IMG/VR virus record: IMGVR_UViG_3300030061_000751 | Coordinates: 1 to 57,402 of that record | DNA length: 57,402 bases | Strand: one strand, 5' to 3' | DNA from: a virus | Taxonomy: Duplodnaviria; Caudoviricetes | Shown: positions 1-57,402 of the stretch, in pieces | How positions within the stretch are numbered: position 1 is the first letter of the stretch | How the letters are laid out: each line of letters starts with the position of its first letter | Position numbers and translations under genes: made by a program | The notes under the pieces: generated by a model | The model's input: only the letters and a program-made list of their open reading frames with translations | Database searches by the model: none | Told to the model about the DNA's origin: nothing

Positions 1-57
1 CGCGGAGCCTATGATTCAACCTCGCAAAAAGTAGTGCTTGCGTACAGAGACAACGGT
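1..57 (+). repeat. Terminal overlap, left copy (circular assembly junction)
   Basis: 1-57 matches 57346-57402 at 56/57 nt. The single difference (A at 18 vs G at 57363) is synonymous (TCA/TCG, Ser). Confidence 0.95.
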
Positions 58-633
58 AACGGAGGCGCTGGAACTGCCCGTGTTTGCACAATTAGCGGCA
101 CAGATGTTTCTTTTGGCACCGCAGTGGTTTTTGAGTCTGGACAAACAGCTTACAACGACACGGCGGCAGGAGGCGGAAAGGTTGTAGTCAGTTATGAAGA
201 TGACAGTGACACAGACCAAGGCAAAGTAGTTGTTGGAGTCGTTTCCGGTACGGACATCACTTTTGGTTCGCCTATAGAGTTTGATCCAGTAGACGTAGAG
301 TACACCGCAATAGCCTATGACGCCTCCACCAGCCAATTTGTCATTGCTTATAGAGATATGGATAACTCAAGTCGTGGGGCGGCGGTTGTGTTCGATGCGG
401 CCCCAACCAACATGACATCAGAAAACTACATAGGCATTGCAGAGTACGGCGCGGCTAATACAGAAACCGCAACCGTCTTAATCAAGGGCGGCGTCAGCAC
501 CACGCAGTCTAGCTTGACCCCCGGCCAAACATACTTTGTGCAGAGAGACGGCACAATAGGTACTACCGCGGCTAGTCCCAGCGTTACCGCTGGTACTGCC
601 GTTACATCCACAAAGCTAATAGTAAAGGGCTGA
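1..633 (+). CDS. C-terminal part of repeat-rich tail/receptor-binding protein, paralogue 2 (gene starts at 56545 and crosses the junction; ~477 aa)
   Basis: In frame with 56545-57402 across the overlap (...VLAYRDNG|NGG...). Same C-terminal module (ENYIGIA...QTYFVQ.DGT...PSVTAGTA) as the flanking paralogues. Confidence 0.85.
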   Translation, partial: RGAYDSTSQKVVLAYRDNGNGGAGTARVCTISGTDVSFGTAVVFESGQTAYNDTAAGGGKVVVSYEDDSDTDQGKVVVGVVSGTDITFGSPIEFDPVDVEYTAIAYDASTSQFVIAYRDMDNSSRGAAVVFDAAPTNMTSENYIGIAEYGAANTETATVLIKGGVSTTQSSLTPGQTYFVQRDGTIGTTAASPSVTAGTAVTSTKLIVKG

Positions 634-634
634 T

Positions 635-2062
635 ATGAGCTATCTAGGCAGACAGCTTAATGTACCAGCTAGTACGACACAGATTACTGCCGCTGTAGCC
701 TTGAGCGCGGGCAACGCGGTGTTAATCAAGAGTGACGGCAAGGCCACCAAGCCGGGTGCAACATTAGGCTCAGAGGTAGTCGTGGCGGCTGTTGGATCAA
801 GCTACAACGTGGCGATTTTTGACAGCAGTAACAATAAAACTTTGGTTGCGTATCAAGACGCGGGAGACAGTGACAAAGGAAAATGTGCGGTAGTCAGCGT
901 ATCTGGAACAACGTGTACCGTTGGCTCTGTTGTAGAGTTTGAGGCAGGAAACATAAGTTACTTGGAAGGCACGTTCGACTCTAACAGCAACAAAGTGGTT
1001 TTGACCTATCGTGACGGCGGGAATAGCGACTACGGCACTGCTATTGTTGGGACAATATCTGGAGACTCAGTGAGTTTCGGCACACCGACAGTTTTTGAGA
1101 GCGCAACTACAGTCTTTACCTCTGCGACTTTTGATAGCAGTAACAATAAAGTCGTAATCGCTTACGCAGACAATGGGAACTCTAATTACGGCACTGCCAT
1201 TGTTGGAACCGTTTCGGGAACTGGCATCTCGTTCGGCTCTGCGTCTGTTTTTGAGAGCGCAAACACTAATAGCCCTTCCGCTACTTTCGACAGTAGCAAT
1301 AATAAAGTTGTGATTTCGTACAGAGATAATGGGAATAGCAGTTATGGCACGTCGATTGTCGGCACGGTGTCTTCAACCAGTATTTCTTTTGGGTCTGCTA
1401 CGGTTTTTGAGTCAGCGGAAGTTGCTTTTATCAGTTCTGCTTTTGACACAACGAACAACAAAGTCGTTGTTTGTTATGCAGATGCTGGTAACTCAAACAT
1501 TGGAACGGCAATTGTAGGCACAGTTTCGTCCACAAGTATTTCTTTTGGAACTGCCGCCGTATTCTCTGGCTCAGAGCAAGGTTACTATAGTAACGCGGCA
1601 TTTAATCCAGATACCGGCACAGTAGGAGTCGCATATCAAGGGGCCGCAGATGTGCAAAAGTTTGCAGAAGGCACTGTGTCAGGCACGGGTATAAGTTTTG
1701 GATCGGCTACTACAATTAACAGTAGCGGTACTTACATAGATTTGGCTTACGACACTAGCGCAGACGTTTTTGTTTTTCATTTAAGAGATGCTGGGAACAG
1801 TTCTAGGCCCACTGTTTTGGCGTTTGACCTTGGCATCGCTCTGACCTCTGAAAACTTTATTGGCTTTGCAGAAGAAGATGCCACTGCAAATGGCCTAGCG
1901 ACGATTCAGTTAGGCGGCTCAGTCAACGACAAACAGACCAGCTTGACCGCAGGGCAAACATATTTTGTGCAGACGGACGGTACAATAGGCACAACTGCCG
2001 ACTCACCATCCGTGACGGCAGGCACAGCAGTTTCATCCACTAAAATTTTAGTAAAGGGCTAA
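635..2062 (+). CDS. Repeat-rich tail/receptor-binding protein, paralogue 3 (probable beta-propeller-like)
   Basis: ~51-aa repeats FDSSNNKVVIAY.D.GNS.YGTAIVGTVSGT.ISFG...VFES; located in the tail module. Confidence 0.75.
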   Translation: MSYLGRQLNVPASTTQITAAVALSAGNAVLIKSDGKATKPGATLGSEVVVAAVGSSYNVAIFDSSNNKTLVAYQDAGDSDKGKCAVVSVSGTTCTVGSVVEFEAGNISYLEGTFDSNSNKVVLTYRDGGNSDYGTAIVGTISGDSVSFGTPTVFESATTVFTSATFDSSNNKVVIAYADNGNSNYGTAIVGTVSGTGISFGSASVFESANTNSPSATFDSSNNKVVISYRDNGNSSYGTSIVGTVSSTSISFGSATVFESAEVAFISSAFDTTNNKVVVCYADAGNSNIGTAIVGTVSSTSISFGTAAVFSGSEQGYYSNAAFNPDTGTVGVAYQGAADVQKFAEGTVSGTGISFGSATTINSSGTYIDLAYDTSADVFVFHLRDAGNSSRPTVLAFDLGIALTSENFIGFAEEDATANGLATIQLGGSVNDKQTSLTAGQTYFVQTDGTIGTTADSPSVTAGTAVSSTKILVKG

Positions 2063-2065
2063 ACC

Positions 2066-2332
2066 ATGAAAACCATCACCGAAAACTCAACCAAGCTGTC
2101 CAAGTATCTTTTTGAGGACAGCAAGGCTGTGGCTATGGGTTCTGACAAGATTACGATTGGTGACCCGTCCTCACCGGACTTTTACATTGCTGACCTAGAC
2201 TCCAGCAATGCTACGCTGACTGAGAGCGTGACGGATGCGCCCAGTAATTGGTCAGGCAATCGGTATACCTACGACCCTAGTGCTGATCCAAAATGGGTAG
2301 CAAACCCAGATTGGGTCGACCCTAGTGCGTAA
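2066..2332 (+). CDS. Hypothetical protein (possible tail fibre chaperone)
   Basis: Tightly packed ORF directly after the tail paralogues. Confidence 0.55.
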   Translation: MKTITENSTKLSKYLFEDSKAVAMGSDKITIGDPSSPDFYIADLDSSNATLTESVTDAPSNWSGNRYTYDPSADPKWVANPDWVDPSA

Positions 2333-2335
2333 TAT

Positions 2336-2536
2336 GTGGAGACTATCGTCCTGTATTTGGTGCTCGACACCTACACCTACACATGGGCGATAGGAAGTCG
2401 AACGAGGCTAGAGCATTACCGGATATGCAAATACAAGGAGCTAAATAGCGAGTCGGATCAGACCTACACTTGGTACTTGCCGTATTTTAGCTCGTACTGT
2501 GATCCCTATGTAGTTTACGAGGTTCCTAATGATTGA
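2336..2536 (+). CDS. Hypothetical protein
   Basis: Fills the gap in a tightly packed operon; GTG start. Confidence 0.55.
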   Translation: METIVLYLVLDTYTYTWAIGSRTRLEHYRICKYKELNSESDQTYTWYLPYFSSYCDPYVVYEVPND

Positions 2537-3005
2537 CCCGATCACAGCGGCGGCGGCGGCGACCAAAGCGTATGCGGGGGTCAGAGCCTTCATAGAGGCT
2601 GGAAAATCCATAGAAGACACGTTTCAGGTAGTCGCTAGGTGGCAGGGCCACGCCAGCGACATCATGTACGCCAGCAAGCGCCAGAAAAAGCGTACAAATC
2701 CCCTCAAGCAGGTGGTTTTTTCGGAGTCTGTTGAAGCAGAAGCCGCGCAAATGTTTGCCGCAAAAAAACGCATAGAAAATCAACGCAAAGAAATAGTGAC
2801 GTTGTTGCAATATGCATACGGCAACGAGGGTCTTGAAGAATACAGAAACTGCATGAGAGAAGTGCAGGATCAAAGGCAAAGAGAAGTCTATGCCCAGCAG
2901 GAAGCTAAGGACACGATAGTCAAGTCATTTTGGATTGTTGTGTTAGTGGCAATAGCGGGGGGCATCATAGCGTTTATTTTTGATGCGGTATCAAGCAGAG
3001 GGTAG
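2529..3005 (+). CDS. Hypothetical membrane protein
   Basis: RBS GAGG; C-terminal transmembrane segment FWIVVLVAIAGGIIAFIF. Confidence 0.7.
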   Translation: MIDPITAAAAATKAYAGVRAFIEAGKSIEDTFQVVARWQGHASDIMYASKRQKKRTNPLKQVVFSESVEAEAAQMFAAKKRIENQRKEIVTLLQYAYGNEGLEEYRNCMREVQDQRQREVYAQQEAKDTIVKSFWIVVLVAIAGGIIAFIFDAVSSRG

Positions 3006-3006
3006 T

Positions 3007-3237
3007 ATGGATCAAGGCATGATTAACACAATTATTACCCTCGGTGCCGGTATTTTCGGGTGGCTTATGAAGACGCTATGGGACTCTGTTAGGAAGCTGG
3101 AGACAAGTGTTAGCGGCATAGAGGTTCGTGTCGCTGGCGAGTACGTTAAAAGAGATGAGTTCCGCGAAGATATACAGCGCATCTTTGAGAAGCTGGACAC
3201 AATCGAAACCAAAATAGACTCTAAGGCCGATAAGTAA
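3007..3237 (+). CDS. Small membrane/coiled-coil protein (holin- or antiholin-like)
   Basis: ATG at 3007 after GAGGG; N-terminal TM followed by a coiled coil. Confidence 0.6.
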   Translation: MDQGMINTIITLGAGIFGWLMKTLWDSVRKLETSVSGIEVRVAGEYVKRDEFREDIQRIFEKLDTIETKIDSKADK

Positions 3238-3743
3238 TGTTTGGCGTTACCGGCTTTTCAGTAACCACATTTGCCAGCGATCAGGGTGCTGGGCTAGTAG
3301 ATGTTACTGGTGTAGCGGCTACTGGGGGTGTTGGCAGTGTTGTAATTGACGGCGACTCAATTGTATCTGTCACGGGTGTGGCGGCTACCGGATCGGTCGG
3401 CAGTGTTACGGCTACTGGCGCGGCAAATGCTTCTGTTACTGGCCTGTCAGCAACAGGCTCTGTTGGTAGCGTAGAGGTAGACGGCGACTCCATAGTCAAC
3501 GCCACAGGATTGGCGGGGACAGGCGGCGTAGGCTCTGTCACAGTCGTTGAAGGCACGGGGATAAATGTTGCAGTTGGCTCGTTGTCGGCGCAGGGTCAGG
3601 TTGGCGTTGCCTCTGCTACTGGTGCTATTAGTGTGCTGGTAACGGGCGTTGCGGCAACAGGAGCCACATCAGGCGCATCCGTAGTAGCGTGGAACGAAAT
3701 CATACCGAATCAAGACCCGAATTGGACAGAGATAGCGGCATAA
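3237..3743 (+). CDS. G/V/T/S-rich virion structural protein
   Basis: Repeats of VTGVAATG.VGSV; tail module context. Confidence 0.65.
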   Translation: MFGVTGFSVTTFASDQGAGLVDVTGVAATGGVGSVVIDGDSIVSVTGVAATGSVGSVTATGAANASVTGLSATGSVGSVEVDGDSIVNATGLAGTGGVGSVTVVEGTGINVAVGSLSAQGQVGVASATGAISVLVTGVAATGATSGASVVAWNEIIPNQDPNWTEIAA

Positions 3744-3746
3744 GAC

Positions 3747-4718
3747 ATGACTAGCACATATACGACCAACCTAGGCATAGAGAAGATCGCAACAGGCGAT
3801 CAATCTGGTACATGGGGCGACACAACCAATACTAACTTTGACATTCTGGATCAGGCTGTCAACGGGATACTGTCTTTGACCCTAGCGTCTGCCGGTAGCT
3901 CTGGTTCGCCAACAGACATCCCCGTTACAGACGGCGCTGTATCAAACGGCAGAAACAAGTTTATTGAGCTTACTGATGGCGGCGACCTTGGCGGCACAGC
4001 CTATGTCAGGCTGACCCCCAATGATGCAGAGAAGATTGTTTTTGTTCGTAACAGCCTTTCAGCAAGTCGATCTGTCATTTTGTTCCAAGGCACATATAAC
4101 GCTTCAAATGACTTTGAGCTTGCCAATGGCAAGGATGCAGTGCTGAAGTTTAGCGGCACAGGGTCTGGTGCCACGGTTACACAGGTTTTTGTTAACTTGT
4201 TAGCAACAGCGGTGACATCCAACCTCACAGGTAACGTGACCGGAAATGTCACAGGTGCGGTAACAGGAAATGTCACCGGTAACCTGACGGGCAATGTCAC
4301 TGGAAACGTCACGGGCAATGTCACCGGAAATGTTACTGGAAATATCGCGTCTACAGGCTCGTCATCATTTTCGACTATTGATGTAAACGGCGGCGCTATT
4401 GACGGCACACCGATTGGAGCAAGCTCTGCCAGCACAGGTGCATTCACGACACTCAGCACTACGGGCACAGCAACGCTACCTACTGTGGACATCAATGCTG
4501 GAAACATAGACGGCACCAACATAGGTGCGTCTACCCCCGGCGCAGGCACGTTCAACGCTCTAGCCACCACTGGTGACAACATCAGAATAGATACCAGCCA
4601 AACTCCGTCTAGTTCTTCAGCGTCAGGCACCAAGGGTGAAATAGCCTACGACACAAGCTATATATATGTCTGTGTCGCAACAAACACATGGAAAAGGGTT
4701 GCACTGTCTACCTTCTAA
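3747..4718 (+). CDS. Tail fibre protein
   Basis: Tandem GNVT/GNLT tetrapeptides, IDGT.IGA repeats, C-terminal GEIAYD..YIYVCVATNTWKR motif typical of phage fibres. Confidence 0.75.
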   Translation: MTSTYTTNLGIEKIATGDQSGTWGDTTNTNFDILDQAVNGILSLTLASAGSSGSPTDIPVTDGAVSNGRNKFIELTDGGDLGGTAYVRLTPNDAEKIVFVRNSLSASRSVILFQGTYNASNDFELANGKDAVLKFSGTGSGATVTQVFVNLLATAVTSNLTGNVTGNVTGAVTGNVTGNLTGNVTGNVTGNVTGNVTGNIASTGSSSFSTIDVNGGAIDGTPIGASSASTGAFTTLSTTGTATLPTVDINAGNIDGTNIGASTPGAGTFNALATTGDNIRIDTSQTPSSSSASGTKGEIAYDTSYIYVCVATNTWKRVALSTF

Positions 4719-4727
4719 GGAGGCGTT

Positions 4728-5105
4728 ATGTTACAAGCTCTGATAGGGCCGGTTGCTAATCTCGTTGGCGGCTTTCTCAACAATAAACATGAGCAAGCGC
4801 AAGCCAAGCACCAAGCAAAACTACAGGTAATACAGAATGATGCCGATTGGGAAAGCAAGATGGCGGCGGCTTCTGCCAGTAGCTGGAAGGACGAGTTCTG
4901 GACTATTGTTCTCGCAGTCCCTCTCTTTTGCCTTGGTTACAGTGTTGTGGTTGATGATCCCGCTATTCTTGAGCGTGTTTCTAACAGTTTTTCTGCTTTG
5001 GATACTCTGCCAGATTGGTATCAGTATCTATTATTTCTTGCAGTATCTGCGTCATTTGGAATCCGTGGTGCTGATAAGCTGATGAAGTTGAAGGGTGGCA
5101 AATGA
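4728..5105 (+). CDS. Holin-like membrane protein (3TM type)
   Basis: RBS AAGGAGG; SWKDEFW...TM...LPDWYQY...SFGIRG pattern; adjacent to the endolysin. Confidence 0.65.
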   Translation: MLQALIGPVANLVGGFLNNKHEQAQAKHQAKLQVIQNDADWESKMAAASASSWKDEFWTIVLAVPLFCLGYSVVVDDPAILERVSNSFSALDTLPDWYQYLLFLAVSASFGIRGADKLMKLKGGK

Positions 5106-5296
5106 CTCCCGAACAACTTAACGCATGGCGCATCATTCCAAGGATATTGATATTCGCCATGATCGCCATGACGTACAGAACGGTTGAGTGGTTTATGTCT
5201 CTGCCTGACCCGAACCCAGAACAGGCGGCGCTGGTGTCTGTAATGACGGGCGCTTTGACCGGCGCTTTTGGTTTGTTTCTCGGGAAAAAAGAGTGA
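5102..5296 (+). CDS. Small 2-TM membrane protein (lysis module)
   Basis: Two hydrophobic segments; lies between holin and endolysin. Confidence 0.65.
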   Translation: MTPEQLNAWRIIPRILIFAMIAMTYRTVEWFMSLPDPNPEQAALVSVMTGALTGAFGLFLGKKE

Positions 5297-5643
5297 GCGA
5301 GTTTAAATACTTCAAGCTGTCTGATTTCGACTGTCAAGAGACGGGCGAGAACGAAATGGACTTCGATTTCATTATGGAGCTAGATGAACTGCGCGAGTCC
5401 TGTGGCTTTCCGTTCATTATTACCTCTGGCTACAGGTCAAACAGCCACAGCCTAGAGGCAAAGAAAGAAAAGCCCGGAATGCACGCCCACGGCATTGCCG
5501 CAGACATTGCGGTGCGTAGCGGTGTAGAGCGGATGACCATTGTTCAAAGGGCGATAGAGCACGGCTTTAACGGCATAGGAGTGGCTAAGTCATTTATTCA
5601 TGTAGACAAACGGCAATCGACGCCAGTGATGTGGGTGTATTGA
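5293..5643 (+). CDS. Peptidase M15A family endolysin
   Basis: ITSGYR, H.HGIAADI and FIHVD zinc-peptidase motifs. Confidence 0.88.
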   Translation: MSEFKYFKLSDFDCQETGENEMDFDFIMELDELRESCGFPFIITSGYRSNSHSLEAKKEKPGMHAHGIAADIAVRSGVERMTIVQRAIEHGFNGIGVAKSFIHVDKRQSTPVMWVY

Positions 5644-7494
5644 GTGGCTCTTACCAAAATACAGTTCAAGCCGGGAATAGATAAGGAAGGCACCGAATAC
5701 AGTGCCGACTCTGGTTGGTTTGACTCAGACCGTATTCGCTTCAGAAAGGGCCGCGTCGAAACGATAGGCGGCTGGCAGAAGTACGTCAGCACGGCGATCA
5801 AGGGCGTGGCGCGGTCACTGTTTGATTGGGGCGCGGCTGATGGTGACAAGTACTTGGGTGTCGGCACTAACCTGAAGTTCTATGTGGAGTCAGGCGGCAC
5901 GGTGGCGGATGTAACCCCGATCAGGGCTACTACCTCTGCTGGCGACGTGACCTTTGCCGCAACCAACGGTTCGTCAACGCTGGTGGTAAGTGACACGGGT
6001 CATGGTGCTGTAGAGGGCGACTTTGTAACGTACTCTGGTGCCGCGTCATTGGGCGGCAATGTGACAGCCGCTGTACTCAATCAGGAGTATCAGATCGGCG
6101 TTATCGTGAATGCCAACAGCTACAACATCACCGCCAAGGACACCGCTGGCGCGGCAGTTACAGCCAACTCCAGCGACTCTGGTAATGGTGGCGGCTCCAC
6201 AGTGGGCGCATACCAGATCAACACTGGCACCAACTTCTATGTAGACAGCACAGGATGGGGTGTAGGTGCATGGGGTGCTGGGACTTTTGGTGAGTCTGTA
6301 GCGATTACCTCGTCAAACCAGTTACGGCTGTACAGTCAGGACGCATTTGGCGATGACCTTATATTCAACCCCAGAGGCAGTTCTGTCTACTTCTGGGACG
6401 AAAGCAGTGGCCTGTCAACTAGGTCGGTTGCCCTATCTAGTTTAGGTGGCGCATCTGACACGCCGGTTGAGGCGCTTCAGGTCATGGTGTCCGATATTGA
6501 CAGGCACGTTATCTGCTTTGGTTGCAACCCGATTGGCTCGTCAACCCTAGACCCGCTATTTATCCGCTGGTCTGACCAAGAAAACGCAGTAGATTGGACG
6601 CCAACAGCAACAAACAGTGCTGGCGGTCAGGTGATCTCCACAGGAACTACAATTGTCGGGGCGGTTAAAACTCGTCAGGAAATACTGGTATTTACGGATG
6701 TGGGCATCCAAGCCATGCGCTTTGTGGGCGCTCCGTTTATTTACTCATTCTCTCCGGTGGCAGAGAACGTCAGCATGATTTCGCCCAAGGCCGGAGTGGC
6801 GGCGGCTGACAGCGTGTTTTTTATGGACAGGGAAGGGTTCTATGTCTATCGCGGATCGGTACAGAGACTGCCTTGCTCGGTTCTCGACCATGTGTTTTCC
6901 AATCTTCAATTTCAACAGAGATTTAAGATATACGCTACGACAAACCCTGATGACTCAGAGGTAACGTGGTATTACCCAGTAGGGACACCAAGTGCCGACA
7001 TCACAAACTATGTCACATACAATTACCAAGAGAACAACTGGGCTATAGGCACACTGGATCGCGGGGCGTTTATCCATGCGCCAACCAAAGAGTTTCCGAT
7101 TGCCGCGTCAAACAGCCTGACCAGTGACAATTATCTTTATACACATGAGATTGGTCATACGGCTGACGGCGAGCCGCTAAATGCGTTTGTTGCCTCTGGC
7201 GGCATTGGCTTGGGTGATGGCGAGCAGTTTGCGGCAGTGCGAAGGGTAATACCCGACTTTACCTTTAGGGGTAACTCTGCGGCTGTTGACCTGTCCCTTG
7301 AGGTCAAGGGCAGGGACTTTCCGCTGGGCAGTGAGACGCTGTTAGATACAGCGACAATAGCCAGCACTACAGGCCAGTTTCACCTCAGAGCTAGGACTCG
7401 GGAGATGATCATCAAAATATCCAGCAACGGAACGGATTATGGTTGGACACTGGGTGACTTGCGATTTGATGTCAGAACAGATGGACGCCGATAA
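5644..7494 (+). CDS. Tail nozzle / packaged-DNA stabilisation protein (P22 gp10-like position)
   Basis: 616 aa, beta-rich, IRWSDQE motif; precedes the ejection proteins. Confidence 0.65.
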   Translation: MALTKIQFKPGIDKEGTEYSADSGWFDSDRIRFRKGRVETIGGWQKYVSTAIKGVARSLFDWGAADGDKYLGVGTNLKFYVESGGTVADVTPIRATTSAGDVTFAATNGSSTLVVSDTGHGAVEGDFVTYSGAASLGGNVTAAVLNQEYQIGVIVNANSYNITAKDTAGAAVTANSSDSGNGGGSTVGAYQINTGTNFYVDSTGWGVGAWGAGTFGESVAITSSNQLRLYSQDAFGDDLIFNPRGSSVYFWDESSGLSTRSVALSSLGGASDTPVEALQVMVSDIDRHVICFGCNPIGSSTLDPLFIRWSDQENAVDWTPTATNSAGGQVISTGTTIVGAVKTRQEILVFTDVGIQAMRFVGAPFIYSFSPVAENVSMISPKAGVAAADSVFFMDREGFYVYRGSVQRLPCSVLDHVFSNLQFQQRFKIYATTNPDDSEVTWYYPVGTPSADITNYVTYNYQENNWAIGTLDRGAFIHAPTKEFPIAASNSLTSDNYLYTHEIGHTADGEPLNAFVASGGIGLGDGEQFAAVRRVIPDFTFRGNSAAVDLSLEVKGRDFPLGSETLLDTATIASTTGQFHLRARTREMIIKISSNGTDYGWTLGDLRFDVRTDGRR

Positions 7495-7691
7495 TGCCTA
7501 AATATACGACACTGCCGGTAGCCAGCCCAGAGTATGAGCGAGAAAACGAGCAGGTTGCCCGTAGAACAATAGAGCAGTCGCTACAGGACATATCATCAAC
7601 TGTGGAAGGCAACACAAACAAGACAAACAAGGACTCGTCACTGGCCCTGCGCCGGTTTCAGTTCTTGCTGATGGGTGCAAGCAATGGCTGA
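7494..7691 (+). CDS. Hypothetical protein
   Basis: Stop/start-coupled ORF. Confidence 0.6.
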   Translation: MPKYTTLPVASPEYERENEQVARRTIEQSLQDISSTVEGNTNKTNKDSSLALRRFQFLLMGASNG

Positions 7692-8013
7692 TGTCATCAA
7701 GGTTCTCGGTCAGCTTGACCCGTCTGCCACAACAACAACCACGCTGTACACGGTGCCTAACCTGAACCAGACAACGGTTAGTTCTATTAACGTATGTAAC
7801 CGCACCTCTGGCGCATTGACATTTAGACTAAGCGTCCATGTCGCAGGTGCTGGAGCAGACAATAAACAGTTTATTTATTATGATAAGTCAGTCTCAGCAA
7901 CGGACACATTTTCTGCTGTGTTAGGACTGACGCTTAACCAAAGCGATGTGGTCAAGGTGTACGCAAGTGGCACTGGCCTTAGCTTCAATATGTTTGGTGT
8001 AGAGACAAGCTGA
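7684..8013 (+). CDS. Small beta-rich virion protein (resembles 54719-55093)
   Basis: LYTVP...I.VCN...L...D pattern. Confidence 0.6.
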   Translation: MADVIKVLGQLDPSATTTTTLYTVPNLNQTTVSSINVCNRTSGALTFRLSVHVAGAGADNKQFIYYDKSVSATDTFSAVLGLTLNQSDVVKVYASGTGLSFNMFGVETS

Positions 8014-10214
8014 TGAATAGATACCCAGCAAAACCAATGATGGACGAGATGGCGAAGTATGGTCGCTATGGCGACACGATGCTTGTCCACATGAACCCCG
8101 TTGAAGTGGCAGGGATAGCCTCTCTGGTTCCCGGCGGCAGACTCACCACAAACCCCGTGACAGGCCAGCCAGAGGCGTTCCTGCCTCTCCTTGCTGGCTT
8201 TGTGGCAAAGGGTCTTGGCCTGAAGGCGCTGGGAACTGGCGTTCTTGTGGGGGCGACCTCTGCGGCTGTAACAGGTGACCTCAAACGCGGCATTCTTTCT
8301 GGCCTGACAGCAGGCTTTGGTGCCGGTATTGGAGATGCGGTTGGCCTTGGAGATGCAATTCCAAGCGAGCTTGATGTGGGTATTTCAGAAATTGTAGAGG
8401 GCGCTGGAAATGTTCCTGCGGGAGAAGCCTTGGCGGCGGCGTCTGAGGCGGGACAGCTTGCTGATATGTCTAGAACTGCTGGCTCCTCTCTCGGCGGTCT
8501 TGGCGAGGGGATAGAACAAGCTAGAGCGGCAGTGCCAGACATCCTAAAGAAACAGCCAGAGTTCCTAGACACTGCTGTAGATAAGCTCGGCTTCACAGGA
8601 AACCTAGCTGGTGCTGGCATTACGTCAGGCATCATGGAGCAGGACAGGCTCCAAGAGCAGTTTGCTAGACAGGAAATGGCGCGCTTAGGAGAGGCAGAGG
8701 CAGATCGAAGAGAGGGATTTGAGAACCTGCAAGCAGGCTACATAGCTTCAGGTGTGCCTACGGGTCTTTCTTCTGCACGATCTGAAATGAGTCGCTACCA
8801 ACAACCGCCCATGTATGCGGCTGGTGGCGGTCAGGTTCGCGCTATGGCAGATGGTGGCACAACAAAAGAAAATGAAAACCCCTACGCAAGGCAGTATGCG
8901 GGTCTTGGCGCGGCTAGGGACATTGCTCGCTTTATGGGTGGCCCTAGAGGGTATATGGGCGTTGATCCTGTCAGCGTACAGCAAAGACTGCGCGGTCAGG
9001 ACGTTGTAGCCCCACCACGCGACTATATGCCCGGTTTTGAGCCAGAGGTTCAGTATTTCCAAAATCTAGCCCGTGACCCAGATGGCAACATAGTTGGCAC
9101 CCCTGACGTTCCTGACAGAAGCTACAGGCCGATGAGACAGGGCGTCATATCTCGTAGTCAGTACTTTGACCCAGTGCTACAAGCACCACAGTCAGGCGCT
9201 CAAATGAATGAGTATCGTCGAACGCTGGAAAAGCTCGACCCCGGCCCTCTTGACGAGGCGTCAGTCATGGGGCTGGCTTCTGAGGGGTCAGTGCTGTCTC
9301 CAATGCAACAGAATATGTTTCAGCAATATGCTCCATTAGCTCCGTTTAACCCCGCCCAACGAAATCGAATATCGGAATTGATGGGTCGCGGGAAGACTAT
9401 GCAGGAGGCAATAAACCAGCAAGAATTGTCAAGATCAAAAGGTTACGACTTGGATGGTGACGGAGTTGTAACAGACGCGGAATTTACTCAGGCCACAGCA
9501 GAGCCAGAAAAGCCAGATGTTCCAGACTACGCGAAAGGTATGTCTCCAGAGCAACAGGCTATTGTTGCAGATTATATGGAACAATACGGTGCAGACACCG
9601 GCAGGTTTTTGTCGAGCTTGATGACGGGTGGCCTTGGTAGTATCGGTAGTTTTATGGCTGAAGGGGGAGAGGCGAAGAAGATGCCAGAGGTTGGCCCTGC
9701 ACCCACAGGCGGCGACATACCTATCCGTACCTCCATGATGGAGGGGACCGTCCCTGACGGCGGTATAGCCCGTGTTCCCACTGAGTTTACCCAGCATGCG
9801 ATGCCTAGCGAGCAAGAGATGTCAATGTTGGCTATGGCTGTTCTAGGCCAGACAGAAAACCCCGACCCGATTATAAGTATGTTTGTCGATAAGTATGGCC
9901 CTGATGTGTATCGTCAGGCTAGACAGATGATTCTTGAGTCTGTCGTGCCAAATGCTCAGACAGAGGGCATGGTTCGTGGTAATGGCAGTGGGATGGATGA
10001 CAAGGTGCAGGGTATGATAGGCAGAGATCAGCCTGTTGCCGTGTCTCCCGGCGAATATATTGTTGCCGCCGATGTGGTGTCCGGTCTAGGCGAAGGCAGT
10101 TCTGATGCTGGAGCTAGGGAGCTGGACAGGATGATGGATAAGGTTCGCATGGAGCGCAACGGCACAACGCAACAGGCTCCCAGAATTGATGAAAGGAAAG
10201 TGATGCCTGCATGA
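8013..10214 (+). CDS. Putative internal virion/ejection protein
   Basis: GRYGDTMLVHMNP.E and NPVTGQPEAF N-terminus, repeated [MY]AxGG motifs, EF-hand-like DLDGDGVVTDAE, G.G.GMDD...S.GEYIV.ADVVS.LG.GSS.AGA..LD.MM C-terminus. Confidence 0.6.
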   Translation: MNRYPAKPMMDEMAKYGRYGDTMLVHMNPVEVAGIASLVPGGRLTTNPVTGQPEAFLPLLAGFVAKGLGLKALGTGVLVGATSAAVTGDLKRGILSGLTAGFGAGIGDAVGLGDAIPSELDVGISEIVEGAGNVPAGEALAAASEAGQLADMSRTAGSSLGGLGEGIEQARAAVPDILKKQPEFLDTAVDKLGFTGNLAGAGITSGIMEQDRLQEQFARQEMARLGEAEADRREGFENLQAGYIASGVPTGLSSARSEMSRYQQPPMYAAGGGQVRAMADGGTTKENENPYARQYAGLGAARDIARFMGGPRGYMGVDPVSVQQRLRGQDVVAPPRDYMPGFEPEVQYFQNLARDPDGNIVGTPDVPDRSYRPMRQGVISRSQYFDPVLQAPQSGAQMNEYRRTLEKLDPGPLDEASVMGLASEGSVLSPMQQNMFQQYAPLAPFNPAQRNRISELMGRGKTMQEAINQQELSRSKGYDLDGDGVVTDAEFTQATAEPEKPDVPDYAKGMSPEQQAIVADYMEQYGADTGRFLSSLMTGGLGSIGSFMAEGGEAKKMPEVGPAPTGGDIPIRTSMMEGTVPDGGIARVPTEFTQHAMPSEQEMSMLAMAVLGQTENPDPIISMFVDKYGPDVYRQARQMILESVVPNAQTEGMVRGNGSGMDDKVQGMIGRDQPVAVSPGEYIVAADVVSGLGEGSSDAGARELDRMMDKVRMERNGTTQQAPRIDERKVMPA

Positions 10215-10633
10215 ACATTAGTCTAGTTCCGTTGGAACACGCCCACACGGCTTGGAATGATGTACGTCATTATCTTGAACCTGCCGTCGAGAGGTGCAAC
10301 GGGCGCTGGACGATGGAGCATTTGTGTGCCGCAGTGGTCATGGGTAGCACACAGCTTTGGATAGCCTTTGATGATGATCAAAAGGTTTGGGGTTGTCTCA
10401 CCACAGAGATAACGCAATATCCTGCCAAGCGGGTGTTATCCATGCACTTTCTTGGCGGCGAAGACTTTGATTCTTGGTACAACCTACTGCTTGAGCAAAT
10501 CACCCGATACGGACTAGATATGGGCTGTGACGGGATTGAGGGCGTGGCAAGGTTTGGTTTCTGGAAATATCTACAGGCTGACGGTTTTGAAAAGTCGGCG
10601 GCATTCTATGAGAAGGGCATGAAAAATGGGTAA
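10211..10633 (+). CDS. GNAT-fold-like protein of the ejection-protein cluster
   Basis: QLWI...GC..IEG..R.G.W..L...GF pattern. Confidence 0.5.
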   Translation: MNISLVPLEHAHTAWNDVRHYLEPAVERCNGRWTMEHLCAAVVMGSTQLWIAFDDDQKVWGCLTTEITQYPAKRVLSMHFLGGEDFDSWYNLLLEQITRYGLDMGCDGIEGVARFGFWKYLQADGFEKSAAFYEKGMKNG

Positions 10634-11624
10634 AGGCGGCGGAAGCTCTGGGCCTACTGAGTCCAAGGTAGTACAGTCAAATCTACCGGAATACGCAGAA
10701 CCATATTACAAAGACCTGTTGGCCCGTGTTGGCTATGAGTCTGCTGAACCATACACCCCGTACCCTGCGGCGCGTATGGCGTACTTCACTCCTGCCGAAC
10801 AGGAGGCCATGTCGCGGTTTACGGAGATGGGCGTGTCTGGTACGCCCCCAGAGCTTGATGTGGCTGGCAATATCGCTGGCACTGTTGGCATGGGTAGTCC
10901 TTATGCCGGAACCATGCTGGAGGTGACTCGTCGAGCGCAGGAAATGCCGTCTATGGCTGACCCCTATGCGATGGCGTCCTACATGAACCCTTATCAGCAG
11001 ATCGTTCTGGATAATCAGATGCGAGAGGCTCGCCGTCAGTCTGACATCATGGGTCGTGACTTTGGCTTGCAGGCGGCTGGTCAGGGCAGTCTGGGTGGAT
11101 ACCGCGAAGGAATTATGCAGGCAGAGCGTCAGCGCAACTTGGAGCGCCAGCTTGGTGATCTGTATGGCGCGGGTATGCAACAAGCGTTTGGTCAGGCACA
11201 GCAGGCTCTTGGTCAGGACAGGGCATACGCACAGCAGGCCGCTCAGTTAGGTCAGGCGGCATACGGTAGCTTGCTATCTGGTGATGCACAGCGTCTGCAG
11301 GCGGCTGGAATGCTGGGTGACTATGCTGATCAGCGTCAGAGAATGGAAATCGAAAGACTCCGTAATATGCAGGCGGCAGGAGAAGCAGAACGCAGGCTCC
11401 GTCAGGCAGGCATGGATATTGGCTATCAGGACTTCCTGAGGCAAAGAGCCTTCCCGCAGGAGCAACTCGGTTTCTACAGCCAGATGTTGCAGGGAACGCC
11501 GATCTCGCCCGGACAGACGCAGACATCATTTGGTATGCAACCGTCCACCATGCAACAGTTGCTGGGAACGGGGATTGCGGCGGCTGGTTTGTACAACGCA
11601 TTTAGAGGGACGCCGGGGCCATGA
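10626..11624 (+). CDS. DNA transfer/ejection protein
   Basis: MGKGGG start, Q/A-rich helices, YMNPYQQ motif, hydrophobic C-terminus. Confidence 0.6.
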   Translation: MGKGGGSSGPTESKVVQSNLPEYAEPYYKDLLARVGYESAEPYTPYPAARMAYFTPAEQEAMSRFTEMGVSGTPPELDVAGNIAGTVGMGSPYAGTMLEVTRRAQEMPSMADPYAMASYMNPYQQIVLDNQMREARRQSDIMGRDFGLQAAGQGSLGGYREGIMQAERQRNLERQLGDLYGAGMQQAFGQAQQALGQDRAYAQQAAQLGQAAYGSLLSGDAQRLQAAGMLGDYADQRQRMEIERLRNMQAAGEAERRLRQAGMDIGYQDFLRQRAFPQEQLGFYSQMLQGTPISPGQTQTSFGMQPSTMQQLLGTGIAAAGLYNAFRGTPGP

Positions 11625-14494
11625 ACATTCTTGAGCAAGAAGACATTATTAAGGGGCTACCCGATCAGGCGTTGATGCAGGAAGCGCAGATGCCTAGCGG
11701 TCAGGTGCCGCAGTATTTGGTTGTGTCTGAGATACAGCGCAGATCAGATATGCGTAAGCGGTATAAGGCGGAGCAGGAACAGATGCCGCAGGCTACCGTC
11801 AAGGAGCAAGTCATGCAGGAAGGCATTATGGGTGCTATGCCCCAAATGCCGCCACAAATGGCTATGGCTCCACAGATGCCGCAACGTATGCCTCAGATGC
11901 CTCCACAGGGCATACAGCAGGCCATGCCTCCTCAGATGATGTCCGGTGGTGGTGTGATAAGGATGGACGAAGGTCGTCAAGCACAAGGCGGCTTAAATCT
12001 TGACCCACTGAGAGAAAGATTGGGTGCGCTTGGGGACACGATAAAGAGTATAGAGTCTAGCAATCGCCAAGCAGACAGCTCAGGCAATGTCTTGAGGTCA
12101 GTAAAGGGCGCTGTTGGCCTAATGCAGGTGATGCCTGCGACAGCCGCACAACCGGGATATGGCGTTCCAAGCATATTTGATTTGGCAAGAAACGCGGGAA
12201 TTGAGGTAAACGAAGATCAGGTCACGTTCGATAGAGAGGTGCTAGAGGACGGGAAGATTAAAATAACTCCAACGGCAGAGGCTATTGCTGAAGCAGACAG
12301 GTTGCTAGAAAACCCAAGGCTTAACGAGGCGATTGGGCTTCGATACCTTGAGGCGATGGTGGATGAGTTTGATGGCGACCTAGATCGCATAGGTATTGCT
12401 TATAACGCAGGGCCGAAAGTTGCAGAGAGATGGGACGGTGACCCAGAATCTCTCATAAAGGAAACCAGAGACTACATAGCTAAAATAAAAGACAGTGAGG
12501 ATGTCGTCAACGCCAGAGACAGTCTTGTGGGCCTTGAACAGCAGGACACTCCAGCGGAGGGTAGCCCAGAAGCCCAAGCCAGAGTTGTAGAGGCCATCCA
12601 GAGAAACAGGGCCGAACGTCCCCCGCGAAGTGCTGAAGAGCAGTTATTGGATATGGCAGGGGGACGCCCGATGCCAGTGGTAGGGCAAGATGCGCCGCGT
12701 GAAAGCGTTTCTGTGATGCCGTTGCCACGGCCTCCCGCCGTCAGTCTCGACAACACCTTTGACCCGACAATGGCGGCTCCGAACATTTCTATGCCAAATC
12801 TTCCCGCACCGTTGCCATCTGAGCAGGATGTTGCTGGCGCAAGAGCGGCATACATGGGTGTAACGCCGCCCTCACAGCCCAGACTAGACTTTGTGACTCC
12901 ACAGGAAGGCCCAAGAGAAAGGCGCGAGTCTGCTCAAAGGGGCATGGATATGATGCTTGACCAGCTTGACCAGAATGACAGGCAAAGACGCTTTGAAGCA
13001 GTGCCAGAGTTGAGCAAGCTGTATCAGGATATGGGGATGGACTCAACCCAAGCCAGTAATCTGGCATTAGGCATTGGGCCAAGAGGCCCAGCAAGTCCGT
13101 TTGGCGCACCCCCTGCTGACAGGTCTGGTGTTAGCGCATTGCCCGTCGATCTAGGAATCGGCCCAGACGGCCCTGTCAGGTATCCCTTTGGCGCACCTGC
13201 TCCTGACGAGTCTGGGGTTACCGCATTGCCTGTTGATTTGGGCATCGGCCCAGACGGCCCTGTTAGGTATCCGTTTGGACGACCAACAGAGTCTGGTGTT
13301 GCCACACTGCCAACTGACCCAGCCATTGCCGATGCGAGAGCGGCGTATATGGGGAGGACAGTTATGCCTCCGGCTGGCGATTCTCGTATGCAGGCCAAAG
13401 ACAGTGCAGAAGTTCAGGCGGGTCCGGCGAGTCCTCTATCTGGTTCAACCCTAGAAGAGATTGCAGAGTCTTTGTATGACTATCGACCGCCCGTTGACAC
13501 AAGGGGCAGAGTTAAAGAGGGATTCCTCTCTAGGGAAGAGATGATTTATGACGTTCTTGGGTCTGATACTGCAGAGTCTATATTTGATTATCGACCGCCT
13601 ACTGATCAAAGAGGCAGACGCCCTGAAGGCACGTTATCGACAAGGGATTACTTCATACAACAGGCGGTAGAAACAAGCTCTGAGGCTCTTGGGCAATACT
13701 TGCCGAATGCCAATCGTGACGGATTGACCCAACCCGCTGATGCCAATGGCATAGCTCCAGAGGCTCCAATCATAGATGCTCTTGTCAATACGCCAAGCGG
13801 AGATCGAAGCAATCCCGAATACAGCCTTGACCAGTTAAGAAAGCCCACTGACGAGATGCTGGCACGTTTGAGTGCCCCAACCCTAAGCCCAGTGGAGTTT
13901 GATCAGAATCTTGGCCTAGAGCCTGAGAAGACTACATCCGTAACGCCGCCAGAGTTTAACATCACAGATATTCTGGATGAGTCACGGCGCATGAATAAGG
14001 CAAACATACTCATGCAACTAGGCGCGGGTATCGCCGCTGGGGATGTCTCTAAGGGACTGTCTGCCGCAGGTGCCGCCGCCGCTAGTGGGGCAAAGGAAAT
14101 CAGAGACTTGGATATGAGGTCGCGCCTCGCCAAGTACCAAGCTGGCAGAGAGGATCAGAAGCGAGAAACTGCGGCAAGTCAGTTCGACAGGCAAATGACG
14201 TTGCTTGAGGAGAAGGTTAAGAATGCCGCCGAATATGGCGGTGCGGCTAGAGATGCGGCGCTCATCAGGGTGCTTGGTGATGAAGCGGAAGTTTTGAGGC
14301 AGAATCTGAGGTACATAGATCAAGAAAAAGAAGGTGGGCCAGAAAGTTATCGACGCGCAGTAGATAGGCTTGAACGTCTGCAAGAGACACTATATTCGCT
14401 TGGCGGCATTAAGATGCCTACTGGAGACGTTGGAGGCGCTGGGATAGTGGACTTTCGGAACATAACTGGTAGCCAAGCAATAGTGGGAGGCTAA
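11621..14494 (+). CDS. Internal virion protein with lytic transglycosylase (SLT) domain
   Basis: IES, GAVGLMQVMPATA, AYNAGP and ETRDYI motifs. Confidence 0.85.
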   Translation: MNILEQEDIIKGLPDQALMQEAQMPSGQVPQYLVVSEIQRRSDMRKRYKAEQEQMPQATVKEQVMQEGIMGAMPQMPPQMAMAPQMPQRMPQMPPQGIQQAMPPQMMSGGGVIRMDEGRQAQGGLNLDPLRERLGALGDTIKSIESSNRQADSSGNVLRSVKGAVGLMQVMPATAAQPGYGVPSIFDLARNAGIEVNEDQVTFDREVLEDGKIKITPTAEAIAEADRLLENPRLNEAIGLRYLEAMVDEFDGDLDRIGIAYNAGPKVAERWDGDPESLIKETRDYIAKIKDSEDVVNARDSLVGLEQQDTPAEGSPEAQARVVEAIQRNRAERPPRSAEEQLLDMAGGRPMPVVGQDAPRESVSVMPLPRPPAVSLDNTFDPTMAAPNISMPNLPAPLPSEQDVAGARAAYMGVTPPSQPRLDFVTPQEGPRERRESAQRGMDMMLDQLDQNDRQRRFEAVPELSKLYQDMGMDSTQASNLALGIGPRGPASPFGAPPADRSGVSALPVDLGIGPDGPVRYPFGAPAPDESGVTALPVDLGIGPDGPVRYPFGRPTESGVATLPTDPAIADARAAYMGRTVMPPAGDSRMQAKDSAEVQAGPASPLSGSTLEEIAESLYDYRPPVDTRGRVKEGFLSREEMIYDVLGSDTAESIFDYRPPTDQRGRRPEGTLSTRDYFIQQAVETSSEALGQYLPNANRDGLTQPADANGIAPEAPIIDALVNTPSGDRSNPEYSLDQLRKPTDEMLARLSAPTLSPVEFDQNLGLEPEKTTSVTPPEFNITDILDESRRMNKANILMQLGAGIAAGDVSKGLSAAGAAAASGAKEIRDLDMRSRLAKYQAGREDQKRETAASQFDRQMTLLEEKVKNAAEYGGAARDAALIRVLGDEAEVLRQNLRYIDQEKEGGPESYRRAVDRLERLQETLYSLGGIKMPTGDVGGAGIVDFRNITGSQAIVGG
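13067..13320 (+). repeat. Three ~87-bp coding tandem repeats (LGIGPDGPVRYPFGAP..D.SGV.ALPVD)
   Basis: Visible in both protein and DNA. Confidence 0.85.
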
Positions 14495-14497
14495 CTT

Positions 14498-17400
14498 GTG
14501 GATGTACGCCTGCCAAATGGTCAAATTATCACTAATGTTCCAGATAGCATCACTCAACAGCAACTGGCTCAAATTGCTATAGCGAACAATCTCGCTAGAG
14601 AAGAAGACTTTGCTGGGATTTTTGATGCCCCACAGGCGGCTGAAGAGGACGACACAACCCTTCTCGGCGCAACTGGTGAGTTTTTCAAGGGCATCCCCCG
14701 TGGCGTAGCAAATAGCCTTATATCGACAGGAGAGGGTCTGTTTCAGCTTGCTGACGCCGGTCTAAACCTCGTCGGGCTTGAAGACGCGATAGATCAGGAA
14801 GACGAAGATGTCATCCTTGGTCTAGCCAAACAGGGCAGAGATGCTGTCAACGAGAGCTTTCTGGGTGCAGATGAGGCATATAGAGACTCTTTTGGCGCCA
14901 AGTTTGGCGAAGGTCTTGGCTCATTCCTGACATTCCTCGGCCCCGGCTTCTTGGGCAAAGCGGCTGGTCTTACCGGCAAGGGAATGGCGGCGGCAAGATA
15001 CGGTGGTGCAGGAACGCTCGCTGTGGGTGCCGGTGCAGGAGATCAGTCGCAAAGAATACAGTTTGCCAGAGAGCAAGGCATTGATGTCAGCGGAGATCAA
15101 GAGGACTTGGCGATTGGCCTTGGTGGTGCGATTGGCCTGACAGAGCTTGCGCCTGTTGAAAAGCTGTTGAAGGGTTTGCCAAGGGAACTGCCTGACGGGT
15201 TCAAGGACAAGTCTATCGCTATGCTCAAGAAGGCGCTTGGCACGGGCAGTGTCGAGGCTGTACAAGAGGGCGTGGCAGGAGTCTTACAAGATGCCGTGGC
15301 TCTCGGGGTATACGATCCCAATCAGAAGGTAGGAGAGTCTCTTTGGGATGACCTGACTGTTGGCGGTGCTGTCGGTACAACGGCAGACCTTATCGTCACC
15401 TACGCGGCTGGACGGCGCAAAAGGTCTATTGACCAAAGTCTTCTCGACACAGAAAAAGAGATAAGAGAGCGGCTTGAGGCTGAAGAGCAGAAAAGAAGAG
15501 AGCAGTCCTCTCAGAGAAAGCTAGACCCGCAAGAAGAAGCTGTCACCGCCCCAGTGGATGAAGAGCCGGATGTTATCAACGTCCAGCCAGTTACCGTCCC
15601 ATTTACAACCCCCTCCCAAGCTGGAGAAAGATTCCCCGATAGAAAAAGAGTGCCTGTGGGCACACCCACCCTTGTCGAAGGCGAGAAGTTTGCTGGAGGC
15701 AATCCCTATGCCGCAACTGCAATAGAAATATCCCGCAGGCTTGGCGACTCATTCCCACTAAACGAAACCTTTACTGTCGCGGCAACTGCCACAGGTGCAG
15801 AAGGCCCAGTAAGACAGCGCACCGCTGTGTTTGACAGTCAGGGAAAGCAGTATGGGCCTGAGTATGCAGACCCCAGAGAGGCGATACAGTTAGCTGGCGC
15901 TTTAAACGGGCAGGTTCTTGAGCAAACTCTAGAGCAAAACAATGCCTTGGTGATTGACGAAGCTGGACTTGATCTTGATGAAGATCAGAGACAGACCATG
16001 CTCACTCTGGGCCGCAGGGTGCTTGGAACAGATACAAACAGCTATCACAAGTCAGCCATTGATTATGCCGCAGGAACCACTGCTGAAAACGGCTATGCAG
16101 ACGATCTGACGGCACAGCAGGCCATAGACGAAGGTATTAGGCCCAAGGACATGACCGCATCCCAGCGGATTAATGCCGCTAGGTTGAAAAAGGGTTTGCC
16201 GGAAACAAACAACTTCTCTCTCTCGGAGGCCCGTAAGGCGCTTGGCGACAATGTTGGCAGGCTTGCAGAGTTTGAGTCGGGCGCTTCAGAGGTCGATACG
16301 CTTAGAGCGTTTTCTCAGGATGGCGTACCAGCCGTAAGCGTAGACAGAGATGGCGTTTCTACGGGCGTCATAAAGACTAGACCTACAACAGCCGCAGAGA
16401 AAGAGGCGGCTAGGAGCCAAGGTAAGAGAGCGCCGGGGCGGGTCAAGTTTACGAGCATGAGGGACGCTCAGGAGTATGCTGGTTTTATCAATCAGCGTAA
16501 GGGCGGTGCGTTCGTTAGTAGCGCAGAAATGTTTGGCGAGATGGAGCTTAGTCAGGAGAAGTTCGCTGAACTGCTTGCCGCCAAAAACATTGACATGGAC
16601 TACAACTCGCCAGAGATGCGTAAGCTCGCGCAGATACTGACTGGCAGAAAGCTCAGGCGCGATCAGTCCATCAATGACCTGAAAAACGAAGAGCTACAGT
16701 TTCTCTATCACAAAATGCGAGCTTTTCCTCGCTTCAATAAACCCACCAAACTACCTGTCTTTGAGCTAAAGCCATACTCTCCAGCAGAGCTACAGCTTGC
16801 AGTAGACCATCTCCGCCGACAAGGCACAGATATATCCAGAGCCGCCCTTGAGTATCAGGGCAAGACCATGAAGGCGAGAGCCTACGATCAGGTCATCAAA
16901 AAGGCTAGAGAGGTTGTGAGCCGTGATCAGGCGGCAGTCGAAGAGGCTTCTCAGCCAGAGCAAACCTCTCAGATACTTGCACTGCCGTCACCAGACCAAA
17001 GACGAACAGCAATGTCTGAGGCTATTGCGGCAAGAGTTAAAAAGCTCGGCCTGTCTGATGACTTCATTACTAGGCTGGTGGACAGGGTTAGAACGCCCAA
17101 CAGAGATGCACAGGGCAACATAGATTTTGTTGAGTCAGCCGATCCTCGTCAGGCGGCGGCTCGCGGAGCATTTGATCCGCTACAGAGAGTCCTCCAAGTT
17201 AGCTTTGACAACATACTTGCAGAAGCTGGCCCCAACGCCACAGATGCGGAGCTGTTGGTCAGAATACTAGGGACTTTAAATCACGAAGTCTTACACGCTC
17301 TAAGAGTTCTCGACTTAATTACTGAGCAGGAGATGGCGACCCTTGAAAAAGCGGCTCGCGCCTACGCGCCAGATGGCGCACAGGGATATGAAGCTGGAGA

Positions 17401-20400
17401 GACGTTCTTTCAGTATGCAGAGAGGGTTTACAGCAACCTAGACCCCGCGTCCCGCATGGAAGAGGCGATAGCGGAGCTAATCAAGTATGGCTACCAGAAC
17501 AACCTCATTGATGACAGGGGCAAGGCAGTAAGGCTGGGCGGCAAGCCACGCGGCATCATTACCAAAATCGTTGACTTCCTGAAAGAAATGGTCGGCTTTT
17601 CCAGAGGCACTGGTGCAAGATCGTTTAACGACTTCTTGCAGGCACTTGAGTCTGGAGAGGTTGGTGCTAGAGCTAGGGGTGAGGTTAGAACCCCAGTTAT
17701 GTTGGACAAGATTGCCTCTAAACAAGGCATTACCAGAGAGGAAGCGGCGAGAAGGGTGAGGGGAGAGTCGCCTCAAACTCGCGCACAGGAAGGAGAGGAA
17801 GAGGAGCGGGAGCCGGAGTTCAGACAGACAACCCCTGATGAGCCGGAGCTGGCTTTCGACAGAAGCGTCCCAGACTTTGCCAAGCGTGATCCAGAGCTTA
17901 GTGAAGCGGCTGATATGCTGAAGAAGGGCGAGATCACAAGGGAAGAATACTCTGCGCTGGTTGACGAGCGCAGGCCGGTGCGCCCTTATGAGGATGTGCC
18001 AGACCCAGCGACACCGGCACAAGCAAAACGTGCGCTCAGGGAGGGAAAAGGACAAAGTCCTGAGAAGGCGGCTAAGTACGGCAAGCCGCAGGAGGTGCTG
18101 AAAAAGGGTGAGCCTGCACAGCTAAGGCTTGACATACCCTCGTATACCCAGAGTGACACATGGGTTGTCTCGGTTCACTACCCAGACTCTGCAAAGAAAA
18201 GGCGTGAGAAAAAAGACTTGGACGCCCAGAAGGTCAAAGCTGGCGAGCTGTCTTTAACGGATTATATGCAGAACAAAACCGCAGAGTCCCTTTTCACAGC
18301 AGGAGAAGTTGTAGGCTATCAGTCTGTTGCGGCGCTTACGAATGTCAAGTTCGGCATGAGTCAGAGAGCCGCCCAAGCTATATCTATAGATAAACCCAAA
18401 GGCACGATAGCCACGATAATGGGTGGCTGGAACCCTATGGGTCCAAAAAAGGCAAAGGCACTAGCGGATAAGGCTCTGGAGAGTAAAGACTGGATTCAGG
18501 TCGGCATGGACCCGTACAGGCACAGCTATTTCTACAACAGGAGCAATCCTAACAAGCGGGTTATCAGTGCTGACGAGGTTATACAGGTTGGTCCTCTCGT
18601 CCTCGCAAAGAACGCGATTGAGGTAGATGCTCTTGATAACGCGGCGGTAGAGTCTTTTGGGATGCAACCCACGGTTTTTGATGTAGGGCCAGCGCAGGAA
18701 TCTGTTGACATCATAGATGTTGTATCTGGTCGAGAGCAACCGCCTCCCCTGAAGGGAAAGAAGCAAGTGGCTGGTTATCTCCAACGCCGAACCCTTGAGC
18801 GTCTGGGTGTGCCAAGGGACATTACCAGAGAGGAAGACAGGGAGGCGATAGCAGAAGACCTTTCTAGGGAAGCGGTCTACGAGTACGAGAACGTACAGGA
18901 GAGCGCCGTCGAGTGGTACAACGAAACCATCGACAAGACCATTGAGATGCTTGGTGAGCTGTACCCAGAAATAAAAACTGATTCCAACGCAAGAACGGCA
19001 TTCCTACTATCTCTGGCAATCACTTCGCAAAACATGGCAGTTCCCGATAATTTGGCCTTAGCCGAGAAGGCGTATAAGTTTTACAGAGACAACGGGCGCT
19101 TCAAAGAAGAGGGCAGTGGCGACAAAAAGCAGTCAATGAAAGCCAACTTTGTTAAGGCTAACAAACTGCTTGAAAAAATGTCCATGTCGGAAATAGAGCA
19201 ATTCTTGCAGACAGAATTTATCGTTAGAGACTTGAACGAGGCGAGCGCAAAGCTACTTGGAAAGCAGGCTGACACAGGCGAGAACGTAGACAACAGGGTG
19301 TTTGGCTCCGCTATATTCGGCCCAAAAATAGGTCAGGGTTTCTTTACAAACCTTCGCGGAGACTACCGCCCCGTCACGATGGATATGTGGTTTATGAGAA
19401 CCATAGGCCGTCTTTCGGGTACGCTAACCGGCACATCACCAGAAAACATTTCCAAGGCGTACAAGCGTCTTGCTACGGCACTTGGTAAGAAAAAGGTTTT
19501 TCGGGAGTCGATAGAAAAGCAAGCCAGAGAAATCAAGCGCAAGCACGAAAGCGACTACAGGAAGTTTGGCGAAGAATACAAGTCTGGCAAGCGGGAAAAG
19601 AGCGAGACAGTTAAGGCGGCAGAGAACTTAATAAAACTGCTTGACGGCACTAATGACGCCCCGACTAGCGGTAGCCAGCGAAACAATTTAAGAGATATTG
19701 TATACAGAGCGATAGAGAAGTTTGAGCAACAGACTGGTGAGAGGATTGAGCCAGCGGCATTCCAAGCTCTAATATGGTATCCTGAGCAAGATTTATATAA
19801 GTCACTTGGAGTAAAGTTACGCCATGTCAGACAGGATTACGCCACCTCAACTGAGCAACTCCTCAATTCAAGAGGAATCAAGCGGAGCAGAATTGAACGG
19901 GCCAAGGATAGGGTTCGGAGCCGCGCAGAGCGAGGATCAGGAGATGTTCGATCAGCAGATGCTGTCGGACAAGGAGATCGACAAGGGACTGGACGAGCTG
20001 ATAGCGTTGTTCCGCAAGATGAGAACCTCTACGACAGGCCAGCCGCTCGACAGATAGACCCTGCGAAGGTAGAGGAAGCTGTAGAGCAAAACCTTAAGGA
20101 CATCGACAAGACGCCCGGCCCACCAGTATTCAGCGTTAAAGCGTCCCCAGAAGCACAATACATAGGAAGAAATCCAGAGGCGGCGCTAACTCCGCGCCCT
20201 GAAGACCAGTATTTTGATACCCCTCCGCTTTCTGAGTCACAGCAGAAGGCAGTAGACGAACTCACCACAGGCCCAGAAAAGTCGCAACCCAACAACGAGA
20301 TACTCTTAGAAGTTCTTGAGGGTGGGCCAATAGACACCTTCTACAAAAGATTCAGAGCGCGGATGAGATTGCGCGTAATGAAGCTGAGATACGGCGGGAT

Positions 20401-22858
20401 CAATAGACACGCGGTCTTTGAAGCGATTAGCCAGAGGGTGCCTGAGCTTAGAGAGATGGAGGCTGACTCTGGTGCGATACAGGCGCTCATCCTTGCTGAC
20501 AGGTCTAATGCTATAACCGCCAGCGCCTTCAAGGACGGGAGTGTCTACTACAAAGGCGGTGGTTACGGGGTAGAGGATTTTGTTTTTGAGGGGAGAAGAT
20601 ACAAGGGACTGCTAGAGATCATGTCCCTGATCTACAACAAGGACTCCAAGGATTTAAGAAAGCTCGCCCAAGCCTACGCTATGGTTCAGCGGGGAGAGTT
20701 TCTTAGTGATCAGGGCAAGGTTGTTCCTGTCACTGAAGAGAATAAACAGCAAATTCTTGCCGCTGTAGAGGCAGTGACAGAGAGAAATGGCTACAACCCT
20801 GTAAAGAAATGGCACGATGTCTGGACTGCGTACAACAACAAGACCATCGACTTCCTGAAAGATACCGGCGTGTTGAGCGAAGAGACTGCGGATATATGGC
20901 GCAAGTCTTCTTATGTCCCGTTCTACAGAGCCGCTCAGGAAGATGATGCAAGCCTATCCAAAGCAACTGGCGGCATCTTCGATGATCTTACCAAGATGTC
21001 CTACTTTAAGCAGTACGAGGGTAGCGAAAGGGCTGTAGACATTGGTCTGGTTGAGTCGGTGGCAATGAATCTGAGCGCCGCTGTCAACATGGGCATGAAG
21101 AATGTTGCCCAGCAAAGAGTGGCCCGTGATTTGCAAAAGCTGGGATTGGCGCGGCAGGTTGTTGCCCCCAGCAAAAACACGATTACGTTCAAGGTCAACG
21201 GACGCCCTGTTCACTTCCAGATAGACGATGGCCTGCTATACGAGTCATTGCAGACCGTGGACGATGGCGCGACCCTACAGAGAATTGCCTACTACGGCGG
21301 CTTGCCAGCTACCGTCCTTAGAGAAATGGTCACGCGAACACCAGATTTTATTCTGGCAAATATGTTCCGCGACACACTGTCAACCTACGTCACCTCTGGC
21401 GGCGACTTCACGCCTATCGTTGATACGGTCTTTGGCTTTGCAGAAAGCATGAACAGGCTGGAAAGACGCGGTGTGGTTGGCGGCTATGACTTCTCCATTG
21501 GCGAGCAAAGTATGAAGAAATACTTTGAGACGGAAGCCAAGAGGCGCGGTCAATCCCCTGACGGCAAAACCCTGAATATGTTTAGAAGGTTGTGGGACGG
21601 CTTGGGCATGATCACCACCAAGTCGGACGCCGCCACAAGGAATGCAGTATATAACGATGTTCTTGCCAGAACGGGGAATGACGCAGAGGCAACCTATCAG
21701 GCCATAGAGATCATCAACTACGCCAGACGCGGCGCTCATCCTGCGGCGCGTTTGCTGGGCGCATTGATCCCCTTCCTGAACGCAAGATTCCAAGGTATTG
21801 ATGTTTTTGTCAGAGCTATATCTGGCGACTACACCACGCAGGACAACAAGACCAGAGCGAAAATAATACAACGGTTTACCGCCAGATCGTTTACCGCGAT
21901 GGCCCTCACAGCCGTTTACTATATGCTGGTCAGCGATGATGATCAGTACAAGCGTCAGTCTGCCGAAACAAAAGACAACAACATAATCGTCCCGACATCT
22001 GGGCCGGTGCCAATTCTATTGCCAAGCCCGTTTGAAGTTGGTCTGTTGCTGAAGACTATTCCAGAGGCGATTATCGCCAGAGTGATGGGGGATAGGACTG
22101 ACAGAGAGGTGAGGGACACAATGGTCAGGGGTGTTGTGTCTACCCTAGAGGTCAATCCCCTCGGTGTGCAGGCGATTGCGCCACTGGCAGAGGCGGCGTT
22201 TAACCACAACTTCTTCACCAACAGGCCAATCGTACCCTTCTATGTGGACAAGGACATCGTCGGTGGATTTCAGGACAATGTAGGCACCACTGAGTTTGCG
22301 AAATTCATAGGCCAGAACCTTCCGGGCAACTTCAGCCCAATGAAGATCGACCATGTTATCAGGGGCTACACTGGCACACTCGGCGGTTATGGCGTTGCCA
22401 TGATTGATGCAGTGCTGAAGTCTGAGGCGGTGAGGGGAGATTTGGCGGCGATCCCACAAAGCAAGTCTATATTCCAATTTCCTCTTTGGCGCAGATTCTT
22501 TGGTACAGAGACAGGCTCTGCCCAGAAACAAGTTGCTTACGAGATGATCAACGAAGTCAAATCCGTGGTCAGAACAGCGAATATGCTTAACAAACAGCAA
22601 CGGTACACGGAATACAACAGATTCATTGAGGCGAGAGCACCATTTTTGGCGGCACAAGACCTCGCTAATGAAATATCAAACGAGCTGAAGAACATGAGAA
22701 ATGAGATAAAAGCTATTCAAGCGGCTCCAATGTTGGACGAGGACACGAAGAGAGAGCGAATACGGGTAATTGAGGCGCAGATAGAGCGTTATCTTAACTA
22801 CCAGAACCCAAGGATGAGGTCAGTGATTGACCTGCCTGTTGTCGATAGGGCGTACTAA
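14498..22858 (+). CDS. Large polyvalent/ejection protein (2786 aa)
   Basis: HEVLH zincin motif; central EWY...PKIG..F..NL...VTMDMW...QALIW domain; LPD38-like C-terminus (IPFLNA..QG...P.PFE.G). Confidence 0.75.
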   Translation: MDVRLPNGQIITNVPDSITQQQLAQIAIANNLAREEDFAGIFDAPQAAEEDDTTLLGATGEFFKGIPRGVANSLISTGEGLFQLADAGLNLVGLEDAIDQEDEDVILGLAKQGRDAVNESFLGADEAYRDSFGAKFGEGLGSFLTFLGPGFLGKAAGLTGKGMAAARYGGAGTLAVGAGAGDQSQRIQFAREQGIDVSGDQEDLAIGLGGAIGLTELAPVEKLLKGLPRELPDGFKDKSIAMLKKALGTGSVEAVQEGVAGVLQDAVALGVYDPNQKVGESLWDDLTVGGAVGTTADLIVTYAAGRRKRSIDQSLLDTEKEIRERLEAEEQKRREQSSQRKLDPQEEAVTAPVDEEPDVINVQPVTVPFTTPSQAGERFPDRKRVPVGTPTLVEGEKFAGGNPYAATAIEISRRLGDSFPLNETFTVAATATGAEGPVRQRTAVFDSQGKQYGPEYADPREAIQLAGALNGQVLEQTLEQNNALVIDEAGLDLDEDQRQTMLTLGRRVLGTDTNSYHKSAIDYAAGTTAENGYADDLTAQQAIDEGIRPKDMTASQRINAARLKKGLPETNNFSLSEARKALGDNVGRLAEFESGASEVDTLRAFSQDGVPAVSVDRDGVSTGVIKTRPTTAAEKEAARSQGKRAPGRVKFTSMRDAQEYAGFINQRKGGAFVSSAEMFGEMELSQEKFAELLAAKNIDMDYNSPEMRKLAQILTGRKLRRDQSINDLKNEELQFLYHKMRAFPRFNKPTKLPVFELKPYSPAELQLAVDHLRRQGTDISRAALEYQGKTMKARAYDQVIKKAREVVSRDQAAVEEASQPEQTSQILALPSPDQRRTAMSEAIAARVKKLGLSDDFITRLVDRVRTPNRDAQGNIDFVESADPRQAAARGAFDPLQRVLQVSFDNILAEAGPNATDAELLVRILGTLNHEVLHALRVLDLITEQEMATLEKAARAYAPDGAQGYEAGETFFQYAERVYSNLDPASRMEEAIAELIKYGYQNNLIDDRGKAVRLGGKPRGIITKIVDFLKEMVGFSRGTGARSFNDFLQALESGEVGARARGEVRTPVMLDKIASKQGITREEAARRVRGESPQTRAQEGEEEEREPEFRQTTPDEPELAFDRSVPDFAKRDPELSEAADMLKKGEITREEYSALVDERRPVRPYEDVPDPATPAQAKRALREGKGQSPEKAAKYGKPQEVLKKGEPAQLRLDIPSYTQSDTWVVSVHYPDSAKKRREKKDLDAQKVKAGELSLTDYMQNKTAESLFTAGEVVGYQSVAALTNVKFGMSQRAAQAISIDKPKGTIATIMGGWNPMGPKKAKALADKALESKDWIQVGMDPYRHSYFYNRSNPNKRVISADEVIQVGPLVLAKNAIEVDALDNAAVESFGMQPTVFDVGPAQESVDIIDVVSGREQPPPLKGKKQVAGYLQRRTLERLGVPRDITREEDREAIAEDLSREAVYEYENVQESAVEWYNETIDKTIEMLGELYPEIKTDSNARTAFLLSLAITSQNMAVPDNLALAEKAYKFYRDNGRFKEEGSGDKKQSMKANFVKANKLLEKMSMSEIEQFLQTEFIVRDLNEASAKLLGKQADTGENVDNRVFGSAIFGPKIGQGFFTNLRGDYRPVTMDMWFMRTIGRLSGTLTGTSPENISKAYKRLATALGKKKVFRESIEKQAREIKRKHESDYRKFGEEYKSGKREKSETVKAAENLIKLLDGTNDAPTSGSQRNNLRDIVYRAIEKFEQQTGERIEPAAFQALIWYPEQDLYKSLGVKLRHVRQDYATSTEQLLNSRGIKRSRIERAKDRVRSRAERGSGDVRSADAVGQGDRQGTGRADSVVPQDENLYDRPAARQIDPAKVEEAVEQNLKDIDKTPGPPVFSVKASPEAQYIGRNPEAALTPRPEDQYFDTPPLSESQQKAVDELTTGPEKSQPNNEILLEVLEGGPIDTFYKRFRARMRLRVMKLRYGGINRHAVFEAISQRVPELREMEADSGAIQALILADRSNAITASAFKDGSVYYKGGGYGVEDFVFEGRRYKGLLEIMSLIYNKDSKDLRKLAQAYAMVQRGEFLSDQGKVVPVTEENKQQILAAVEAVTERNGYNPVKKWHDVWTAYNNKTIDFLKDTGVLSEETADIWRKSSYVPFYRAAQEDDASLSKATGGIFDDLTKMSYFKQYEGSERAVDIGLVESVAMNLSAAVNMGMKNVAQQRVARDLQKLGLARQVVAPSKNTITFKVNGRPVHFQIDDGLLYESLQTVDDGATLQRIAYYGGLPATVLREMVTRTPDFILANMFRDTLSTYVTSGGDFTPIVDTVFGFAESMNRLERRGVVGGYDFSIGEQSMKKYFETEAKRRGQSPDGKTLNMFRRLWDGLGMITTKSDAATRNAVYNDVLARTGNDAEATYQAIEIINYARRGAHPAARLLGALIPFLNARFQGIDVFVRAISGDYTTQDNKTRAKIIQRFTARSFTAMALTAVYYMLVSDDDQYKRQSAETKDNNIIVPTSGPVPILLPSPFEVGLLLKTIPEAIIARVMGDRTDREVRDTMVRGVVSTLEVNPLGVQAIAPLAEAAFNHNFFTNRPIVPFYVDKDIVGGFQDNVGTTEFAKFIGQNLPGNFSPMKIDHVIRGYTGTLGGYGVAMIDAVLKSEAVRGDLAAIPQSKSIFQFPLWRRFFGTETGSAQKQVAYEMINEVKSVVRTANMLNKQQRYTEYNRFIEARAPFLAAQDLANEISNELKNMRNEIKAIQAAPMLDEDTKRERIRVIEAQIERYLNYQNPRMRSVIDLPVVDRAY

Positions 22859-22859
22859 T

Positions 22860-23306
22860 ATGAAGATGGACTGGCTTTACCACGCTACCTGTGAGCGTGT
22901 AGTGGACGGCGACTCTATTATTCTGACGATAGACGCTGGATTTGACGTTCTCCTGAGCAAACAGTCGGTGCGCCTATATGGCATAGACACGGCAGAGACT
23001 CGCGGAGGAACCCCAGAATTGAAGGCTCTTGGCCTTCTCGCCAAAGATTATGTGACGCAGATGGTGCCAGAAGGTTCTGAGCTGTTGATCAGGACGCACA
23101 TGGATCGAAAGGGCAAGTTCGGCAGGATACTGGGAGAGCTGTATCTGCCAGAGGTGCCTGACGTTGAGGGCTTTCAGGACAGAAGCCTGAACACCATCCT
23201 GCTGGACGAGATGTTGGCTGTGCAGTATTACGGTCAGTCGAAGGAAGACATCATCAATCAGCACCTGATCAATGTTCAGCATCACAAGGCTGAAGGCAGA
23301 ATCTAG
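22860..23306 (+). CDS. Thermonuclease (SNase family)
   Basis: RVVDGDSI, VRLYGIDTAE and GKFGRILG motifs. Confidence 0.88.
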   Translation: MKMDWLYHATCERVVDGDSIILTIDAGFDVLLSKQSVRLYGIDTAETRGGTPELKALGLLAKDYVTQMVPEGSELLIRTHMDRKGKFGRILGELYLPEVPDVEGFQDRSLNTILLDEMLAVQYYGQSKEDIINQHLINVQHHKAEGRI

Positions 23307-23476
23307 TGGAGGAGTGCGCGGCTAATCAGGTTGAGTCCGCGCTTGAGGGCATCTGGGAGATACTGGCTTTGCACCCGTGGGACTTGATCTACCTGTCCAT
23401 TCCCATGAGCATTATCGCCTTCTACTTCTTGTCGATCTATGCGATCTACAAGCACATCCAAAAAAAGTATTCGTGA
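23306..23476 (+). CDS. Small membrane protein (56 aa; not in ORF track)
   Basis: GTG overlapping the upstream stop; MEECAANQVESALEGIWEILALHPWDLIYLSIPMSIIAFYFLSIYAIYKHIQKKYS. Confidence 0.55.
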   Translation: MEECAANQVESALEGIWEILALHPWDLIYLSIPMSIIAFYFLSIYAIYKHIQKKYS

Positions 23477-23667
23477 AGTTGCATATTCTGTTTGCTGTCA
23501 GCGACAAGTTACGCAAAGCCATCAATCACCACCACGGTAAGTCTGGACAGGCTACAAGGCAGGAGGTGAAGAGCTGGCTGTGGCAACACGGACACTCTCG
23601 TGACGATGAGATACTTGCCGCGCTATACGAGCATGAGAATGATCAGGGTGCCGACAGCAAGAAGTAA
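23473..23667 (+). CDS. Hypothetical protein, paralogue of 24148-24381
   Basis: GTGA overlap start; MKLHILFAVSDKLRKAINHHHGKSGQAT. Confidence 0.6.
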   Translation: MKLHILFAVSDKLRKAINHHHGKSGQATRQEVKSWLWQHGHSRDDEILAALYEHENDQGADSKK

Positions 23668-23670
23668 TCT

Positions 23671-23958
23671 TCAAAGCTCCCCCTTCATCTTCTTTGTGAC
23701 GAAAAAGCCTTCATGCTCAGGGTAATGCGCCATGAATAGCCGGGCGTAGTAGGCGATAAAGTCATTGCTGATCTTAAAGTCGCAACCAGATGTCTCAATC
23801 GCAGTCTCCCAGCGTATCCTGTTGATTATCAGCCAAGCACTACAGCGTTTGTGTCCACGCCTGATGGCCTGAAAAGTAAACCGCTTGAACAGCTCGTAAA
23901 CGTGAGGGTTCTGCTTGTGCCATTCCCACCATGCCTGCTTGCGAGTCATCTTAGCCAT
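23671..23958 (-). CDS. Hypothetical phage protein
   Basis: H..NPHVY..F...RIRWE...FKISND..AYYAR pattern; coupled to the upstream gene. Confidence 0.7.
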   Translation of the reverse strand: MAKMTRKQAWWEWHKQNPHVYELFKRFTFQAIRRGHKRCSAWLIINRIRWETAIETSGCDFKISNDFIAYYARLFMAHYPEHEGFFVTKKMKGEL

Positions 23959-24151
23959 CTTTCAGCATCTTCATGGCGTTTTCTAGCGACTTAACAGCTT
24001 CAGCGATGTTTTCCACGGCATCACGATTGTCCTCCACAAGCTCCTCAATCCGTGTCAGCCTTTCAACAACTGTCTCTATAAACTTGTCGGCAGTGGTGAT
24101 TGCATCCGTGTAAGCATCGCCTTCTAACTTCAAAGTAAATTTACCTGTCAT
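23951..24151 (-). CDS. Hypothetical coiled-coil protein
   Basis: Overlap-coupled ORF. Confidence 0.6.
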   Translation of the reverse strand: MTGKFTLKLEGDAYTDAITTADKFIETVVERLTRIEELVEDNRDAVENIAEAVKSLENAMKMLKDG

Positions 24152-24381
24152 TTTGAGTCAGCCAACCGCGCCAAGCTGTCGTAGTCGTTAACGTAAAATG
24201 CTCTAACTGGGCCTTCTTCGGGAATGCAAGACTCGTCAAATATGTCGCTAAGTGCTGACTTCCCGTATTGCTCAAAAAAGTCCCGCATCTCTGCGTGTGT
24301 CGCCTTTCCCTCTTTGCCATAAAAAGCATTTACAGCACGCCTAATCTCATCGTCGCACTCGAAAACAACTTTTACCTTCAT
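24148..24381 (-). CDS. Hypothetical protein, paralogue of 23473-23667
   Basis: ATGA-coupled ORF. Confidence 0.65.
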   Translation of the reverse strand: MKVKVVFECDDEIRRAVNAFYGKEGKATHAEMRDFFEQYGKSALSDIFDESCIPEEGPVRAFYVNDYDSLARLADSK

Positions 24382-24806
24382 GATCCTTCCTCCCTAGCTG
24401 GGGGCGGCACATCGTATCCCATCTCTGCCGCCACCCTGCATAATGTTTCGATAAGCTCAGAGTAGTCCCCACGGGTAGCATCGTTGCTACGTTTCACCGG
24501 GCGACGAACTACCCCAAACTTGCTTTCGATCTCCTCTGACCCATAGCATTGGCAGAGAATCTCGTTGTGCATTTCGTCAGGGGTCAAGCCGCAGAATTTT
24601 GCGAATCCGTTGCACCACTTTCTGTAGTAGTTTTCTTGCGGTCTGGAGCGGTGAGTCCGTAGTGGCTTCACCTCCAGTGTGACCCCGTGCCTCGACTGTA
24701 GATTGACCTCCAGAATCTGAGGTGCCATCTGCGGAAACTCCTGACACAGTGACTGCAACACTCTCATCCGCTTCACTGCTTCGCTCTTTGGTAGGTGTAT
24801 CTCCAT
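24378..24806 (-). CDS. NinB/YbcN-like recombination protein
   Basis: RS..QE.YY..W...E.H motif in the recombination cluster. Confidence 0.55.
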   Translation of the reverse strand: MEIHLPKSEAVKRMRVLQSLCQEFPQMAPQILEVNLQSRHGVTLEVKPLRTHRSRPQENYYRKWCNGFAKFCGLTPDEMHNEILCQCYGSEEIESKFGVVRRPVKRSNDATRGDYSELIETLCRVAAEMGYDVPPPAREEGS

Positions 24807-25129
24807 TATTCATCCTTCATTCCTTCTATTGTGATGACGCCCTGATCAATCCGGCGCATCAAGGTTTTGACTATGTTGAACAGGAATTGCTCTGACTTGT
24901 CGATCTTCTTCTCAAAGGTTGCGCCACCGCCGCCCACATCGAACTGGTAGTGGCACTTGTGGCAAAGGTCAGCGATCACTAAGTCATGTGGCTTGTGACC
25001 TGTACCCTTGCCAAGTGCGTGTGCGCGTAGGCCGGTGTAATGTGCCGCGACCACGGTGCCATCCCTGACACCGCAGTTGACGCAGGACTGATCCTTCGCC
25101 GCATCCAACAGTTTTTTCGACCTGATCAA
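24806..25129 (-). CDS. DUF1364/YbcO-like putative nuclease
   Basis: RSKKL..AA....C..CG...VAAH...G.G.K..D.....LC..CH. Confidence 0.7.
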   Translation of the reverse strand: MIRSKKLLDAAKDQSCVNCGVRDGTVVAAHYTGLRAHALGKGTGHKPHDLVIADLCHKCHYQFDVGGGGATFEKKIDKSEQFLFNIVKTLMRRIDQGVITIEGMKDE

Positions 25130-25434
25130 AACGGAATGTCGTCTTCTTCAAGCTCAATCGGCTGGGGCTTTGGCGGGGGCGGAGGAGCCGCCTGTGCCTC
25201 TGCATCCCAGAACACTTCAGCCGTGACGTACTGATATTCCTGCCCAGTGTCCTTTGCCTTGCGGTTCCATGAGGCAATCTGAATCTTAGGCTCCTTGCCC
25301 TCCTTGGCCTGCGCGATCAGCCCTTTCATCTGCTCAGAGCTGATCCTGACGTTCCCTTTCATGTCGGGGTGGGTTGGCTTGGCCTTGTCTTTGTTGGGCC
25401 ATAGACCGCCATCGGTTTTGTGGTACTTACTCAT
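25126..25434 (-). CDS. Single-stranded DNA-binding protein
   Basis: Short beta-rich domain, Pro-rich linker, acidic tail EEDDIPF; follows the SSAP. Confidence 0.75.
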   Translation of the reverse strand: MSKYHKTDGGLWPNKDKAKPTHPDMKGNVRISSEQMKGLIAQAKEGKEPKIQIASWNRKAKDTGQEYQYVTAEVFWDAEAQAAPPPPPKPQPIELEEDDIPF

Positions 25435-26215
25435 TGCTGGACTCCTGATTGTTGATTGCTTGCTTTAAGGCGCTCATGTGAGCGGATAAAATTTCGTATT
25501 GGCCTGTGGTGCTGTACTCTTTCACCAGATCGAAAACTCCGGTGTTGCGGACATAGCCATCTTTGAGGTCTTTTTTACTCGTTGACCAGAAAGTGTCGAG
25601 AAAGCCAATGAAAAAGTTGACAAAGTTTTCGCACTCGCCTTGATCACCAAAACTGCCGACCTCGACAATCTCGTCAATATAGCTCTGAGCATCGTCTAAA
25701 TCGTCTAACGTCTTGACTTGAGGCATTTGGACGATGTTGTCGGCTTTTTTTGCCGGTGCTTTCTTCGCGGCTGTCTTTTTGGGCGGCGGCTTTTCTTCTG
25801 GCACGGGTTCTGTCTGAGCTGGTACATCTTCGCCAGCATAGATGTAGTGGCCCAGACCGTACATGGCGAGACACTTTGTCAGACAGCGCATACGAGTGTC
25901 AGATACTGCTCTGGTGTCTGGGCTGACTATCGCCTTGTTTTTGTAGTCCATGACGGGTAGCCACATGAGCCGCTCCAGCTCACCGATTCTTACCTTACAC
26001 CACACAGTACAGCGGTCTTCTCTATCCCACTCTTCGTTGAGGAAGTCGTAGGTGGCCTGCGGGTAATTCTCCATGAGAATCCCCCATGCCCACGCCCACG
26101 AAAGATAGGTCAGTCCGTTCTTGCTTTCTGCTTTGTCAGAGCAGTCTATTTTACTCAGCGTTTTCCAGACGCTTTCGTAAGTCGGCTCACCTGAGCCAGC
26201 TTTTTTTGTGGTCAT
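25427..26215 (-). CDS. Sak3/DUF1071-family single-strand annealing protein
   Basis: LTYLSWAWAW, LPVMD.KN and RCL.K..AM.GLG.YIYAGED motifs. Confidence 0.88.
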   Translation of the reverse strand: MTTKKAGSGEPTYESVWKTLSKIDCSDKAESKNGLTYLSWAWAWGILMENYPQATYDFLNEEWDREDRCTVWCKVRIGELERLMWLPVMDYKNKAIVSPDTRAVSDTRMRCLTKCLAMYGLGHYIYAGEDVPAQTEPVPEEKPPPKKTAAKKAPAKKADNIVQMPQVKTLDDLDDAQSYIDEIVEVGSFGDQGECENFVNFFIGFLDTFWSTSKKDLKDGYVRNTGVFDLVKEYSTTGQYEILSAHMSALKQAINNQESSNE

Positions 26216-26414
26216 TGCTCACCCCTATTGTTTTGAGGATTTCGTTGGGCGTCAGCTTAAAGAACAGCCCTGAGTTCATGTCACCAACGTGCTTGTCGCT
26301 GACATAAAACCTAACACTGTCTCCGCTAACGGTTATCTTTAGTTTGCGTGTGGTTATCTGATTCAATGCGACAACCTTGCGATAGAACTCGGGGTCAGTC
26401 TGTATCATGACCAT
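26187..26414 (-). CDS. Hypothetical protein
   Basis: Fills the gap between exonuclease and SSAP. Confidence 0.55.
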   Translation of the reverse strand: MVMIQTDPEFYRKVVALNQITTRKLKITVSGDSVRFYVSDKHVGDMNSGLFFKLTPNEILKTIGVSNDHKKSWLR

Positions 26415-27274
26415 GCCTCGTTCTCGTACTGCTCACACCAGTCTGCAACTCTGCACCAGTTGTCTTCACACCTGATACAGCGCCCGACACGATGCTCCAG
26501 CTCCAGACCTTGTTGGTCTGACATAAATTGCTCCGCCTCCTCCGTAGAGTTGAATACTCGTAATGCTCGCTTGTTGCCCTTTTTCTTGACAGCAAACGAG
26601 TCGTCCTTTTTCCACCGCTCCTCTTCGGTGCAGTGTGGGATGTGACCGCCAGTCAGCCTTTCATACTCAGCGTGTTGGTGCAGTGCGACCCGCTCCTTGA
26701 CGTAGGCGTTCCTCTCCTCCTTAGACCACAGGGGGATGGGGACTACCATCATCGGTGCGGCAGGATAGTTAGGGTCTTGCTTTGCCTTCGACCGTTGCCA
26801 GTCTCTGAGCACCGCTACTATTTGCAAGCCGCTCACCTCTCTGCCAGCTTGCTCCGCAAGCCACGCATAGCAGTTGAGTTGCTTGTCCCACTCTTTCTTG
26901 CCGTAAATCACAGACCACACAGAGGTGCATTTGTAATCAAGGATCGTGACTGTGCCGTCATCCTCCGACCTTTGTAAGTCGATTGCGCCACTGATTGTCC
27001 ACCCGTCAATGTCTGCATAGAGCCGCTCTTCGACGGTGTGACCATCTGCGTGATGCTCCTCGAACATTTTGTGAACTGACGTACCCAATACGCTCCAGAC
27101 CATATCGCTCACATCCTCGGTGATGTCGTCGTCATGCTCCTTGCGAAGTATTCGGACGCGAGGCGAGTCGATAAGCTGGGTGACTGAGCGGTTGCTGTGA
27201 CCTCTGGTGTAGTCACTGTGCGTCAGCGCCTTGAATATCGGCTGGGGTAGATTGGTGACGTTGGTGTAGTTCAT
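26405..27274 (-). CDS. PD-(D/E)XK exonuclease (RecB/Cas4-like)
   Basis: GT.VH, E.R, SGAID, ILDYK, QLN.Y motifs and a C-terminal Cys cluster. Confidence 0.85.
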   Translation of the reverse strand: MNYTNVTNLPQPIFKALTHSDYTRGHSNRSVTQLIDSPRVRILRKEHDDDITEDVSDMVWSVLGTSVHKMFEEHHADGHTVEERLYADIDGWTISGAIDLQRSEDDGTVTILDYKCTSVWSVIYGKKEWDKQLNCYAWLAEQAGREVSGLQIVAVLRDWQRSKAKQDPNYPAAPMMVVPIPLWSKEERNAYVKERVALHQHAEYERLTGGHIPHCTEEERWKKDDSFAVKKKGNKRALRVFNSTEEAEQFMSDQQGLELEHRVGRCIRCEDNWCRVADWCEQYENEAWS

Positions 27275-27501
27275 GCTACGCGAAACACCCTCATGTCATC
27301 GCCATCTCGGATGCAACTAAAACGGGATGTCGTCCCACGTTGCCAGCGACTCACTCTCTGTCTCAGCGCCCTGACCTCGACGGGATTGCTTGCGTCGATG
27401 GGTGCTACGAAGCTGTCGCCCGTCTCCATCATCTCTAATGGTAGATCGGGTATCTTCGTCCGCTTTGGGACGGGAATGTGCTTGTCGATCTGAATCTGCA
27501 T
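27271..27501 (-). CDS. Small putative DNA-binding protein
   Basis: RBS CAGGAG; I.IDK.IPVP...P...ME.GDSF pattern common in phages. Confidence 0.7.
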   Translation of the reverse strand: MQIQIDKHIPVPKRTKIPDLPLEMMETGDSFVAPIDASNPVEVRALRQRVSRWQRGTTSRFSCIRDGDDMRVFRVA

Positions 27502-27547
27502 TTGCAGTCTCCTGTAAGTTGAAAACGTAACGTCCCATCTTGCTCAT
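27317..27547 (-). CDS. Overprinted 76-aa protein ending in WDDIPF
   Basis: Own RBS (CAGGAG, 6 nt before ATG at 27547); terminates exactly in DDIPF-stop. Confidence 0.55.
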   Translation of the reverse strand: MSKMGRYVFNLQETANADSDRQAHSRPKADEDTRSTIRDDGDGRQLRSTHRRKQSRRGQGAETESESLATWDDIPF

Positions 27548-27598
27548 GCTAAACTCCTGAATGACTGGGACAACGAATAATGAGTGAGACAGCACAAT

Positions 27599-27952
27599 AT
27601 GTCAATCAATATGGTGATATTTGGTGAGCCATGCAGTAAAGCCAACAGCCGGAGACTTGTGAAGAGCAAGGCTGGCAGGCCACTTTTCATCAAGAGCAAG
27701 AAGGCGCTAGATTATGTGAAGTCATTTGGTCAGCAGTGCCAATCTGTCGATCCGCTGATCACTGAGGATGTCTCTGTCATCATCAGAATTTACTACGCCA
27801 GTCGCCGTCCCGACCTTGATGAGTCTCTCATACTGGACTGTATGCAGGGGCTGGTGTATAAGAATGACAGGCAAGTGAAAGAGAAGCACATCATCTGGGG
27901 AGGCGTGGATAAAGAAAATCCACGGGCAGAAATTAGTGTCAGACACCTATAG
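27599..27952 (+). CDS. rusA: RusA-family Holliday junction resolvase
   Basis: P.SKAN, RPDLD...ILD..QG.VY.NDRQV, NPRAEI motifs. Confidence 0.85.
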   Translation: MSINMVIFGEPCSKANSRRLVKSKAGRPLFIKSKKALDYVKSFGQQCQSVDPLITEDVSVIIRIYYASRRPDLDESLILDCMQGLVYKNDRQVKEKHIIWGGVDKENPRAEISVRHL

Positions 27953-28187
27953 GGTTATCTACAGCAAGGTCATCAACCAAGCCATCAAGGACTTGGTTTG
28001 TAACCACGCAGATGACCGTGATGCCGCCGCTAAGTATCTGAAATCTCCAGCTTTTACATCACATTGCCACACCGCCGGATACCCTTCCGGTTTACAGGAT
28101 GCACTCGACGAGATGCTTCTTCTGAGCCTACCTGAGCAGAAAGTTGTCGCCCAGATGGTGATGGATGAGCTGACTGAGCTTGCGTAA
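27936..28187 (+). CDS. Hypothetical protein
   Basis: VI.QAIKD...A..YL....F...C..AG pattern. Confidence 0.65.
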   Translation: MSDTYRVIYSKVINQAIKDLVCNHADDRDAAAKYLKSPAFTSHCHTAGYPSGLQDALDEMLLLSLPEQKVVAQMVMDELTELA

Positions 28188-28211
28188 AAAAAGCCCCTCT
28201 CTGGGAGGGGC
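28186..28211 (-). terminator. Intrinsic terminator-like hairpin (U-tract on the - strand)
   Basis: A7 followed by GCCCCTC-TCTGG-GAGGGGC. Confidence 0.5.
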
Positions 28212-28243
28212 GAAGCTCAAAAAAAAGGAGTGTATCCATGAAC

Positions 28244-28320
28244 CTAGTAACTTACTAGACCTAGTAACTTACCAAGGTTTAAAACTTAGGAAGATTCTAG
28301 TCTAGGAAATTACTAGGGGA
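28244..28320. repeat. Array 1 of CTAG-N7-CTAG boxes (4 units)
   Basis: Units at 28244, 28261, 28286 and 28302; upstream of the primase-helicase. Confidence 0.85.
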
Positions 28321-28355
28321 ATTAAATAGCAGAAAAAAAGGAGGTAGTCAACAAC

Positions 28356-30098
28356 ATGAACAGCTTGGAAGAGTTTGTTCTAGGTCACAATCAAGACGCT
28401 AGGACACGTTGCCCCGATTGCTCGGACGCAAGAAAGAAGAAAAACATCAAGACTTTTTCCATCACCATAAAGCCAGAACACGCACTGTATCACTGTCACC
28501 ACTGTGGATTATCAGGCTCATTCCGGCGCAAAAAATTTTACGAGGCTCACATGAACGAACCGAAAAAGGTGGTCAAGCTACCCACCCAGCTCAACAACAA
28601 CGTAGACCAGATCAAAGAATTTTTCGCAGGCAGGGGCGTCACTCTCGACAGTCTCGACTCACTCCCCGCCATGACGACCGGCACAAAGATGTTCAGAGGC
28701 GAGGAGAAGGCCGCTGTGGGCTTCGTGTATGGCCCCAGAGAGAATCCTACCGCAATCAAGTGGCGGAGTATCGACGGTAAGGGATTTACTTGTGACGGCG
28801 CTCCCAGAGCCTTCTACGGCATTGAGCAGATAGACGATGGCGAAGAAGAGCTGACCATCGTCGAGGGCGAGTGCGATGTGATTGCGCTGGCGTCCGTGGG
28901 GATCAAGGCAGTGTCATGTCCGAACGGCGCACCAATCAAAGTGTCATCGCACCGTATCGACCCAGAAGAGGACAAGAAGTTCAACTTCATCTGGAACGAG
29001 CGTGAGCGGCTGGAGCACTGCAAGAAGATTGTGCTGGCGACAGATGCCGATGAGGCAGGCGAGGCACTGGCAGAAGAGATTGCCCGTCGAGTGGGTAGGG
29101 CCAAGTGCTGGCGGGTCAAGTTCCCTGACTCGGTGAAGGATGGCAATGACGCCGTCGAGAAGCTGGGCGCGGAAGAAACCAAGTGGCTGTTCGACAACCC
29201 CGAACCTGTACCGCTGTCCGGCGTGTATTGCGCGTCAGACTACCTTGATGACGTTAAAAACATCTACGCCAATGGGCATGGGAGGGGCGCGTCTACAGGG
29301 TTCGACAGTATTGACGAGCTGTTCACGATTGCAGAGGGTCAGTTGTCCATAGTAACTGGTATGCCCAGTAGCGGTAAGTCAGAGTTCATAGACCAGATCA
29401 TGATCAACCTAGCCCAGCGTGATGGCTGGAAGTTCGCGGTCTGTTCTTTTGAGAACCCCCCTGCCATGCACATTGCAAAGATGGCAGAGAAGATTACAGG
29501 CAAGCCATTCTACAGCGGTATCAAAGAGAGGATGAGTGAAGATGAGTTGAGTGAGGCGATGTCATTTATCGAAGATCACTTCATGTTCCTTGAGTCAAAG
29601 GACGGCAACCTCAGCACGATTGATTCAATCATCGACAGGACAAAGCAGGCGATCATGCGCGGCGCTAACGGTCTGCTGATTGACCCCTACAACTATATCG
29701 AAAGCACTGGCGGCGAGGAGCACAGCAGTATCAGCCAGATGTTGACCCGCATCACGAGCTTCGCCAAGGCTCACTCCATCCATGTCTGGTTTGTGGCACA
29801 CCCCCAGAAGATGTATCCCAAGGAGGACGGCTCCTATTCTGTTCCCAAGGGAATGAACATCTCAGGCTCGGCGGCTTGGTTTGCCAAGGCTGACCTCGGC
29901 ATCACCGTTCATAGAGGCGAGGATGGCGTCGAGGTTCATTGCTGGAAGTCACGCTTCAAGTGGGTGGGACAGCAGGGCATGGCTTTGCTCGACTATGACA
30001 TATCGACAGGCCAGTACAGCCAGAAAGAAATCGAAGCGCCAAAGACAAACCTGAGCAAGCTGAAGGGAAGGGGTTGGGATGATTTTGATGAGTTCTAA
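28356..30098 (+). CDS. Primase-helicase (T7 gp4/Twinkle-like)
   Basis: Zn finger CPDC...CHHC, TOPRIM VEGECD and D.D, Walker A GMPSSGKS, LIDPYN, VAHP; RBS AAGGAGG. Confidence 0.92.
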   Translation: MNSLEEFVLGHNQDARTRCPDCSDARKKKNIKTFSITIKPEHALYHCHHCGLSGSFRRKKFYEAHMNEPKKVVKLPTQLNNNVDQIKEFFAGRGVTLDSLDSLPAMTTGTKMFRGEEKAAVGFVYGPRENPTAIKWRSIDGKGFTCDGAPRAFYGIEQIDDGEEELTIVEGECDVIALASVGIKAVSCPNGAPIKVSSHRIDPEEDKKFNFIWNERERLEHCKKIVLATDADEAGEALAEEIARRVGRAKCWRVKFPDSVKDGNDAVEKLGAEETKWLFDNPEPVPLSGVYCASDYLDDVKNIYANGHGRGASTGFDSIDELFTIAEGQLSIVTGMPSSGKSEFIDQIMINLAQRDGWKFAVCSFENPPAMHIAKMAEKITGKPFYSGIKERMSEDELSEAMSFIEDHFMFLESKDGNLSTIDSIIDRTKQAIMRGANGLLIDPYNYIESTGGEEHSSISQMLTRITSFAKAHSIHVWFVAHPQKMYPKEDGSYSVPKGMNISGSAAWFAKADLGITVHRGEDGVEVHCWKSRFKWVGQQGMALLDYDISTGQYSQKEIEAPKTNLSKLKGRGWDDFDEF

Positions 30099-30564
30099 GA
30101 AGTACAGCGACCTCGGCTCCCCAGAGGTGCATCAGCGCCACGCCGTCATGATCGAAGGCGGCACTGTACCTCGGGCAAGGGTCATGGATCAGACTCTGAT
30201 CGACAGGTATCTGATCGACGGGTTGCTGACTTTGCAGGAGCATCAGGCCGGAGAGTATCTGCTGAGTCAGGCGGCAAAGGCAGGCATCTTCACCAAGCCG
30301 CTCAGGTATGAGGCTGGAGCTGGCGAGGCTAACGCTGACTCAATGGCGTCAGAGTCATTGATGCGGTACGGCAGGACGCTGGCCCTTGTCAGGAAACGAT
30401 ATGGTCAGGAGCATCAGCGGCTTGTCGAGGATGTAGTGATAGACGGGTTGGATGTGTGTCGGGACAAGCGATTACTGGTGATGCTGAAGGAGGCGCTCGG
30501 CTTGATCTCAGACCGGCGTATGGCGGGAGGCAGGAACCCCATGAGGCACTTGAGAAAAGACTGA
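30079..30564 (+). CDS. Hypothetical protein (possible late transcription regulator)
   Basis: Helical protein following the helicase; function inferred from position only. Confidence 0.6.
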   Translation: MILMSSKKYSDLGSPEVHQRHAVMIEGGTVPRARVMDQTLIDRYLIDGLLTLQEHQAGEYLLSQAAKAGIFTKPLRYEAGAGEANADSMASESLMRYGRTLALVRKRYGQEHQRLVEDVVIDGLDVCRDKRLLVMLKEALGLISDRRMAGGRNPMRHLRKD

Positions 30565-30565
30565 T

Positions 30566-30826
30566 ATGGGCGGGATGGACAACAAGACCAGTGTAGGTTT
30601 TGCCAAGGACAAGCGGCTAGGCGCTCACCGTGCTAGATCATTCTACAAGGGGTGCTATGACGAGTTTCTCAGTGACCCGTCAGCTCAGTATCTCATGACG
30701 TTCTCGGAGTACAAACGGAAGTGGGCTAAGGCTAAGAGGGAGGCGCAGAAATGCAGTGCAGTTGTGGAGGTCAAACGGAAGAAAGGGAACAAGTCAGGAA
30801 GAAAGAAGTCGTCACGAAGTATGTGA
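30566..30826 (+). CDS. Hypothetical basic protein
   Basis: Last ORF of the + strand replication operon. Confidence 0.55.
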   Translation: MGGMDNKTSVGFAKDKRLGAHRARSFYKGCYDEFLSDPSAQYLMTFSEYKRKWAKAKREAQKCSAVVEVKRKKGNKSGRKKSSRSM

Positions 30827-30966
30827 GATGTGAGGCTTGCGGGAGGGTTCATGTCTACTGGCGGAAGGATGCGGTGGATGACAATCGCGCTTTCATGAAT
30901 CATGAAGGGGGAACGCGAAAAGTCTGACGATGCCACCGCACACCGTTAGGAGTCATCCCCCCCGAA

Positions 30967-31239
30967 TTAGTCTACTAGACCAGCCTTCTTCGCGCAGTAT
31001 TCAACTAGCAAGTATCGAGAATTTGAGCGTGGATCATCCTTTGGGACATCCGTATAGCCATTCACTCGCTTAGCCATAGCAAGGCCGGTAGCATCGTCGT
31101 GCCAATAGTCAGTAAACACAAAGCCGTTACTTGCCTTGAAATAATCCGAAGGCTTGCTGTAGATAAGCTCTAAATCAGCTATAGCCTTCTCAAAAGCGTC
31201 TTTGCTTACCTCGACGCTAAACTCATCTTTCTTTGCCAT
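30967..31239 (-). CDS. Hypothetical protein
   Basis: RBS AAGGA; last ORF of the early region. Confidence 0.65.
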   Translation of the reverse strand: MAKKDEFSVEVSKDAFEKAIADLELIYSKPSDYFKASNGFVFTDYWHDDATGLAMAKRVNGYTDVPKDDPRSNSRYLLVEYCAKKAGLVD

Positions 31240-31242
31240 GTT

Positions 31243-31437
31243 TCATTCCTTTTTTTTGAGCGCCGCAGGACAGCGCACTATTTCTAGCACGATGCCCTTG
31301 GCAGTTCGTAGTGGTTGGACGCTGAGGTCAGACATGATCGCCATGTCCTCACCCAGCATCTCAGCCGTTTGCATAGCCGCTTCCACGGCTATCTGTGCGT
31401 CATCGCTATACAGGACAGGTAACTCCCTTGCATCCAA
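31243..31437 (-). CDS. Hypothetical protein
   Basis: Packed ORF. Confidence 0.55.
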   Translation of the reverse strand: MDARELPVLYSDDAQIAVEAAMQTAEMLGEDMAIMSDLSVQPLRTAKGIVLEIVRCPAALKKKE

Positions 31438-31594
31438 TGACCTTTATCGCCTCCTTCCTGCCATCATCAACCTGCGAGCTGGTTAAATGTTTAGCAAGAT
31501 TTTCGGCAAGCTCTACGGCTTTTTCGCATTGTTCGTCTGTCGGCGCGTCAATCGCCAGTACAAGCGCCATGACAAAGGCGTCATACGAGTTCAT
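31406..31594 (-). CDS. Hypothetical protein
   Basis: ATGA-coupled ORF. Confidence 0.6.
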   Translation of the reverse strand: MNSYDAFVMALVLAIDAPTDEQCEKAVELAENLAKHLTSSQVDDGRKEAIKVIGCKGVTCPV

Positions 31595-31944
31595 GACAAC
31601 AGCGCCAGCAGAACGATCAGGAAGGTGCTGAACGAGCAGACCGCACTGGTCAACCCGCCCACCATCGCCAGCCAGATGCGGTTGTCATCCGCAATAGACT
31701 TGATCTCTGGCTCGGATACTTCGACAACAGGGTCAGGGCGTCTGATCTTTACCCTCTTCCTGTCGCCAGCAGTGGCTCGGTAGGCGTCCAGAATCTCCTG
31801 CTTCTGGTAAATCCTGTTGTATACCGCTGACTTGGTGCGTCTCGGAATTTTCTCAGCCATCTCTGCTGGCGTGAGTCCCTCGGAGATAAGGCGTACCAGT
31901 AAGGCATCCTCCTTATCATTCCAGTGCTTCCATCCATTTTTCAT
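31591..31944 (-). CDS. SANT/Myb-like HTH protein with C-terminal TM segment
   Basis: W...ED..L......G.T..E.A.....RT..AV.NR followed by a hydrophobic tail; RBS AAGGAG. Confidence 0.7.
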   Translation of the reverse strand: MKNGWKHWNDKEDALLVRLISEGLTPAEMAEKIPRRTKSAVYNRIYQKQEILDAYRATAGDRKRVKIRRPDPVVEVSEPEIKSIADDNRIWLAMVGGLTSAVCSFSTFLIVLLALLS

Positions 31945-31948
31945 GATA

Positions 31949-32119
31949 CTACTCCTTGCAGTTCACATTAGTGTTGAAGTGAGGCCAGACACCTGACCCC
32001 ACCATTTCGCAGTAGTGGCGAGCATCAGCAATCTCCTGCTGATAGTCATCCTCCCCCACGATTCCTAGTGCCAGTACAATCAGCACGATAAAAACAAAAC
32101 CCTTGCGGCTGTCAGTCAT
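31949..32119 (-). CDS. Small membrane-anchored protein (56 aa; not in ORF track)
   Basis: MTDSRKGFVFIVLIVLALGIVGEDDYQQEIADARHYCEMVGSGVWPHFNTNVNCKE; ATGA-coupled. Confidence 0.65.
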   Translation of the reverse strand: MTDSRKGFVFIVLIVLALGIVGEDDYQQEIADARHYCEMVGSGVWPHFNTNVNCKE

Positions 32120-32673
32120 AATCTACTCTCCACTGGCACACCTTGATCATGCCAATGTGGGGGCCAACGCCGCCGACATATCTCTCGGTATGCGGGAATG
32201 TTCAGCTCGGCCTTTCGCCTGTACAGCATTGACATGATCAGACTTGGCTCCTCCTTGGATTTTTTTAGCCATTTACCCACAAGCCGCTCATGAAGTTTAA
32301 GATTGGAAATCAGTTTGGATAGAGATTGGCTGGGGGCATTAACAAAACCATCATCCCGTCCATCCCAGTCCCCCGTGACTGGTTTTGTAACCGCTCCCGC
32401 CTTGTTGAAGACTGGATACTCTGTGCGGATTGCTGTGCTTTCCGCGTCGAGAGCTGTGTTCCTGTCGGGATACCACTCCACGGTTATGTCACGGGCAGAA
32501 GCAAACCAGTCAGAAGAAGAGCTGTGATTGCTCAGTCGAGAGAACACGCTGAGTGATATGCCGACATAAAGCAGTTCGCCCTTCTCTGAGTAGGCCCGAT
32601 AAAGCGCAGTTCTCTCTGAGCTGATGTTGCGCCTTGGCTTTGATTGCTTTGGGCTTATCGCTACGTCAGTCAT
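32116..32673 (-). CDS. GIY-YIG nuclease family protein
   Basis: ALYRAY...LLYVGIS, RL..H, A..AE..AI....P.FN. Start moved to ATG 32673. Confidence 0.8.
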   Translation of the reverse strand: MTDVAISPKQSKPRRNISSERTALYRAYSEKGELLYVGISLSVFSRLSNHSSSSDWFASARDITVEWYPDRNTALDAESTAIRTEYPVFNKAGAVTKPVTGDWDGRDDGFVNAPSQSLSKLISNLKLHERLVGKWLKKSKEEPSLIMSMLYRRKAELNIPAYREICRRRWPPHWHDQGVPVESRL

Positions 32674-32944
32674 ATATCCAGCCCTCGTTGTGATCGTTGA
32701 TGTAGCAACCGCCAGTAACGACCAGCCCGTCTCGTAGGATGTCGGCCTCGCCTTCTGACATGACAACGTCAGCGTCAAACCCCAGCTTGTTGGCGGCTCT
32801 CCGCATGGCGCTCTCTGATCTGAGCACAGTGTCGATTGCGTTACCCACCTGCCAGATGGTGAAGGTAGGCTCCGGCATATCATCAGCCTCGGAGCAGTTG
32901 GGGTGGCAGTCGAACCTGCCGCATTCAGTGCATAATCTTTTCAT
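32666..32944 (-). CDS. Hypothetical protein with N-terminal Cys cluster
   Basis: RBS AGGAGG; CTECGRFDCHPNC. Confidence 0.65.
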   Translation of the reverse strand: MKRLCTECGRFDCHPNCSEADDMPEPTFTIWQVGNAIDTVLRSESAMRRAANKLGFDADVVMSEGEADILRDGLVVTGGCYINDHNEGWIYD

Positions 32945-32963
32945 GATCTCCTCCTAAAGAGAT

Positions 32964-33037
32964 TGGAAGGGCGAGCGGGGATCGAACCCGCCTATCTGGA
33001 TTTGCAGTCCAGTGCATAACCACTCTGCCACCGCCCT
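32964..33037 (-). tRNA. tRNA-Cys (GCA)
   Basis: 74-nt cloverleaf: acceptor AGGGCGG/UCGCCCU, anticodon arm CUGGA-CUGCAAA-UCCAG, T arm GCGGG-UUCGAUC-CCCGC, discriminator U, encoded CCA. Confidence 0.95.
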
Positions 33038-33039
33038 GT

Positions 33040-33058
33040 AAAAAGCCGCTCACGCGGC
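33040..33058 (-). terminator. Terminator-like hairpin immediately 5' of the tRNA
   Basis: GCCGC-GUGA-GCGGC-UUUUU; the loop contains the upstream stop codon. Confidence 0.55.
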
Positions 33059-33265
33059 CTGCTCTTCTGCCTTTGTGATCTCGGCTTTCGCTTCCGCAAC
33101 CGTATTGAAGTAACGCCAGCCATTAATCAAGCGAGAATTCACGCCCCACATCTTGCCGAATCGGGGGTGACCTATTCGGCGGATAGTGGCAACTGGGTAG
33201 CCACTATCGTTGCGAGCGGTTGTTGTTCTAAATGGGCCGCCAAGGTAGGTAAATTTGATTGCCAT
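33050..33265 (-). CDS. Hypothetical protein (71 aa)
   Basis: RBS AAGGAG before ATG 33265. Confidence 0.65.
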   Translation of the reverse strand: MAIKFTYLGGPFRTTTARNDSGYPVATIRRIGHPRFGKMWGVNSRLINGWRYFNTVAEAKAEITKAEEQAA

Positions 33266-33309
33266 TCTCTGCTCCTTGAATGGCCCCATGAGGGGCCGGT
33301 TAGTAATTA

Positions 33310-33545
33310 AAAAATGATTGCACATACCCTACTCACAACGATTACCTAGGCTCGTTGTTTTCGCCACCCTCGCCTAGCCTTAGCCTATTTGAATGAGCAT
33401 ATTCGTGGTCTATATCGCACTAAACTCAAACTGTTACAGTCGCAGATGGTGTTAGCCACCTTTGCAACACGGTTACAAGCCATCGCACTACTACTCCTCT
33501 GTACAATCGGTGCGTTCCGCTACAGACAGCAGAAACCTAAAACTG
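33310..33545 (-). ncRNA. Candidate structured non-coding RNA
   Basis: Intergenic gap with several stems whose G-U pairs work only on the - strand, plus two loop pseudoknots (see findings). Confidence 0.55.
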
Positions 33546-33559
33546 TTGAAGTGTTGATG

Positions 33560-33883
33560 TTACCCGCCACAAAAGTCCAGGTCAAATGAGAAGTACGGTT
33601 CTGCAAGACCCCAAGGCCCATTGATGAATCGAACTATTGACCACTCGTATGGGCCTGACTCCCAGCTCACCTTCCAGACGCCGCTGTCCTCCTCACGGAT
33701 AAAGACCTCGTCGCCGGGGTCTAGTTCAAACAGCTCGCAGTCCTTGCAGAGCGCCTTGTAGGCGGCGTGTGCCGCCGCCTTGGGGGTCTTGTACTGGGTG
33801 AAGTCCACCTTGTCCAAGTTGGGCAGGGTGCTCATTGCCTCGTTGTATAAGCTCGCCAGTGCGGCCTCAAAGTCATTGCTCAT
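33560..33883 (-). CDS. Hypothetical protein (107 aa)
   Basis: RBS GGAGG before ATG 33883. Confidence 0.65.
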   Translation of the reverse strand: MSNDFEAALASLYNEAMSTLPNLDKVDFTQYKTPKAAAHAAYKALCKDCELFELDPGDEVFIREEDSGVWKVSWESGPYEWSIVRFINGPWGLAEPYFSFDLDFCGG

Positions 33884-33951
33884 AGCTCTGCCTCCCGTAG
33901 CGGAATGCTTCCGCACCTGTTGCGTAGGCGTCGATGTAGTCCAGAGTTGAA

Positions 33952-34137
33952 TCACTCATGATGCGTCACTCCTTTAAGATTATTTTCGCAGTCTGCTTCG
34001 CTGAAGGAGGCAGTGCCCTCGATGTAGATAAACTCTTCTTCGCCGCGCTCGTTCTTTTCGACACGGTACGCCCTCCAGATGCAAAACTTTTGATCGGCGT
34101 CTAAATTCTCAATTTCGCTCTTAATTTCAATCTTCAC
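33952..34137 (-). CDS. Hypothetical protein
   Basis: RBS GGAGG before GTG 34137. Confidence 0.6.
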   Translation of the reverse strand: MKIEIKSEIENLDADQKFCIWRAYRVEKNERGEEEFIYIEGTASFSEADCENNLKGVTHHE

Positions 34138-34396
34138 GACACCTCCCCTTCTCCTCAAGACGGGTTTGAATTTGGTTGATCAGCTCGGTTCGGGTTCTGC
34201 CCTTGAGGTGTCTCCATCCGGGGGTGCCCTCACACTTCCAGACCTCTCGGCTCCCGTACTGGCCCCAACCGTATCTATCGTGGTAGTGGTAGCGTTCTCT
34301 TACCTTCGTGAGCTGGATGTCCTCACGACCCACTACCGCATACACGGCGTAGGTGCCAGCCTCCCAGTCCTCCGCTTGAATCTTCTTGAGTTTCAT
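34127..34396 (-). CDS. Hypothetical protein
   Basis: Preceded by the GACTGAGGAGTCA SD motif. Confidence 0.7.
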   Translation of the reverse strand: MKLKKIQAEDWEAGTYAVYAVVGREDIQLTKVRERYHYHDRYGWGQYGSREVWKCEGTPGWRHLKGRTRTELINQIQTRLEEKGRCRED

Positions 34397-34431
34397 AATT
34401 GACTCCTCAGTCGTTTAGGTTTCGGCCAGTA

Positions 34432-34581
34432 TCAGGCCTCTTCGATAAAAAGAATGGGTGATGTACCCTGCAAAGTTTCAGTATCGTCAGTCGGCTCAAG
34501 AATCTCCCTGACCTCTTCCTCTGAAGCCGCATGGATATACACATAGCTATGGTTTTCAAACTCAACAAAAAATCTTTTCAT
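34432..34581 (-). CDS. Hypothetical protein (49 aa; not in ORF track)
   Basis: MKRFFVEFENHSYVYIHAASEEEVREILEPTDDTETLQGTSPILFIEEA; RBS GAGGA. Confidence 0.6.
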   Translation of the reverse strand: MKRFFVEFENHSYVYIHAASEEEVREILEPTDDTETLQGTSPILFIEEA

Positions 34582-34635
34582 GATCGAATCCTCAATCGTT
34601 CTGTCAAACCTAGGGGGCGCATGGCCCCCAGTTGA

Positions 34636-34836
34636 TTAACCGCGTTTGGATTTAAAGGGCGTCATATACTTGCGTTCTGACACCTTGACTCGCTTGCGTG
34701 AGCCGTCAGTCCAGCGGATGTGCATCCACTTAGGCCCAACTTTCTCAATACAGGCGACCCGTATCCCTCGATCAGTGTGATACCAAACCGGCTCCCATCC
34801 TCGGTTGAGGGCTTTGCGGTAGGTCAGGCTCTGCAT
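34636..34836 (-). CDS. Hypothetical protein (SH3-like pattern)
   Basis: Packed ORF followed by hairpin GGGGGC-N5-GCCCCC. Confidence 0.6.
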   Translation of the reverse strand: MQSLTYRKALNRGWEPVWYHTDRGIRVACIEKVGPKWMHIRWTDGSRKRVKVSERKYMTPFKSKRG

Positions 34837-35027
34837 ATCGAAACACTCACATAGCGATTCTCTGACCCTTCCTTCTGAATCACATAGTGGATGTGATCAG
34901 TCTCGACATCGCGCATGATTTGATAGATGACATCATCAATATCATCATCAGTCACGGTGTCCTTCAGAGTAACGTGATCGGTGTACTCCTCTGGGTGCTC
35001 TGCGGTGCTATACCAAAGCGTAGTCAT
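34824..35027 (-). CDS. Hypothetical protein (67 aa)
   Basis: ATG 35027 preceded by TGACTAAGGAGTCA. Confidence 0.65.
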   Translation of the reverse strand: MTTLWYSTAEHPEEYTDHVTLKDTVTDDDIDDVIYQIMRDVETDHIHYVIQKEGSENRYVSVSICRA

Positions 35028-35051
35028 GGTTGACTCCTTAGTCATTCGGGC

Positions 35052-35112
35052 GGATTCCCGATAGCCGCCGGAGCGGCTTTCACGCTGTATCCCTCAGCGA
35101 TCATCAGTCGGG
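35052..35112 (-). ncRNA. Type I hammerhead ribozyme (HHR-1) with loop II pseudoknot
   Basis: CCCGA CUGAUGA U CGCUG-AGGGAUA-CAGCG U GAA AGCCGC-UCCG-GCGGCU A^ UCGGG AAUCC; predicted cut between 35062 and 35061. Confidence 0.85.
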
Positions 35113-35475
35113 GCTGTCTGCGCCTCTTATGGGGTGTTTCCAGCCCAAGTGAGGTGAGGGTAAGTCCAAGCAGACATTGAACGTGCTATTGCCGCCGTGG
35201 CGCGGCCCCCAGCTTCTTTTGAGTGCAACGCTTCTCATGTGGAGCGGTTCAAGTTGGTGAAGCCGCTCCTCGAATGAATCCATAAAGGCGTTGTATTTTT
35301 TCCACTCGGCGTCTGTGGTGAAGGCTCGCCCAGTGCGCGAGGTGTCTGCCAGAATGTCTTGTATTTCCTCTCTGGCGCGGAGCACACCCTTGCGCTCATC
35401 GGCGTTGTCACATTTGTGAAGGGCATCCGCGAGGATGCGGCCTAGTGTTGCGGCGTTGGCTTTGCTGATATTCAT
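35104..35475 (-). CDS. Hypothetical protein; stop codon lies in the HHR-1 core
   Basis: SD motif GGCTAAGGAGTCA; ends ...CCC GAC TGA TGA. Confidence 0.65.
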   Translation of the reverse strand: MNISKANAATLGRILADALHKCDNADERKGVLRAREEIQDILADTSRTGRAFTTDAEWKKYNAFMDSFEERLHQLEPLHMRSVALKRSWGPRHGGNSTFNVCLDLPSPHLGWKHPIRGADSPD

Positions 35476-35492
35476 GGCTGACTCCTTAGCCG

Positions 35493-35669
35493 TTAGGCGT
35501 TCTCTACCATGTTTTCTTGAACGGACTTTATTAAAGCCAGTGCGCTCTCTACATGGGCCAGTAGGTGTTGATTGTTGATGTTAATGCTTTGATTCAGCAG
35601 TAATTCATCTACAAAAATCAACAGGTCTGTTCTCGCTTCGTCTAGCTTTGCAACGTGAGCGTTTGTCAT
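35493..35669 (-). CDS. Hypothetical protein (58 aa; not in ORF track)
   Basis: MTNAHVAKLDEARTDLLIFVDELLL...; SD motif TGACTAGGAGTCA. Confidence 0.65.
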   Translation of the reverse strand: MTNAHVAKLDEARTDLLIFVDELLLNQSININNQHLLAHVESALALIKSVQENMVENA

Positions 35670-35700
35670 GATTGACTCCTAGTCAGTGGGTGAAGGCCGC

Positions 35701-36597
35701 TTATGCGGCCTGTTGAAGTTCGACATCATCAGAGAATGAGTCGAGATGCTCGTATGCCGCCTGAGCTAGCTTGGCGGCGCGGTAGATGGCCTTGCTGTCA
35801 TCACGCAGAGCCTGCATCCAGCTCTTGAGGTAGATGGCATGGTCAGGGCGAGGTGTCTGCTCCAGACCGTGAGCCGCGCAGGCGAAGGTTGCAGTGAGTT
35901 CAGCGACCAATTCTTCGAACCCATAGTCGGCACTGCCAAACCTGCCAGATTGGTCACGGTCAAGCTGTGAGGTGTGGCCTGTTGCATGACCAAACTCATG
36001 AAACAGAGTGCCATACGCGGTGCAGGTTGCGGTGGCATCGCCGATGCTGACAAATGAATCGAAATCAGGCATCCCGATGTGGTGCAGGGCGGGGTTGTAG
36101 TAAGCGCCAGACTGCCCGTATTTGACAGCAGGCATCCCCATGCCCACCCGTGCATTCTCAAGCCACTGGTCAATCTCAGCGACACGCTCGACGGGGTTGA
36201 GCACTGGGGTGGCGTCCAGCTCGGGAGCGCCGTCTACCTGCTCGGCATTGAATACCGTGTACACCTTGGCAAACGGTATCTTTTTCTTTGAGCCGTCATC
36301 TTCTTCGATGTCGAGCATCTTAAAGAAGATGATCTTAGTGCCGCTCTCGCCCTTGCGGACCTGAGCATTGAGTGACTTCCACTGCTTGTAGGTAGCCCAG
36401 CGGGTATCGGTAAAGGTGGAGAGCATCATCAGCACGATCTGATTGATGCCCTTGTAGGCGTTGCCGCTGACAATGTTGGTCTGCAAGCCTGCGGAGGTGT
36501 TGGTGAAAAACGGCTTGGTGTAGTCGCTCAGGCTCACCTCTTCGAGCTGTGCCAATACGGTGTTGGTGACTACTTCATACGCTGTTTGCTTTGCCAT
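35701..36597 (-). CDS. ardC: ArdC-family antirestriction protein (ssDNA-binding domain plus zincin metallopeptidase-like domain)
   Basis: Y.GIN, WATYKQW...A.VRKGE.G, YTVFNAEQ, AYY.P..H.I.MP, HEFGHATGH..L.R, Y..EELVAE, HA.YL.SW...L..D. Start moved to ATG 36597. Confidence 0.92.
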   Translation of the reverse strand: MAKQTAYEVVTNTVLAQLEEVSLSDYTKPFFTNTSAGLQTNIVSGNAYKGINQIVLMMLSTFTDTRWATYKQWKSLNAQVRKGESGTKIIFFKMLDIEEDDGSKKKIPFAKVYTVFNAEQVDGAPELDATPVLNPVERVAEIDQWLENARVGMGMPAVKYGQSGAYYNPALHHIGMPDFDSFVSIGDATATCTAYGTLFHEFGHATGHTSQLDRDQSGRFGSADYGFEELVAELTATFACAAHGLEQTPRPDHAIYLKSWMQALRDDSKAIYRAAKLAQAAYEHLDSFSDDVELQQAA

Positions 36598-36623
36598 GAT
36601 CGGTGACTCCTCAGTCATCAGGG

Positions 36624-36686
36624 TGGATTCCCATGACGCCCCGTGGGGCGTTTCGGCCTGTATCCAGCAGGCCATCATCAGATGGG
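36624..36686 (-). ncRNA. Type I hammerhead ribozyme (HHR-2) with loop II pseudoknot
   Basis: CCCAU CUGAUGA U GGCCUG-CUGGAUA-CAGGCC GAA ACGCCC-CACG-GGGCGU C^ AUGGG AAUCCA; predicted cut between 36635 and 36634. Confidence 0.92.
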
Positions 36687-37076
36687 TTAGGCGGCGTCCA
36701 CTTCGACACCTTCATAGGTATCAGCGAACACGGTACGCACAGCGGCCTGCGAGGCTTTAGCCTCAGACCATCTGCGCTTCTTCGCGGCGTGCTTTGGGGT
36801 GCGGGTGCGACTGAACTGCACCGGCTTCAGCGGATCGTCGGTGTAGCTGTCATCATCAACCTTGCCATACAGGCCGCGATGATCAGCAATCCACGCGCCG
36901 TCATACTCGGTGACATCGTAGATTGCAGAGTAGATGTTGACCTCGGACAGATCGTAGTAGGTAGTCCAATCTGTCAAGGCCATGAGCATCTGCTCGACTG
37001 CCTCGCACGGTGTGTCACCGTATCCCCATGAAGAACCGCCGCCGATTGAAACGAAAGAAAGGTATTGCGTTTTCAT
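36687..37076 (-). CDS. Hypothetical protein (first early ORF)
   Basis: SD motif TGACTGAGGAGTCA; its stop abuts HHR-2 stem I. Confidence 0.7.
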   Translation of the reverse strand: MKTQYLSFVSIGGGSSWGYGDTPCEAVEQMLMALTDWTTYYDLSEVNIYSAIYDVTEYDGAWIADHRGLYGKVDDDSYTDDPLKPVQFSRTRTPKHAAKKRRWSEAKASQAAVRTVFADTYEGVEVDAA

Positions 37077-37096
37077 ATTTGACTCCTCAGTCAGTT

Positions 37097-37390
37097 ATGA
37101 GTGGGGTTGAGCGAAAGTGCTCACGCATACCCAACGCGCTCGGCGGTGGGCATGGTGTGAAAACTCTCTGATCAGCCACTCCACCCTACAGCGCAGGTAT
37201 GGGATAGCTGATGCATCAATGCGGGGTCAGTGATGCGCTGACTGTCACCCTGCTGGTAGGCATGAGGTGCCGCTTGCTTGCTCAAGACAGGACGGCTTGA
37301 ATCGCCCCGAAGTTGGCCGTGTGGTTTGTAGGCCCACCCCTGCGGGCGTAAGGTGCCCCGTATCCCCCAACCTCGTTATCAGGTTGGTGT
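37097..37390 (-). ncRNA. Candidate large multi-pseudoknot structured RNA (~290 nt)
   Basis: No ORF in the track; about 12 nested stems and 6 crossing pairings identified by hand (see findings). Confidence 0.75.
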
Positions 37391-37394
37391 GGTA

Positions 37395-37423
37395 ACGCTA
37401 CAGGATGCAAAGTCATAAAACAA
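37395..37423 (-). promoter_or_regulatory. Candidate sigma70 promoter for the early transcript
   Basis: TTGTTT-17 nt-TAGCGT; predicted start falls just before the first hairpin of the RNA. Confidence 0.4.
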
Positions 37424-37498
37424 CACCCTGAGACAAATGATTTTCAGACAAGTCTTATGACTATATATAGCAAATTAAATTGCGAGCAGTGGGGAAAG

Positions 37499-37586
37499 GT
37501 GTTGACACAGTGATGAGAAGTGTGATTGCGATCATGAATCACGTAAGTCATTGATATGTCAGGAATTAAAAAGTGTTGACAAAGTG
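37499..37586. promoter_or_regulatory. Direct repeat GTGTTGACA(C/A)AGTG x2
   Basis: Copies at 37499-37512 and 37573-37586, each containing TTGACA. Confidence 0.55.
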
Positions 37587-37603
37587 TAATTTACCAAAAA
37601 ACA

Positions 37604-37619
37604 CTGTATATACATACAG
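37604..37619. promoter_or_regulatory. LexA (SOS) box, gamma/betaproteobacterial type
   Basis: CTGT-ATATACAT-ACAG, one mismatch from the E. coli consensus CTGTATATATATACAG; lies in the divergent control region. Confidence 0.75.
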
Positions 37620-37819
37620 GTCTCTAAATGGCCCGTGAGCGGCTTTTAAGGGGTTACCCCTTGCGTTGGTATTGGTGACAGCTAATCGCTCCCACAGCGC
37701 TTCCTATGGCCCTTGTCGAGGGTGTGACTGTTTTTGGGTACTTCTTAGCTTTTTGTAGGAAAGTGGTTGATTTCGGGGTCATGGTATGCTGGGGGTATTG
37801 AATCAGTGAGGTGATCATC

Positions 37820-38299
37820 ATGGGTAAGACACGGGACAATTTGACTCCGAAGATGTTGCATTTTTGCCGATGCGTTGCCGCAGGCATGGCGTATGCCGAT
37901 GCGTACAGAGAATCGCACGCCGTTACTGCAACAGGGAAGAGCGCGACACACAGAGAGGCGGCGAGCAGGTTGATGGCGAGGGCTGACATAAGGGCAAGGG
38001 TGGACGCCTTAGTGAAGCAGAGAGAGCGGTCTGTACTAGCCTCTGCCCTTTCAGACAGAGAGAGAGTGCTATCGAAGCTCAGGCACTGGCTTGATCACGC
38101 AGAGAGCGGTGACTCGAACCGCATCAGGAGTGCTGAGTTGCTCGGCAAGTCAGTCGGCCTATTCAAAGATGTGGTGGAGACTACCGACAGCCGGAGCAGT
38201 GAGGAGCTGTTGGCCGAGCTGGACGCAATGCTGGAGCAGACCGAGCCAGACCAGCCGGAAGCCGAGCGGGATCAGCCGGAGTCTGGCCAGCTCCACTGA
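37820..38299 (+). CDS. terS: Terminase small subunit
   Basis: LTPK...F......G....DAYR, ASRL.....I..R, E.VL..L, AELLGK..GLF; RBS GAGGTG before ATG 37820. Confidence 0.8.
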   Translation: MGKTRDNLTPKMLHFCRCVAAGMAYADAYRESHAVTATGKSATHREAASRLMARADIRARVDALVKQRERSVLASALSDRERVLSKLRHWLDHAESGDSNRIRSAELLGKSVGLFKDVVETTDSRSSEELLAELDAMLEQTEPDQPEAERDQPESGQLH

Positions 38300-38622
38300 A
38301 AAAATCTGGGGCAAGGCCGAGCCGTCCATAGTACCACCAGCCGACCCCCACCCCCCCCTGACGCTGACGCCACGTTGCATATGTATATACAGTGATCTGC
38401 TCAAAAAATGAGCTAATTTTGGACTTTGTCTTACTGTCACACTGTCTAATCGGGGGGATTTTGCTCAGAAAACGCCCTAGGAGTCCCACTACCCCCCACT
38501 TTTCTACAAAAATTTGCCCAAAATGCCAAAAATTACCAAAAAAGCGGTAAAAACCACTGTCTAACTGTAGATTTGTGCCTGTCAAGGGGGTATATTCTGT
38601 ACAATCCGAGGGGTATTTCTAC

Positions 38623-38750
38623 CTAGTAATTTTCTAGGTCTAGAAATCTCCTAGAACTAGGACTGTTCTGGCCTAGTAATTACCTAAGTTTGTTTTTTAT
38701 AGGAATGTTCTAGCTAGAACCTTCCTAGACCTAGGATATTACTAGGGGGA
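38623..38750. repeat. Array 2 of CTAG-N7-CTAG boxes (7 units)
   Basis: Units at 38623, 38640, 38657, 38673, 38699, 38714 and 38731. Confidence 0.88.
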
Positions 38751-38783
38751 ACACCCTATTTGCGCCCATAGTGGAGAATTTTT

Positions 38784-40265
38784 ATGCCTGTAGCAGGTGA
38801 AGTGGTCCAGTTAAACCCAGATGGGACGGTGCCGGAGGGGGCGTATTACAATCCTGCGGCTGGCGTAGCAATGGTAATACCCGGCGGCATACTCGATACG
38901 GGTGACAGTCCTTCAACCACGGGTTCGGGTGATGTCTTGGAACTAACGCCTATCGTGGACGCAGAAGGCAATACAGTTTCATCTACAGACTACGACTCTG
39001 GAAACTTTGTAGGTGTCGCCAGTCCCGGCAATCAGGGCAATGTCCCAGTCACAACACTGGAAGCCATGCAGGGGGTGTATGTAGACAAGCTGGGCCGCAC
39101 CGGAACGCCAGAGAACGTGATTAACTGGGTCAATGCCGTTAATGCTGGGCAGATGACCTTTGATGAGGCCGTGGCTGGCATTGCGAACTCAGCAGAGGGG
39201 CAAGCCTACGCCGCAAGTCAGGCCGCTGGTGCAGACGCAAACGCAGACGCAAACGCAGACGCAGACGCTGATACTGGTATGCCGGGTCCGCCAGACGGAG
39301 ACGATGTGCTAGACGCTACAACAAATGGGGCGCCGCCACCCGTCAATACCAACTTCAACCCTCTGATACAGCAGTATTATCAGGAATTGTTCAATCGTCA
39401 GGCGCAACAGCCGGGGCTTGATTACTTCTCAGGCAGACTAGGGTCTGGTGCCCTCACTGAGGAAGGGTTGCGGGATGCCATCATCTCTGGCGCTACAGGA
39501 ACAGATAAGCTTTACTACGATTCTTCTCAGGCGTATGGCCCCGTATTTGACGCAACACAGTCATTGTTTGGCAGACGACCCGCAAGGGGAAGATACAACC
39601 CAGAGACAGGACAGCTTGAGGGCGGATTTGGGCAGTACAGGAGACAGCTTGACGCAGGAGAACTGACGCCCGAACAGCTTAGAGGCAGGCTAGTACAGCT
39701 TGCCTATAATCGTGGCGAAGGTGGAGGGCAAAGCGGAGACTACCAAAACTACCTCAACACGCTAGGCATAGACCGGGCAAACAATCCATTCCTGCAAGAT
39801 GATGGCACTTACGCCAATGTCGCTTATGGCAGTGATCTGAGTCAGTACCAGCCAGACCCCGGAATGCCTGCTCCGCCACCCGGAAGCAATCTACCGCTCC
39901 CCGGAGAAGGAACACCCTTTCCGATGCCCGGCCCCACGCCGCCCAGAATGCCCGGAAAAGGTGGCGGAATGCCCGGAAGAATGCCCGGTCAGTACATTAC
40001 AGGCAACCAGCTTTACTCCGGTATGCCTTATGGCATGAGTCAGCCTATGGGTATGTTCGCGCAACCGATGATATATCAGCCCCCGCAGTTTTCTGAGCAA
40101 TATATGCCTAACCGTGGGTTGATGTCTGGATACTCGACGGGCTTTGGGTCTTACGGCGGCTATCGAAGACCCAGATTTGGTGGCGGTAAAGGCGGCTTGA
40201 GAACCAGACCAATTTACCCGATGGGTGGAGGAAAGGGTGGATTCGGAGGCGGTTTCGGCTACTGA
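38784..40265 (+). CDS. Protein with DUF4214-like repeats and P/G/M-rich tail
   Basis: Y...LGR.......NW........T.......ANS.E and YQELFNR.....GLDYF; ADAN repeat at ~39231-39269. Confidence 0.65.
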   Translation: MPVAGEVVQLNPDGTVPEGAYYNPAAGVAMVIPGGILDTGDSPSTTGSGDVLELTPIVDAEGNTVSSTDYDSGNFVGVASPGNQGNVPVTTLEAMQGVYVDKLGRTGTPENVINWVNAVNAGQMTFDEAVAGIANSAEGQAYAASQAAGADANADANADADADTGMPGPPDGDDVLDATTNGAPPPVNTNFNPLIQQYYQELFNRQAQQPGLDYFSGRLGSGALTEEGLRDAIISGATGTDKLYYDSSQAYGPVFDATQSLFGRRPARGRYNPETGQLEGGFGQYRRQLDAGELTPEQLRGRLVQLAYNRGEGGGQSGDYQNYLNTLGIDRANNPFLQDDGTYANVAYGSDLSQYQPDPGMPAPPPGSNLPLPGEGTPFPMPGPTPPRMPGKGGGMPGRMPGQYITGNQLYSGMPYGMSQPMGMFAQPMIYQPPQFSEQYMPNRGLMSGYSTGFGSYGGYRRPRFGGGKGGLRTRPIYPMGGGKGGFGGGFGY

Positions 40266-40266
40266 G

Positions 40267-40518
40267 ATGCGCCGCAACTACCGCAAGGAATACGACAACT
40301 ACCAAGCCAAGCCCAAACAGCGCCGAAACAATGACAAGCGGAAAGCCGCTAGGCGCTTGATGGAGAAGGAAGGCAGGGTTAAGAAGGGTGACGGCAAAGA
40401 CGTAGCCCACAAGAAACCACTGGCAAAGGGCGGCTCTAATAAGAAGGGCAACTTGAAAGTGGCGAACAGATCAAAGAACAGGTCATTTAAGCGTACTAAA
40501 ACAGCACGGATGGCGTAA
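40267..40518 (+). CDS. Small HNH-like protein adjacent to terL
   Basis: DV.HKKPL.KGGSN...NL.V.....NR. Confidence 0.7.
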   Translation: MRRNYRKEYDNYQAKPKQRRNNDKRKAARRLMEKEGRVKKGDGKDVAHKKPLAKGGSNKKGNLKVANRSKNRSFKRTKTARMA

Positions 40519-42026
40519 TGTCAGACCTAATCACGCCCGAACTAGCTAAGAAGCTAAAGGGCGCATCTCCAGAGATGAGGCTTAGGGCCGCAGAGCTTCT
40601 GGAGAAAGCAAAGCAGGCAGAAGAGATAGAAAAGGCACAGACCTCTTATATGGGGTTTGTGAAGCACATGTGGCCTGCATTTATTGAAGGCAGGCATCAC
40701 AAGATTATGGCAGAGGCGTTTGAGCGCATTGCTAGAGGCGAACTGAAGCGCCTGATCGTGAATATGCCGCCACGCCACACCAAGTCTGAGTTTGCTTCTT
40801 TCTTGCTACCGGCATGGTTCTTGGGCCAGATGCCTGAGAAGAAAATCATTCAGACGGCGCACACCGCTGAATTATCTGTCGGTTTCGGCAGAAAGGTGCG
40901 AAACCTTGTGGATTCGGATGACTTCAAGAAGGTCTTTCCTAGTCTACAACTAAGAGCAGACTCAAAGGCGGCGGGACGCTGGAGCACCAACAAGAATGGC
41001 GAATACTTCGCTATCGGTGTTGGCGGTGCGGTAACAGGTAAAGGTGCCGATCTGTTGATTATTGACGACCCTCACTCAGAGCAGGAGGGCCAGTCAGCAG
41101 ACCCAGCCGTGTTTGACCGGACGTATGACTGGTACACATCTGGGCCTCGACAGCGTCTTCAGCCGGGAGGCGCTATTGTTATTGTAATGACGCGCTGGCA
41201 TATGCGTGATTTGACCGGCAAGATTATTAAGTCTTCTGCTCAACGGGTAGGTTCCGATGAGTGGGAGCTAATAGAGTTTCCAGCCATCATGCCGTCAGGA
41301 AAACCCCTGTGGCCTGAGTTCTGGAGCCAAACGGAGCTTGAGGCTCTGCGGAGCGAACTGCCCTCCCCCAAGTGGAACGCGCAGTACCAGCAAAACCCAA
41401 CCGCCGAAGAAGGCGCACTGATCAAGAGAGAATGGTGGAAAAGGTGGGAGCCTGACTATCCGCCGCAATGTGAGTTCGTGATTCAGTCATGGGACACAGC
41501 TTTCTTGAAAACCCAACGGGCAGACTACTCTGCCTGCACAACGTGGGGCGTGTTTTATCACCCCGACGATGACGGCCTATCACAGCCGAATATCATCCTA
41601 TTGGATGCCTACAAAGAACGTCTGGAGTTTCCTGAGCTAAAGAAAACGGCTTACGAGATGTGGAGTGAGATGCAACCAGACGCATTTATCGTGGAAGGAA
41701 AGGCGGCAGGGATGCCGCTTATTTTTGAACTACGGGCGATGGGGATTCCGGTTTCGGAATACACCCCCTCGCGTGGTAACGACAAGATAGCAAGGGTAAA
41801 CGCTGTTGCTGACTTGTTTGCTTCTGGCAACGTATGGGCGCCAGAGACACGATTCGCTGAAGAAGTCATTGAGGAATTTGCCGCGTTCCCTGCTGGGGAG
41901 CATGACGACCTTGTGGACTCTTCAACGCAAGCACTTCTCCGTTTCAGGCAGGGCGGCTTTGTATCGCTCCACACTGACGAGGAAGATGACTTTGACCCCC
42001 ACGGGAGGGTGGCAAACTATTACTGA
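40518..42026 (+). CDS. terL: Terminase large subunit
   Basis: NMPPRHTKS, LLIIDDP, MTRW, YQQNP, SWDTA and HDDLVD motifs. Confidence 0.95.
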   Translation: MSDLITPELAKKLKGASPEMRLRAAELLEKAKQAEEIEKAQTSYMGFVKHMWPAFIEGRHHKIMAEAFERIARGELKRLIVNMPPRHTKSEFASFLLPAWFLGQMPEKKIIQTAHTAELSVGFGRKVRNLVDSDDFKKVFPSLQLRADSKAAGRWSTNKNGEYFAIGVGGAVTGKGADLLIIDDPHSEQEGQSADPAVFDRTYDWYTSGPRQRLQPGGAIVIVMTRWHMRDLTGKIIKSSAQRVGSDEWELIEFPAIMPSGKPLWPEFWSQTELEALRSELPSPKWNAQYQQNPTAEEGALIKREWWKRWEPDYPPQCEFVIQSWDTAFLKTQRADYSACTTWGVFYHPDDDGLSQPNIILLDAYKERLEFPELKKTAYEMWSEMQPDAFIVEGKAAGMPLIFELRAMGIPVSEYTPSRGNDKIARVNAVADLFASGNVWAPETRFAEEVIEEFAAFPAGEHDDLVDSSTQALLRFRQGGFVSLHTDEEDDFDPHGRVANYY

Positions 42027-42777
42027 CATCAATCGCTGGCACGGCTTTGTTGATAATCTGGAGCGCAAACTGCGCCCGATGTTTAGGCGGCACTCCAAGC
42101 TAGGAGGCCTAGCCTACTTCGACAACAAAGACTTTCCGATTGCCCACAAGCTGGAAGAAAACTACTTCGTGATACGCGGAGAGTTCGATCAGGTGAGACA
42201 GCGGTTGCAGGACTTTCCGTTGTTCCAAGATATAAGTCCCGAGCAGACCTATATATCGGATGACGATAAGTGGAGGATGTTCTTCCTCAAGGCGAACAAC
42301 ATACGCTTTGAGAAGAACTGCGAGATGTTTCCCAAGACGATGGCGGTTGTCGAGAGCGACAAAAATATCGTTTCGGCCTATTTCTCCATCCTCGACTCAA
42401 ACAAGATGCTTGTACCCCATGAGGGGCCGTGGTCTGGGGTGCTGAGAATGCACCTTGGCGTGGACATACCCACAGATGGAAAGGGATGTGTGCTGTCTGT
42501 GATGGGCAGAGAGTATCGTTGGAAGACCGGCAAGGTCGTTATATTTGACGATACCTACGAGCATTTTGCGATCAACCTGACGGATAACATCAGGGTGGTC
42601 TTGTTTATGGATTATCTTAGGCCACTCCCGTTGCCTCTGCATTGGTTGAACAAGTTTTGCATCTACATAGGGCGATTCTTGCCGTACTACAAAGTACCGA
42701 TCCAGCGGCATAAGGCGTGGGAACGGAGGTTTTACGGCGAAGATGGCATTCCTGCAAAGCAACATTCCGCACTTTAA
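41986..42777 (+). CDS. Aspartyl/asparaginyl beta-hydroxylase family 2OG-Fe(II) dioxygenase (LpxO-related)
   Basis: FS.L.......PH.G....LR.HLG, W..G....FDDTYEH...N....RVVL..D. Start uncertain. Confidence 0.85.
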   Translation: MTLTPTGGWQTITDINRWHGFVDNLERKLRPMFRRHSKLGGLAYFDNKDFPIAHKLEENYFVIRGEFDQVRQRLQDFPLFQDISPEQTYISDDDKWRMFFLKANNIRFEKNCEMFPKTMAVVESDKNIVSAYFSILDSNKMLVPHEGPWSGVLRMHLGVDIPTDGKGCVLSVMGREYRWKTGKVVIFDDTYEHFAINLTDNIRVVLFMDYLRPLPLPLHWLNKFCIYIGRFLPYYKVPIQRHKAWERRFYGEDGIPAKQHSAL

Positions 42778-43432
42778 GTGCTGGGTAAGACGCGAATACA
42801 CACACAACCACAGCAAATATCATGGCGAGTTTCTACACGCTATGGCGGTTGCAGTAACAACGATGCCCTGTCGGTGTCTCAGCTTCCAGATGATATTCAC
42901 TGGCGCTGAAACCTATGACAACGACGAGCCAAACATCCACGGAGGCGCGATGTGGGCAAGGATGCCCATCACTGCCTTGGTCGGAGACACCCCCTTTGAG
43001 GAGTGGCCCGAGCCAATGCCGGTCTACGCGGCCCAGCCGTGGGACTGCTCGTCCAGAGAGCACAGCGTTTATGTCCTTGAGAGGGCAACGCCGTGTCCTT
43101 GGATCGCCAAGATAGACGGGGAGTTTTACCCTGCTAAGTATATGTTCACGGTGGACTACACAGACAACGAGATCGCTGACGACCCTGCTCAACACAAGCA
43201 GAGCCATGTGATGGAGCTTCTGGATGCAGGCCCGTGGACAGGCAATATCGTGGCGCTACCCAACAACCGTGTACGGGTGACACACCCGGCATGGTGGTCA
43301 ACGGGAGAGGGCGCACCGGACTTCAGGCCGTCACAGCACATTCACTACTCCAAGTCCGACTTGGATTACACGCTGGACGTAAACAGAGTATTCGACAACT
43401 TATACGCAGGTGAGGACGATGAAGAAACCTAA
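42743..43432 (+). CDS. Conserved-looking hypothetical phage protein
   Basis: GAMWARMPI.A, QPWDC, Y.FTVD, QHKQSH, PNNR; located in the packaging module. Confidence 0.75.
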   Translation: MAFLQSNIPHFKCWVRREYTHNHSKYHGEFLHAMAVAVTTMPCRCLSFQMIFTGAETYDNDEPNIHGGAMWARMPITALVGDTPFEEWPEPMPVYAAQPWDCSSREHSVYVLERATPCPWIAKIDGEFYPAKYMFTVDYTDNEIADDPAQHKQSHVMELLDAGPWTGNIVALPNNRVRVTHPAWWSTGEGAPDFRPSQHIHYSKSDLDYTLDVNRVFDNLYAGEDDEET

Positions 43433-43694
43433 AGGCATGGCAAACGGCGGCATGATGCGAAAGGTTCCCAAAGGCATGGCGGCAGGCGGCACAAAGGGCG
43501 AAAAGCTCAAGATGGTTACCAACGACAAGGGCGAAGAGGTGCCACATTTTGCCGCAGACGGCAAAGGGAAAATGGCAGGCGGCGGAAAGACAAGAGTAGC
43601 CAACAAGATGATGCCCAAAGGCTATTTCAAGGGCGGCAAAACCATGAATACCAAGATGGATACCAAAGGCGGCAAGATGGGTGGCAAAGGCTAA
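43419..43694 (+). CDS. K/G/M-rich small protein with repeated MAxGG motifs
   Basis: RBS GAGGA before ATG 43419. Confidence 0.65.
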   Translation: MKKPKGMANGGMMRKVPKGMAAGGTKGEKLKMVTNDKGEEVPHFAADGKGKMAGGGKTRVANKMMPKGYFKGGKTMNTKMDTKGGKMGGKG

Positions 43695-46151
43695 GTGGCT
43701 ATTGACCGCGTAGCAACACCCTTCAGCCCTCAAGGGGCTGGCGAGGAACAGCTAGAGATCGTGATCGAAAACCCTGAGTCTGTCAGTGTGATGGACGAAG
43801 ACGGGGGCATGATTATTGATTTCGATCCCAATATGCCTGCCCTCATGGGTGTTGATCATGGCTCCAACCTAGCGGAGTACATGGACGAGCGAGACCTAGA
43901 TAGTCTTGCTAGCGAGCTTGTTGGGCAGTTTGACGCTGATCGCATGAGCCGTGCGGATTGGGAAGACTCCTATGTCCGTGGTCTTGATCTTCTTGGACTA
44001 AAGTTTGAGGACAGGTCTACACCGTGGGAGGGCGCTTGTGGCGTCTTTCACCCGATGCTGTCTGAGGCGGTTATCCGCTTTCAAGCCCAGACCATACAGG
44101 AGATATATCCTGCCAGTGGTCCTGTAAAGACCACTATCGTCGGCAAGATAGACGACGAAAAGACTAAGCAGGCGCACAGAGTACAGAACTACCTGAACTA
44201 CCTGATTACCCAGCGTATGACGGAGTACAGAACGGAGACAGAGAAGCTGTTGTTCTCCCTGCCGATTGCAGGCTCCGCATTCCGTAAAGTCTACTTTGAC
44301 CCAAGTATGGGCAGACCCTGCGCCATGTTTGTGCCAGCAGAGGATTTTGTGGTCAGCTATGGTGCGTCAGACCTGTCAACGTGCGAACGCGCCACCCATG
44401 TGATGAAGAAAACTTCCAATGAAATCAGGAAGTTACAGGTTGCTGGGTTTTATTCAGACATAGATTTGCCTGCACCAACACCGGACATTTCTGAGATACA
44501 GCAGAAGTATGACCGGATGACGGGAGACTCGGACAACTACGAGCTTGACCATAGGCACACCCTGCTGGAGATGCACGTTGACATCGACCTGCTAGGGTTT
44601 GAGGACACAGACAAGGGCAAGCAGACAGGCATTGCTTTGCCTTACGTTGTTACCATTGACAAGTCATCACGAACGATCCTGTCGATACGGCGCAACTGGT
44701 ACGAAGACGATCCCAACAAAATGAAGCGGGATCACTACGTTCATTACCAGTATCTGCCGGGGCTGGGATTCTACGGGTTTGGCTTGGTACACATGATCGG
44801 CGGTCTATCCAAGTCGGCAACATCTTTGCTCCGACAGTTGGTGGACGCTGGAACACTTGCCAACCTACCGGGGGGATTGAAGTCTCGGGGACTCAGGATC
44901 AAGGGCGATGACACTCCCATCATGCCCGGCGAGTTCCGTGACGTAGACGTTCCGGGTGGTGCAATCCGCGACAACATCACGTTCCTGCCCTACAAGGAGC
45001 CAAGCAACGTCCTTTACCAGTTGCTGGGCGACATTGTGAATGAGGGGCGTCGATTCGCGTCAGCGGCGGATGTGAAAGCCTCAGACATCAATGGCGAAGC
45101 GCCGGTTGGCACCACACTTGCAGTACTAGAGCGAGAGATGAAGGTGATGAGTGCGGTACAAGCCCGTGTTCACGCCGCAGTCTCCAAAGAACTCAAGATA
45201 CTGTCGGAGCTTGTCAGGGACTATGGCCCAGAGGTTTATCCCTATGAGGAGGGCGATGGGCAGATTGTCCCCACAGACTTTGATGATCGGGTAGACATTA
45301 TCCCTGTCAGTGACCCCAATGCGGGGACGATGGCGCAAAGGATTATGCAGTATCAGGCGGCGTTGCAGTTGGCGGCTCAGGCACCCCAGATGTATGACAT
45401 GCCACTGCTTCACCGCCAAATGTTAGACGTTTTGGGCATTCAGGATGCAGACAAGATCGTCCCAACAGAGGACGACATCAAGCCGACAGACCCTGTCACA
45501 GAGAATATGAACATCATTACCGGCGAGCCGGTCAAGGCGTTCATATATCAGGATCACGAAGCGCACATCCAAGTTCACATGGCGGCGATGCAAAACCCAG
45601 AGATTATGAAGATGGTCGCCAGAGCGCCTAATAAGAAGGCCATAGAGGCCGCTTTTGCCGCGCACATTGCAGAACATGTAGCGTTTCTATACAGAGCTAG
45701 GATTGAGAAAGAGCTGGGAATGGAGCTTCCCGGCCCAGACGAGAAGCTACCTGAAGATATCGAACTGCGTATATCCAGATTGGCAGTGCCTGCCGCAGAA
45801 CAGCTTACAGGCAAGGCCCAGATGATGGAGCAGGCAGAGAAAAACGCCCAGCAGTCACAAGACCCGATTGTTCAGATGCAACAACGCGAGTTGGCGCTCA
45901 AAGAACAGCAGGCGGCGGCTAAGGCGCAGACCGACATGGCTAAAGTCCAAGTCGATGCACAAAAGGCGGAAGCCAAAACCATGCTTGATCTGGAAAAGAT
46001 GGATCAGGAGGAACGCTTAGAAAGCGCAAAGATCGCCGCAAAGGTGGCGATGCAAGACTCCAAAGAGGAAACCCAGCAAGAAATAGAGGGTTTCAAGGCT
46101 GGATTCAACTTAATCAGGGACACCCTAGATGACGAAAAAGGCAACGAATAA
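43695..46151 (+). CDS. Portal protein
   Basis: 818 aa between terL and scaffold/capsid; G..FRKVYFD, GFYG.GL, Q-rich C-terminal coiled coil (P22-type barrel). Confidence 0.88.
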   Translation: MAIDRVATPFSPQGAGEEQLEIVIENPESVSVMDEDGGMIIDFDPNMPALMGVDHGSNLAEYMDERDLDSLASELVGQFDADRMSRADWEDSYVRGLDLLGLKFEDRSTPWEGACGVFHPMLSEAVIRFQAQTIQEIYPASGPVKTTIVGKIDDEKTKQAHRVQNYLNYLITQRMTEYRTETEKLLFSLPIAGSAFRKVYFDPSMGRPCAMFVPAEDFVVSYGASDLSTCERATHVMKKTSNEIRKLQVAGFYSDIDLPAPTPDISEIQQKYDRMTGDSDNYELDHRHTLLEMHVDIDLLGFEDTDKGKQTGIALPYVVTIDKSSRTILSIRRNWYEDDPNKMKRDHYVHYQYLPGLGFYGFGLVHMIGGLSKSATSLLRQLVDAGTLANLPGGLKSRGLRIKGDDTPIMPGEFRDVDVPGGAIRDNITFLPYKEPSNVLYQLLGDIVNEGRRFASAADVKASDINGEAPVGTTLAVLEREMKVMSAVQARVHAAVSKELKILSELVRDYGPEVYPYEEGDGQIVPTDFDDRVDIIPVSDPNAGTMAQRIMQYQAALQLAAQAPQMYDMPLLHRQMLDVLGIQDADKIVPTEDDIKPTDPVTENMNIITGEPVKAFIYQDHEAHIQVHMAAMQNPEIMKMVARAPNKKAIEAAFAAHIAEHVAFLYRARIEKELGMELPGPDEKLPEDIELRISRLAVPAAEQLTGKAQMMEQAEKNAQQSQDPIVQMQQRELALKEQQAAAKAQTDMAKVQVDAQKAEAKTMLDLEKMDQEERLESAKIAAKVAMQDSKEETQQEIEGFKAGFNLIRDTLDDEKGNE

Positions 46152-46329
46152 CGTCCTACAGGCTATACAGGATGACCTGAGAACCCAGATGAACGAGGTT
46201 TCAGATCACATGGCAATGGGCGGTTGCAAAAACATGGACGAGTATTCTCGTAATGTAGGCATCATCCAAGGGCTGGCCTTTGCAGAGAGGACGCTATTAG
46301 ACCTAGACGAGAGGTTGGAGCGCGAGTAA
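46129..46329 (+). CDS. Hypothetical protein
   Basis: Y....G.IQGL pattern between portal and GroES. Confidence 0.7.
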   Translation: MTKKATNNVLQAIQDDLRTQMNEVSDHMAMGGCKNMDEYSRNVGIIQGLAFAERTLLDLDERLERE

Positions 46330-46390
46330 TTCGTTACAAACGGTAACGCATGGTGACACCAGACACCTATTTCTGGTGCAGGAACGGACT

Positions 46391-46747
46391 ATGACTGAAG
46401 AAGACACAGAAGTTGCCAAGCAACTACCCGACCCGAAAGGCTACAAATTACTTATCGCTCTCCCCGAACCGGAAGAAATGACGGAGGGAGGCATCCTCAA
46501 GGCAAGAGAAACCATGCAGACAGAAGAGATTGGTTCTGTTTGCGGGTTTGTAATGAAGATGGGCGCTGACGCTTATGGAGACAAGACTCGTTTCCCAAGC
46601 GGCCCGTGGTGTGAGGAAGGTGATTGGGTGCTGATGCGCTCATATAGCGGAACGCGATTCAAGGTTCATGGTAAGGAATTTCGCCTTATCAACGACGATA
46701 GCGTTGAAGCAGTAGTTGAAGACCCGAGGGGGATTGTGAAGGTATGA
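46391..46747 (+). CDS. groES: GroES-like co-chaperonin
   Basis: P.G.KLLI, T.GGIL mobile loop, GD.V....YSGT, E.RLINDD.V.AVV. Confidence 0.88.
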   Translation: MTEEDTEVAKQLPDPKGYKLLIALPEPEEMTEGGILKARETMQTEEIGSVCGFVMKMGADAYGDKTRFPSGPWCEEGDWVLMRSYSGTRFKVHGKEFRLINDDSVEAVVEDPRGIVKV

Positions 46748-47739
46748 GCGAAGAGCAGATGGAAGAACAAACCATGTCCACTGAGGACAAGTTTTTCGGT
46801 GTCAAGACAACCATTGGCGGTGAAAAAGCTGATGTTGATGTCGAAGTCGTAGATGATCGGCCCCCAGAGGATCGCCGTCCTCCTGCCAAAGAGGCCAAGG
46901 AGGAAGAAGGTGGTGACGAGGAGCTGGAGGGTTACTCAGACAAAGTCAAAAAGCGCATTAATAAACTACGCTATCAACAGCATGAGGAGCGTAGGCAACG
47001 CGAATCCGCTGAGAAGATGCGCGAAGAAGCTGTCAGAGTGGCTCAGAAGTATGCGGATGAGAACAAGAAGTATCATGCGATCATCCAAGAGGGCGAGCAG
47101 TATCTGGTTCATCAGATTCGAGAGCGAGCTAATCTGGCTCTGGAGCAAGCTAAAGGTCAGTATCGCCAAGCATACGAAGAAGGAAACACGGATAAGGTTG
47201 TCGAAGCCCAAGAAGCTATGATGAGGGCGCAATCTGAGTTTCAGTCTGCGGATTACCAGATGAACCAGATGAATGCGGAGCGGCAAAGGCAGGCTCAACA
47301 GCCACAGCGTTTTCCAGAGCCGCAACCGGCAGTACAACAGCCACAGCCACAGGTTCAAGAGCCGCCACAGCCAACCGAAAAAGCGGCCAAGTGGGCGCAG
47401 GATAATCAGTGGTTTGGTCAGGAGAAGGACATGACTGCTCTGGCGTATGGCGTCCATGAGCGGCTTGTCAGGGACGAAGGGTACGACCCTAACTCCGACG
47501 AATACTTTGAGACTATAGATCGCACAATGCGTTCTAAGTTTCCAGAATACTTTGGTGATGATGACTCGCAAGAGGTGTCTACCACTAAAAGTCCCCCCGT
47601 GGTCACAGCGCCGTCCTCACGGAATAACGGTGCGAAGCCACGCAAGGTGAAGCTGACTCGCACTCAGCTAAGTCTAGCCAAAAGGCTAGGACTAACACCC
47701 GAACAATATGCCAACCAGCTTGTTAAGGAGGCTCAGTAA
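46744..47739 (+). CDS. Capsid scaffolding protein
   Basis: Acidic N-terminus, coiled coil, W...N.WFG, C-terminal LT..Q...AKRLGLT.EQYA. Confidence 0.7.
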   Translation: MSEEQMEEQTMSTEDKFFGVKTTIGGEKADVDVEVVDDRPPEDRRPPAKEAKEEEGGDEELEGYSDKVKKRINKLRYQQHEERRQRESAEKMREEAVRVAQKYADENKKYHAIIQEGEQYLVHQIRERANLALEQAKGQYRQAYEEGNTDKVVEAQEAMMRAQSEFQSADYQMNQMNAERQRQAQQPQRFPEPQPAVQQPQPQVQEPPQPTEKAAKWAQDNQWFGQEKDMTALAYGVHERLVRDEGYDPNSDEYFETIDRTMRSKFPEYFGDDDSQEVSTTKSPPVVTAPSSRNNGAKPRKVKLTRTQLSLAKRLGLTPEQYANQLVKEAQ

Positions 47740-48191
47740 TGGCAGAACAGCGCACTAAAAGGGACGCAGAGTCCAGAGAAGTTGAAACAAGACCTAGCGA
47801 TTCGTGGCTTCCGGCCTCCGTATTGCCTAACCCCGCTCCGCAAGACGGATGGGTGTTTAGGTGGGTACGCACCAGCACATTGGGCCACGCGGATAACACG
47901 AATGTCTCCCAGAAGTTTCGGGAGGGCTGGGTTCCTGTAAAAGCAGAAGATCATCCAGAGCTAGAGGTAATGTCTGATATCGACTCCCGTTTTGCGGGAA
48001 ACATCGAAATTGGAGGACTTCTCCTATGCAAACAGCCAGAGGCTAACGCAGAGGCGAGGGAGGTCCATTATCAGCAGGTTGCCGATAGCCAGATGGAGTC
48101 TGTGGACAACAACTTCTTAAAGCAAAACGATCCCCGAATGCCCGTTCTCAATCCTGAGCGGTCAACTCGGACTACCTTTGGTCGAAGTTGA
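47739..48191 (+). CDS. Hypothetical head-module protein
   Basis: Coupled ORF with RBS AAGGAGG. Confidence 0.7.
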   Translation: MAEQRTKRDAESREVETRPSDSWLPASVLPNPAPQDGWVFRWVRTSTLGHADNTNVSQKFREGWVPVKAEDHPELEVMSDIDSRFAGNIEIGGLLLCKQPEANAEAREVHYQQVADSQMESVDNNFLKQNDPRMPVLNPERSTRTTFGRS

Positions 48192-48242
48192 CTCCGGTTT
48201 ACCGGAGAGCTTTGGCCTTTAATCTAAGTTTGGAGACTTAAA

Positions 48243-48830
48243 ATGGCTACAGCGGCTACTCCGATGGGTGCAGAACCCGTAGGCACTCTTAGTGCTTCTG
48301 GTTCTTTCACCGGAAAAGTGCGCCATATCAAGATTGCCAATGCGTATGCAACGGACATCTTTTATGGCGATTTCGTCAAGCTGGTTGCGGCTGGTACTTT
48401 GGAAAAGGCGGCGGTTACTACTGCTGTCGTGGCAGGAACTGTCGGCATCTTTGTCGGTGTTTCCTACACTGATCCCGGTACTGGGCAACTGACTTTTAAC
48501 CAGTATTTCCCTGCTTCAACAGCGGCGGATGACATCATGGCTTATGTCGTGGATGATCCCAAGCTGTTGTTCCAAATGCAGGCAGACGAGGCAATTGCTC
48601 AGACAGGTCTGGGTAACAACGTCTCGGCTGTTAGTACTGCTGGTTCAACCGCTATCGGAAGGAGCAAAAATGCTCTCGACGGTGGCTCTATCGCAACCAC
48701 CAACTCGCTTCCGCTTCGTATTGTGGACTTCGTGGATGGGCCTAAGAGTACGGTAGGTGATGCTTTCACCGACTGTATTGTGACGTACCTCCCACTTAGC
48801 CATGCCTACGAAACCAAGCTCGGCGTTTAA
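48243..48830 (+). CDS. Putative capsid decoration/minor head protein
   Basis: A/T/G-rich beta protein immediately before the MCP. Confidence 0.6.
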   Translation: MATAATPMGAEPVGTLSASGSFTGKVRHIKIANAYATDIFYGDFVKLVAAGTLEKAAVTTAVVAGTVGIFVGVSYTDPGTGQLTFNQYFPASTAADDIMAYVVDDPKLLFQMQADEAIAQTGLGNNVSAVSTAGSTAIGRSKNALDGGSIATTNSLPLRIVDFVDGPKSTVGDAFTDCIVTYLPLSHAYETKLGV

Positions 48831-48843
48831 GGAGAACTAGGTA

Positions 48844-49752
48844 ATGGCTATTTCACGCGCACAAATGTTGAAAGAATTACTGCCCGGTTTGAACGCCTTA
48901 TTTGGGTTGGAATACGAGCGGTACGACGACGAGCACACGATGATTTACGAAACTGAATCATCTGAGCGTTCGTTCGAGGAAGAGGTAAAGCTGTCCGGCT
49001 TTGGTGCCGCACCAGTTAAAGCTGAAGGCGCCGCCATCAGCTATGACTCGGCGCAAGAGTCGTTCACTGCTCGCTATAACCACGAAACGATTGCTCTCGG
49101 CTTCTCCATCACAGAAGAAGCAATGGAGGACAATCTATATGACTCATTGTCAGCAAGATATACAAAAGCTCTTGCAAGGGCAATGGCACACACCAAGCAG
49201 GTGAAGTCAGCGAATCCGTTGAACAACGGTTTCAACACCTTCCAATCTGGTGACGGCGTAACGCTGTTCAGCACGGCTCACCCGCTGGTAAACGGTGGCA
49301 CCAACGCCAACCGTCCTACCACTGCGGCTGATCTGAACGAAACCTCACTGGAAGATGCTGTGATTAACATCGCCGCATTTACCGATGAGCGTGGACTGCT
49401 GATCGCGGCTCGCCCCCGTCGTTTGATTGTTCCCCCCGCACTTCAGTTTGTAGCAACTCGTTTGCTTGAGACTGAAGGTCGAGTCGGAACTGCTGACAAC
49501 GACATCAACGCCCTTCGCAACAACGGGTCAATTCCAGAAGGCTACTCTGTCAATCACTTCCTGACTGACACCAACGCCTTCTTCGTGATCACTGATGTAC
49601 CGAACGGCATGAAGCACTTCGACAGAACGGCGTTGGAGACTTCAATGGATGGCGACTTTGATACGGGCAACGTCCGTTACAAAGCCCGTGAAAGATACAG
49701 CTTCGGCGTATCTGATCCACTCGGAATTTACGGCTCGCCCGGAACTTCCTAA
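48844..49752 (+). CDS. Major capsid protein (HK97 fold; Mu gpT-like)
   Basis: MAISRAQ..KEL.PGLNALFG.EY, LIVPP.L, K.RERYSFG..D; strong RBS; followed by a terminator. Confidence 0.9.
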   Translation: MAISRAQMLKELLPGLNALFGLEYERYDDEHTMIYETESSERSFEEEVKLSGFGAAPVKAEGAAISYDSAQESFTARYNHETIALGFSITEEAMEDNLYDSLSARYTKALARAMAHTKQVKSANPLNNGFNTFQSGDGVTLFSTAHPLVNGGTNANRPTTAADLNETSLEDAVINIAAFTDERGLLIAARPRRLIVPPALQFVATRLLETEGRVGTADNDINALRNNGSIPEGYSVNHFLTDTNAFFVITDVPNGMKHFDRTALETSMDGDFDTGNVRYKARERYSFGVSDPLGIYGSPGTS

Positions 49753-49758
49753 AATATC

Positions 49759-49779
49759 GGGGGCTTCGGCCCCCTTTTT
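49759..49779 (+). terminator. Intrinsic terminator after MCP
   Basis: GGGGGC-TTCG-GCCCCC-TTTTT. Confidence 0.9.
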
Positions 49780-49835
49780 CCCTGACTAATTGTTCCATGT
49801 GGAACATTAGACACTAGCCACGACAGGAGAATCAC

Positions 49836-50318
49836 ATGGCTAATACTACATTCAGCGGTGCTGTCCGCTCTGAAAATGGTTTTTCAGATATCACCAAAAA
49901 TTCCACTACTGGCTCTATTACCAGCACCATGACGTTATCCACCTACGAGGCGACGATTACCGTGGCTAATGGTGCAACGACAGGTAAGGAAGCCGCTATT
50001 GGCATCCCCTCAAACTTTATCCCTATGGGTGTGTTGGTCGCTGTTACCACAGCTTCTGCTAACTCCGTCAACCTTAACGATATTGGCACCGATGCAGACA
50101 CTGACGGCTTTGTCGATGGTATCTCTGCCGCTGTTAACTCTACGGGCTTCAAAGGGTTTTTCCCCTGCAATGGCGTTCTCGGGATGTCCGGTGGCACAAC
50201 CACTGCGTCTACAGAAACAGCAGACGAAGTAGAGATTGTGCTTTCTGGCGATCCGGGTGGCGACACAGTTGTTGTCCTCAAGTTTTTCGGCATCTCTACC
50301 ACTTCAGACGCATCATAA
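49836..50318 (+). CDS. Virion structural protein
   Basis: MANTTFSG.VRS.NGF start; T/S/G-rich. Confidence 0.65.
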   Translation: MANTTFSGAVRSENGFSDITKNSTTGSITSTMTLSTYEATITVANGATTGKEAAIGIPSNFIPMGVLVAVTTASANSVNLNDIGTDADTDGFVDGISAAVNSTGFKGFFPCNGVLGMSGGTTTASTETADEVEIVLSGDPGGDTVVVLKFFGISTTSDAS

Positions 50319-50355
50319 ACTGACGGGGGCATAGCCCCCTTATCTGGAGGATAAG

Positions 50356-50766
50356 ATGGCTGATACAGTCACAAGTAAGACTATTGAGGATGGCCCTCGC
50401 ACAGCGATCATGTATTTCACCAACGTCAGCGATGGCTCAGGTGAATCGGCTGTTGCCAAGGTAGATGTTTCTGCGCTGAGTTCAGACCCCGCAAGCAAGG
50501 GAGCCTGTACCAGCGTCAACATCGAAAGCATCCAGTACACGACCAAAGGCATGGGTGTGCAAATCTTCTTTGATGCAACCACCAATGTTTTGGCGTGGGA
50601 GTTGATTCCTGACTACGGCGACACGCTGGACTTTTCTGACTTTGTTGGCCTGCCCAACACCGCCGCCGCTTCTGGCAAAACAGGCGACATTCTTTTCACT
50701 ACCACAGGCGCGAGTAGTGGCGACACTTACTCTGTCGTTCTGAAACTGAAGAAGAACTACGGCTGA
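50356..50766 (+). CDS. Virion structural protein
   Basis: RBS GGAGG; beta-rich. Confidence 0.65.
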   Translation: MADTVTSKTIEDGPRTAIMYFTNVSDGSGESAVAKVDVSALSSDPASKGACTSVNIESIQYTTKGMGVQIFFDATTNVLAWELIPDYGDTLDFSDFVGLPNTAAASGKTGDILFTTTGASSGDTYSVVLKLKKNYG

Positions 50767-50981
50767 TGAGACAGTATTACAAGAAAGGCGGCAAAGCCAA
50801 AAAAAAGTCCAAGTCCCGCGTCAATGAGGCGGGAAACTACACCAAGCCCGGAATGCGAAAGCGGATATTCAATCGAATAAAAGCTGGCGGCAAGGGCGGT
50901 AAGCCGGGGCAGTGGTCGGCGCGTAAAGCGCAGATGGTTGCCGCCGCTTACAAGAAAGCTGGGGGAGGATACAAGGACTGA
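50766..50981 (+). CDS. Small basic protein
   Basis: K/G-rich; GQWSARKAQ.....YKKAGGGY. Confidence 0.7.
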   Translation: MRQYYKKGGKAKKKSKSRVNEAGNYTKPGMRKRIFNRIKAGGKGGKPGQWSARKAQMVAAAYKKAGGGYKD

Positions 50982-51235
50982 TGGCGCTCAAGAAGTCGCA
51001 AAAGTCCCTCAAGAAGTGGACGAAGCAGAAGTGGCGCACCAAGTCTGGCAAGCCCAGTACTCAGGGTGCAAAAGCCACTGGCGAGCGTTACCTTCCTGAA
51101 AAAGCCATCAAGTCCATGTCATCCAAGGAGTATGCCGCGACTACGCGGAAAAAACGCGCAGACACCAAGAAAGGCAAGCAACATTCAAAGCAACCCAAGC
51201 GGATTGCCAAGAAAACAGCGAGGCATCGGAAGTAA
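50981..51235 (+). CDS. Small basic protein
   Basis: QKSLKKWTKQKW.TKSGK...GERYLP. Confidence 0.7.
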   Translation: MALKKSQKSLKKWTKQKWRTKSGKPSTQGAKATGERYLPEKAIKSMSSKEYAATTRKKRADTKKGKQHSKQPKRIAKKTARHRK

Positions 51236-51504
51236 TGCGCCTTTATTACAAAAAGGGCGGCAAGGTCAACAAGAAGTCCATGTCGTGCAACAAGCCAAAG
51301 CGAACGCCCAGCCACGCCAAGAAGAAGTTTGTGGTCAAGGCGTGTGAGGACGGCAAAGAGAAAATTATTCGCTATGGCGACAAGAATATGAAGATCAAGA
51401 AGAGCCAGCCGGGGCGGCGCAAGTCTTTCCGCGCTAGACATAAGTGCGACTCCAAGCCGCCAAGCAAGATGTCTGCTCGTTATTGGTCTTGCAAGAACTG
51501 GTGA
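51235..51504 (+). CDS. Small basic protein
   Basis: RRKSFRARHKC...SARYWSC..W. Confidence 0.7.
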   Translation: MRLYYKKGGKVNKKSMSCNKPKRTPSHAKKKFVVKACEDGKEKIIRYGDKNMKIKKSQPGRRKSFRARHKCDSKPPSKMSARYWSCKNW

Positions 51505-51508
51505 CGAT

Positions 51509-51634
51509 ATGCCTATAAGCAGAGCGCAGATGGGCAAGCAGGTCAAAAACGCGCCCAAGTCAAAGAAGATCAAGGCGGCTAAGTGCAGGAACGGCTTGGC
51601 CCGTAGAGGCAGGACAAGAGGAAGGAAGGTCTGA
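51509..51634 (+). CDS. Small basic protein (41 aa; not in ORF track)
   Basis: MPISRAQMGKQVKNAPKSKKIKAAKCRNGLARRGRTRGRKV; fills the gap, TGATG-coupled to the next gene. Confidence 0.65.
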   Translation: MPISRAQMGKQVKNAPKSKKIKAAKCRNGLARRGRTRGRKV

Positions 51635-52329
51635 TGGCGACTAGCGGAACAACAGCCTTTACTCTTGACTTGTCAGATATATTTGAAGAGGCGTTTGAGC
51701 GAGCAGGCTCTGAGCTACGAAGCGGCTATGACTACCGGACGGCACGGCGCAGTCTGGATTTGCTGATGTTGGAGTGGCAGAACCGTGGTCTTAACTTGTG
51801 GACAGTAAGAGATGCTACGCAGACTCTGACCGCAGGCACCTCGTCATACACATTGACCGCTGAAAAGCAGGACATAATAGAAGGTCTGTTGCGAACTGAC
51901 GCAGGCGACACCTCCAAGCAGTCTGACCTGACCATGCAGAGAATCTCGGTGAGCCAGTATGCCCATCAGACCAATAAGCTGACGCAGGGCAGGCCGCTAC
52001 AGTATTACGTTGAGCGCAAGCCGACAGGACTGACGTTGCACTTCTGGCCCGTGCCAGACGCAACAACCACCTACACGTTTGCGTACTACTACCTAGACAG
52101 GATAGAGGACACCGGAAAGCCAGCGTCCAACAACATGGATGTGCCAGCGCGGTATCTGCCGTGCATGGTGGCTGGCCTAGCCTACTACATAGCGAGCAAG
52201 AAGCCTGAGTCGATACCACTGGCACCGGCACTCAAAGAGGTATACGAAGAGCAGTGGAATCTGGCGGCAGACGCATCCAGAGAGAAGGCATCGTTGTATA
52301 TGGCCCCCGGCGGATATAACAACTTATGA
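51634..52329 (+). CDS. Head-tail adaptor / tail tubular protein A-like
   Basis: EEAFER.G, W.NRG.NLW, G.P.QY, WPVPD. Confidence 0.65.
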   Translation: MATSGTTAFTLDLSDIFEEAFERAGSELRSGYDYRTARRSLDLLMLEWQNRGLNLWTVRDATQTLTAGTSSYTLTAEKQDIIEGLLRTDAGDTSKQSDLTMQRISVSQYAHQTNKLTQGRPLQYYVERKPTGLTLHFWPVPDATTTYTFAYYYLDRIEDTGKPASNNMDVPARYLPCMVAGLAYYIASKKPESIPLAPALKEVYEEQWNLAADASREKASLYMAPGGYNNL

Positions 52330-52670
52330 GCAGTTACGCGAAAGGATCGAAAGCGTTTGGCTTTTGTGACCGGACAGGGTTCCGATACCCGTTGCGTGAT
52401 CTGGTCAGGCAGATTGAGGATGGTCGTTGGAACGGACTGCTGGTTGGCAGGGACGTTGTAGATCAAGACCAGCCACAGTTGAAGCTAGGGGATGTCAATG
52501 CAAACGACCCACAGGCGTTACGATTCCCGCGACCTGATAGCAGTATTGATGAAAGTCGTGCGCTTTCTGCGTTCGATCCTGTCGGGGGAGGCAACACGGC
52601 GCTTGGAAGCCGCACTGTCGGCCTTGATATGGCGGGTGCTGTTGGGCGCGTAACAGTGGAGACATCCTGA
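52326..52670 (+). CDS. Hypothetical protein
   Basis: CDRTGFRY...D..QPQL...DPQAL..PRPD. Confidence 0.65.
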   Translation: MSSYAKGSKAFGFCDRTGFRYPLRDLVRQIEDGRWNGLLVGRDVVDQDQPQLKLGDVNANDPQALRFPRPDSSIDESRALSAFDPVGGGNTALGSRTVGLDMAGAVGRVTVETS

Positions 52671-53311
52671 TGGCGTTTACCCTTACGACTCTAAAACAGG
52701 CCATTCAGGACTATACGGAGTCAAACGAGACTACATTTGTCAATAATTTGACAACGATTATTACGCAGGCAGAGGATAAGATTCTCAAGACCGTGCAACT
52801 ACCTGATTTTCGTAAGAATGTTTCAGGTTCTGTGGCAAGCGGTAATCAGTACCTCATTATGCCTACAGATTTTTTGACACCCTACTCACTAGCCATCGAC
52901 AATTCTGGCTTTGAGTATCTGATGTTTAAGGACGTAAACTTTATACGTCAGGCGTACCCGCTAACAACAACGCAGGGAGCGCCCAAGTACTACGGCATCT
53001 TCAGCCGCACCGCGTTTATTCTCGGCCCCACCCCTGATTCTGCCTATGACGCAGAACTGCACTACTTCCACAAACCCACTTCTATTACCGCATCTGGAGA
53101 CGGCACAAGCTGGCTTGGCACCAACGCAGAGTCCACGCTCCTGTATGGCTGTCTTGTCGAGGCGTACACCTTTTTGAAGGGCGACCCCGATCTGATGCAG
53201 ATGTATACCCAAAGGTATATGGAGGCGCTGGCTAATCTGGAGCAGTTGGGCGAAGGCTACAGCACGACAGACAGCTATAGATCGGGCGAGGTTAGGAAAG
53301 CTAGAGCATGA
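52670..53311 (+). CDS. Head-tail adaptor protein
   Basis: L..AIQDY, G.PKYY, GPTPD..Y..ELHY, LLYG.L.EAY.FLK. Confidence 0.7.
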   Translation: MAFTLTTLKQAIQDYTESNETTFVNNLTTIITQAEDKILKTVQLPDFRKNVSGSVASGNQYLIMPTDFLTPYSLAIDNSGFEYLMFKDVNFIRQAYPLTTTQGAPKYYGIFSRTAFILGPTPDSAYDAELHYFHKPTSITASGDGTSWLGTNAESTLLYGCLVEAYTFLKGDPDLMQMYTQRYMEALANLEQLGEGYSTTDSYRSGEVRKARA

Positions 53312-53598
53312 TTGGTGTTAGCGGTGGTTTTGAGGTGGGTAGCGTTAATGTCCACACAACACAGAATAGGGGGTTTTCCCCAGACGAGATTGCTGAGAGA
53401 TGCTTAGACAAGATCATCTCGGTAGCTGACACTGCGTTGCCAGAGGTACAGGCACAAGCGCAGGCATTCAAGGATCACATCAGAGCGGTTCTTGTTTTTT
53501 ACATGAAAGAGGCCGCAAACAGCGACCGAACTACAGTGTATAACGCCCTTCTGGACGCAGGGCAAAAAGACTTAGCCGAACTTATCAGGAGAATGTGA
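53308..53598 (+). CDS. Hypothetical protein
   Basis: ATGA-coupled ORF. Confidence 0.65.
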   Translation: MIGVSGGFEVGSVNVHTTQNRGFSPDEIAERCLDKIISVADTALPEVQAQAQAFKDHIRAVLVFYMKEAANSDRTTVYNALLDAGQKDLAELIRRM

Positions 53599-53599
53599 T

Positions 53600-54043
53600 A
53601 TGGCTTTCAGCGGAAACTTCATGTGTACCAGTTTTAAGCAAGAACTGCTTATTGGTGCTCACAATTTTACTAACGGTGCTCACACGTTCAAGCTGGCAAT
53701 GTATACCAATAGCGCCTCTTTTACTGCGGCAACCACGGCGTACACAACCAGCAATGAGATTAGCGGTACAGGCTACTCAGCAGGCGGCGGAACACTGACC
53801 AATGTGACCCCAACAACCTCTGGAACCACAGCCCTGACCGACTTCTCAGACCTCACGTTCTCTTCCAGCACCCTGACGGCGAGAGGAGCACTTATATACA
53901 ACACTACAACTAGCGGCGGCTCTGGTACTACAGATACCGTTCTCGTGTTGGACTTTGGTGGTGACAAGTCATCCAGTGCTGGCGACTTTACGATTGTGTT
54001 CCCAACTGCTGATGCGTCTAACGCTATTATCAGGATTGCATAG
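53600..54043 (+). CDS. Virion structural protein (tail region)
   Basis: SFK.ELL...H.F, GY.AGG.TL, ARGALIYN, VLDFGGDK. Confidence 0.7.
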   Translation: MAFSGNFMCTSFKQELLIGAHNFTNGAHTFKLAMYTNSASFTAATTAYTTSNEISGTGYSAGGGTLTNVTPTTSGTTALTDFSDLTFSSSTLTARGALIYNTTTSGGSGTTDTVLVLDFGGDKSSSAGDFTIVFPTADASNAIIRIA

Positions 54044-54045
54044 TC

Positions 54046-54708
54046 ATGGCTTTGGTCGTTGCTGATCGGGTAAAAGAAACCACCACGACAACGGGAACTG
54101 GCGCTGTATCTTTGGCGGGAGCCGCCACCAACTTCAGGACATTCTCGTCTGTCCTGTCAAATGCGGATACAACCTATTACGCAATAGTGGATAACGCCAA
54201 CTTTGCGTTTGAGGTGGGCCTTGGAACCTATGCCAGCAGTGGTAACACGATAACTCGCACCACAGTCCTTTCAAGCTCTAACAGCAACAGCGCCGTTGAT
54301 TTTGGAGCGGGAAGCAAAGATGTCATTCTGACGTACCCCGCCGATAAAGCAGTGTTTGAAGATGCTGACGGCATAGTGTCGATTGAGAACCTTCAGTTTG
54401 ATACCAATGCCATGAAGGCCACAAACACCAACGGCAACGTACAGCTTACGCCAAACGGCACGGGCTTTGTCGAGTTGGTGGGTGCAACTAACGCAGGAGC
54501 GATACGCTTTAACTGCGAGTCGAACAGCCACGGCGTAACCCTAAAGGGGCCACCTCACTCAGCCACCGCAACATACAGTCTTGAGCTTCCAAATGCTGAC
54601 GGCTCCAGCGGGGAGGCTTTGGTAACGGACGGCTCCGGCAAGTTGTCGTTTTCAAGCGCAGGGATTAGCACAGGTAAAGCCATTGCGATGGCTATTGTAT
54701 TCGGATAG
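54046..54708 (+). CDS. Tail fibre-related protein
   Basis: MALV.ADRVKETTTTTGTG, EVG.GT, LP.ADG..G..L.TDGSG.LSF. Confidence 0.7.
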   Translation: MALVVADRVKETTTTTGTGAVSLAGAATNFRTFSSVLSNADTTYYAIVDNANFAFEVGLGTYASSGNTITRTTVLSSSNSNSAVDFGAGSKDVILTYPADKAVFEDADGIVSIENLQFDTNAMKATNTNGNVQLTPNGTGFVELVGATNAGAIRFNCESNSHGVTLKGPPHSATATYSLELPNADGSSGEALVTDGSGKLSFSSAGISTGKAIAMAIVFG

Positions 54709-54718
54709 GAGATAGAAA

Positions 54719-55093
54719 ATGGCCGCACCGAACATTGTCAATGTCGGCACTATTACAGGCAAGTCGTTCTACCTTGCGTTAGCTAACACAAGCGCAACCG
54801 CGCTGGTCAGCAACGCGGCTTCAAGCGGCAAAGTTTTCAAGATCAATATGATTCAGGTTGCCAATGTCGATGGGTCTGTAGCTTGTGATGTAACCGTTAA
54901 GTATCACACACAAGATGATATTGGCGGGACGGGATATGCCTTGGTGTCTACCGTATCCGTTCCACAGGATTCGTCACTGGTTGTTTTAGACAAAAACACA
55001 GCCCTATATCTGGAAGAAGACCGATCCATCTCTGTCACAGCAGGGACGGCAAATGATCTTGAGGTTCTTGTTAGCTACGAAGAGATCAGCTAG
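54719..55093 (+). CDS. Small beta-rich virion protein
   Basis: MAAPNIVNV..I.GK...YLEE...SYEEIS; RBS AGGAG. Confidence 0.65.
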   Translation: MAAPNIVNVGTITGKSFYLALANTSATALVSNAASSGKVFKINMIQVANVDGSVACDVTVKYHTQDDIGGTGYALVSTVSVPQDSSLVVLDKNTALYLEEDRSISVTAGTANDLEVLVSYEEIS

Positions 55094-55102
55094 GTCTAGG
55101 CC

Positions 55103-56548
55103 ATGAGGTTTATTGGCAAAGACCCCAACATCATTGATGCTTATTACACCGCTACGGCTGAAGGTGCAATCACGGCTGGAAAACCTGTCATTGTTGAGGC
55201 AGACGGTGATGTGGCGCAAATCTCTCAAACATCTGGAATTGGGTCTGCGTCCACATTCAACTCAAATGGCAGTTATCACCAAGCGTGTGCTTATGATACG
55301 ACCAACGATAAGTTAGTTATCGCGTACAGAGACGACGGCAACTCTAGTTACGGCACTGCTGTTGTTGCAACATTTGACGGCTCATCGTTTTCATTCGGAA
55401 CACCCGTTGTGTTTGAGTCGGCACAGATTGCTTACACAGACATGACATTTAACTCTAACGCGGGCAAAGTTGTAATAGCCTACGAGGACAAAGGCAATTC
55501 GTCTTACGGAACAGCGGTTGTCGGCACAGTAAGCGGTACTAGCATTTCGTTTGGGACGCCTGCTGTTTTTGAGTATGGCACGACTAGATTTATTTCTGTT
55601 GAGCAAGCTACCGGCTCGTCAAAAGTATTCTTGTCTTATAGAGACATTAGCAATTCAAGCTACGGGACGGGATGCATTGGTGAGATAAGCGGCACCAGCA
55701 TTTCTTATGGCACTGCGTCTGTTTTTAAATCTGCCTTTAGCTCTAATATGGGTTCAGCATACGATGACAATGCTGGGAAGTGTGCGTTTTTTTATAGCTC
55801 CGGTACTAATGGCTACGCAAGAGTTGCTAGTCTAAGCGGCACCAGCATTTCTTATGGCACAGAAAACGAATTTTACACTTCGTCTGGCGGCACAGCAGGC
55901 TATGATAAATCAGTGGTTTATCACGCATCAGGAAATAAAATTGTCGCTGGGTTTCGTGATCTGGGCGATGGAAATTCAGGCTATGCCATTGTTGGAACTA
56001 TAAGCGGGACAAGTATTTCTTTTGGCACTGCCGTGCAATTTTATGCTTCGTATGCCGTCCCTATAAGGGCGGTTTACAACTCAGATGACGCCAATGTCGC
56101 CTTTTTCTTTTTGCTAGGGGGTGACGCATCAAAAAATGCTGTAATTATAGGAACGGTCAGTGGCACCTCAATTAGTTTTGGCACACATGAAGTTTGGCAA
56201 ACAGAGGCGGCAGACATGGGTGACACCGCTTATGACCCAGATCAAAGCAAAACTCTTTTTGTCTACAGAGATACTAATGACAGCAATTATGGAAAAGCAA
56301 GGTCTTATACACCCCCCGTTACTAATTTAACCGCAGAAAACTATATAGGCATCGCCGCAGACACCTACGCTGACAATGAAGACTCAACGATTGGCATTGT
56401 CGGCTGTATAGACCGTAATCAGACGAGCCTGACAGCAGGTCAGCAATACTTTGTTCAAACTGATGGCACACTTAGCACTACAGCAGACGATCCTTCTGTT
56501 CTGGCTGGCACGGCCATATCCGCTACTGAACTGGTGGTCAAAGAATGA
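55103..56548 (+). CDS. Repeat-rich tail/receptor-binding protein, paralogue 1
   Basis: Same ~51-aa repeats and terminal modules as paralogues 2 and 3. Confidence 0.75.
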   Translation: MRFIGKDPNIIDAYYTATAEGAITAGKPVIVEADGDVAQISQTSGIGSASTFNSNGSYHQACAYDTTNDKLVIAYRDDGNSSYGTAVVATFDGSSFSFGTPVVFESAQIAYTDMTFNSNAGKVVIAYEDKGNSSYGTAVVGTVSGTSISFGTPAVFEYGTTRFISVEQATGSSKVFLSYRDISNSSYGTGCIGEISGTSISYGTASVFKSAFSSNMGSAYDDNAGKCAFFYSSGTNGYARVASLSGTSISYGTENEFYTSSGGTAGYDKSVVYHASGNKIVAGFRDLGDGNSGYAIVGTISGTSISFGTAVQFYASYAVPIRAVYNSDDANVAFFFLLGGDASKNAVIIGTVSGTSISFGTHEVWQTEAADMGDTAYDPDQSKTLFVYRDTNDSNYGKARSYTPPVTNLTAENYIGIAADTYADNEDSTIGIVGCIDRNQTSLTAGQQYFVQTDGTLSTTADDPSVLAGTAISATELVVKE

Positions 56549-57402
56549 AAGCTATAGGCAATACGCTACCAAGAAGATTCAAGGCCAAGGCCAGCGGCTC
56601 AATCACTGCGGGTAAGCCTTGCATTGTCGAGGCTGACGGGGATGTGGCGCAGGTCGCGGAAAGTGCGGCAAGCGTAGGCACACCAGTTGTTCTTGATAGC
56701 AATAACTGCCTAGGAATGATTTCTGTATATCATGCTACGGCAGAAAGAGTGGTGGTTATCTATCAAAGATCATCCAAGGTGAGAGCAAGGGTGGGCGCTG
56801 TCTCTGGCGACACTATAAGCTGGGGCAGTGAAACTGATGTTGAGTCAGGAAATAGCTATCCTCTAGGACTTTCGTATGACTCTGGGGAAGAGCAAGTTGT
56901 CGCTGTTTATTATGATGACGGTAATTCTACCTATGGTACAGCCCGTGTTATGACGGTTAATGCCAGCGGCGACTCTGGCTCTGGAAACATATCCTCCCTT
57001 GGAACCCCTGTTGTTTTTAACTCTGCGACCACCTATGGCGGCGGTATCGCTTATGACATCAACGCCAGCAAACACCTAGTTGCTTTTCGTGATAGCAACA
57101 ATGATGGTCGCGGTAGGGTTGCGACCGTTTCGGGGACGAGTATCAGTTTTGGCACAGAGGCTACATTTCAGTCTGCTACCGCCTATTACATTAGCGTGAC
57201 TTATGACGAGGCCGCGCAAAAACACATTGTTTTTCATAACAGAAACTTTACTGACGGCAAAGCAGTTGTCGGAACAATCAGTGGTACGGATGTCACGTTT
57301 GGTAGCCAAGCAGAATTCAACGCCTCAAACACTGGTGACTATTTGCGCGGAGCCTATGATTCGACCTCGCAAAAAGTAGTGCTTGCGTACAGAGACAACG
57401 GT
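56545..57402 (+). CDS. N-terminal part of tail/receptor-binding paralogue 2 (continues at position 58)
   Basis: ATGA-coupled start MKAIGNTLPRRFKAKASGSITAGKPCIVEADGDVAQ; open to the window end. Missing from the ORF track because it has no stop. Confidence 0.85.
   Translation, partial: MKAIGNTLPRRFKAKASGSITAGKPCIVEADGDVAQVAESAASVGTPVVLDSNNCLGMISVYHATAERVVVIYQRSSKVRARVGAVSGDTISWGSETDVESGNSYPLGLSYDSGEEQVVAVYYDDGNSTYGTARVMTVNASGDSGSGNISSLGTPVVFNSATTYGGGIAYDINASKHLVAFRDSNNDGRGRVATVSGTSISFGTEATFQSATAYYISVTYDEAAQKHIVFHNRNFTDGKAVVGTISGTDVTFGSQAEFNASNTGDYLRGAYDSTSQKVVLAYRDNG
57346..57402 (+). repeat. Terminal overlap, right copy
   Basis: 56/57 identity with 1-57. Confidence 0.95.

Follow-up and report, generated by a model that had tools for sequence, protein, structure and literature searches.

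Paired hammerhead ribozyme motifs flank a predicted anti-restriction gene in a leftward phage operon

The ardC operon and its two hammerhead motifs

The window analysed here is a stretch of 57,402 nucleotides from a tailed double-stranded DNA phage (IMG/VR record IMGVR_UViG_3300030061_000751). On its minus strand, orf129, ardC, orf58, orf123 and a further small cistron follow one another in a leftward operon, and two type-I hammerhead motifs, HHR-2 and HHR-1, both in the sense orientation of the operon, bracket the block ardC-orf58-orf123 (Table 1).

Table 1. Features of the ardC operon, in order of transcription (SD, Shine-Dalgarno)
Feature	Start	End	Strand	Description
orf129	36687	37076	-	Upstream of HHR-2; TAA stop (36689-36687) abuts HHR-2 stem I
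HHR-2	36625	36686	-	Type-I hammerhead; loop II / 3'-tail pseudoknot GGAU x AUCC
Hairpin of HHR-2 3' product	36619	36634	-	Candidate; GGG / CCC, loop AAUCCA, 3 bp; competes with stem I
SD hairpin	36604	36617	-	UGACU-GAGG-AGUCA, ahead of ardC
ardC	35701	36597	-	298 aa; HEFGH metallopeptidase motif; AUG 37 nt past HHR-2 cut
orf58	35493	35669	-	Small protein; no family match (Pfam, PHROG)
orf123	35104	35475	-	Stop codon coincides with the first UGA in the HHR-1 core CUGAUGA
HHR-1	35052	35112	-	Type-I hammerhead, same family as HHR-2, variant subclass
Hairpin of HHR-1 3' product	35046	35061	-	UCGGG / CCCGA, loop AAUCCG, 5 bp
Next cistron	34824	35027	-	67 aa; SD-preceded AUG 34 nt past HHR-1 cut
Predicted excised RNA	35062	36634	-	1,573 nt, from the two cut sites; carries ardC, orf58 and orf123

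The ardC product joins an N-terminal ArdC single-stranded DNA-binding domain to a C-terminal zincin-like metallopeptidase with an HExxH motif, and it matches Pfam ArdcN (6.5e-30) and MPTase-PolyVal (2.9e-35) as well as PHROG 7245, an anti-restriction protein family (2.7e-67); ardC is therefore a predicted anti-restriction gene. An ATG within the HHR-2 core leads ORF callers to a wrong, 325-aa version of ardC. No Pfam or PHROG match was found for orf129, for orf123 (for which Protein Atlas also gave no usable match) or for the cistron after HHR-1, searched in a 73-aa form. Related genes lie beside hammerheads at other viral loci: an orf129 homolog precedes a hammerhead in L143 too, orf58 is 40% identical (E 1e-11) to the ORF directly 3' of the L006 hammerhead, and orf123 is 78% identical over 77 aa to a hammerhead-flanked ORF of L178. 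The motif behind the SD hairpin, GACTN(0-3)GGAGTC, occurs six times against 0.41 expected, with five occurrences inside the ardC operon; in L006 the hairpin is altered on both sides, to UCACU..AGUGA.

Among the gene products of the phage are a primase-helicase, an exonuclease, a Sak-like annealing protein and a TerL closest to those of aquatic phages. A match to the Mu-gpT-DE RNA had raised a Mu-like identity, which we rejected given these genes. Among named phages, a nucleotide search found no match to the 1.9-kb region. There was no terminator-like site on the minus strand from 38,543 to 31,138, and a sigma-70 promoter scan found nothing in the expected region.

Reading the minus strand, we place the hammerhead cuts after C36635 (HHR-2) and A35062 (HHR-1). 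The core was defined as C3 U4 G5 A6 N7 G8 A9, G12 A13 A14, an A15.1-U16.1 pair and H17 (not G) at the cut; both sites have CUGAUGA, GAAA and the closing A-U. HHR-2 would be cut after UC. Its stem I pairs CCCAU (36686-36682) with AUGGG (36634-36630), which begins directly past the cut, and its core (36681-36675) is followed by one extra U, a stem II of 6 bp, the loop CUGGAUA and GAAA. Stem III has 5 bp plus the A15.1-U16.1 pair, and loop II pairs through GGAU with the tail AUCC (36628-36625). HHR-1 pairs CCCGA (35112-35108) with UCGGG (35061-35057) in stem I around a core at 35107-35101, has a stem II of 5 bp flanked by U.U at 10.1/11.1 and followed by GAAA, a stem III of 5 bp plus A-U, and the tail AUCC at 35055-35052. 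The 3' tails of the two sites are the same, GGGAAUCC. Three marks set HHR-1 apart as a variant subclass: the U.U at 10.1/11.1, a stem III that opens with a G-C pair, and a predicted cut following UA. HHR-2 has G-C at 10.1/11.1 but carries the extra U after A9, a feature it shares with most family members.

Such sites are rarely produced by chance. The pattern CTGATGA..GAAA..GGAATCC matched twice in the window against 0.01 expected, a count reached in 0 of 100 dinucleotide shuffles, and a full type-I descriptor selected exactly HHR-1 and HHR-2, compared with a mean of 0.015 (maximum 1) over 200 mononucleotide shuffles. A preliminary description had proposed two hammerheads of the same polarity, and their cores, helices, chance tests and covariation (below) bear this out. 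The geometry it gave also agrees with the sequence: 37 nt from the HHR-2 cut to the ardC AUG at 36597, 42 nt between the orf123 stop (35106-35104) and the HHR-1 cut, and an RNA of 1,573 nt running from 36634 to 35062 between the cuts.

Rfam 15 reported neither site at its gathering score. In E-value mode, HHR-2 scored 20.6 bits with Hammerhead_II (RF02276; gathering 37), in the wrong register, and 12.3 bits with Hammerhead_1 (RF00163; gathering 34), and HHR-1 had no match among RF00163, RF02276 and clan CL00010. The Hammerhead_II register at HHR-2 was rejected, as it uses a second, fortuitous CUGAUGA (36621-36615) that has no stem II partner. These Rfam families describe the same ribozyme class as the window sites, with the core CUGANGA ... 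GAAA ... UH; the low or absent scores mean that this subfamily is missed by standard annotation.

A covarying family of intercistronic modules

Our first pattern scan of viral sequences returned at least 115 stretches, mostly chance, and among the matches listed only L006 and L081 qualified beyond the two window sites; a tighter viral pattern replaced it and worked. In a pattern scan of genome contigs, 0 of 120 loci among the matches listed passed the descriptor. A search for loci by ArdC found distant relatives only (33-42% identity), with a match to the family model, R1, in 0 of 9, a result that says little because these loci belong to a different phage background.

The R1 model found 56 matches, 43 of them distinct, in 29 sources (28 viral loci and the window), many of which were absent from the descriptor's own selection. 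Two or three copies lie on the same strand in 20 of the 29 sources, spaced 307-2,754 nt apart. HHR-2 scored 93.0 bits and HHR-1 75.6 bits, both being seed members of the model. All copies are type I and belong to one subfamily, marked by a GGAUA that is invariant in loop II and by the tail GGAAUCC.

Across the 25 unique descriptor-selected sequences (alignment A1), core columns were invariant or nearly so, 97.5% of cells in paired columns were paired and 12 of 21 pairs had changed on both sides; none of 500 shuffles scored as high, although these pair statistics are inflated because the descriptor required pairing. RNAalifold run on a plain MAFFT alignment recovered the identical three stems, with 12 of 15 pairs compensatory. 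The wider R1 set (A2) was 96.7% paired with double changes in 17 of 21 pairs, figures that lean towards the R1 model to which A2 was fitted. The pseudoknot GGAU x AUCC was invariant in all 25 sequences of the first set; in the wider set, three of its four pairs showed double changes and 92.1% of cells were paired. By this pattern of conservation and covariation, HHR-1 and HHR-2 are genuine hammerhead motifs and members of a single covarying family.

The family also has a fixed place in the operon. We examined 42 unique sites, of which 41 have an upstream frame of at least 45 codons, and in 36 of those 41 the frame ends between -9 and +3 nt from stem I. Five of the 36 close-ending frames, including the one at HHR-1, use the core UGA as their stop. 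Downstream, the distance from the cut to an SD-preceded start is 34-41 nt at 31 of the 41 sites with a downstream gene, and 52-55 nt at eight more. As judged from this spacing, each family copy is a compact intercistronic module between a stop codon and a Shine-Dalgarno sequence.

A second structure covaries with the first. The stem I 5' strand is repeated shortly after the cut, where it could pair with the stem I 3' strand as a small hairpin. This hairpin was selected for neither by the descriptor nor by the model pairs of R1, and in A1 it was 83.2% paired, compared with 65.3% in shuffles and 34-48% when the repeat was slid. In the wider set it was 76.7% paired versus 59.6%, with a covariation score of 0.426 versus 0.162, reached in 0 of 500 shuffles. 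Of the 42 distinct sequences scored, 23 leave the outermost pair of the hairpin open, and the copy after HHR-2 is weak. The fold energies at the HHR-2 hairpin were -26.3 versus -26.4 kcal/mol; at HHR-1 the hairpin fold had -25.8 kcal/mol, versus -24.2 for the hammerhead fold without its pseudoknot. Before cleavage the hammerhead and the alternative fold are therefore near-isoenergetic, at most 1.6 kcal/mol apart with the pseudoknot left out. From these alignments and folds, the covarying hairpin is predicted to be one that can recapture the stem I 3' strand once the RNA has been cleaved. An origin of the repeated strand as a target-site duplication was rejected, as it fails to explain the covariation with the stem I 3' strand.

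Predicted processing of the operon transcript

We propose, with a probability of about 0.7, that both elements are active hammerheads serving as intercistronic processing modules in a leftward early or accessory operon of this phage. Cleavage activity, a single transcript and a stabilising or insulating effect are the predicted parts of this proposal. A single long transcript would start in the AT-rich region near 37,400-37,600 with a structured leader of about 320 nt, and cuts at HHR-2 and HHR-1 would divide it into leader plus orf129, the ardC-orf58-orf123 RNA of 1,573 nt, and a part with the small genes farther downstream. Hammerhead cleavage leaves a 5'-OH and a 2',3'-cyclic phosphate. Upstream products would end in the two G+C-rich ribozyme hairpins and the cyclic phosphate, and downstream products would begin with the 5'-OH. 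Once stem I dissociates, the first 16 nt of the downstream product would fold as the small hairpin, trapping the cleaved state and giving a 5' UTR of about 35-40 nt, defined and structured, that precedes the hairpin-presented Shine-Dalgarno. The outcome would be separate mRNAs whose stability and translation are independent of neighboring cistrons.

The fixed position next to stop codons also invites a different idea, that the hammerheads act as conditional switches and not as constitutive cutters. Where translation ends 0-3 nt short of stem I, or within the HHR-1 core, the ribosomes might couple processing to translation or physiological state, and together with the alternative hairpin would set the fraction of RNA cleaved. 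The near-equal energies of the two folds and the stops clustered at stem I, five of them in the core itself, would fit such a switch, and Perreault et al. 2011 suggest regulated cleavage for slower phage variants in the text of their survey (PMC3088659). No ligand-binding or sensor element is evident, though; tight packing may be mere genome economy, and a product trap or a 5' cap-like structure explains the hairpin equally well. We regard switching as unlikely.

Longer odds attach to the proposal that the conserved module, some 110 nt of hammerhead and ribosome-binding site, persists mainly as a portable linker through which homologous recombination swaps cassettes such as ardC, with RNA cleavage secondary. 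Hammerhead islands of the window and of L178, L006, L204, L349 and L350 are 81-97% alike while one or both flanks are non-homologous, and the additional ardC and orf58 of the window relative to L178 (about 1.1 kb) begin right after the HHR-2 module. L350 even has a hybrid site, an HHR-2-like CCCAU on an HHR-1 body (UCGGG), in which two of the five stem I pairs are broken. Against this, strong compensatory evolution in all three stems and the pseudoknot marks selection on the RNA fold and not just on DNA identity.

The preliminary description had gone further, to ends of the excised RNA that could join into a circle: they would meet in a chimeric hammerhead made of the HHR-1 body and the HHR-2-derived 5' end and be sealed by the ribozyme or host RtcB, and the anti-restriction mRNA would then be a translatable circle that resists exonucleases. 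Its first step stands as a prediction, in that double cleavage would free the ardC-orf58-orf123 RNA; circularisation through the rebuilt hammerhead is unsupported. The end chemistry is established and suits RtcB, the pairing described for the chimeric stem I (CCCGA x AUGGG, three G-C, one G.U and a junction-proximal A.A) is correct and keeps four of five pairs plus the GGAU/AUCC pseudoknot, and the competing hairpin after HHR-2 has just 3 bp in the window. In L183, moreover, ardC alone is exactly bracketed by two hammerheads 982 nt apart whose chimeric stem I pairs at 5/5. Against this, the A.A of the window chimera falls at 1.1/2.1, beside the scissile or ligation site, and mispairing there was a rejection criterion in the survey as described by Perreault et al. 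2011 (PMC3088659). Nor could the chimera join ends while disfavoring re-cleavage, as had been suggested, since a ribozyme cannot favor ligation by weakening the same active fold.

Comparison across the family weighs the same way. The 27 neighboring hammerhead pairs fall into 11 distinct combinations, whose chimeric stem I pairs at 5/5 positions in three, so that a perfect chimera is possible there, at 4/5 in three and at just 2/5 in five, whereas every cognate stem I pairs at 100%. The covarying hairpin is a competitor for the 5' end that cleavage would leave on the 3' product. Paired hammerheads around ardC, which the circle led one to look for in relatives, are not conserved: in L143 and L178 ardC is promoter-proximal without an upstream hammerhead, so the message there would begin with a triphosphate, and the relative from which L006 comes, 99% complete, lacks ardC at this position and carries just one hammerhead. 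Bracketed segments carry varied genes, ArdC being 2 of 29 downstream genes. All four metagenome contigs that contain the HHR-1 3' half run on into genomic sequence and not into a junction, which is weak evidence as they are probably DNA. Perreault et al. 2011 state in the main text that circular or spliced cluster products were sought and report none, with data not shown (PMC3088659). We consider the circle very unlikely; if it were true, ardC would provide a circular anti-restriction mRNA made by a DNA phage.

It is scarcely credible that one or both motifs are inactive relics in an ordinary polycistronic mRNA, as the U.U of HHR-1 and the sub-gathering Rfam scores of both sites might hint, given that the invariant core positions are all intact in both, that the U.U variant is present with unrelated stems in L150:518, that L178 holds a ribozyme identical to HHR-1 despite diverged flanks, and that the 3'-terminal 32 nt of HHR-1 have exact matches in four metagenome contigs. 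HHR-1 may be slow through this non-canonical pair, and candidates mispaired at 10.1/11.1 were rejected in the 2011 survey, by its own account (Perreault et al. 2011, PMC3088659); the recurrence in L150:518 suggests that U.U is tolerated.

Constitutive cutting into discrete mRNAs with structured ends, as Perreault et al. 2011 proposed, is the best reading, and the linear processing that the preliminary description had offered as its simpler alternative is to be preferred over its circle. For work on the biological role of bacterial and phage hammerheads, these phages make a clean and testable system, in which one subfamily keeps a constant position between the stop codon and the ribosome-binding site, operons hold one to three copies, and natural variants occur with and without ardC and with and without the upstream ribozyme.

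Comparison with known systems

Retrozymes and viroid-like RNAs likewise have two hammerheads of the same polarity, and an RNA ligase could join the 5'-OH and 2',3'-cyclic phosphate ends of the RNA released between them. Their circles have been observed and are mostly non-coding, and their near-identical repeated ribozymes rebuild a perfect hammerhead. The window segment, known here from sequence alone, is instead a 1.6-kb bacterial mRNA of three genes between two differing ribozymes; full pairing of the hammerhead that its ends could rebuild is broken by A.A at pair 1.1/2.1, next to the junction, and is available in 3 of the 11 family combinations.

Closer to the window are the hammerhead clusters of prophages, in which multiple hammerheads flank genes (Perreault et al. 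2011, PLoS Comput Biol, PMC3088659). As presented in that paper, three prophage clusters cleaved in vitro, an A. tumefaciens DNA fragment whose hammerheads flank ardA yielded in vivo cleavage when cloned and transcribed in E. coli, and processing into operon- or gene-length mRNAs was proposed; a 2019 review, in the passage concerned, calls processing the leading yet unproven idea and asks for further work. In the window, itself a phage record, the coding strand carries two copies spaced by 1,573 nt. From the main text of the 2011 paper, the two share same-orientation hammerheads flanking single genes or short blocks in phage DNA, a pseudoknot through which stems I and II make their tertiary contact, an anti-restriction gene (theirs ardA) immediately 3' of a hammerhead, and the proposed processing of long phage transcripts, with circular or spliced products considered. 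They differ in that the window has ardC and not ardA, is an environmental phage contig, and belongs to a family of one type-I subfamily with GGAUA in loop II and the GGAAUCC tail. That main text mentions neither the covarying hairpin nor the fixed spacing of stop, hammerhead, hairpin, SD and AUG, and its supplementary alignments may hold the subfamily. The layout was already described for prophages in 2011, and the window is an ardC case of clustered phage hammerheads.

The hairpin after the cut recalls RiboJ, a synthetic insulator described as the sTRSV hammerhead followed by a 23-nt hairpin (PMC8794103). In both, the hammerhead would strip away upstream RNA context and the hairpin would supply a structured 5' end before the ribosome-binding site. 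RiboJ, according to the same description, was engineered from a plant satellite ribozyme and keeps the ribozyme body on the downstream RNA, whereas the type-I topology of the window would leave the body on the upstream product and its hairpin would reuse the stem I 3' strand. If the hairpin truly traps and caps, it would explain how a reversible ribozyme yields clean, stable, gene-length mRNAs, and would set a natural precedent for the ribozyme insulators of synthetic biology. The window modules may thus be viewed as a natural counterpart of RiboJ, by likeness of mechanism and not by membership.

Two members of a covarying hammerhead family

By sequence reading, HHR-2, which precedes ardC, and HHR-1, which ends orf123, are both complete type-I hammerhead motifs. 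HHR-2 has a CCCAU/AUGGG stem I, the core CUGAUGA followed by an extra U, a stem II of 6 bp capped by loop CUGGAUA, and GAAA ahead of a stem III closed by A15.1-U16.1. HHR-1 has the identical core, a CCCGA/UCGGG stem I and a 5-bp stem II flanked by U.U, with GAAA and stem III next. In each, GGAU in loop II could form a pseudoknot with AUCC, one base beyond stem I. A loose motif pattern matched twice in the window (0.01 expected), and the full descriptor found only these two sites, versus 0.015 in 200 shuffles; the motifs are not due to chance. The coordinates and distances given in the preliminary description all held when we reread the sequence: the ardC AUG lies 37 nt past the HHR-2 cut, the HHR-1 cut lies 42 nt past the stop of orf123, and the RNA between the cuts, which the two ribozymes can reasonably be inferred to excise, measures 1,573 nt.

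An Rfam scan of the window reported neither site at gathering score, and HHR-1 drew no Rfam hammerhead match of any kind. HHR-2 aligned weakly and poorly to Hammerhead_II because a second CUGAUGA lies past the cut (36621-36615, minus); we regard that copy as fortuitous and rejected the type II assignment. The HHR-2 core also contains an annotation trap, an in-frame ATG at 36678 (minus) that stretches the ardC ORF to 325 aa, whereas the start preceded by a Shine-Dalgarno (SD) sequence is at 36597.

We searched for the family with two IMG/VR pattern scans followed by a descriptor filter. Among the matches listed, 32 sites in 29 of 219 loci passed, two of these loci being the window's own sites, and they reduced to 25 unique sequences. 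In a MAFFT alignment of these 25, hammerhead and pseudoknot were paired in 97.5% of cells (slid controls, 28-49%), with double-sided changes in 12 of 21 pairs, a level reached in 0 of 500 shuffles. Because the descriptor had preselected these sequences for pairing, we also ran RNAalifold, which unaided returned a three-way junction identical to the hammerhead's. We then built a covariance model, R1, with both window sites as seed members. With filters off, it matched only those two seeds in the window (93.0 and 75.6 bits; next match, 9.9 bits). In all, R1 gave 56 matches, 43 of them distinct, in 28 hammerhead-bearing loci and the window; the descriptor had missed many of these matches. In this set, whose alignment is fitted to the model, 96.7% of cells were paired, double changes occurred in 17 of 21 pairs, and the pseudoknot, invariant in the first 25 sequences, covaried in three of four pairs. 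We conclude that HHR-1 and HHR-2 are members of a well-supported hammerhead family.

The record is a tailed dsDNA phage, 98% complete, whose plus strand carries large terminase, portal and head genes from ~37.8 kb onward. Its other genes include those for a primase-helicase, exonuclease and Sak-like annealing protein, and its TerL is ~59% identical to TerLs of environmental and Pelagibacter phages. The hammerheads lie within a leftward operon of small genes, and we found no terminator-like site on the minus strand from 38,543 to 31,138. The ardC product is a clear ArdC (ArdcN plus zincin-like peptidase; PHROG anti-restriction family). Relatives carry homologues of orf58 and orf123, neither of which had a family match in Pfam or PHROG; the Protein Atlas likewise gave no usable match for orf123. 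The tRNA gene is conserved at 97% in the related loci L178 and L352. The Mu-gpT-DE match ends at the start codon of an ORF (49836-50318) just behind a head-protein-like gene (48844-49752); apart from this match the phage is not Mu-like.

Features in the window and, in the last row, in the related locus L350
Feature	Coordinates	Strand	Remarks
Non-coding leader, ~320 nt	37077-37400	minus	between AT-rich promoter-like region and orf129
HHR-2, complete type-I hammerhead motif	36686-36625	minus	predicted cut after C36635
HHR-1, complete type-I hammerhead motif	35112-35052	minus	predicted cut after A35062
orf123 stop codon	35104-35106	minus	first UGA of HHR-1 core CUGAUGA
tRNA gene	32967-33037	minus	60.7 bits; within leftward gene string
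255-aa ORF after tRNA gene	32116-32883	minus	weak Pfam GIY-YIG match; clearer PHROG endonuclease matches
Mu-gpT-DE RNA match	49780-49838	plus	51.8 bits (gathering score 49)
L350 hybrid hammerhead	2501-2589	minus	69.3 bits

A module between stop and start codons

We measured module geometry on 42 unique sites, 41 of which have an upstream frame of at least 45 codons. That frame ends -9 to +3 nt of stem I at 36 of the 41, and at five of these 36, HHR-1 included, the first UGA of the core is itself the stop codon, so a terminating ribosome would sit on the 5' half of the ribozyme. On the other side, 31 of the 41 sites with a downstream gene have 34-41 nt between the cut and an SD-preceded start; the spacing is 52-55 nt at eight sites and 26 and 75 nt at one each. 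Because both spacings are constrained, the ribozyme holds a fixed slot between two cistrons.

Right after the pseudoknot tail, the 5' strand of stem I is repeated (for example, ACGGG-AAUCCA-CCCG), so the 3' strand of stem I could fold back onto the copy. This helix covaries although neither the descriptor nor the R1 base pairs selected for it. In the first set it was paired in 83.2% of cells, versus 65.3% in shuffled and 34-48% in slid controls; in the wider set the figures were 76.7% versus 59.6%, with covariation of 0.426 versus 0.162, a level that 0 of 500 shuffles reached. The helix pairs poorly at its outermost position and is absent from a few family members. With the pseudoknot left out, the hammerhead and hairpin folds are predicted to be nearly isoenergetic before cleavage (-26.3 versus -26.4 kcal/mol for HHR-2, -24.2 versus -25.8 kcal/mol for HHR-1). 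Once HHR-1 has cut, the new 5' end is predicted to fold into this hairpin.

Beyond this hairpin, the SD sequence lies in a second, small one, UGACU-GAGG-AGUCA. The palindromic motif (U)GACU-nAGG-AGUC(A), with the SD in or beside the loop of a 5-bp hairpin, precedes genes of the hammerhead operon five times (34401-37092, minus; at 34401, 35032, 35674, 36605 and 37081), and the whole window holds six matches versus 0.41 expected. In the L006 record, the stem is altered on both sides (UCACU..AGUGA). The operon's leader folds much better than its shuffles (-130.9 kcal/mol, z = -3.98) and is kept at 77-84% in L178, L006 and L350; an Rfam scan found no family for it at gathering score.

Hammerhead pairs, ardC and a proposed circular message

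Same-strand clusters of two or three copies, spaced 307-2,754 nt apart, occur in 20 of 29 sources. Clustering is a family trait, and the gene content between clustered copies varies. The preliminary description suggested testing whether relatives keep paired hammerheads around ardC, and one locus, L183, has them: its ArdC, 68% identical to that of L178, is exactly bracketed by two hammerheads 982 nt apart. Three others differ. L178 is the closest relative, at 85-90% nucleotide identity; its homologous pair is 410 nt apart, encloses only the orf123 homologue and comprises the only two copies in the record. The L178 ArdC, 36% identical to the window's, is the first gene past the leader, and two more genes precede any hammerhead. 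In L143, the first gene downstream of an AT-rich promoter-like region encodes an ArdC with 53% identity to the window's; 38 nt past it comes a hammerhead, then the orf129 homologue and two further hammerhead-gene units. The L006 record (58 kb, 99% complete) has one hammerhead, the HHR-2 homologue, with the orf58 homologue directly after it and no ardC at that position. Among 29 non-redundant genes directly 3' of hammerheads, Pfam identified two ArdC, two DUF6011 and one AAA ATPase, the rest being unmatched, and R1 matched 0 of 9 distant ArdC loci.

The modules form conserved islands amid non-homologous flanks. The L350 hybrid carries an HHR-2-like 5' strand, CCCAU, on an HHR-1 body with 3' strand UCGGG, which breaks two of five stem I pairs; its sequence hints at DNA recombination between two hammerheads within such modules.

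It had been proposed that the ends of the excised RNA, as RtcB substrates, could be joined on a chimeric hammerhead made of the HHR-1 body and the 5' end left by the HHR-2 cut, to give a circular ardC mRNA. We consider any such circle very improbable. Circles made through a rebuilt hammerhead would need neighbours to keep cross-complementary stems I, a prediction that fails. The 27 neighbour pairs represent 11 distinct combinations, of which three give a chimera with 5/5 pairs, three one with 4/5 and five one with 2/5, whereas cognate stems I are paired in 100% of cells in the R1 set. The window's chimera has, as the proposal itself recorded, A.A at the junction-proximal pair, a position at which mispaired candidates were rejected, according to an excerpt of a 2011 survey (Perreault et al. 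2011, PMC3088659). The covarying hairpin competes for the very 5' end that the chimera needs, although the one following HHR-2 is weak in the window. L183 fits the proposal better, with a compatible chimera as well as its bracketed ardC, and ligation by RtcB requires proximity only; a message from the promoter-proximal ardC of L143 or L178 cannot carry two ribozyme-made ends. Nor would a weakened chimera favour ligation over re-cleavage, since a weaker fold slows both equally. Four metagenome contigs containing the 3' half of HHR-1 all run on into genomic sequence; these contigs are probably DNA.

Probable intercistronic processing and its precedents

The most likely function of the hammerheads is constitutive intercistronic processing, to which we assign a probability of about 0.7. 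Under this reading, the ribozyme hairpins would remain at the 3' end of the upstream message, together with a cyclic phosphate, and the downstream message would begin with a 5'-OH, a short hairpin and then a structured ribosome-binding site, a layout resembling the RiboJ synthetic insulator as an excerpt of PMC8794103 describes it.

Our literature searches for a hammerhead with ArdC yielded only papers that, by their listing, do not concern phages, and yielded nothing combining hammerhead ribozyme, prophage, RtcB and circular. Excerpts of Perreault et al. 2011 (PMC3088659) describe prophage genes flanked by multiple hammerheads, including a triple arrangement around ardA, with cleavage in vitro for three prophage clusters and in vivo for the A. 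tumefaciens fragment with the ardA arrangement, when this was cloned in E. coli and transcribed there. These excerpts propose processing to operon- or gene-length mRNAs, and raise spliced or circular products, reported there as undetected (data not shown). Both the class of element and its clustered arrangement are already in print, and so are the link to anti-restriction genes and the circle hypothesis. What may be new is a hammerhead subfamily overlooked by Rfam, the strict geometry of its modules, the covarying hairpin predicted after cleavage and the cassette-like shuffling around hammerhead modules.

Follow-up and report, generated by a model that had tools for sequence, protein, structure and literature searches.

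The window, which is the whole stretch of 57,402 nucleotides analysed here, bears the marks of a tailed phage: a large terminase gene (40518-42026, plus strand), a Mu-gpT-DE RNA (49780-49838, plus strand) and one tRNA. The DNA runs that contain its sequence are marine or seawater metagenomes, and no RNA run is listed for it. On the minus strand, a leftward operon, of which the gene for a 129-aa protein (orf129) is likely the first, continues with ardC and three further open reading frames, and two hammerhead motifs, referred to as A and B, are set between these genes (Table 1). Hammerhead B lies about 1.5 kb downstream of A on the same strand, so that the pair flanks ardC, the 58-aa ORF and the 123-aa ORF. 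Some metagenome contigs skip or replace the 58-aa ORF, with joints running from 35486 to 35680/81.

The gene directly behind hammerhead A had been named ardC from the sequence alone, and this placement of the ribozyme in an ardC leader is borne out by Pfam and PHROG comparisons. Its product carries an ArdC N-terminal domain from residue 5 (PF08401, 6.5e-30) and a zincin-like metallopeptidase domain (PF18818, 2.9e-35), and it matches PHROG 7245, annotated as 'anti-restriction protein', at 2.7e-67.

The closest relative of the locus, L010, comes from a 58-kb viral contig syntenic with the window, in which the segment 37070-46746, containing shared structural genes, aligns at 68-82% identity. A blastn search with 1.6 kb of the locus against GenBank phages returned no match, and a scan of 32800-38800 for sigma-70-like promoters and terminators gave nothing above the shuffle background.

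Behind each of the two hammerheads lies a copy of one ribosome-binding module, a small hairpin whose loop contains GAGG or AAGG. This module occurs five times on the operon strand (at 37094, 36618, 35493, 35045 and 34414), with 7 matches in the whole window against 1.29 expected, and its hairpin shows a compensatory change from G-C to C-G in L010. Three of the sites have no adjoining ribozyme. The module belongs to the operon and not to the ribozyme.

Table 1. Features of the ardC locus and its two hammerheads (positions in the window; the two strands of a helix are separated by a slash)
Feature	Position	Strand	Remarks
orf129, 129-aa upstream ORF	36687..37076	-	no family match; TAA adjoins stem I of hammerhead A
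Hammerhead A, stem I	36686-36682 / 36634-30	-	5 bp
Hammerhead A, core C3-A9	36681-36675	-	CUGAUGA; sequence and descriptor scan
Hammerhead A, extra U	36674	-	between A9 and G10.1
Hammerhead A, stem II	36673-68 / 36660-55	-	6 bp, closed by G10.1-C11.1
Hammerhead A, loop II	36667-61	-	7 nt
Hammerhead A, G12-A13-A14	36654-52	-	GAA
Hammerhead A, stem III	36651-46 / 36641-36	-	6 bp including A15.1-U16.1 (A 36651, U 36636)
Hammerhead A, loop III	36645-42	-	4 nt
Hammerhead A, cleavage triplet	36637-35	-	GUC; C17 = 36635
Hammerhead A, predicted self-cleavage site	between 36635 and 36634	-	3' of C17, by hammerhead numbering
Hammerhead A, linker A	36629	-	3' of stem I
Hammerhead A, pseudoknot	36666-62 / 36628-24	-	5 bp; loop II UGGAU with tail AUCCA
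Ribosome-binding module of ardC	36604..36618	-	small hairpin UGACU / AGUCA, GAGG in loop, 6 nt before ardC ATG
ardC, 298 aa	35701..36597	-	ArdC N-terminal domain and zincin-like metallopeptidase (MPTase-PolyVal)
ORF, 58 aa	35493..35669	-	no family match
ORF, 123 aa	35104..35475	-	no family match; UGA stop 35106-04 = U4-G5-A6 of hammerhead B core
Hammerhead B, paralogue of A	35050..35112	-	R1 match, sequence, MFE fold
Hammerhead B, stem I	35112-08 / 35061-57	-	5 bp
Hammerhead B, core	35107-01	-
Hammerhead B, U/U at base of stem II	35100 and 35082	-
Hammerhead B, stem III	35078-73 / 35068-63	-	6 bp; A17 = 35062
Hammerhead B, pseudoknot	35092-89 / 35055-52	-	4 bp; loop II with tail; tail AAUCC
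ORF after hammerhead B, about 67 aa	34824..35027	-	from ATG 35027; same ribosome-binding module before it (35045-32)

Anatomy of hammerhead A

Hammerhead A is an element of 63 nt (36686-36624, minus strand) in which sequence reading and a descriptor scan find all parts of a type I hammerhead, together with a pseudoknot and one additional U behind A9. The earlier, sequence-only reading had described a complete core, a GUC triplet and stems of 5, 6 and 6 bp, and all of these were recovered both by direct reading of the minus strand and by our own scan. The extra U (36674) and the complementarity between the loop II sequence UGGAU and the AUCCA lying 3' of stem I, over 5 bp, were found as that reading had them, and the cut that it predicted between 36635 and 36634 agrees with the hammerhead numbering.

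The topology is that of type I, with stem I open and with loops on stems II and III. N17 is C and not G, and the GUC triplet follows the NUH rule. The strict spacing from A9 to G10.1 is not kept, the extra U being inserted there. A hammerhead pseudoknot is understood here, after Perreault et al. (2011), as at least 4 bp between the loop of stem I or II and the tail beyond the other, and that of hammerhead A has 5 bp.

The claim that the ribozyme starts directly after the stop codon upstream also stands, since the TAA of orf129 occupies 36689-87 and hammerhead A begins at the next base. Its 3' end is located 27 nt before the ardC start.

In folding calculations, the minimum free energy (MFE) structure of the isolated 63 nt is the hammerhead secondary structure (-26.3 kcal/mol). 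When a context of 101 nt is folded, the nested MFE structure keeps stems II and III and loses stem I, with a z-score of -1.36. For a stem of 5 bp relying on a pseudoknot this outcome is not surprising, yet it offers no support either.

A covarying family of phage relatives

Relatives of hammerhead A were collected with a pattern comprising the core with the extra U, GAAAC and GUC, which is found in at least 118 loci on viral contigs. Among the matches listed, hammerheads with all stems of at least 4 bp are present in 65 of 118 viral loci, amounting to 79 sites. The same pattern applied to contigs of bacterial genomes yields such ribozymes in only 10 of 120 loci (Clostridia, cyanobacteria, Cohnella and others) and, because of this low yield, the pattern alone cannot be what creates the stems.

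An alignment of 69 non-redundant sequences (A2) was assembled from this family. Proposed pairs are formed in 92.1% of their cells in A2; shuffles reach 65.0%, and controls in which the partners are slid reach 30-42%. As the three nested helices had been selected as paired, only their diversity and the pseudoknot constitute independent evidence. Double-sided changes occur in 20 of 22 pairs: 15 of the 17 nested pairs show them, the other two never varying, as do all five pairs of the pseudoknot. The core is invariant except at N7, and A15.1-U16.1 is A-U in 69/69 sequences.

The pseudoknot was not a selection criterion for A2. The best helix between loop II and the tail averages 4.01 bp, against 2.79 +/- 0.09 bp when the tails are permuted among sequences, and none of 2000 permutations reaches the observed average. 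At least 4 bp can be formed in 68% of the sequences, against 18% in the permutations, and the paired sequences are very diverse. These permutation figures are inflated by the presence of related sequences and are not to be taken as probabilities.

The extra U is present in 65 of the 69 sequences of A2 by construction of the search. A view less dependent on the pattern is given by 18 ribozymes that fall outside it and reside in the same loci: nine carry the extra U, five lack it, three have a bulged A after G10.1 and one is a core variant with U followed by G. The extra U after A9 is thus a state commonly found in a large subclass of phage hammerheads and not an accident of hammerhead A.

A covariance model (R1) built from A2 detects 90 sites at E<=1e-3 in 127 viral loci. 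In the window, R1 finds hammerhead B (35112-35045; 42.6 bits, E 2.7e-11), which is absent from the seed, and the MFE structure of B is again the hammerhead fold (-24.2 kcal/mol). The U/U opposition at the base of its stem II corresponds to a U10.1-U11.1 variant of the hammerhead that is active (PMC3088659). One further R1 match, at 17050-17126 (12.1 bits, E 0.14), was rejected as it has no GAAA core.

Placement at gene junctions and mosaic breaks

The comparison with L010 separates the ribozyme from its neighbours. An 84-nt block (36606-36689), which comprises the stop codon, the ribozyme, the tail and the ribosome-binding site, is 94% identical in L010, above any gene that the two contigs share, and the ribozymes themselves differ in two loop III bases only. 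The genes on both sides are unrelated: the upstream ORF has 88 aa in L010 and 129 aa in the window, with no BLASTP alignment between them, and the place of ArdC is taken downstream by an ORF of 47 aa.

The tie of the hammerhead to ardC is not conserved. No hammerhead was found in nine viral loci encoding relatives of ArdC (at most 42% identity), where R1 has no site either, and scans of our own design for types I, II and III over the ardC of the window and these loci gave only loose chance matches with 3/4/3-bp stems, in ardC and in two of the loci (L006 and L007). ArdC occurs once among 60 genes downstream of family members, in the window itself. No enrichment of anti-defence genes downstream of the ribozymes was detected either, the 60 ORFs comprising this one ArdC and one weak match to S-AdoMet lyase, with the rest diverse or of no assigned function. 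Moreover, one short metagenome contig carries a joint from 36600 to 37096 (side 30, weak) that places ardC directly behind the operon leader, without orf129 and hammerhead A. Hammerhead A is therefore not obligatory for ardC, as this joint appears to omit it.

What recurs across the family is the position with respect to reading frames, judged from rough automatic ORF calls in which the upstream ORF is the nearest one of at least 40 aa on the same strand. In 23/69 cases its end coincides with the first base of stem I, and in 40/69 it lies between -1 and +2 nt from stem I. In six cases the ORF ends at -9, where the UGA of the core doubles as its stop codon, an arrangement also seen in hammerhead B. 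When only the 66 cases with an upstream ORF are considered, 50 end between -11 and +3 nt from stem I. The distance from the cut to the next start codon has a median of 33 nt (interquartile range 26-54, n=62). Because of these distances to the ORF end on one side and to the start codon on the other, the ribozyme can be described as packed, with no room left over, between a stop codon and the ribosome-binding site that follows.

Similar ribozymes are also found between dissimilar genes. In 35 pairs of ribozymes at least 88% identical and drawn from different viral loci, which form about seven clusters and are not independent, the similarity of the flanks is broken at the ribozyme in 23. Across the 400-nt flanks, both sides are common to the two loci in 12 pairs, only the upstream side in 5, only the downstream side in 10 and neither in 8; one pair with identical ribozymes has neither flank in common.

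Metagenome contigs covering 34900-37300, which are short and weak, diverge from the window at the ribozyme edges. Around hammerhead B, a loose end and a joint fall at 35113 and loose ends at 35042 and 35047. Around hammerhead A, a joint from 36621 to 36689 skips or replaces exactly the ribozyme, and one loose end shows hammerhead A with a different stem II. At a loose end that adjoins the 123-aa ORF on its upstream side, the 3' half of another hammerhead-like sequence is present. The packing against stop codons and the near-identical ribozymes between unrelated genes come from a biased sample with crude ORF calls, and they are leads, not results.

These leads suggest that the ribozymes may mark insulating or exchange junctions of gene cassettes. 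It can tentatively be proposed, with the odds rather against it, that the hammerhead and its tail, set between a stop codon and a ribosome-binding hairpin, form a portable junction of this kind for accessory genes, coupled to the termination of translation. If so, a cut made without host RNases would give any downstream gene the same leader in any genome or host, and the same 60-90 nt recurring between unrelated genes would serve as points of cassette exchange. With the stop codon next to the ribozyme or inside its core, a ribosome terminating there would sit on stem I and the core, so that folding might be delayed or the release of the 3' product driven. Such an element would be the natural counterpart of the synthetic RiboJ insulator.

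Probable processing of the operon RNA, its alternatives and known systems

Hammerhead A is most probably a genuine self-cleaving ribozyme that acts in the intercistronic processing of mRNA. The basis is its anatomy, the covariation of the family, a conservation above that of its flanks and its position at a gene junction; from these we infer its transcription, its cleavage and the fate of the mRNA. In this marine tailed phage, hammerhead A would be transcribed along with the accessory ('early') genes of the leftward operon. As soon as the RNA extended past stem I and included the tail, loop II would pair with the tail, aligning stems I and II, and the RNA would cut itself 3' of C17 (36635).

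The upstream product would be an orf129 mRNA that keeps its stop codon and carries the folded ribozyme at its 3' end, closed by a 2',3'-cyclic phosphate; in the type I topology, the entire ribozyme stays on this product. The downstream product would be an ardC mRNA with a 5'-OH at 36634 and a fixed leader of 37 nt containing the ribosome-binding hairpin. Acting together, hammerheads A and B would release a tricistronic ardC-orf58-orf123 RNA. In bacteria, a 5'-OH and a structured 3' end slow the decay of RNA. The processing would be independent of host RNases and give the gene blocks defined ends, and it is proposed that the stability and translation efficiency of each block would therefore be independent of its neighbours.

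The best-surviving alternative, though an unlikely one, is that the fold is real and conserved while the extra-U form cleaves poorly or not at all, the element serving as a structure, for instance as a stabiliser of the 3' end of the upstream mRNA or as a linker for recombination. The breaks of flank similarity at near-identical ribozymes (23/35 pairs) and the divergence of metagenome contigs at the ribozyme edges (35113; 36621/36689) fit a linker, and a literature search yielded no cleavage assay of an extra-U phage member. A linker role and cleavage are, however, mutually compatible, and an invariant catalytic core among freely varying stems in 69 sequences is what selection for catalysis leaves behind, as opposed to selection for a plain hairpin or for homologous sequence. 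In a viroid ribozyme, U as the extra base here is reported to have raised the activity (PMC3705267).

It is less probable still that the 1.57-kb RNA between the two cuts (36634-35062) is circularised, by the reverse reaction or by an RtcB-type ligase, into a stable circular ardC mRNA, or that this interval is spliced out. The predicted ends, a 5'-OH and a 2',3'-cyclic phosphate, would suit such a ligation, and hammerheads A and B have in common the tail motif AAUCC and a similar loop II and stem I, so that the excised 5' end could dock into B. The idea was raised in PMC3088659, but the search of Perreault et al. for circular or spliced RNAs was negative ('data not shown'). Circularisation would need ribozymes of the same locus to be more alike in stem I and the pseudoknot than in stems II and III, and a comparison of such ribozymes gave no specific signal of this, the mean identity being 0.83 in stem I, 0.82 in the pseudoknot, 0.85 in stem II and 0.66 in stem III. 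As co-resident ribozymes are alike in all regions, the stem I and tail common to A and B are explained by paralogy alone.

A chance resemblance, or a decayed relic devoid of function, is a very improbable explanation of hammerhead A. The descriptor used in the window scan, which requires the core, three stems and an N17 other than G and allows an optional extra base, returns hammerhead A as the single strong site. Sites with all stems of at least 5 bp appear in 3 of 2000 dinucleotide-preserving shuffles of the window, and those with at least 17 bp in total in 1 of 2000. Stems of at least 4 bp, on the other hand, turn up in 10 of 200 shuffles (5%); the pseudoknot was left out of both tests. Judged by shuffles, the motif alone is suggestive, not decisive. 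Against chance stand the 5/6/6-bp stems together with the pseudoknot, the 94% conservation in L010 between unrelated flanks, the membership in a covarying family and the second hammerhead close by.

The silence of Rfam could also be taken in favour of chance. A cmscan with hammerhead models, which the sequence-only reading had put forward as a check, does not recognise hammerhead A, nor its obvious relatives. Rfam 15 reports no hammerhead in the whole window, either at the gathering score or at E<=10, and the sole match of a permissive local scan is a weak one to Hammerhead_II (20.6 bits, with the cut-off at 37; E 0.066) in a different register. The models compared were RF00163, RF00008, RF02276, RF02275 and RF02277 (clan CL00010); these families belong to the same ribozyme class as hammerhead A, on which none reaches the gathering score. 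At that score, Rfam also has 0 matches in 12 relative loci that hold about 30 evident hammerheads, some of them without the extra U. Since the models miss all 12 relative loci tested, their silence on the window is uninformative, and the phage subclass of hammerhead A is effectively unrepresented in them.

Scarcely credible are the two readings in which the active form is a type II hammerhead using a second CUGAUGA (36621-36615), the register of the weak Rfam match, or in which the stretch is coding and lengthens ArdC at its N terminus, starting at the in-frame ATG 36678 (ORF 35701-36678 is open): the stem II of the former is unpaired and its stem I has 3 bp, and in L010 a 2-nt gap and a substitution remove the second CUGAUGA, for which lack of conservation the register was rejected, and break the frame as well. 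Likewise, the ATG at 36678, inside the ribozyme, is not the ardC start, because the ArdcN domain begins at residue 5 of the protein started at 36597, GGAG lies 6-9 nt before the ATG at 36597 and the protein started there matches PHROG 7245.

Cleavage with mRNA processing, the preferred reading, has close precedents. Perreault et al. (2011, PMC3088659) described tandem prophage hammerheads around ardA whose cleavage was observed both in vitro and in E. coli. The cases include Agrobacterium tumefaciens, where ardA is flanked by three ribozymes, and Legionella, where a hammerhead lies upstream of this gene. Mutation and rescue showed that fast cleavage at 0.5 mM Mg2+ requires pseudoknots of this kind (PMC3088659). 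Like hammerhead A, these ribozymes combine the catalytic core with a pseudoknot in place of a loop-loop contact and are located in intergenic phage DNA, where several copies flank single genes or short blocks of varying identity, with an anti-restriction gene directly downstream. They differ in that the gene there is ardA and here ardC, and in the extra U, on which the portion of the text available is silent, although its alignment may hold such variants.

The locus is a clean two-ribozyme operon around an anti-restriction gene and recalls the cases published in 2011, with ardC in the place of ardA. The earlier statement that pseudoknotted hammerheads are known near phage genes while their role there is largely unresolved matches PMC3088659 and the accessible part of a 2019 review (PMC6765202), which calls the role of bacterial and phage hammerheads largely elusive.

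The position of the extra base is known from viroids. The CChMVd(+) hammerhead has an extra A10 between A9 and G10.1, and its change to U raised trans-cleavage 3-4 fold, as work by De la Pena & Flores (2001) is reported in the available parts of PMC3705267 and PMC1636495. An extra base is thus tolerated there. This ribozyme resembles those of the phages in having one extra nucleotide at the same core position, and differs as a type III viroid ribozyme with loop-loop contacts, which retains the additional A because of a function in viroid folding that is not catalytic. In the phage subclass, in contrast, U is the natural base and is common. A literature search for an extra base after A9 in phage hammerheads returned viroid papers only; the feature may nonetheless have been published, as the 2011 alignment may contain it. 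The ribozyme class, its pseudoknot, the occurrence in prophages, the flanking of gene blocks and the anti-restriction link are already covered by PMC3088659, and the extra-base position has been described for viroids.

Two further systems invite comparison. RiboJ, a synthetic insulator made of the sTRSV hammerhead and a 23-nt hairpin before the ribosome-binding site (PMC6206723), shares with the locus a hammerhead that removes, or here would remove, upstream RNA, a constant short leader and a small hairpin by the ribosome-binding site. It is nonetheless an engineered element placed after promoters and based on a type III satellite ribozyme, whereas the hairpin here is a general module of the operon; the resemblance would be functional only. 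The crystal structure of a pseudoknotted hammerhead (PDB 8YDC), with an extended-hammerhead mechanism (Zhan et al. 2024, PMC11300833), likewise uses the pseudoknot as tertiary stabilisation. In the portion available of that paper, the pseudoknot replaces helix II and an extra stem-loop on helix I gives a pistol-like arrangement, whereas hammerhead A has a normal 6-bp helix II, the loop of which would pair with the 3' tail.

The definition of a hammerhead is left unchanged by these findings. Relatives occur in isolated phages with GenBank records: in Faecalibacterium phage FP_Brigit, an extra-U ribozyme begins at the base behind an annotated stop codon, Flavonifractor phage Castelnaud likewise carries the extra-U form, and the extra U is missing from the two ribozymes of Salisaeta icosahedral phage 1. 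The hammerheads are unannotated in all three records, and those of the extra-U subclass are being missed in phage annotation.

Ribosome-Binding Module and Probable Leader of the Leftward Operon

A ribosome-binding module, consisting of a hairpin of 4–5 bp with GAGG or AAGG in its loop, is repeated along the leftward (minus-strand) accessory operon, where it heads five genes at a distance of 6–7 nt from the start codon. Two of these five copies sit 3´ of hammerheads. Across the window, seven matches to the module were observed vs. 1.29 expected, and a compensatory change from G–C to C–G is found in its hairpin in L010, a syntenic viral contig.

The stretch 37077–37319, 5´ of the 129-aa ORF, is non-coding and shares 77% identity with L010 over 273 nt, while the ORFs downstream of it are not alike in the two sequences. 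It is here that the leftward operon probably has its promoter/operator and leader; a search of the stretch for a sigma-70-like site found none.

In ribozyme B, the hammerhead paralogous to that preceding ardC, U4-G5-A6 of the core is the UGA stop codon of the preceding ORF (35104–35106, minus strand), the upstream coding sequence thus crossing stem I and ending in the catalytic core. The core UGA likewise serves as the stop of the upstream ORF in 6 of the 69 family members (e.g., in the viral loci L012, L014, L051, L073, L084 and L121).

Operon Divergence, Variability and Other RNAs

The 111-aa ORF at 37654–37989 (minus strand) is overlapped by a 162-aa ORF at 37811–38299 (plus strand). Because the latter is kept in L010, at approximately 74% at the protein level (tblastx), the 111-aa ORF is unlikely to be a gene. 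The region from about 37320 to about 37810 separates the two divergent operons.

The accessory operon varies within the population. The 58-aa ORF is skipped or replaced in metagenome contigs of other samples (window 35486–35681); in one of these, the site is occupied instead by another hammerhead-like sequence, of which the 3´ half is present. One short contig appears to lack ribozyme A, the hammerhead ahead of ardC, together with the 129-aa ORF (window 36600–37096). Two further RNAs, Mu-gpT-DE and a tRNA, are listed in the table.

Coordinates of RNA features in the window and in isolated phages
Feature	Position	Strand	Remark
Ribosome-binding module	37081–37094	−	
Ribosome-binding module	36605–36618	−	
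Ribosome-binding module	35480–35493	−	
Ribosome-binding module	35032–35045	−	
Ribosome-binding module	34401–34414	−	
Mu-gpT-DE RNA	49780–49838	+	51.8 bits vs. gathering score 49; 5´ of head genes
tRNA-Cys (GCA)	32964–33037	−	Far end of leftward operon
Hammerhead, Faecalibacterium phage FP_Brigit	L248 1504–1570		Model R1
Hammerhead, Flavonifractor phage Castelnaud	L250 1201–1271		Model R1
Hammerheads (two), Salisaeta icosahedral phage 1	L249 1073–1144 and 1496–1565		Model R1

Hammerheads in Isolated Phages and Core Variants

Model R1, the covariance model built from the 69-sequence alignment, scored clear hammerheads at 43–77 bits in three isolated phages, all of them without annotation in the GenBank records. 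The Castelnaud ribozyme is antisense to a ‘hypothetical protein’ called by phanotate, a possible over-call.

Among the viral relatives, a bulged A 3´ of G10.1 replaces the extra U 5´ of G10.1 in L073 (1891–1962 and 2316–2385) and L119 (3156–3228), and core U4 is changed to C in the hammerheads at L073 2316 and L016 3561. Four ribozymes are packed into 1.7 kb of L073 and five into 2.8 kb of L114.

Follow-up and report, generated by a model that had tools for sequence, protein, structure and literature searches.

A covarying non-coding RNA and an exchangeable RNA cassette ahead of the first gene of a hammerhead-punctuated phage operon

Introduction

What is encoded by the 294 nucleotides (37,097 to 37,390) at the head of the leftward operon of a marine tailed phage, and do they form one RNA? 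The window, i.e. the whole 57,402-nt stretch analysed here (IMG/VR record IMGVR_UViG_3300030061_000751), was the subject of a preliminary description in which this region was drawn by eye as a single RNA of ~290 nt with about six pseudoknots, possibly catalytic, antiterminating or anti-defence and of an undescribed class. Structured RNAs have been encountered in comparable settings. According to the available text of Perreault et al. (2011; PMC3088659), multiple hammerhead ribozymes flank single variable genes in prophages, including ardA, and the accessible part of a second report describes how twister was recognised through gene context shared with hammerheads (PMC6765202). Comparison with homologues indicates that the stretch consists of two separable elements, a core of ~217 nt and a cassette of ~60 nt, termed module D, with one supported pseudoknot in each, rather than of one RNA with six. 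By sequence, both are RNA families without a described relative.

Location and transcript head

The operon opens with the following features, all on the minus strand.

37395..37423: candidate sigma70-type promoter of the leftward operon, with TTGnnn-17-TAnnnT conserved in relatives (-35 TTGTTT at 37423-37418, -10 TAGCGT at 37400-37395, spacer 17 nt)
37172..37388: core structured RNA, short type, 38 distinct homologues
37108..37168: module D, H-type pseudoknotted cassette, 46 distinct copies
37077..37107: linker AACCCCACUC... and SD hairpin UGACU-GAGG-AGUCA (37093-37080)
36687..37076: ORF 1, 129 aa, the first ORF of the operon
36630..36686: type I hammerhead between ORF 1 and the ArdC-like gene (regex scan, alignment A4)
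35701..36597: ArdC-like anti-restriction gene (ArdcN and zincin-like metallopeptidase domains, Pfam)

The core starts ~7 nt past the conserved promoter, with transcription probably beginning near 37388, and the stretch extends to the first SD, GAGGAG, which is followed by the start codon (ATG, 37076-37074); its placement had been described correctly. The proposed sigma70 promoter fared less evenly, as a consensus scan of the window returned 0 sites and the window's own hexamers are weak, but TTG and TAnnnT recur at the right distance, with identical spacing in 10/10 short-type relatives. Long-type relatives carry near-consensus TTGACA/TTGCAC-17-TATAAT or CAYYGT. In relatives, the promoter ends 6-8 nt ahead of the first helix, and the core lies directly behind it in every locus where upstream sequence is present. 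Promoter type, together with the ArdC-like gene, points to an early operon. No intrinsic terminators were found in the operon stretch scanned, the single terminator-like site being upstream on the opposite strand. The location is a 730-bp divergent intergenic region adjoining the small-terminase gene, and repeated TGTCAACAC boxes are present upstream of the core.

Homologues, coding potential and folding energy

Pattern scans and nhmmer searches of marine viromes and metagenomes yielded 38 distinct core sequences including that of the window, with a mean identity to the window of 55-85%; many of the homologues are close relatives. The patterns used to gather them fix GAUUCAAGCC, GU and UGAGCAA, and these columns are uninformative for covariation. 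An initial scan (TGAGCAANCAAGCGGC) returned 93 stretches, 3 of them true, a viral scan with GTGACAG..CCCGCATTG returned 50 stretches and zero new members, and the 3 stretches from the genome_contigs scan fitted neither the core nor the module D profile and are chance matches. No cultured phage bearing the RNA was found: blastn of 37050-37450 against 50,697 phage records gave zero matches, and the opening 30 kb of MW574966.1 contain no core, no module D and no convincing hammerhead. By large terminase, the nearest cultured phages are phage 023Pt_psg01 (59.9% identity) and Pelagibacter phage HTVC027P (59.0%). Among public sequencing runs, no RNA run was listed with the stretch, and the one run examined gave a single contig across 36789-36939. 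Neither the core nor module D is described in the literature searched, in which two 2026 preprints were compared by term search of their main text.

No ORF in the span exceeds 44 aa, and in relatives the frames of at least 55 aa that overlap the core or module D differ in start and frame. No conserved ORF that could explain the region was found, and the sequences do not support a protein-coding gene; together with the covariation described below, they indicate a minus-strand non-coding structured RNA, in agreement with the preliminary description. Folding energy is strand-specific across 37077-37400, with z -3.98 on the minus strand (1/100 shuffles as stable) and z -0.50 on the plus strand (32/100 shuffles as stable). 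Folding energy backs the core alone weakly (37170-37390, z -1.82, 14/200 shuffles), and one long-type homologue gave z +0.69. Moreover, although all 12 segment pairs checked (the six nested stems drawn with coordinates and the six 'crossing' pairs) exist on the minus strand at those coordinates, the native 294 nt contain 14 Watson-Crick 6-mer complements, compared with 12.2 +/- 4.2 in dinucleotide shuffles, 34/100 of which equal or exceed the native count. It is comparison with the 37 other distinct homologues that clearly argues for structure beyond chance.

No recognised class could be assigned. A search of 36900-37700 gave 0 matches at E <= 10 to 4227 families of Rfam 15, which include GOLLD, ROOL, HEARO and OLE as well as group I/II introns, RNase P, 6S, riboswitches and phage pRNA; the suggestion of novelty thus stands after the Rfam check. 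ARAGORN found 0 tRNA or tmRNA genes in 36500-37800, and no Rfam tRNA or tmRNA model matched in 36900-37700. In the same interval no Rfam hammerhead matched at E <= 10, and a regex for the hammerhead core with stem II found none in 37097-37390. At E <= 1, a search of the window from end to end matched, besides the hammerhead, only tRNA, Mu-gpT-DE and a chance match overlapping a tRNA; in four homologous loci, the only matches were tRNA and hammerheads. A group I-like element, suggested by similarity in two short motifs, was considered and set aside, with no Rfam support and no exons. A single-stranded-DNA promoter of the plasmid leading-region type, prompted by ArdC and a weak DUF3150 match, was likewise rejected, as phage DNA enters double-stranded and the fold, unlike a long hairpin, is branched and pseudoknotted.

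Structure of the core RNA

The core contains the following elements, all on the minus strand; the cells given as canonical are anchored counts, taken from fixed sequence anchors in registers picked by the analyst.

37387-81 / 37373-67: H1, 5' hairpin of the core
37358-55 / 37347-44: H2, GGGC/GCCC, 132/140 cells canonical
37343-38: invariant GCAGGG
37337-34 / 37324-21: variable hairpin GUGG/CCAC
37308-03 / 37292-87: P_c, CGGGGC/GUCCUG, with loop GAUUCAAGCC, 212/228 cells canonical
37269-65 / 37250-46: P_d, CACCU/GGGUG, 190/190 cells canonical
37242-38 / 37230-26: P_e, GUCAG/CUGAC, 190/190 cells canonical
37213..37236: core pseudoknot, the P_e loop GCAUCA (37236-31) with UGAUGC (37218-13) just 5' of P_f
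37211-04 / 37179-72: P_f closing domain, UCAGCUAU/GUGGCUGA, 277/280 cells canonical
37197-93 / 37189-85: inner hairpin of P_f, CCUGC/GUAGG, 12/12 in the short type, with compensations

Six helices including the pseudoknot have 97.2% of their cells canonical, which 0/500 column shuffles equalled, a control that overstates independence since the homologues are related to one another. Both sides have changed in 19/34 pairs. For the pseudoknot, 246/266 cells are canonical over 7 positions, with both sides changed in 4/7 pairs, and 96.5% over 6 positions, where again 0/500 shuffles were equal; its partner sets include CAUACCA/UGGUAUG, CAUGCCA/UGGCAUG, CAUAUCA/UGAUAUG and CGUGACA/UGUCAUG. Automatic alignment was of less help here. 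The P_e loop varies in length by one base, and MAFFT moved this difference into the stem, masking P_e in the initial covariation scan; RNAalifold on the long-type MAFFT alignment left the 5' half muddled. The conserved single-stranded segments are GCAGGG, CGGCCAGC, GAUUCAAGCC, UGAGCAA and CCCGCAUUG. Across the family, the RNA ranges from 217 to about 400 nt in short and long types, and no alternative-structure switch was found in it.

The helices drawn originally covary only in part, with 6/12 nested stems and 3/6 crossing pairs failing in homologues. Compensatory changes are seen in the stems GUCAG/CUGAC, CAUGCCCA/UGGGUAUG and UGAGC/GCUCA, and both GCAUCA/UGAUGC and GAGAGU/ACUUUC are pseudoknots so supported. 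AUCAGC/GCUGAU is a real helix, but a nested one that forms part of UCAGCUAU/GUGGCUGA. Two stems are compatible with the alignment, but covariation is silent on them (CCAACCU/AGGUUGG, in the short type only, and GUGG/CCAC), and UUCAAG/CUUGAG is complete in 1/38 sequences, with columns fixed by the search pattern. The six remaining stems conflict with the homologues or give way to better-supported helices. GGGAUA/UAUCCC is complete in 2/12 short-type sequences, CACCUU/AGGGUG in 1/11, CGCCC/GGGCG in 2/12, GAGUGG/CCACUC in 2/7 and CGGGG/CCCCG in 9/12 of the short type and 0 of the long type; GGCA/UGCC, confined to the short type, overlaps a helix holding in 38/38. Crossing pairs CCUACA/UGUAGG (1/11) and ACGG/CCGU (1/12) were not retained; GCAGG/CCUGC holds in 11/12, in the short type only, and is outdone by the local P_f inner hairpin.

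The comparison with GOLLD and ROOL, drawn in the preliminary description, survives as an analogy. These too are long, ornate, conserved RNAs of unknown function borne by phages or prophages and seen mainly in metagenomes. However, their covariance models do not match here, and the present RNA is smaller, is fixed at the head of an operon and has a putative processing element behind it.

Module D, linker and SD hairpin

Module D begins two nucleotides past the core and is built as follows, on the minus strand.

37168-63: 5' strand GAGAGU, followed by the invariant linker UU..CACC
37153-47 / 37133-27: hairpin 1, AUGCCCA/UGGGUAU
37123-19 / 37112-08: hairpin 2, UGAGC/GCUCA
37118-13 with 37168-63: pseudoknot of the hairpin 2 loop ACUUUC with the 5' strand GAGAGU

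The distinct copies come from 42 non-duplicate loci, with one copy in the window. In alignment A3, 97.0% of cells are paired, compared with 30-53% when the partner is slid, and both sides have changed in 10/26 pairs, including 4/6 in the pseudoknot helix. Module D recurs alone ahead of other genes, many copies being without a core. The SD hairpin behind it is kept in the 46 copies, one of its pairs showing a G-C to C-G exchange (32 CG, 10 GC). A AAUCCACCC-like linker with the SD hairpin is also found behind type I hammerheads.

No Rfam match at E <= 10 was obtained for the window copy or for two copies in locus L183, where the search also missed a hammerhead seen by regex and is thus of limited sensitivity. 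The hammerhead core motifs are all absent from module D, and the twister, twister-sister, pistol, hatchet, HDV-like and hairpin models did not match it at E <= 10. Its strand order is unlike what we take to be the layouts of twister, pistol, hatchet, twister-sister and HDV-like ribozymes; an HDV-like layout in particular was dropped on this ground. A tRNA-like RNase P substrate was also considered and rejected, with the CCA-like tail 3 nt off register; the tail is assigned to the linker because it also follows type I hammerheads.

Hammerheads and exchange of the 3' element

The hammerhead of the window comprises stem I CCCAU/AUGGG, the core CUGAUGA, stem II GGCCUG/CAGGCC, GAAA and stem III CGCCC/GGGCG, with the cleavage triplet GUC and a predicted cut after C36635. 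In the nine distinct copies of this type I form (A4), 97.4% of cells are paired, both sides have changed in 7/17 pairs, and CUGAUGA, GAAA and GUC are invariant. Rfam scores for the window copy (Hammerhead_II 20.6 bits, E 0.035, gathering 37; Hammerhead_1 12.3 bits, gathering 34) fall below gathering; scores at the hammerhead sites are reduced by a U inserted after CUGAUGA and by short stems.

Behind the core, the 38 sequences show module D (32), a type III hammerhead (3) or a contig end (3), so that the boundary element is module D in 32/35 and a type III hammerhead in 3/35 of the loci with sequence beyond the core. The hammerheads, in loci L080, L007 and L186, begin 2-6 nt past the core and have intact core motifs; RF00008 scores are 39.8 bits (E 1.2e-5) in L080 and 29.2 bits in L007, against a gathering threshold of 48.5. 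By core, stems and NUH triplet, both 36630-36686 and the 3' module of these three loci qualify as hammerheads on sequence. The core is kept in these three loci, which show no module D, and the idea that it is an enzyme cutting module D was abandoned.

The same alternation is seen ahead of genes. In front of ArdC-like genes, module D is found in 6 loci, a type III hammerhead in 3, type I in 3 and nothing in 1; in front of the MNMQQS family, module D is found in 7, a type III hammerhead in 1 and nothing in 3, with a type I hammerhead 200 nt away in one further locus. Sequence comparison thus indicates that module D and hammerheads alternate ahead of orthologous, highly variable early genes. In closely related phages (TerS 89% identical), a different long leader occupies the same place as the core, an exchange that has the pattern of an exchangeable specificity element.

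Genes of the operon

ORF 1 has no Pfam, PHROG or PADLOC match, and its relatives in L002-L005 (72-78% identity) are without the RNA upstream. The ArdC-like gene is identified by PF08401 (7.7e-30) and PF18818 (3.4e-35). Its true start is likely the ATG at 36597 (MAKQTAYEVV) and not 36678: orthologues begin MAKQKR or MAKQQR, and the 27 codons ahead of this ATG in the mechanical ORF correspond to the hammerhead and SD region. PADLOC assigned 0 families among 10 operon proteins.

The genes right behind module D belong to 15 or more unrelated families, most of them without a Pfam match, and the RNA is retained across loci in which the flanking genes have been exchanged. The functionally coherent downstream genes expected of a riboswitch or gene-specific leader were not found, and the lack of a common function among these first genes counts against gene-specific cis-regulation.

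Possible function of the core and module D

The interpretation preferred here, with a probability of roughly one half, is that the core is a stand-alone structured RNA, which makes up the first unit of an early operon punctuated by ribozymes, is severed at module D and acts free. It builds on the conservation, covarying structure and post-promoter position of the core, the exchange of its 3' element and the window's own hammerhead, all of which are observed. In the proposed course of events, an RNA of ~217 nt would be transcribed from a host-type promoter in the leftward operon of a ~57-kb marine tailed phage, with a hairpin securing its 5' end and the P_f helix its 3' end. The loop-to-downstream pseudoknot would lock a conserved three-way region that comprises P_d and P_e and is closed by an invariant GCGG/CCGC. 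Module D, type III or type I hammerheads would stand interchangeably ahead of individual variable genes and cut up the operon, making the core its first, non-coding 'cistron', presumably severed at the 3' boundary by the hammerhead in three relatives and, in the window, at or by module D. Once freed, the stable core would do its work at an early stage of infection, with the binding of a factor from host or phage, for regulation or counter-defence, as the most plausible mode of action. The timing of transcription, the cut at module D, the release of the core and its action in trans are the steps that we infer.

It is the hammerhead context that makes RNA cleavage at the 3' boundary of the core a concrete idea, and in module D one may have a self-cleaving or processing element of a new kind. 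Roles in stabilisation, translation or protein binding are just as conceivable for this cassette, and with any of these the core would stay on as a 5' UTR; in 32/35 loci, no known cleaver lies between the core and the first ORF. More tentative is the joint proposal that module D represents a new class of self-cleaving ribozyme and the core a new large trans-acting phage RNA released by it. Here, the ~60-nt H-type pseudoknot with its invariant UU..CACC, interchangeable with hammerheads, would yield single-gene mRNAs, and the core, swappable for other large RNAs, would, within minutes of the onset of infection, take over or disarm some function of the host.

Small RNAs excised from the start of an early operon transcript and then acting as free regulators are familiar from P4 (CI RNA) and P1/P7 (C4 RNA), where they are allelic between related elements. 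The CI and C4 RNAs are about 80 nt, tRNA-like and cut by RNase P, and base-pair with the same transcript. In contrast, the core has 217 nt or more and is not tRNA-like, and the cutters in its neighbourhood are hammerheads.

As far as the available text of Perreault et al. (PMC3088659) goes, the hammerhead-punctuated prophage operons are alike in several respects: small RNA elements flank single genes or short blocks of varying identity, an anti-restriction gene is present (ardA there, ArdC-like here), hammerheads occur (types I and III in the present phage family, one in the window), and the proposed role is the processing of a long phage transcript into gene-length mRNAs. Compared with what that text describes, the present operon differs in that the non-hammerhead module D fills the same slots in most loci and in that a large structured non-coding RNA is its first unit. 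Twister offers a second parallel in the accessible part of the report on it (PMC6765202), as a structurally unrelated motif in hammerhead gene neighbourhoods that proved self-cleaving; module D is in the same situation.

The HK022 put RNAs, which consist of two stem-loops, measure about 70 nt and need to remain attached to the polymerase, raise a different prospect. The core might be a cis-acting operon leader on the nascent transcript, either a put-like antiterminator or RNA-polymerase modifier or a sensor of a host factor or metabolite, with module D and the SD hairpin as a translation-initiation cassette. Like put, it is a promoter-proximal structured RNA that heads an early operon independently of the gene that follows. 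Its obligatory position right behind the promoter, its indifference to the following gene (as expected of an operon-level device), the 32/35 loci in which no known ribozyme separates it from the mRNA and conserved single-stranded segments that would suit a binding surface all fit such a leader. However, a complete, presumably self-cleaving hammerhead 2-6 nt past the core in 3/35 loci would cut it off, the pseudoknotted core is far larger than put-type elements, the stretch scanned shows no intrinsic terminators, and no alternative-structure switch was seen. A leader of this kind is considered rather unlikely.

Much less can be said for a single ~290-nt ribozyme as first drawn, which is now very improbable and largely refuted. 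Although all drawn segments exist, 2/6 of the pseudoknots covary and the RNA sits among self-cleaving ribozymes, half of the nested stems and of the crossing pairs fail in homologues and the short complements are at chance level. Moreover, the 3' third is an independent cassette with many copies away from any core, and a hammerhead replaces it in relatives. The 730-bp divergent location beside the small-terminase gene and the repeated boxes upstream would suit a DNA-level element (a replication origin, packaging site or operator between divergent terminase and early modules) that folds incidentally, but the gain in folding stability is confined to one strand, G-U pairs (A-C on the other strand) are preserved by compensatory changes, promoter and SD mark the two ends, and the modular partners are those of hammerheads, leaving this with hardly any probability. 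Least credible is a non-functional long 5' UTR or decayed gene conserved by phage kinship alone, which the many close relatives and the unimpressive folding z-scores of the core would allow, but against which stand flanking genes swapped while the RNA is kept, pairing-preserving changes on both sides in 19/34 pairs and no conserved ORF inside.

Should module D self-cleave, it would add one more ribozyme class; should it instead be cut by, or block, a host RNase, it would be a non-ribozyme solution to the same task. The core would be a rare large phage RNA for which sequence allows the transcription start and the likely 3' end to be predicted, and its function is thus directly testable. For both RNA families there are dozens of natural sequence variants in support, and, for the question of why phages punctuate their operons with ribozymes, the present operon displays the arrangement in unusually complete form: promoter, large non-coding RNA, putative cutter, gene, cutter and gene, with anti-restriction cargo.

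Genomic setting and coding potential

The 57,402-base window is a virus record that is complete or nearly so (completeness estimate 98%), with genes for large terminase, portal, primase/helicase, exonuclease and a Sak-like annealing protein. By large terminase, its closest cultured phages (~59-60% identity) are phage 023Pt_psg01 and Pelagibacter phage HTVC027P, both marine. The RNA site is a 730-bp divergent intergenic region, from which a leftward operon starts with a 129-aa ORF and an ArdC-like anti-restriction gene.

Features around the RNA site
37811-38299, plus: small-terminase-like gene, one flank of the intergenic region
36687-37076, minus: 129-aa ORF, first of the leftward operon, other flank
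37168 to 37108, minus: module D, a recurrent cassette forming the 3' third of the described span
36630-36686, minus: complete type I hammerhead between the 129-aa ORF stop and the likely ArdC-like start (ATG 36597)

The RNA span contains no ORF above 44 aa and no tRNA or tmRNA, and Rfam gives no match at a threshold as loose as E<=10. Folding-energy evidence is mixed: the z-score for 37077-37400 is -3.98 on the minus strand vs -0.50 on the plus strand, that of the 5' 221 nt alone is -1.82, and one long-type homologue gives +0.69. The preliminary description had drawn a single ~290-nt RNA from short complementary segments, and all 12 segment pairs checked lie where it placed them. Such complements are nevertheless expected by chance, with 14 native Watson-Crick 6-mer pairs in 294 nt vs 12.2 +/- 4.2 in dinucleotide shuffles, 34 of 100 of which reach at least the native number.

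The core and its homologues

A conserved, covarying non-coding RNA, the core, heads the operon. Blastn against phage records gave no match, and the RNA is absent from the loci of relatives of the 129-aa protein; the first homologues came from loci retrieved via small terminase and ArdC. The family was gathered by pattern scans of viral and metagenome contigs, the latter yielding 45 stretches; after duplicate removal, 38 distinct sequences are counted, the window included. They comprise a short type of ~220 nt (the window and nine others), two or three intermediate forms, and a long type of ~400 nt with a bigger 5' domain and two insertions. The metagenome pattern holds GAUUCAAGCC, GU and UGAGCAA constant, so these columns are unable to vary. 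Pairs were counted from fixed sequence anchors because MAFFT misplaced a one-base loop difference.

Core helices (minus strand), with canonical cells and pairs changed on both sides
37358-55 / 37347-44: H2, GGGC/GCCC; 132/140; 4/4
37308-03 / 37292-87: P_c, CGGGGC/GUCCUG; 212/228; 2/6
37269-65 / 37250-46: P_d, CACCU/GGGUG; 190/190; 2/5
37242-38 / 37230-26: P_e, GUCAG/CUGAC; 190/190; 3/5
37236-31 / 37218-13: core pseudoknot, P_e loop with downstream UGAUGC; 246/266; 4/7
37211-04 / 37179-72: P_f, UCAGCUAU/GUGGCUGA; 277/280 canonical cells

Combined, the six helices have 97.2% canonical cells and both-side changes in 19 of 34 pairs; none of 500 column shuffles reached the native value for either measure, a control that overstates independence because the sequences are related. 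The invariant columns GCGG (37273-70) and CCGC (37224-21) would, as the energy model predicts, close P_d and P_e as a three-way junction.

Much of the earlier drawing is lost in the homologues. The long-range stem GGGAUA/UAUCCC is kept in 2 of 12 short-type sequences, CACCUU/AGGGUG in 1 of 11 homologues, CGCCC/GGGCG in 2 of 12 and GAGUGG/CCACUC in 2 of 7. CGGGG/CCCCG occurs in 9 of 12 short-type and no long-type sequences, and is disrupted in one locus (L192) at the exact place where H2 compensates. About six pseudoknots had been proposed; two are supported. Three crossing pairs fail in homologues: CCUACA/UGUAGG (1/11), ACGG/CCGU (1/12) and GCAGG/CCUGC. The last is confined to the short type, where 11 of 12 sequences have it, and competes with a local hairpin, CCUGC/GUAGG; all 12 sequences keep this hairpin, and L176, L007 and L186 show compensatory changes in it.

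A divergent core variant in L125 (980-1500, -) and L169, which escaped the main search pattern, has CUUAAAGCC for GAUUCAAGCC, UAAGCAA for UGAGCAA, and an extra P_c hairpin. Long-type loci such as L213 (1195-1600, -) carry the sub-motif AGACCCCCAUNGGGAUAGGC twice, in the 5' domain and the P_d insertion, and a third, AGACCCCC, in the P_f insertion beside a GNRA-capped hairpin; these repeats look like a recurring tertiary module. Two metagenome contigs (L200, L202) end in what we take to be sequencing-adapter sequence, a technical cause for their breaking off within the RNA.

The promoter proposed for the RNA is a conserved element: in long-type relatives, 17 nt separate TTGACA or TTGCAC from TATAAT or CAYYGT, and the element ends 6-8 nt 5' of the first helix; short-type relatives retain TTGnnn-17-TAnnnT. 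In the window itself the hexamers (TTGTTT, TAGCGT) are weak, scoring below the scan threshold. The RNA would thus start within a few bases of the first hairpin, near 37388. Upstream, in the divergent control region (37490-37600, -), TGTCAACAC occurs twice; this box, retained in L117 and L137, is possibly an operator.

Module D

The single RNA drawn earlier is in fact composite, its 3' third being a separable pseudoknotted cassette, module D, that recurs behind the core. A profile search finds one copy in the window; many relatives have a second 300-1200 nt downstream, before the second or a later gene, and it is present in the core-less loci L006, L137 and L163. In the fold proposed for the 46 distinct copies, a 5' strand precedes hairpins 1 and 2, the loop of hairpin 2 pairs with that strand, and a hairpin presenting the Shine-Dalgarno sequence (SD) comes last. 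In the module D alignment (A3), this fold is 97.0% paired vs 30-53% with slid partners, and 10 of 26 pairs show both-side changes. The pseudoknot helix contributes 4 of 6 pairs, with partners that include AGAGC/GCUCU, GGGAGC/GUUCCC and AAAGC/GCUUU (GAGAGU/ACUUUC in the window); the linker UU..CACC is invariant. The genes directly 3' represent at least 15 unrelated families, mostly without a Pfam match, and PADLOC found no match among 10 proteins scanned.

Neither core nor module D matched any of 4227 Rfam families, and neither is described in the full-text literature searched, recent preprints on new ribozymes and non-coding families being covered by term search. No cultured phage carrying the RNA was found among phage records and 30 kb of one cultured relative.

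Hammerheads and exchange in the same slot

Hammerheads occupy slots equivalent to those of module D, one of them in the window. In L080, L007 and L186, a type III hammerhead lies directly 3' of P_f; RF00008 scores for the first (39.8 bits, E 1.2e-5) and the second (29.2 bits) stay under gathering, with AGUC, CUGAUGA and GAAA intact. By a motif scan, 17 of the 42 family loci, duplicates excluded, carry hammerheads between early genes. Nine distinct copies of the type I hammerhead give 97.4% paired cells and both-side changes in 7 of 17 pairs, with an invariant catalytic core and covariation in all three stems. Rfam scores the window copy weakly, below threshold, and gave no match at all for a hammerhead that the regex detects in L183, so the lack of an Rfam match has limited weight here. 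Module D and the type I hammerhead share what comes next, a AAUCCACCC-like linker and the SD-presenting hairpin.

Among the 38 core-bearing sequences, the element 3' of the core is module D in 32, a hammerhead in three and a contig end in three. The element before orthologous genes also differs between loci.

Elements upstream of orthologous genes (loci)
ArdC-like: module D 6; type III 3; type I 3 (including the window); nothing 1
325-aa MNMQQS: module D 7; type III 1; type I 1 (200 nt away); nothing 3
MSFIET/MSFLDN: module D 1; type III 2; type I 0; nothing 2

The mechanical ORF for the ArdC-like gene (35701-36678, -) begins 27 codons too early, the extra codons being hammerhead, linker and SD; ATG 36597 (MAKQTAYEVV) is the likely start, matching orthologues (MAKQKR and similar). 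Ahead of intergenic type III hammerheads (for example L007 859, L117 12920, L221 1138 and 511) come a GC-rich hairpin, GGGGCCAUGCGCCCC, and then CAAGGUC, so that cutting would leave a protective hairpin at the end of the upstream mRNA. L004, retrieved only via the 129-aa protein, has two type I hammerheads of the window's kind (3376-3492 and 5343-5459) and no core; ribozyme punctuation therefore extends beyond core-bearing phages.

Possible role of the RNA

In prophages, several hammerheads flank single variable genes, ardA included, suggesting that transcripts are processed to gene-length mRNAs (PMC3088659). Twister was identified as a ribozyme through its occurrence in the gene neighbourhoods of hammerheads (PMC6765202). 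Considered jointly, the data suggest with a probability of about 0.5 that the early operon transcript is severed into units, of which the core would be the first, non-coding one, freed as an RNA of ~220 nt, with module D as cutter or cut site. That the core is instead a cis-acting operon leader would account for its obligatory promoter-proximal position, but fits poorly with a hammerhead directly 3' of it in three loci, and we consider it rather unlikely. If the core is freed by cutting, its most plausible role would be to bind a host or phage factor, for regulation or counter-defence, because neighbouring genes include an anti-restriction gene and because close relatives (small terminase 89% identical) have another long leader at this position; any single function of that kind is improbable.

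Other long non-coding leaders (~330 nt) fill the promoter-to-module D slot in the close relatives L006 (1875-2200, -), L137 (11130-11456, +) and L163 (1425-1760, -), and may be further RNA families. By nhmmer, the L006 leader resembles none of the other loci; by eye, a GGUGACAC...AGGUAA...GCAUCCGA stretch is common to it and the L137/L163 leader. The folding z-scores of the alternative leaders are -1.65 and +0.78. Elsewhere in the window are a tRNA gene in the leftward operon (32967-33037, -; 60.7 bits) and a Mu-gpT-DE RNA in the structural module (RF03012; 49780-49838, +; 51.8 bits).
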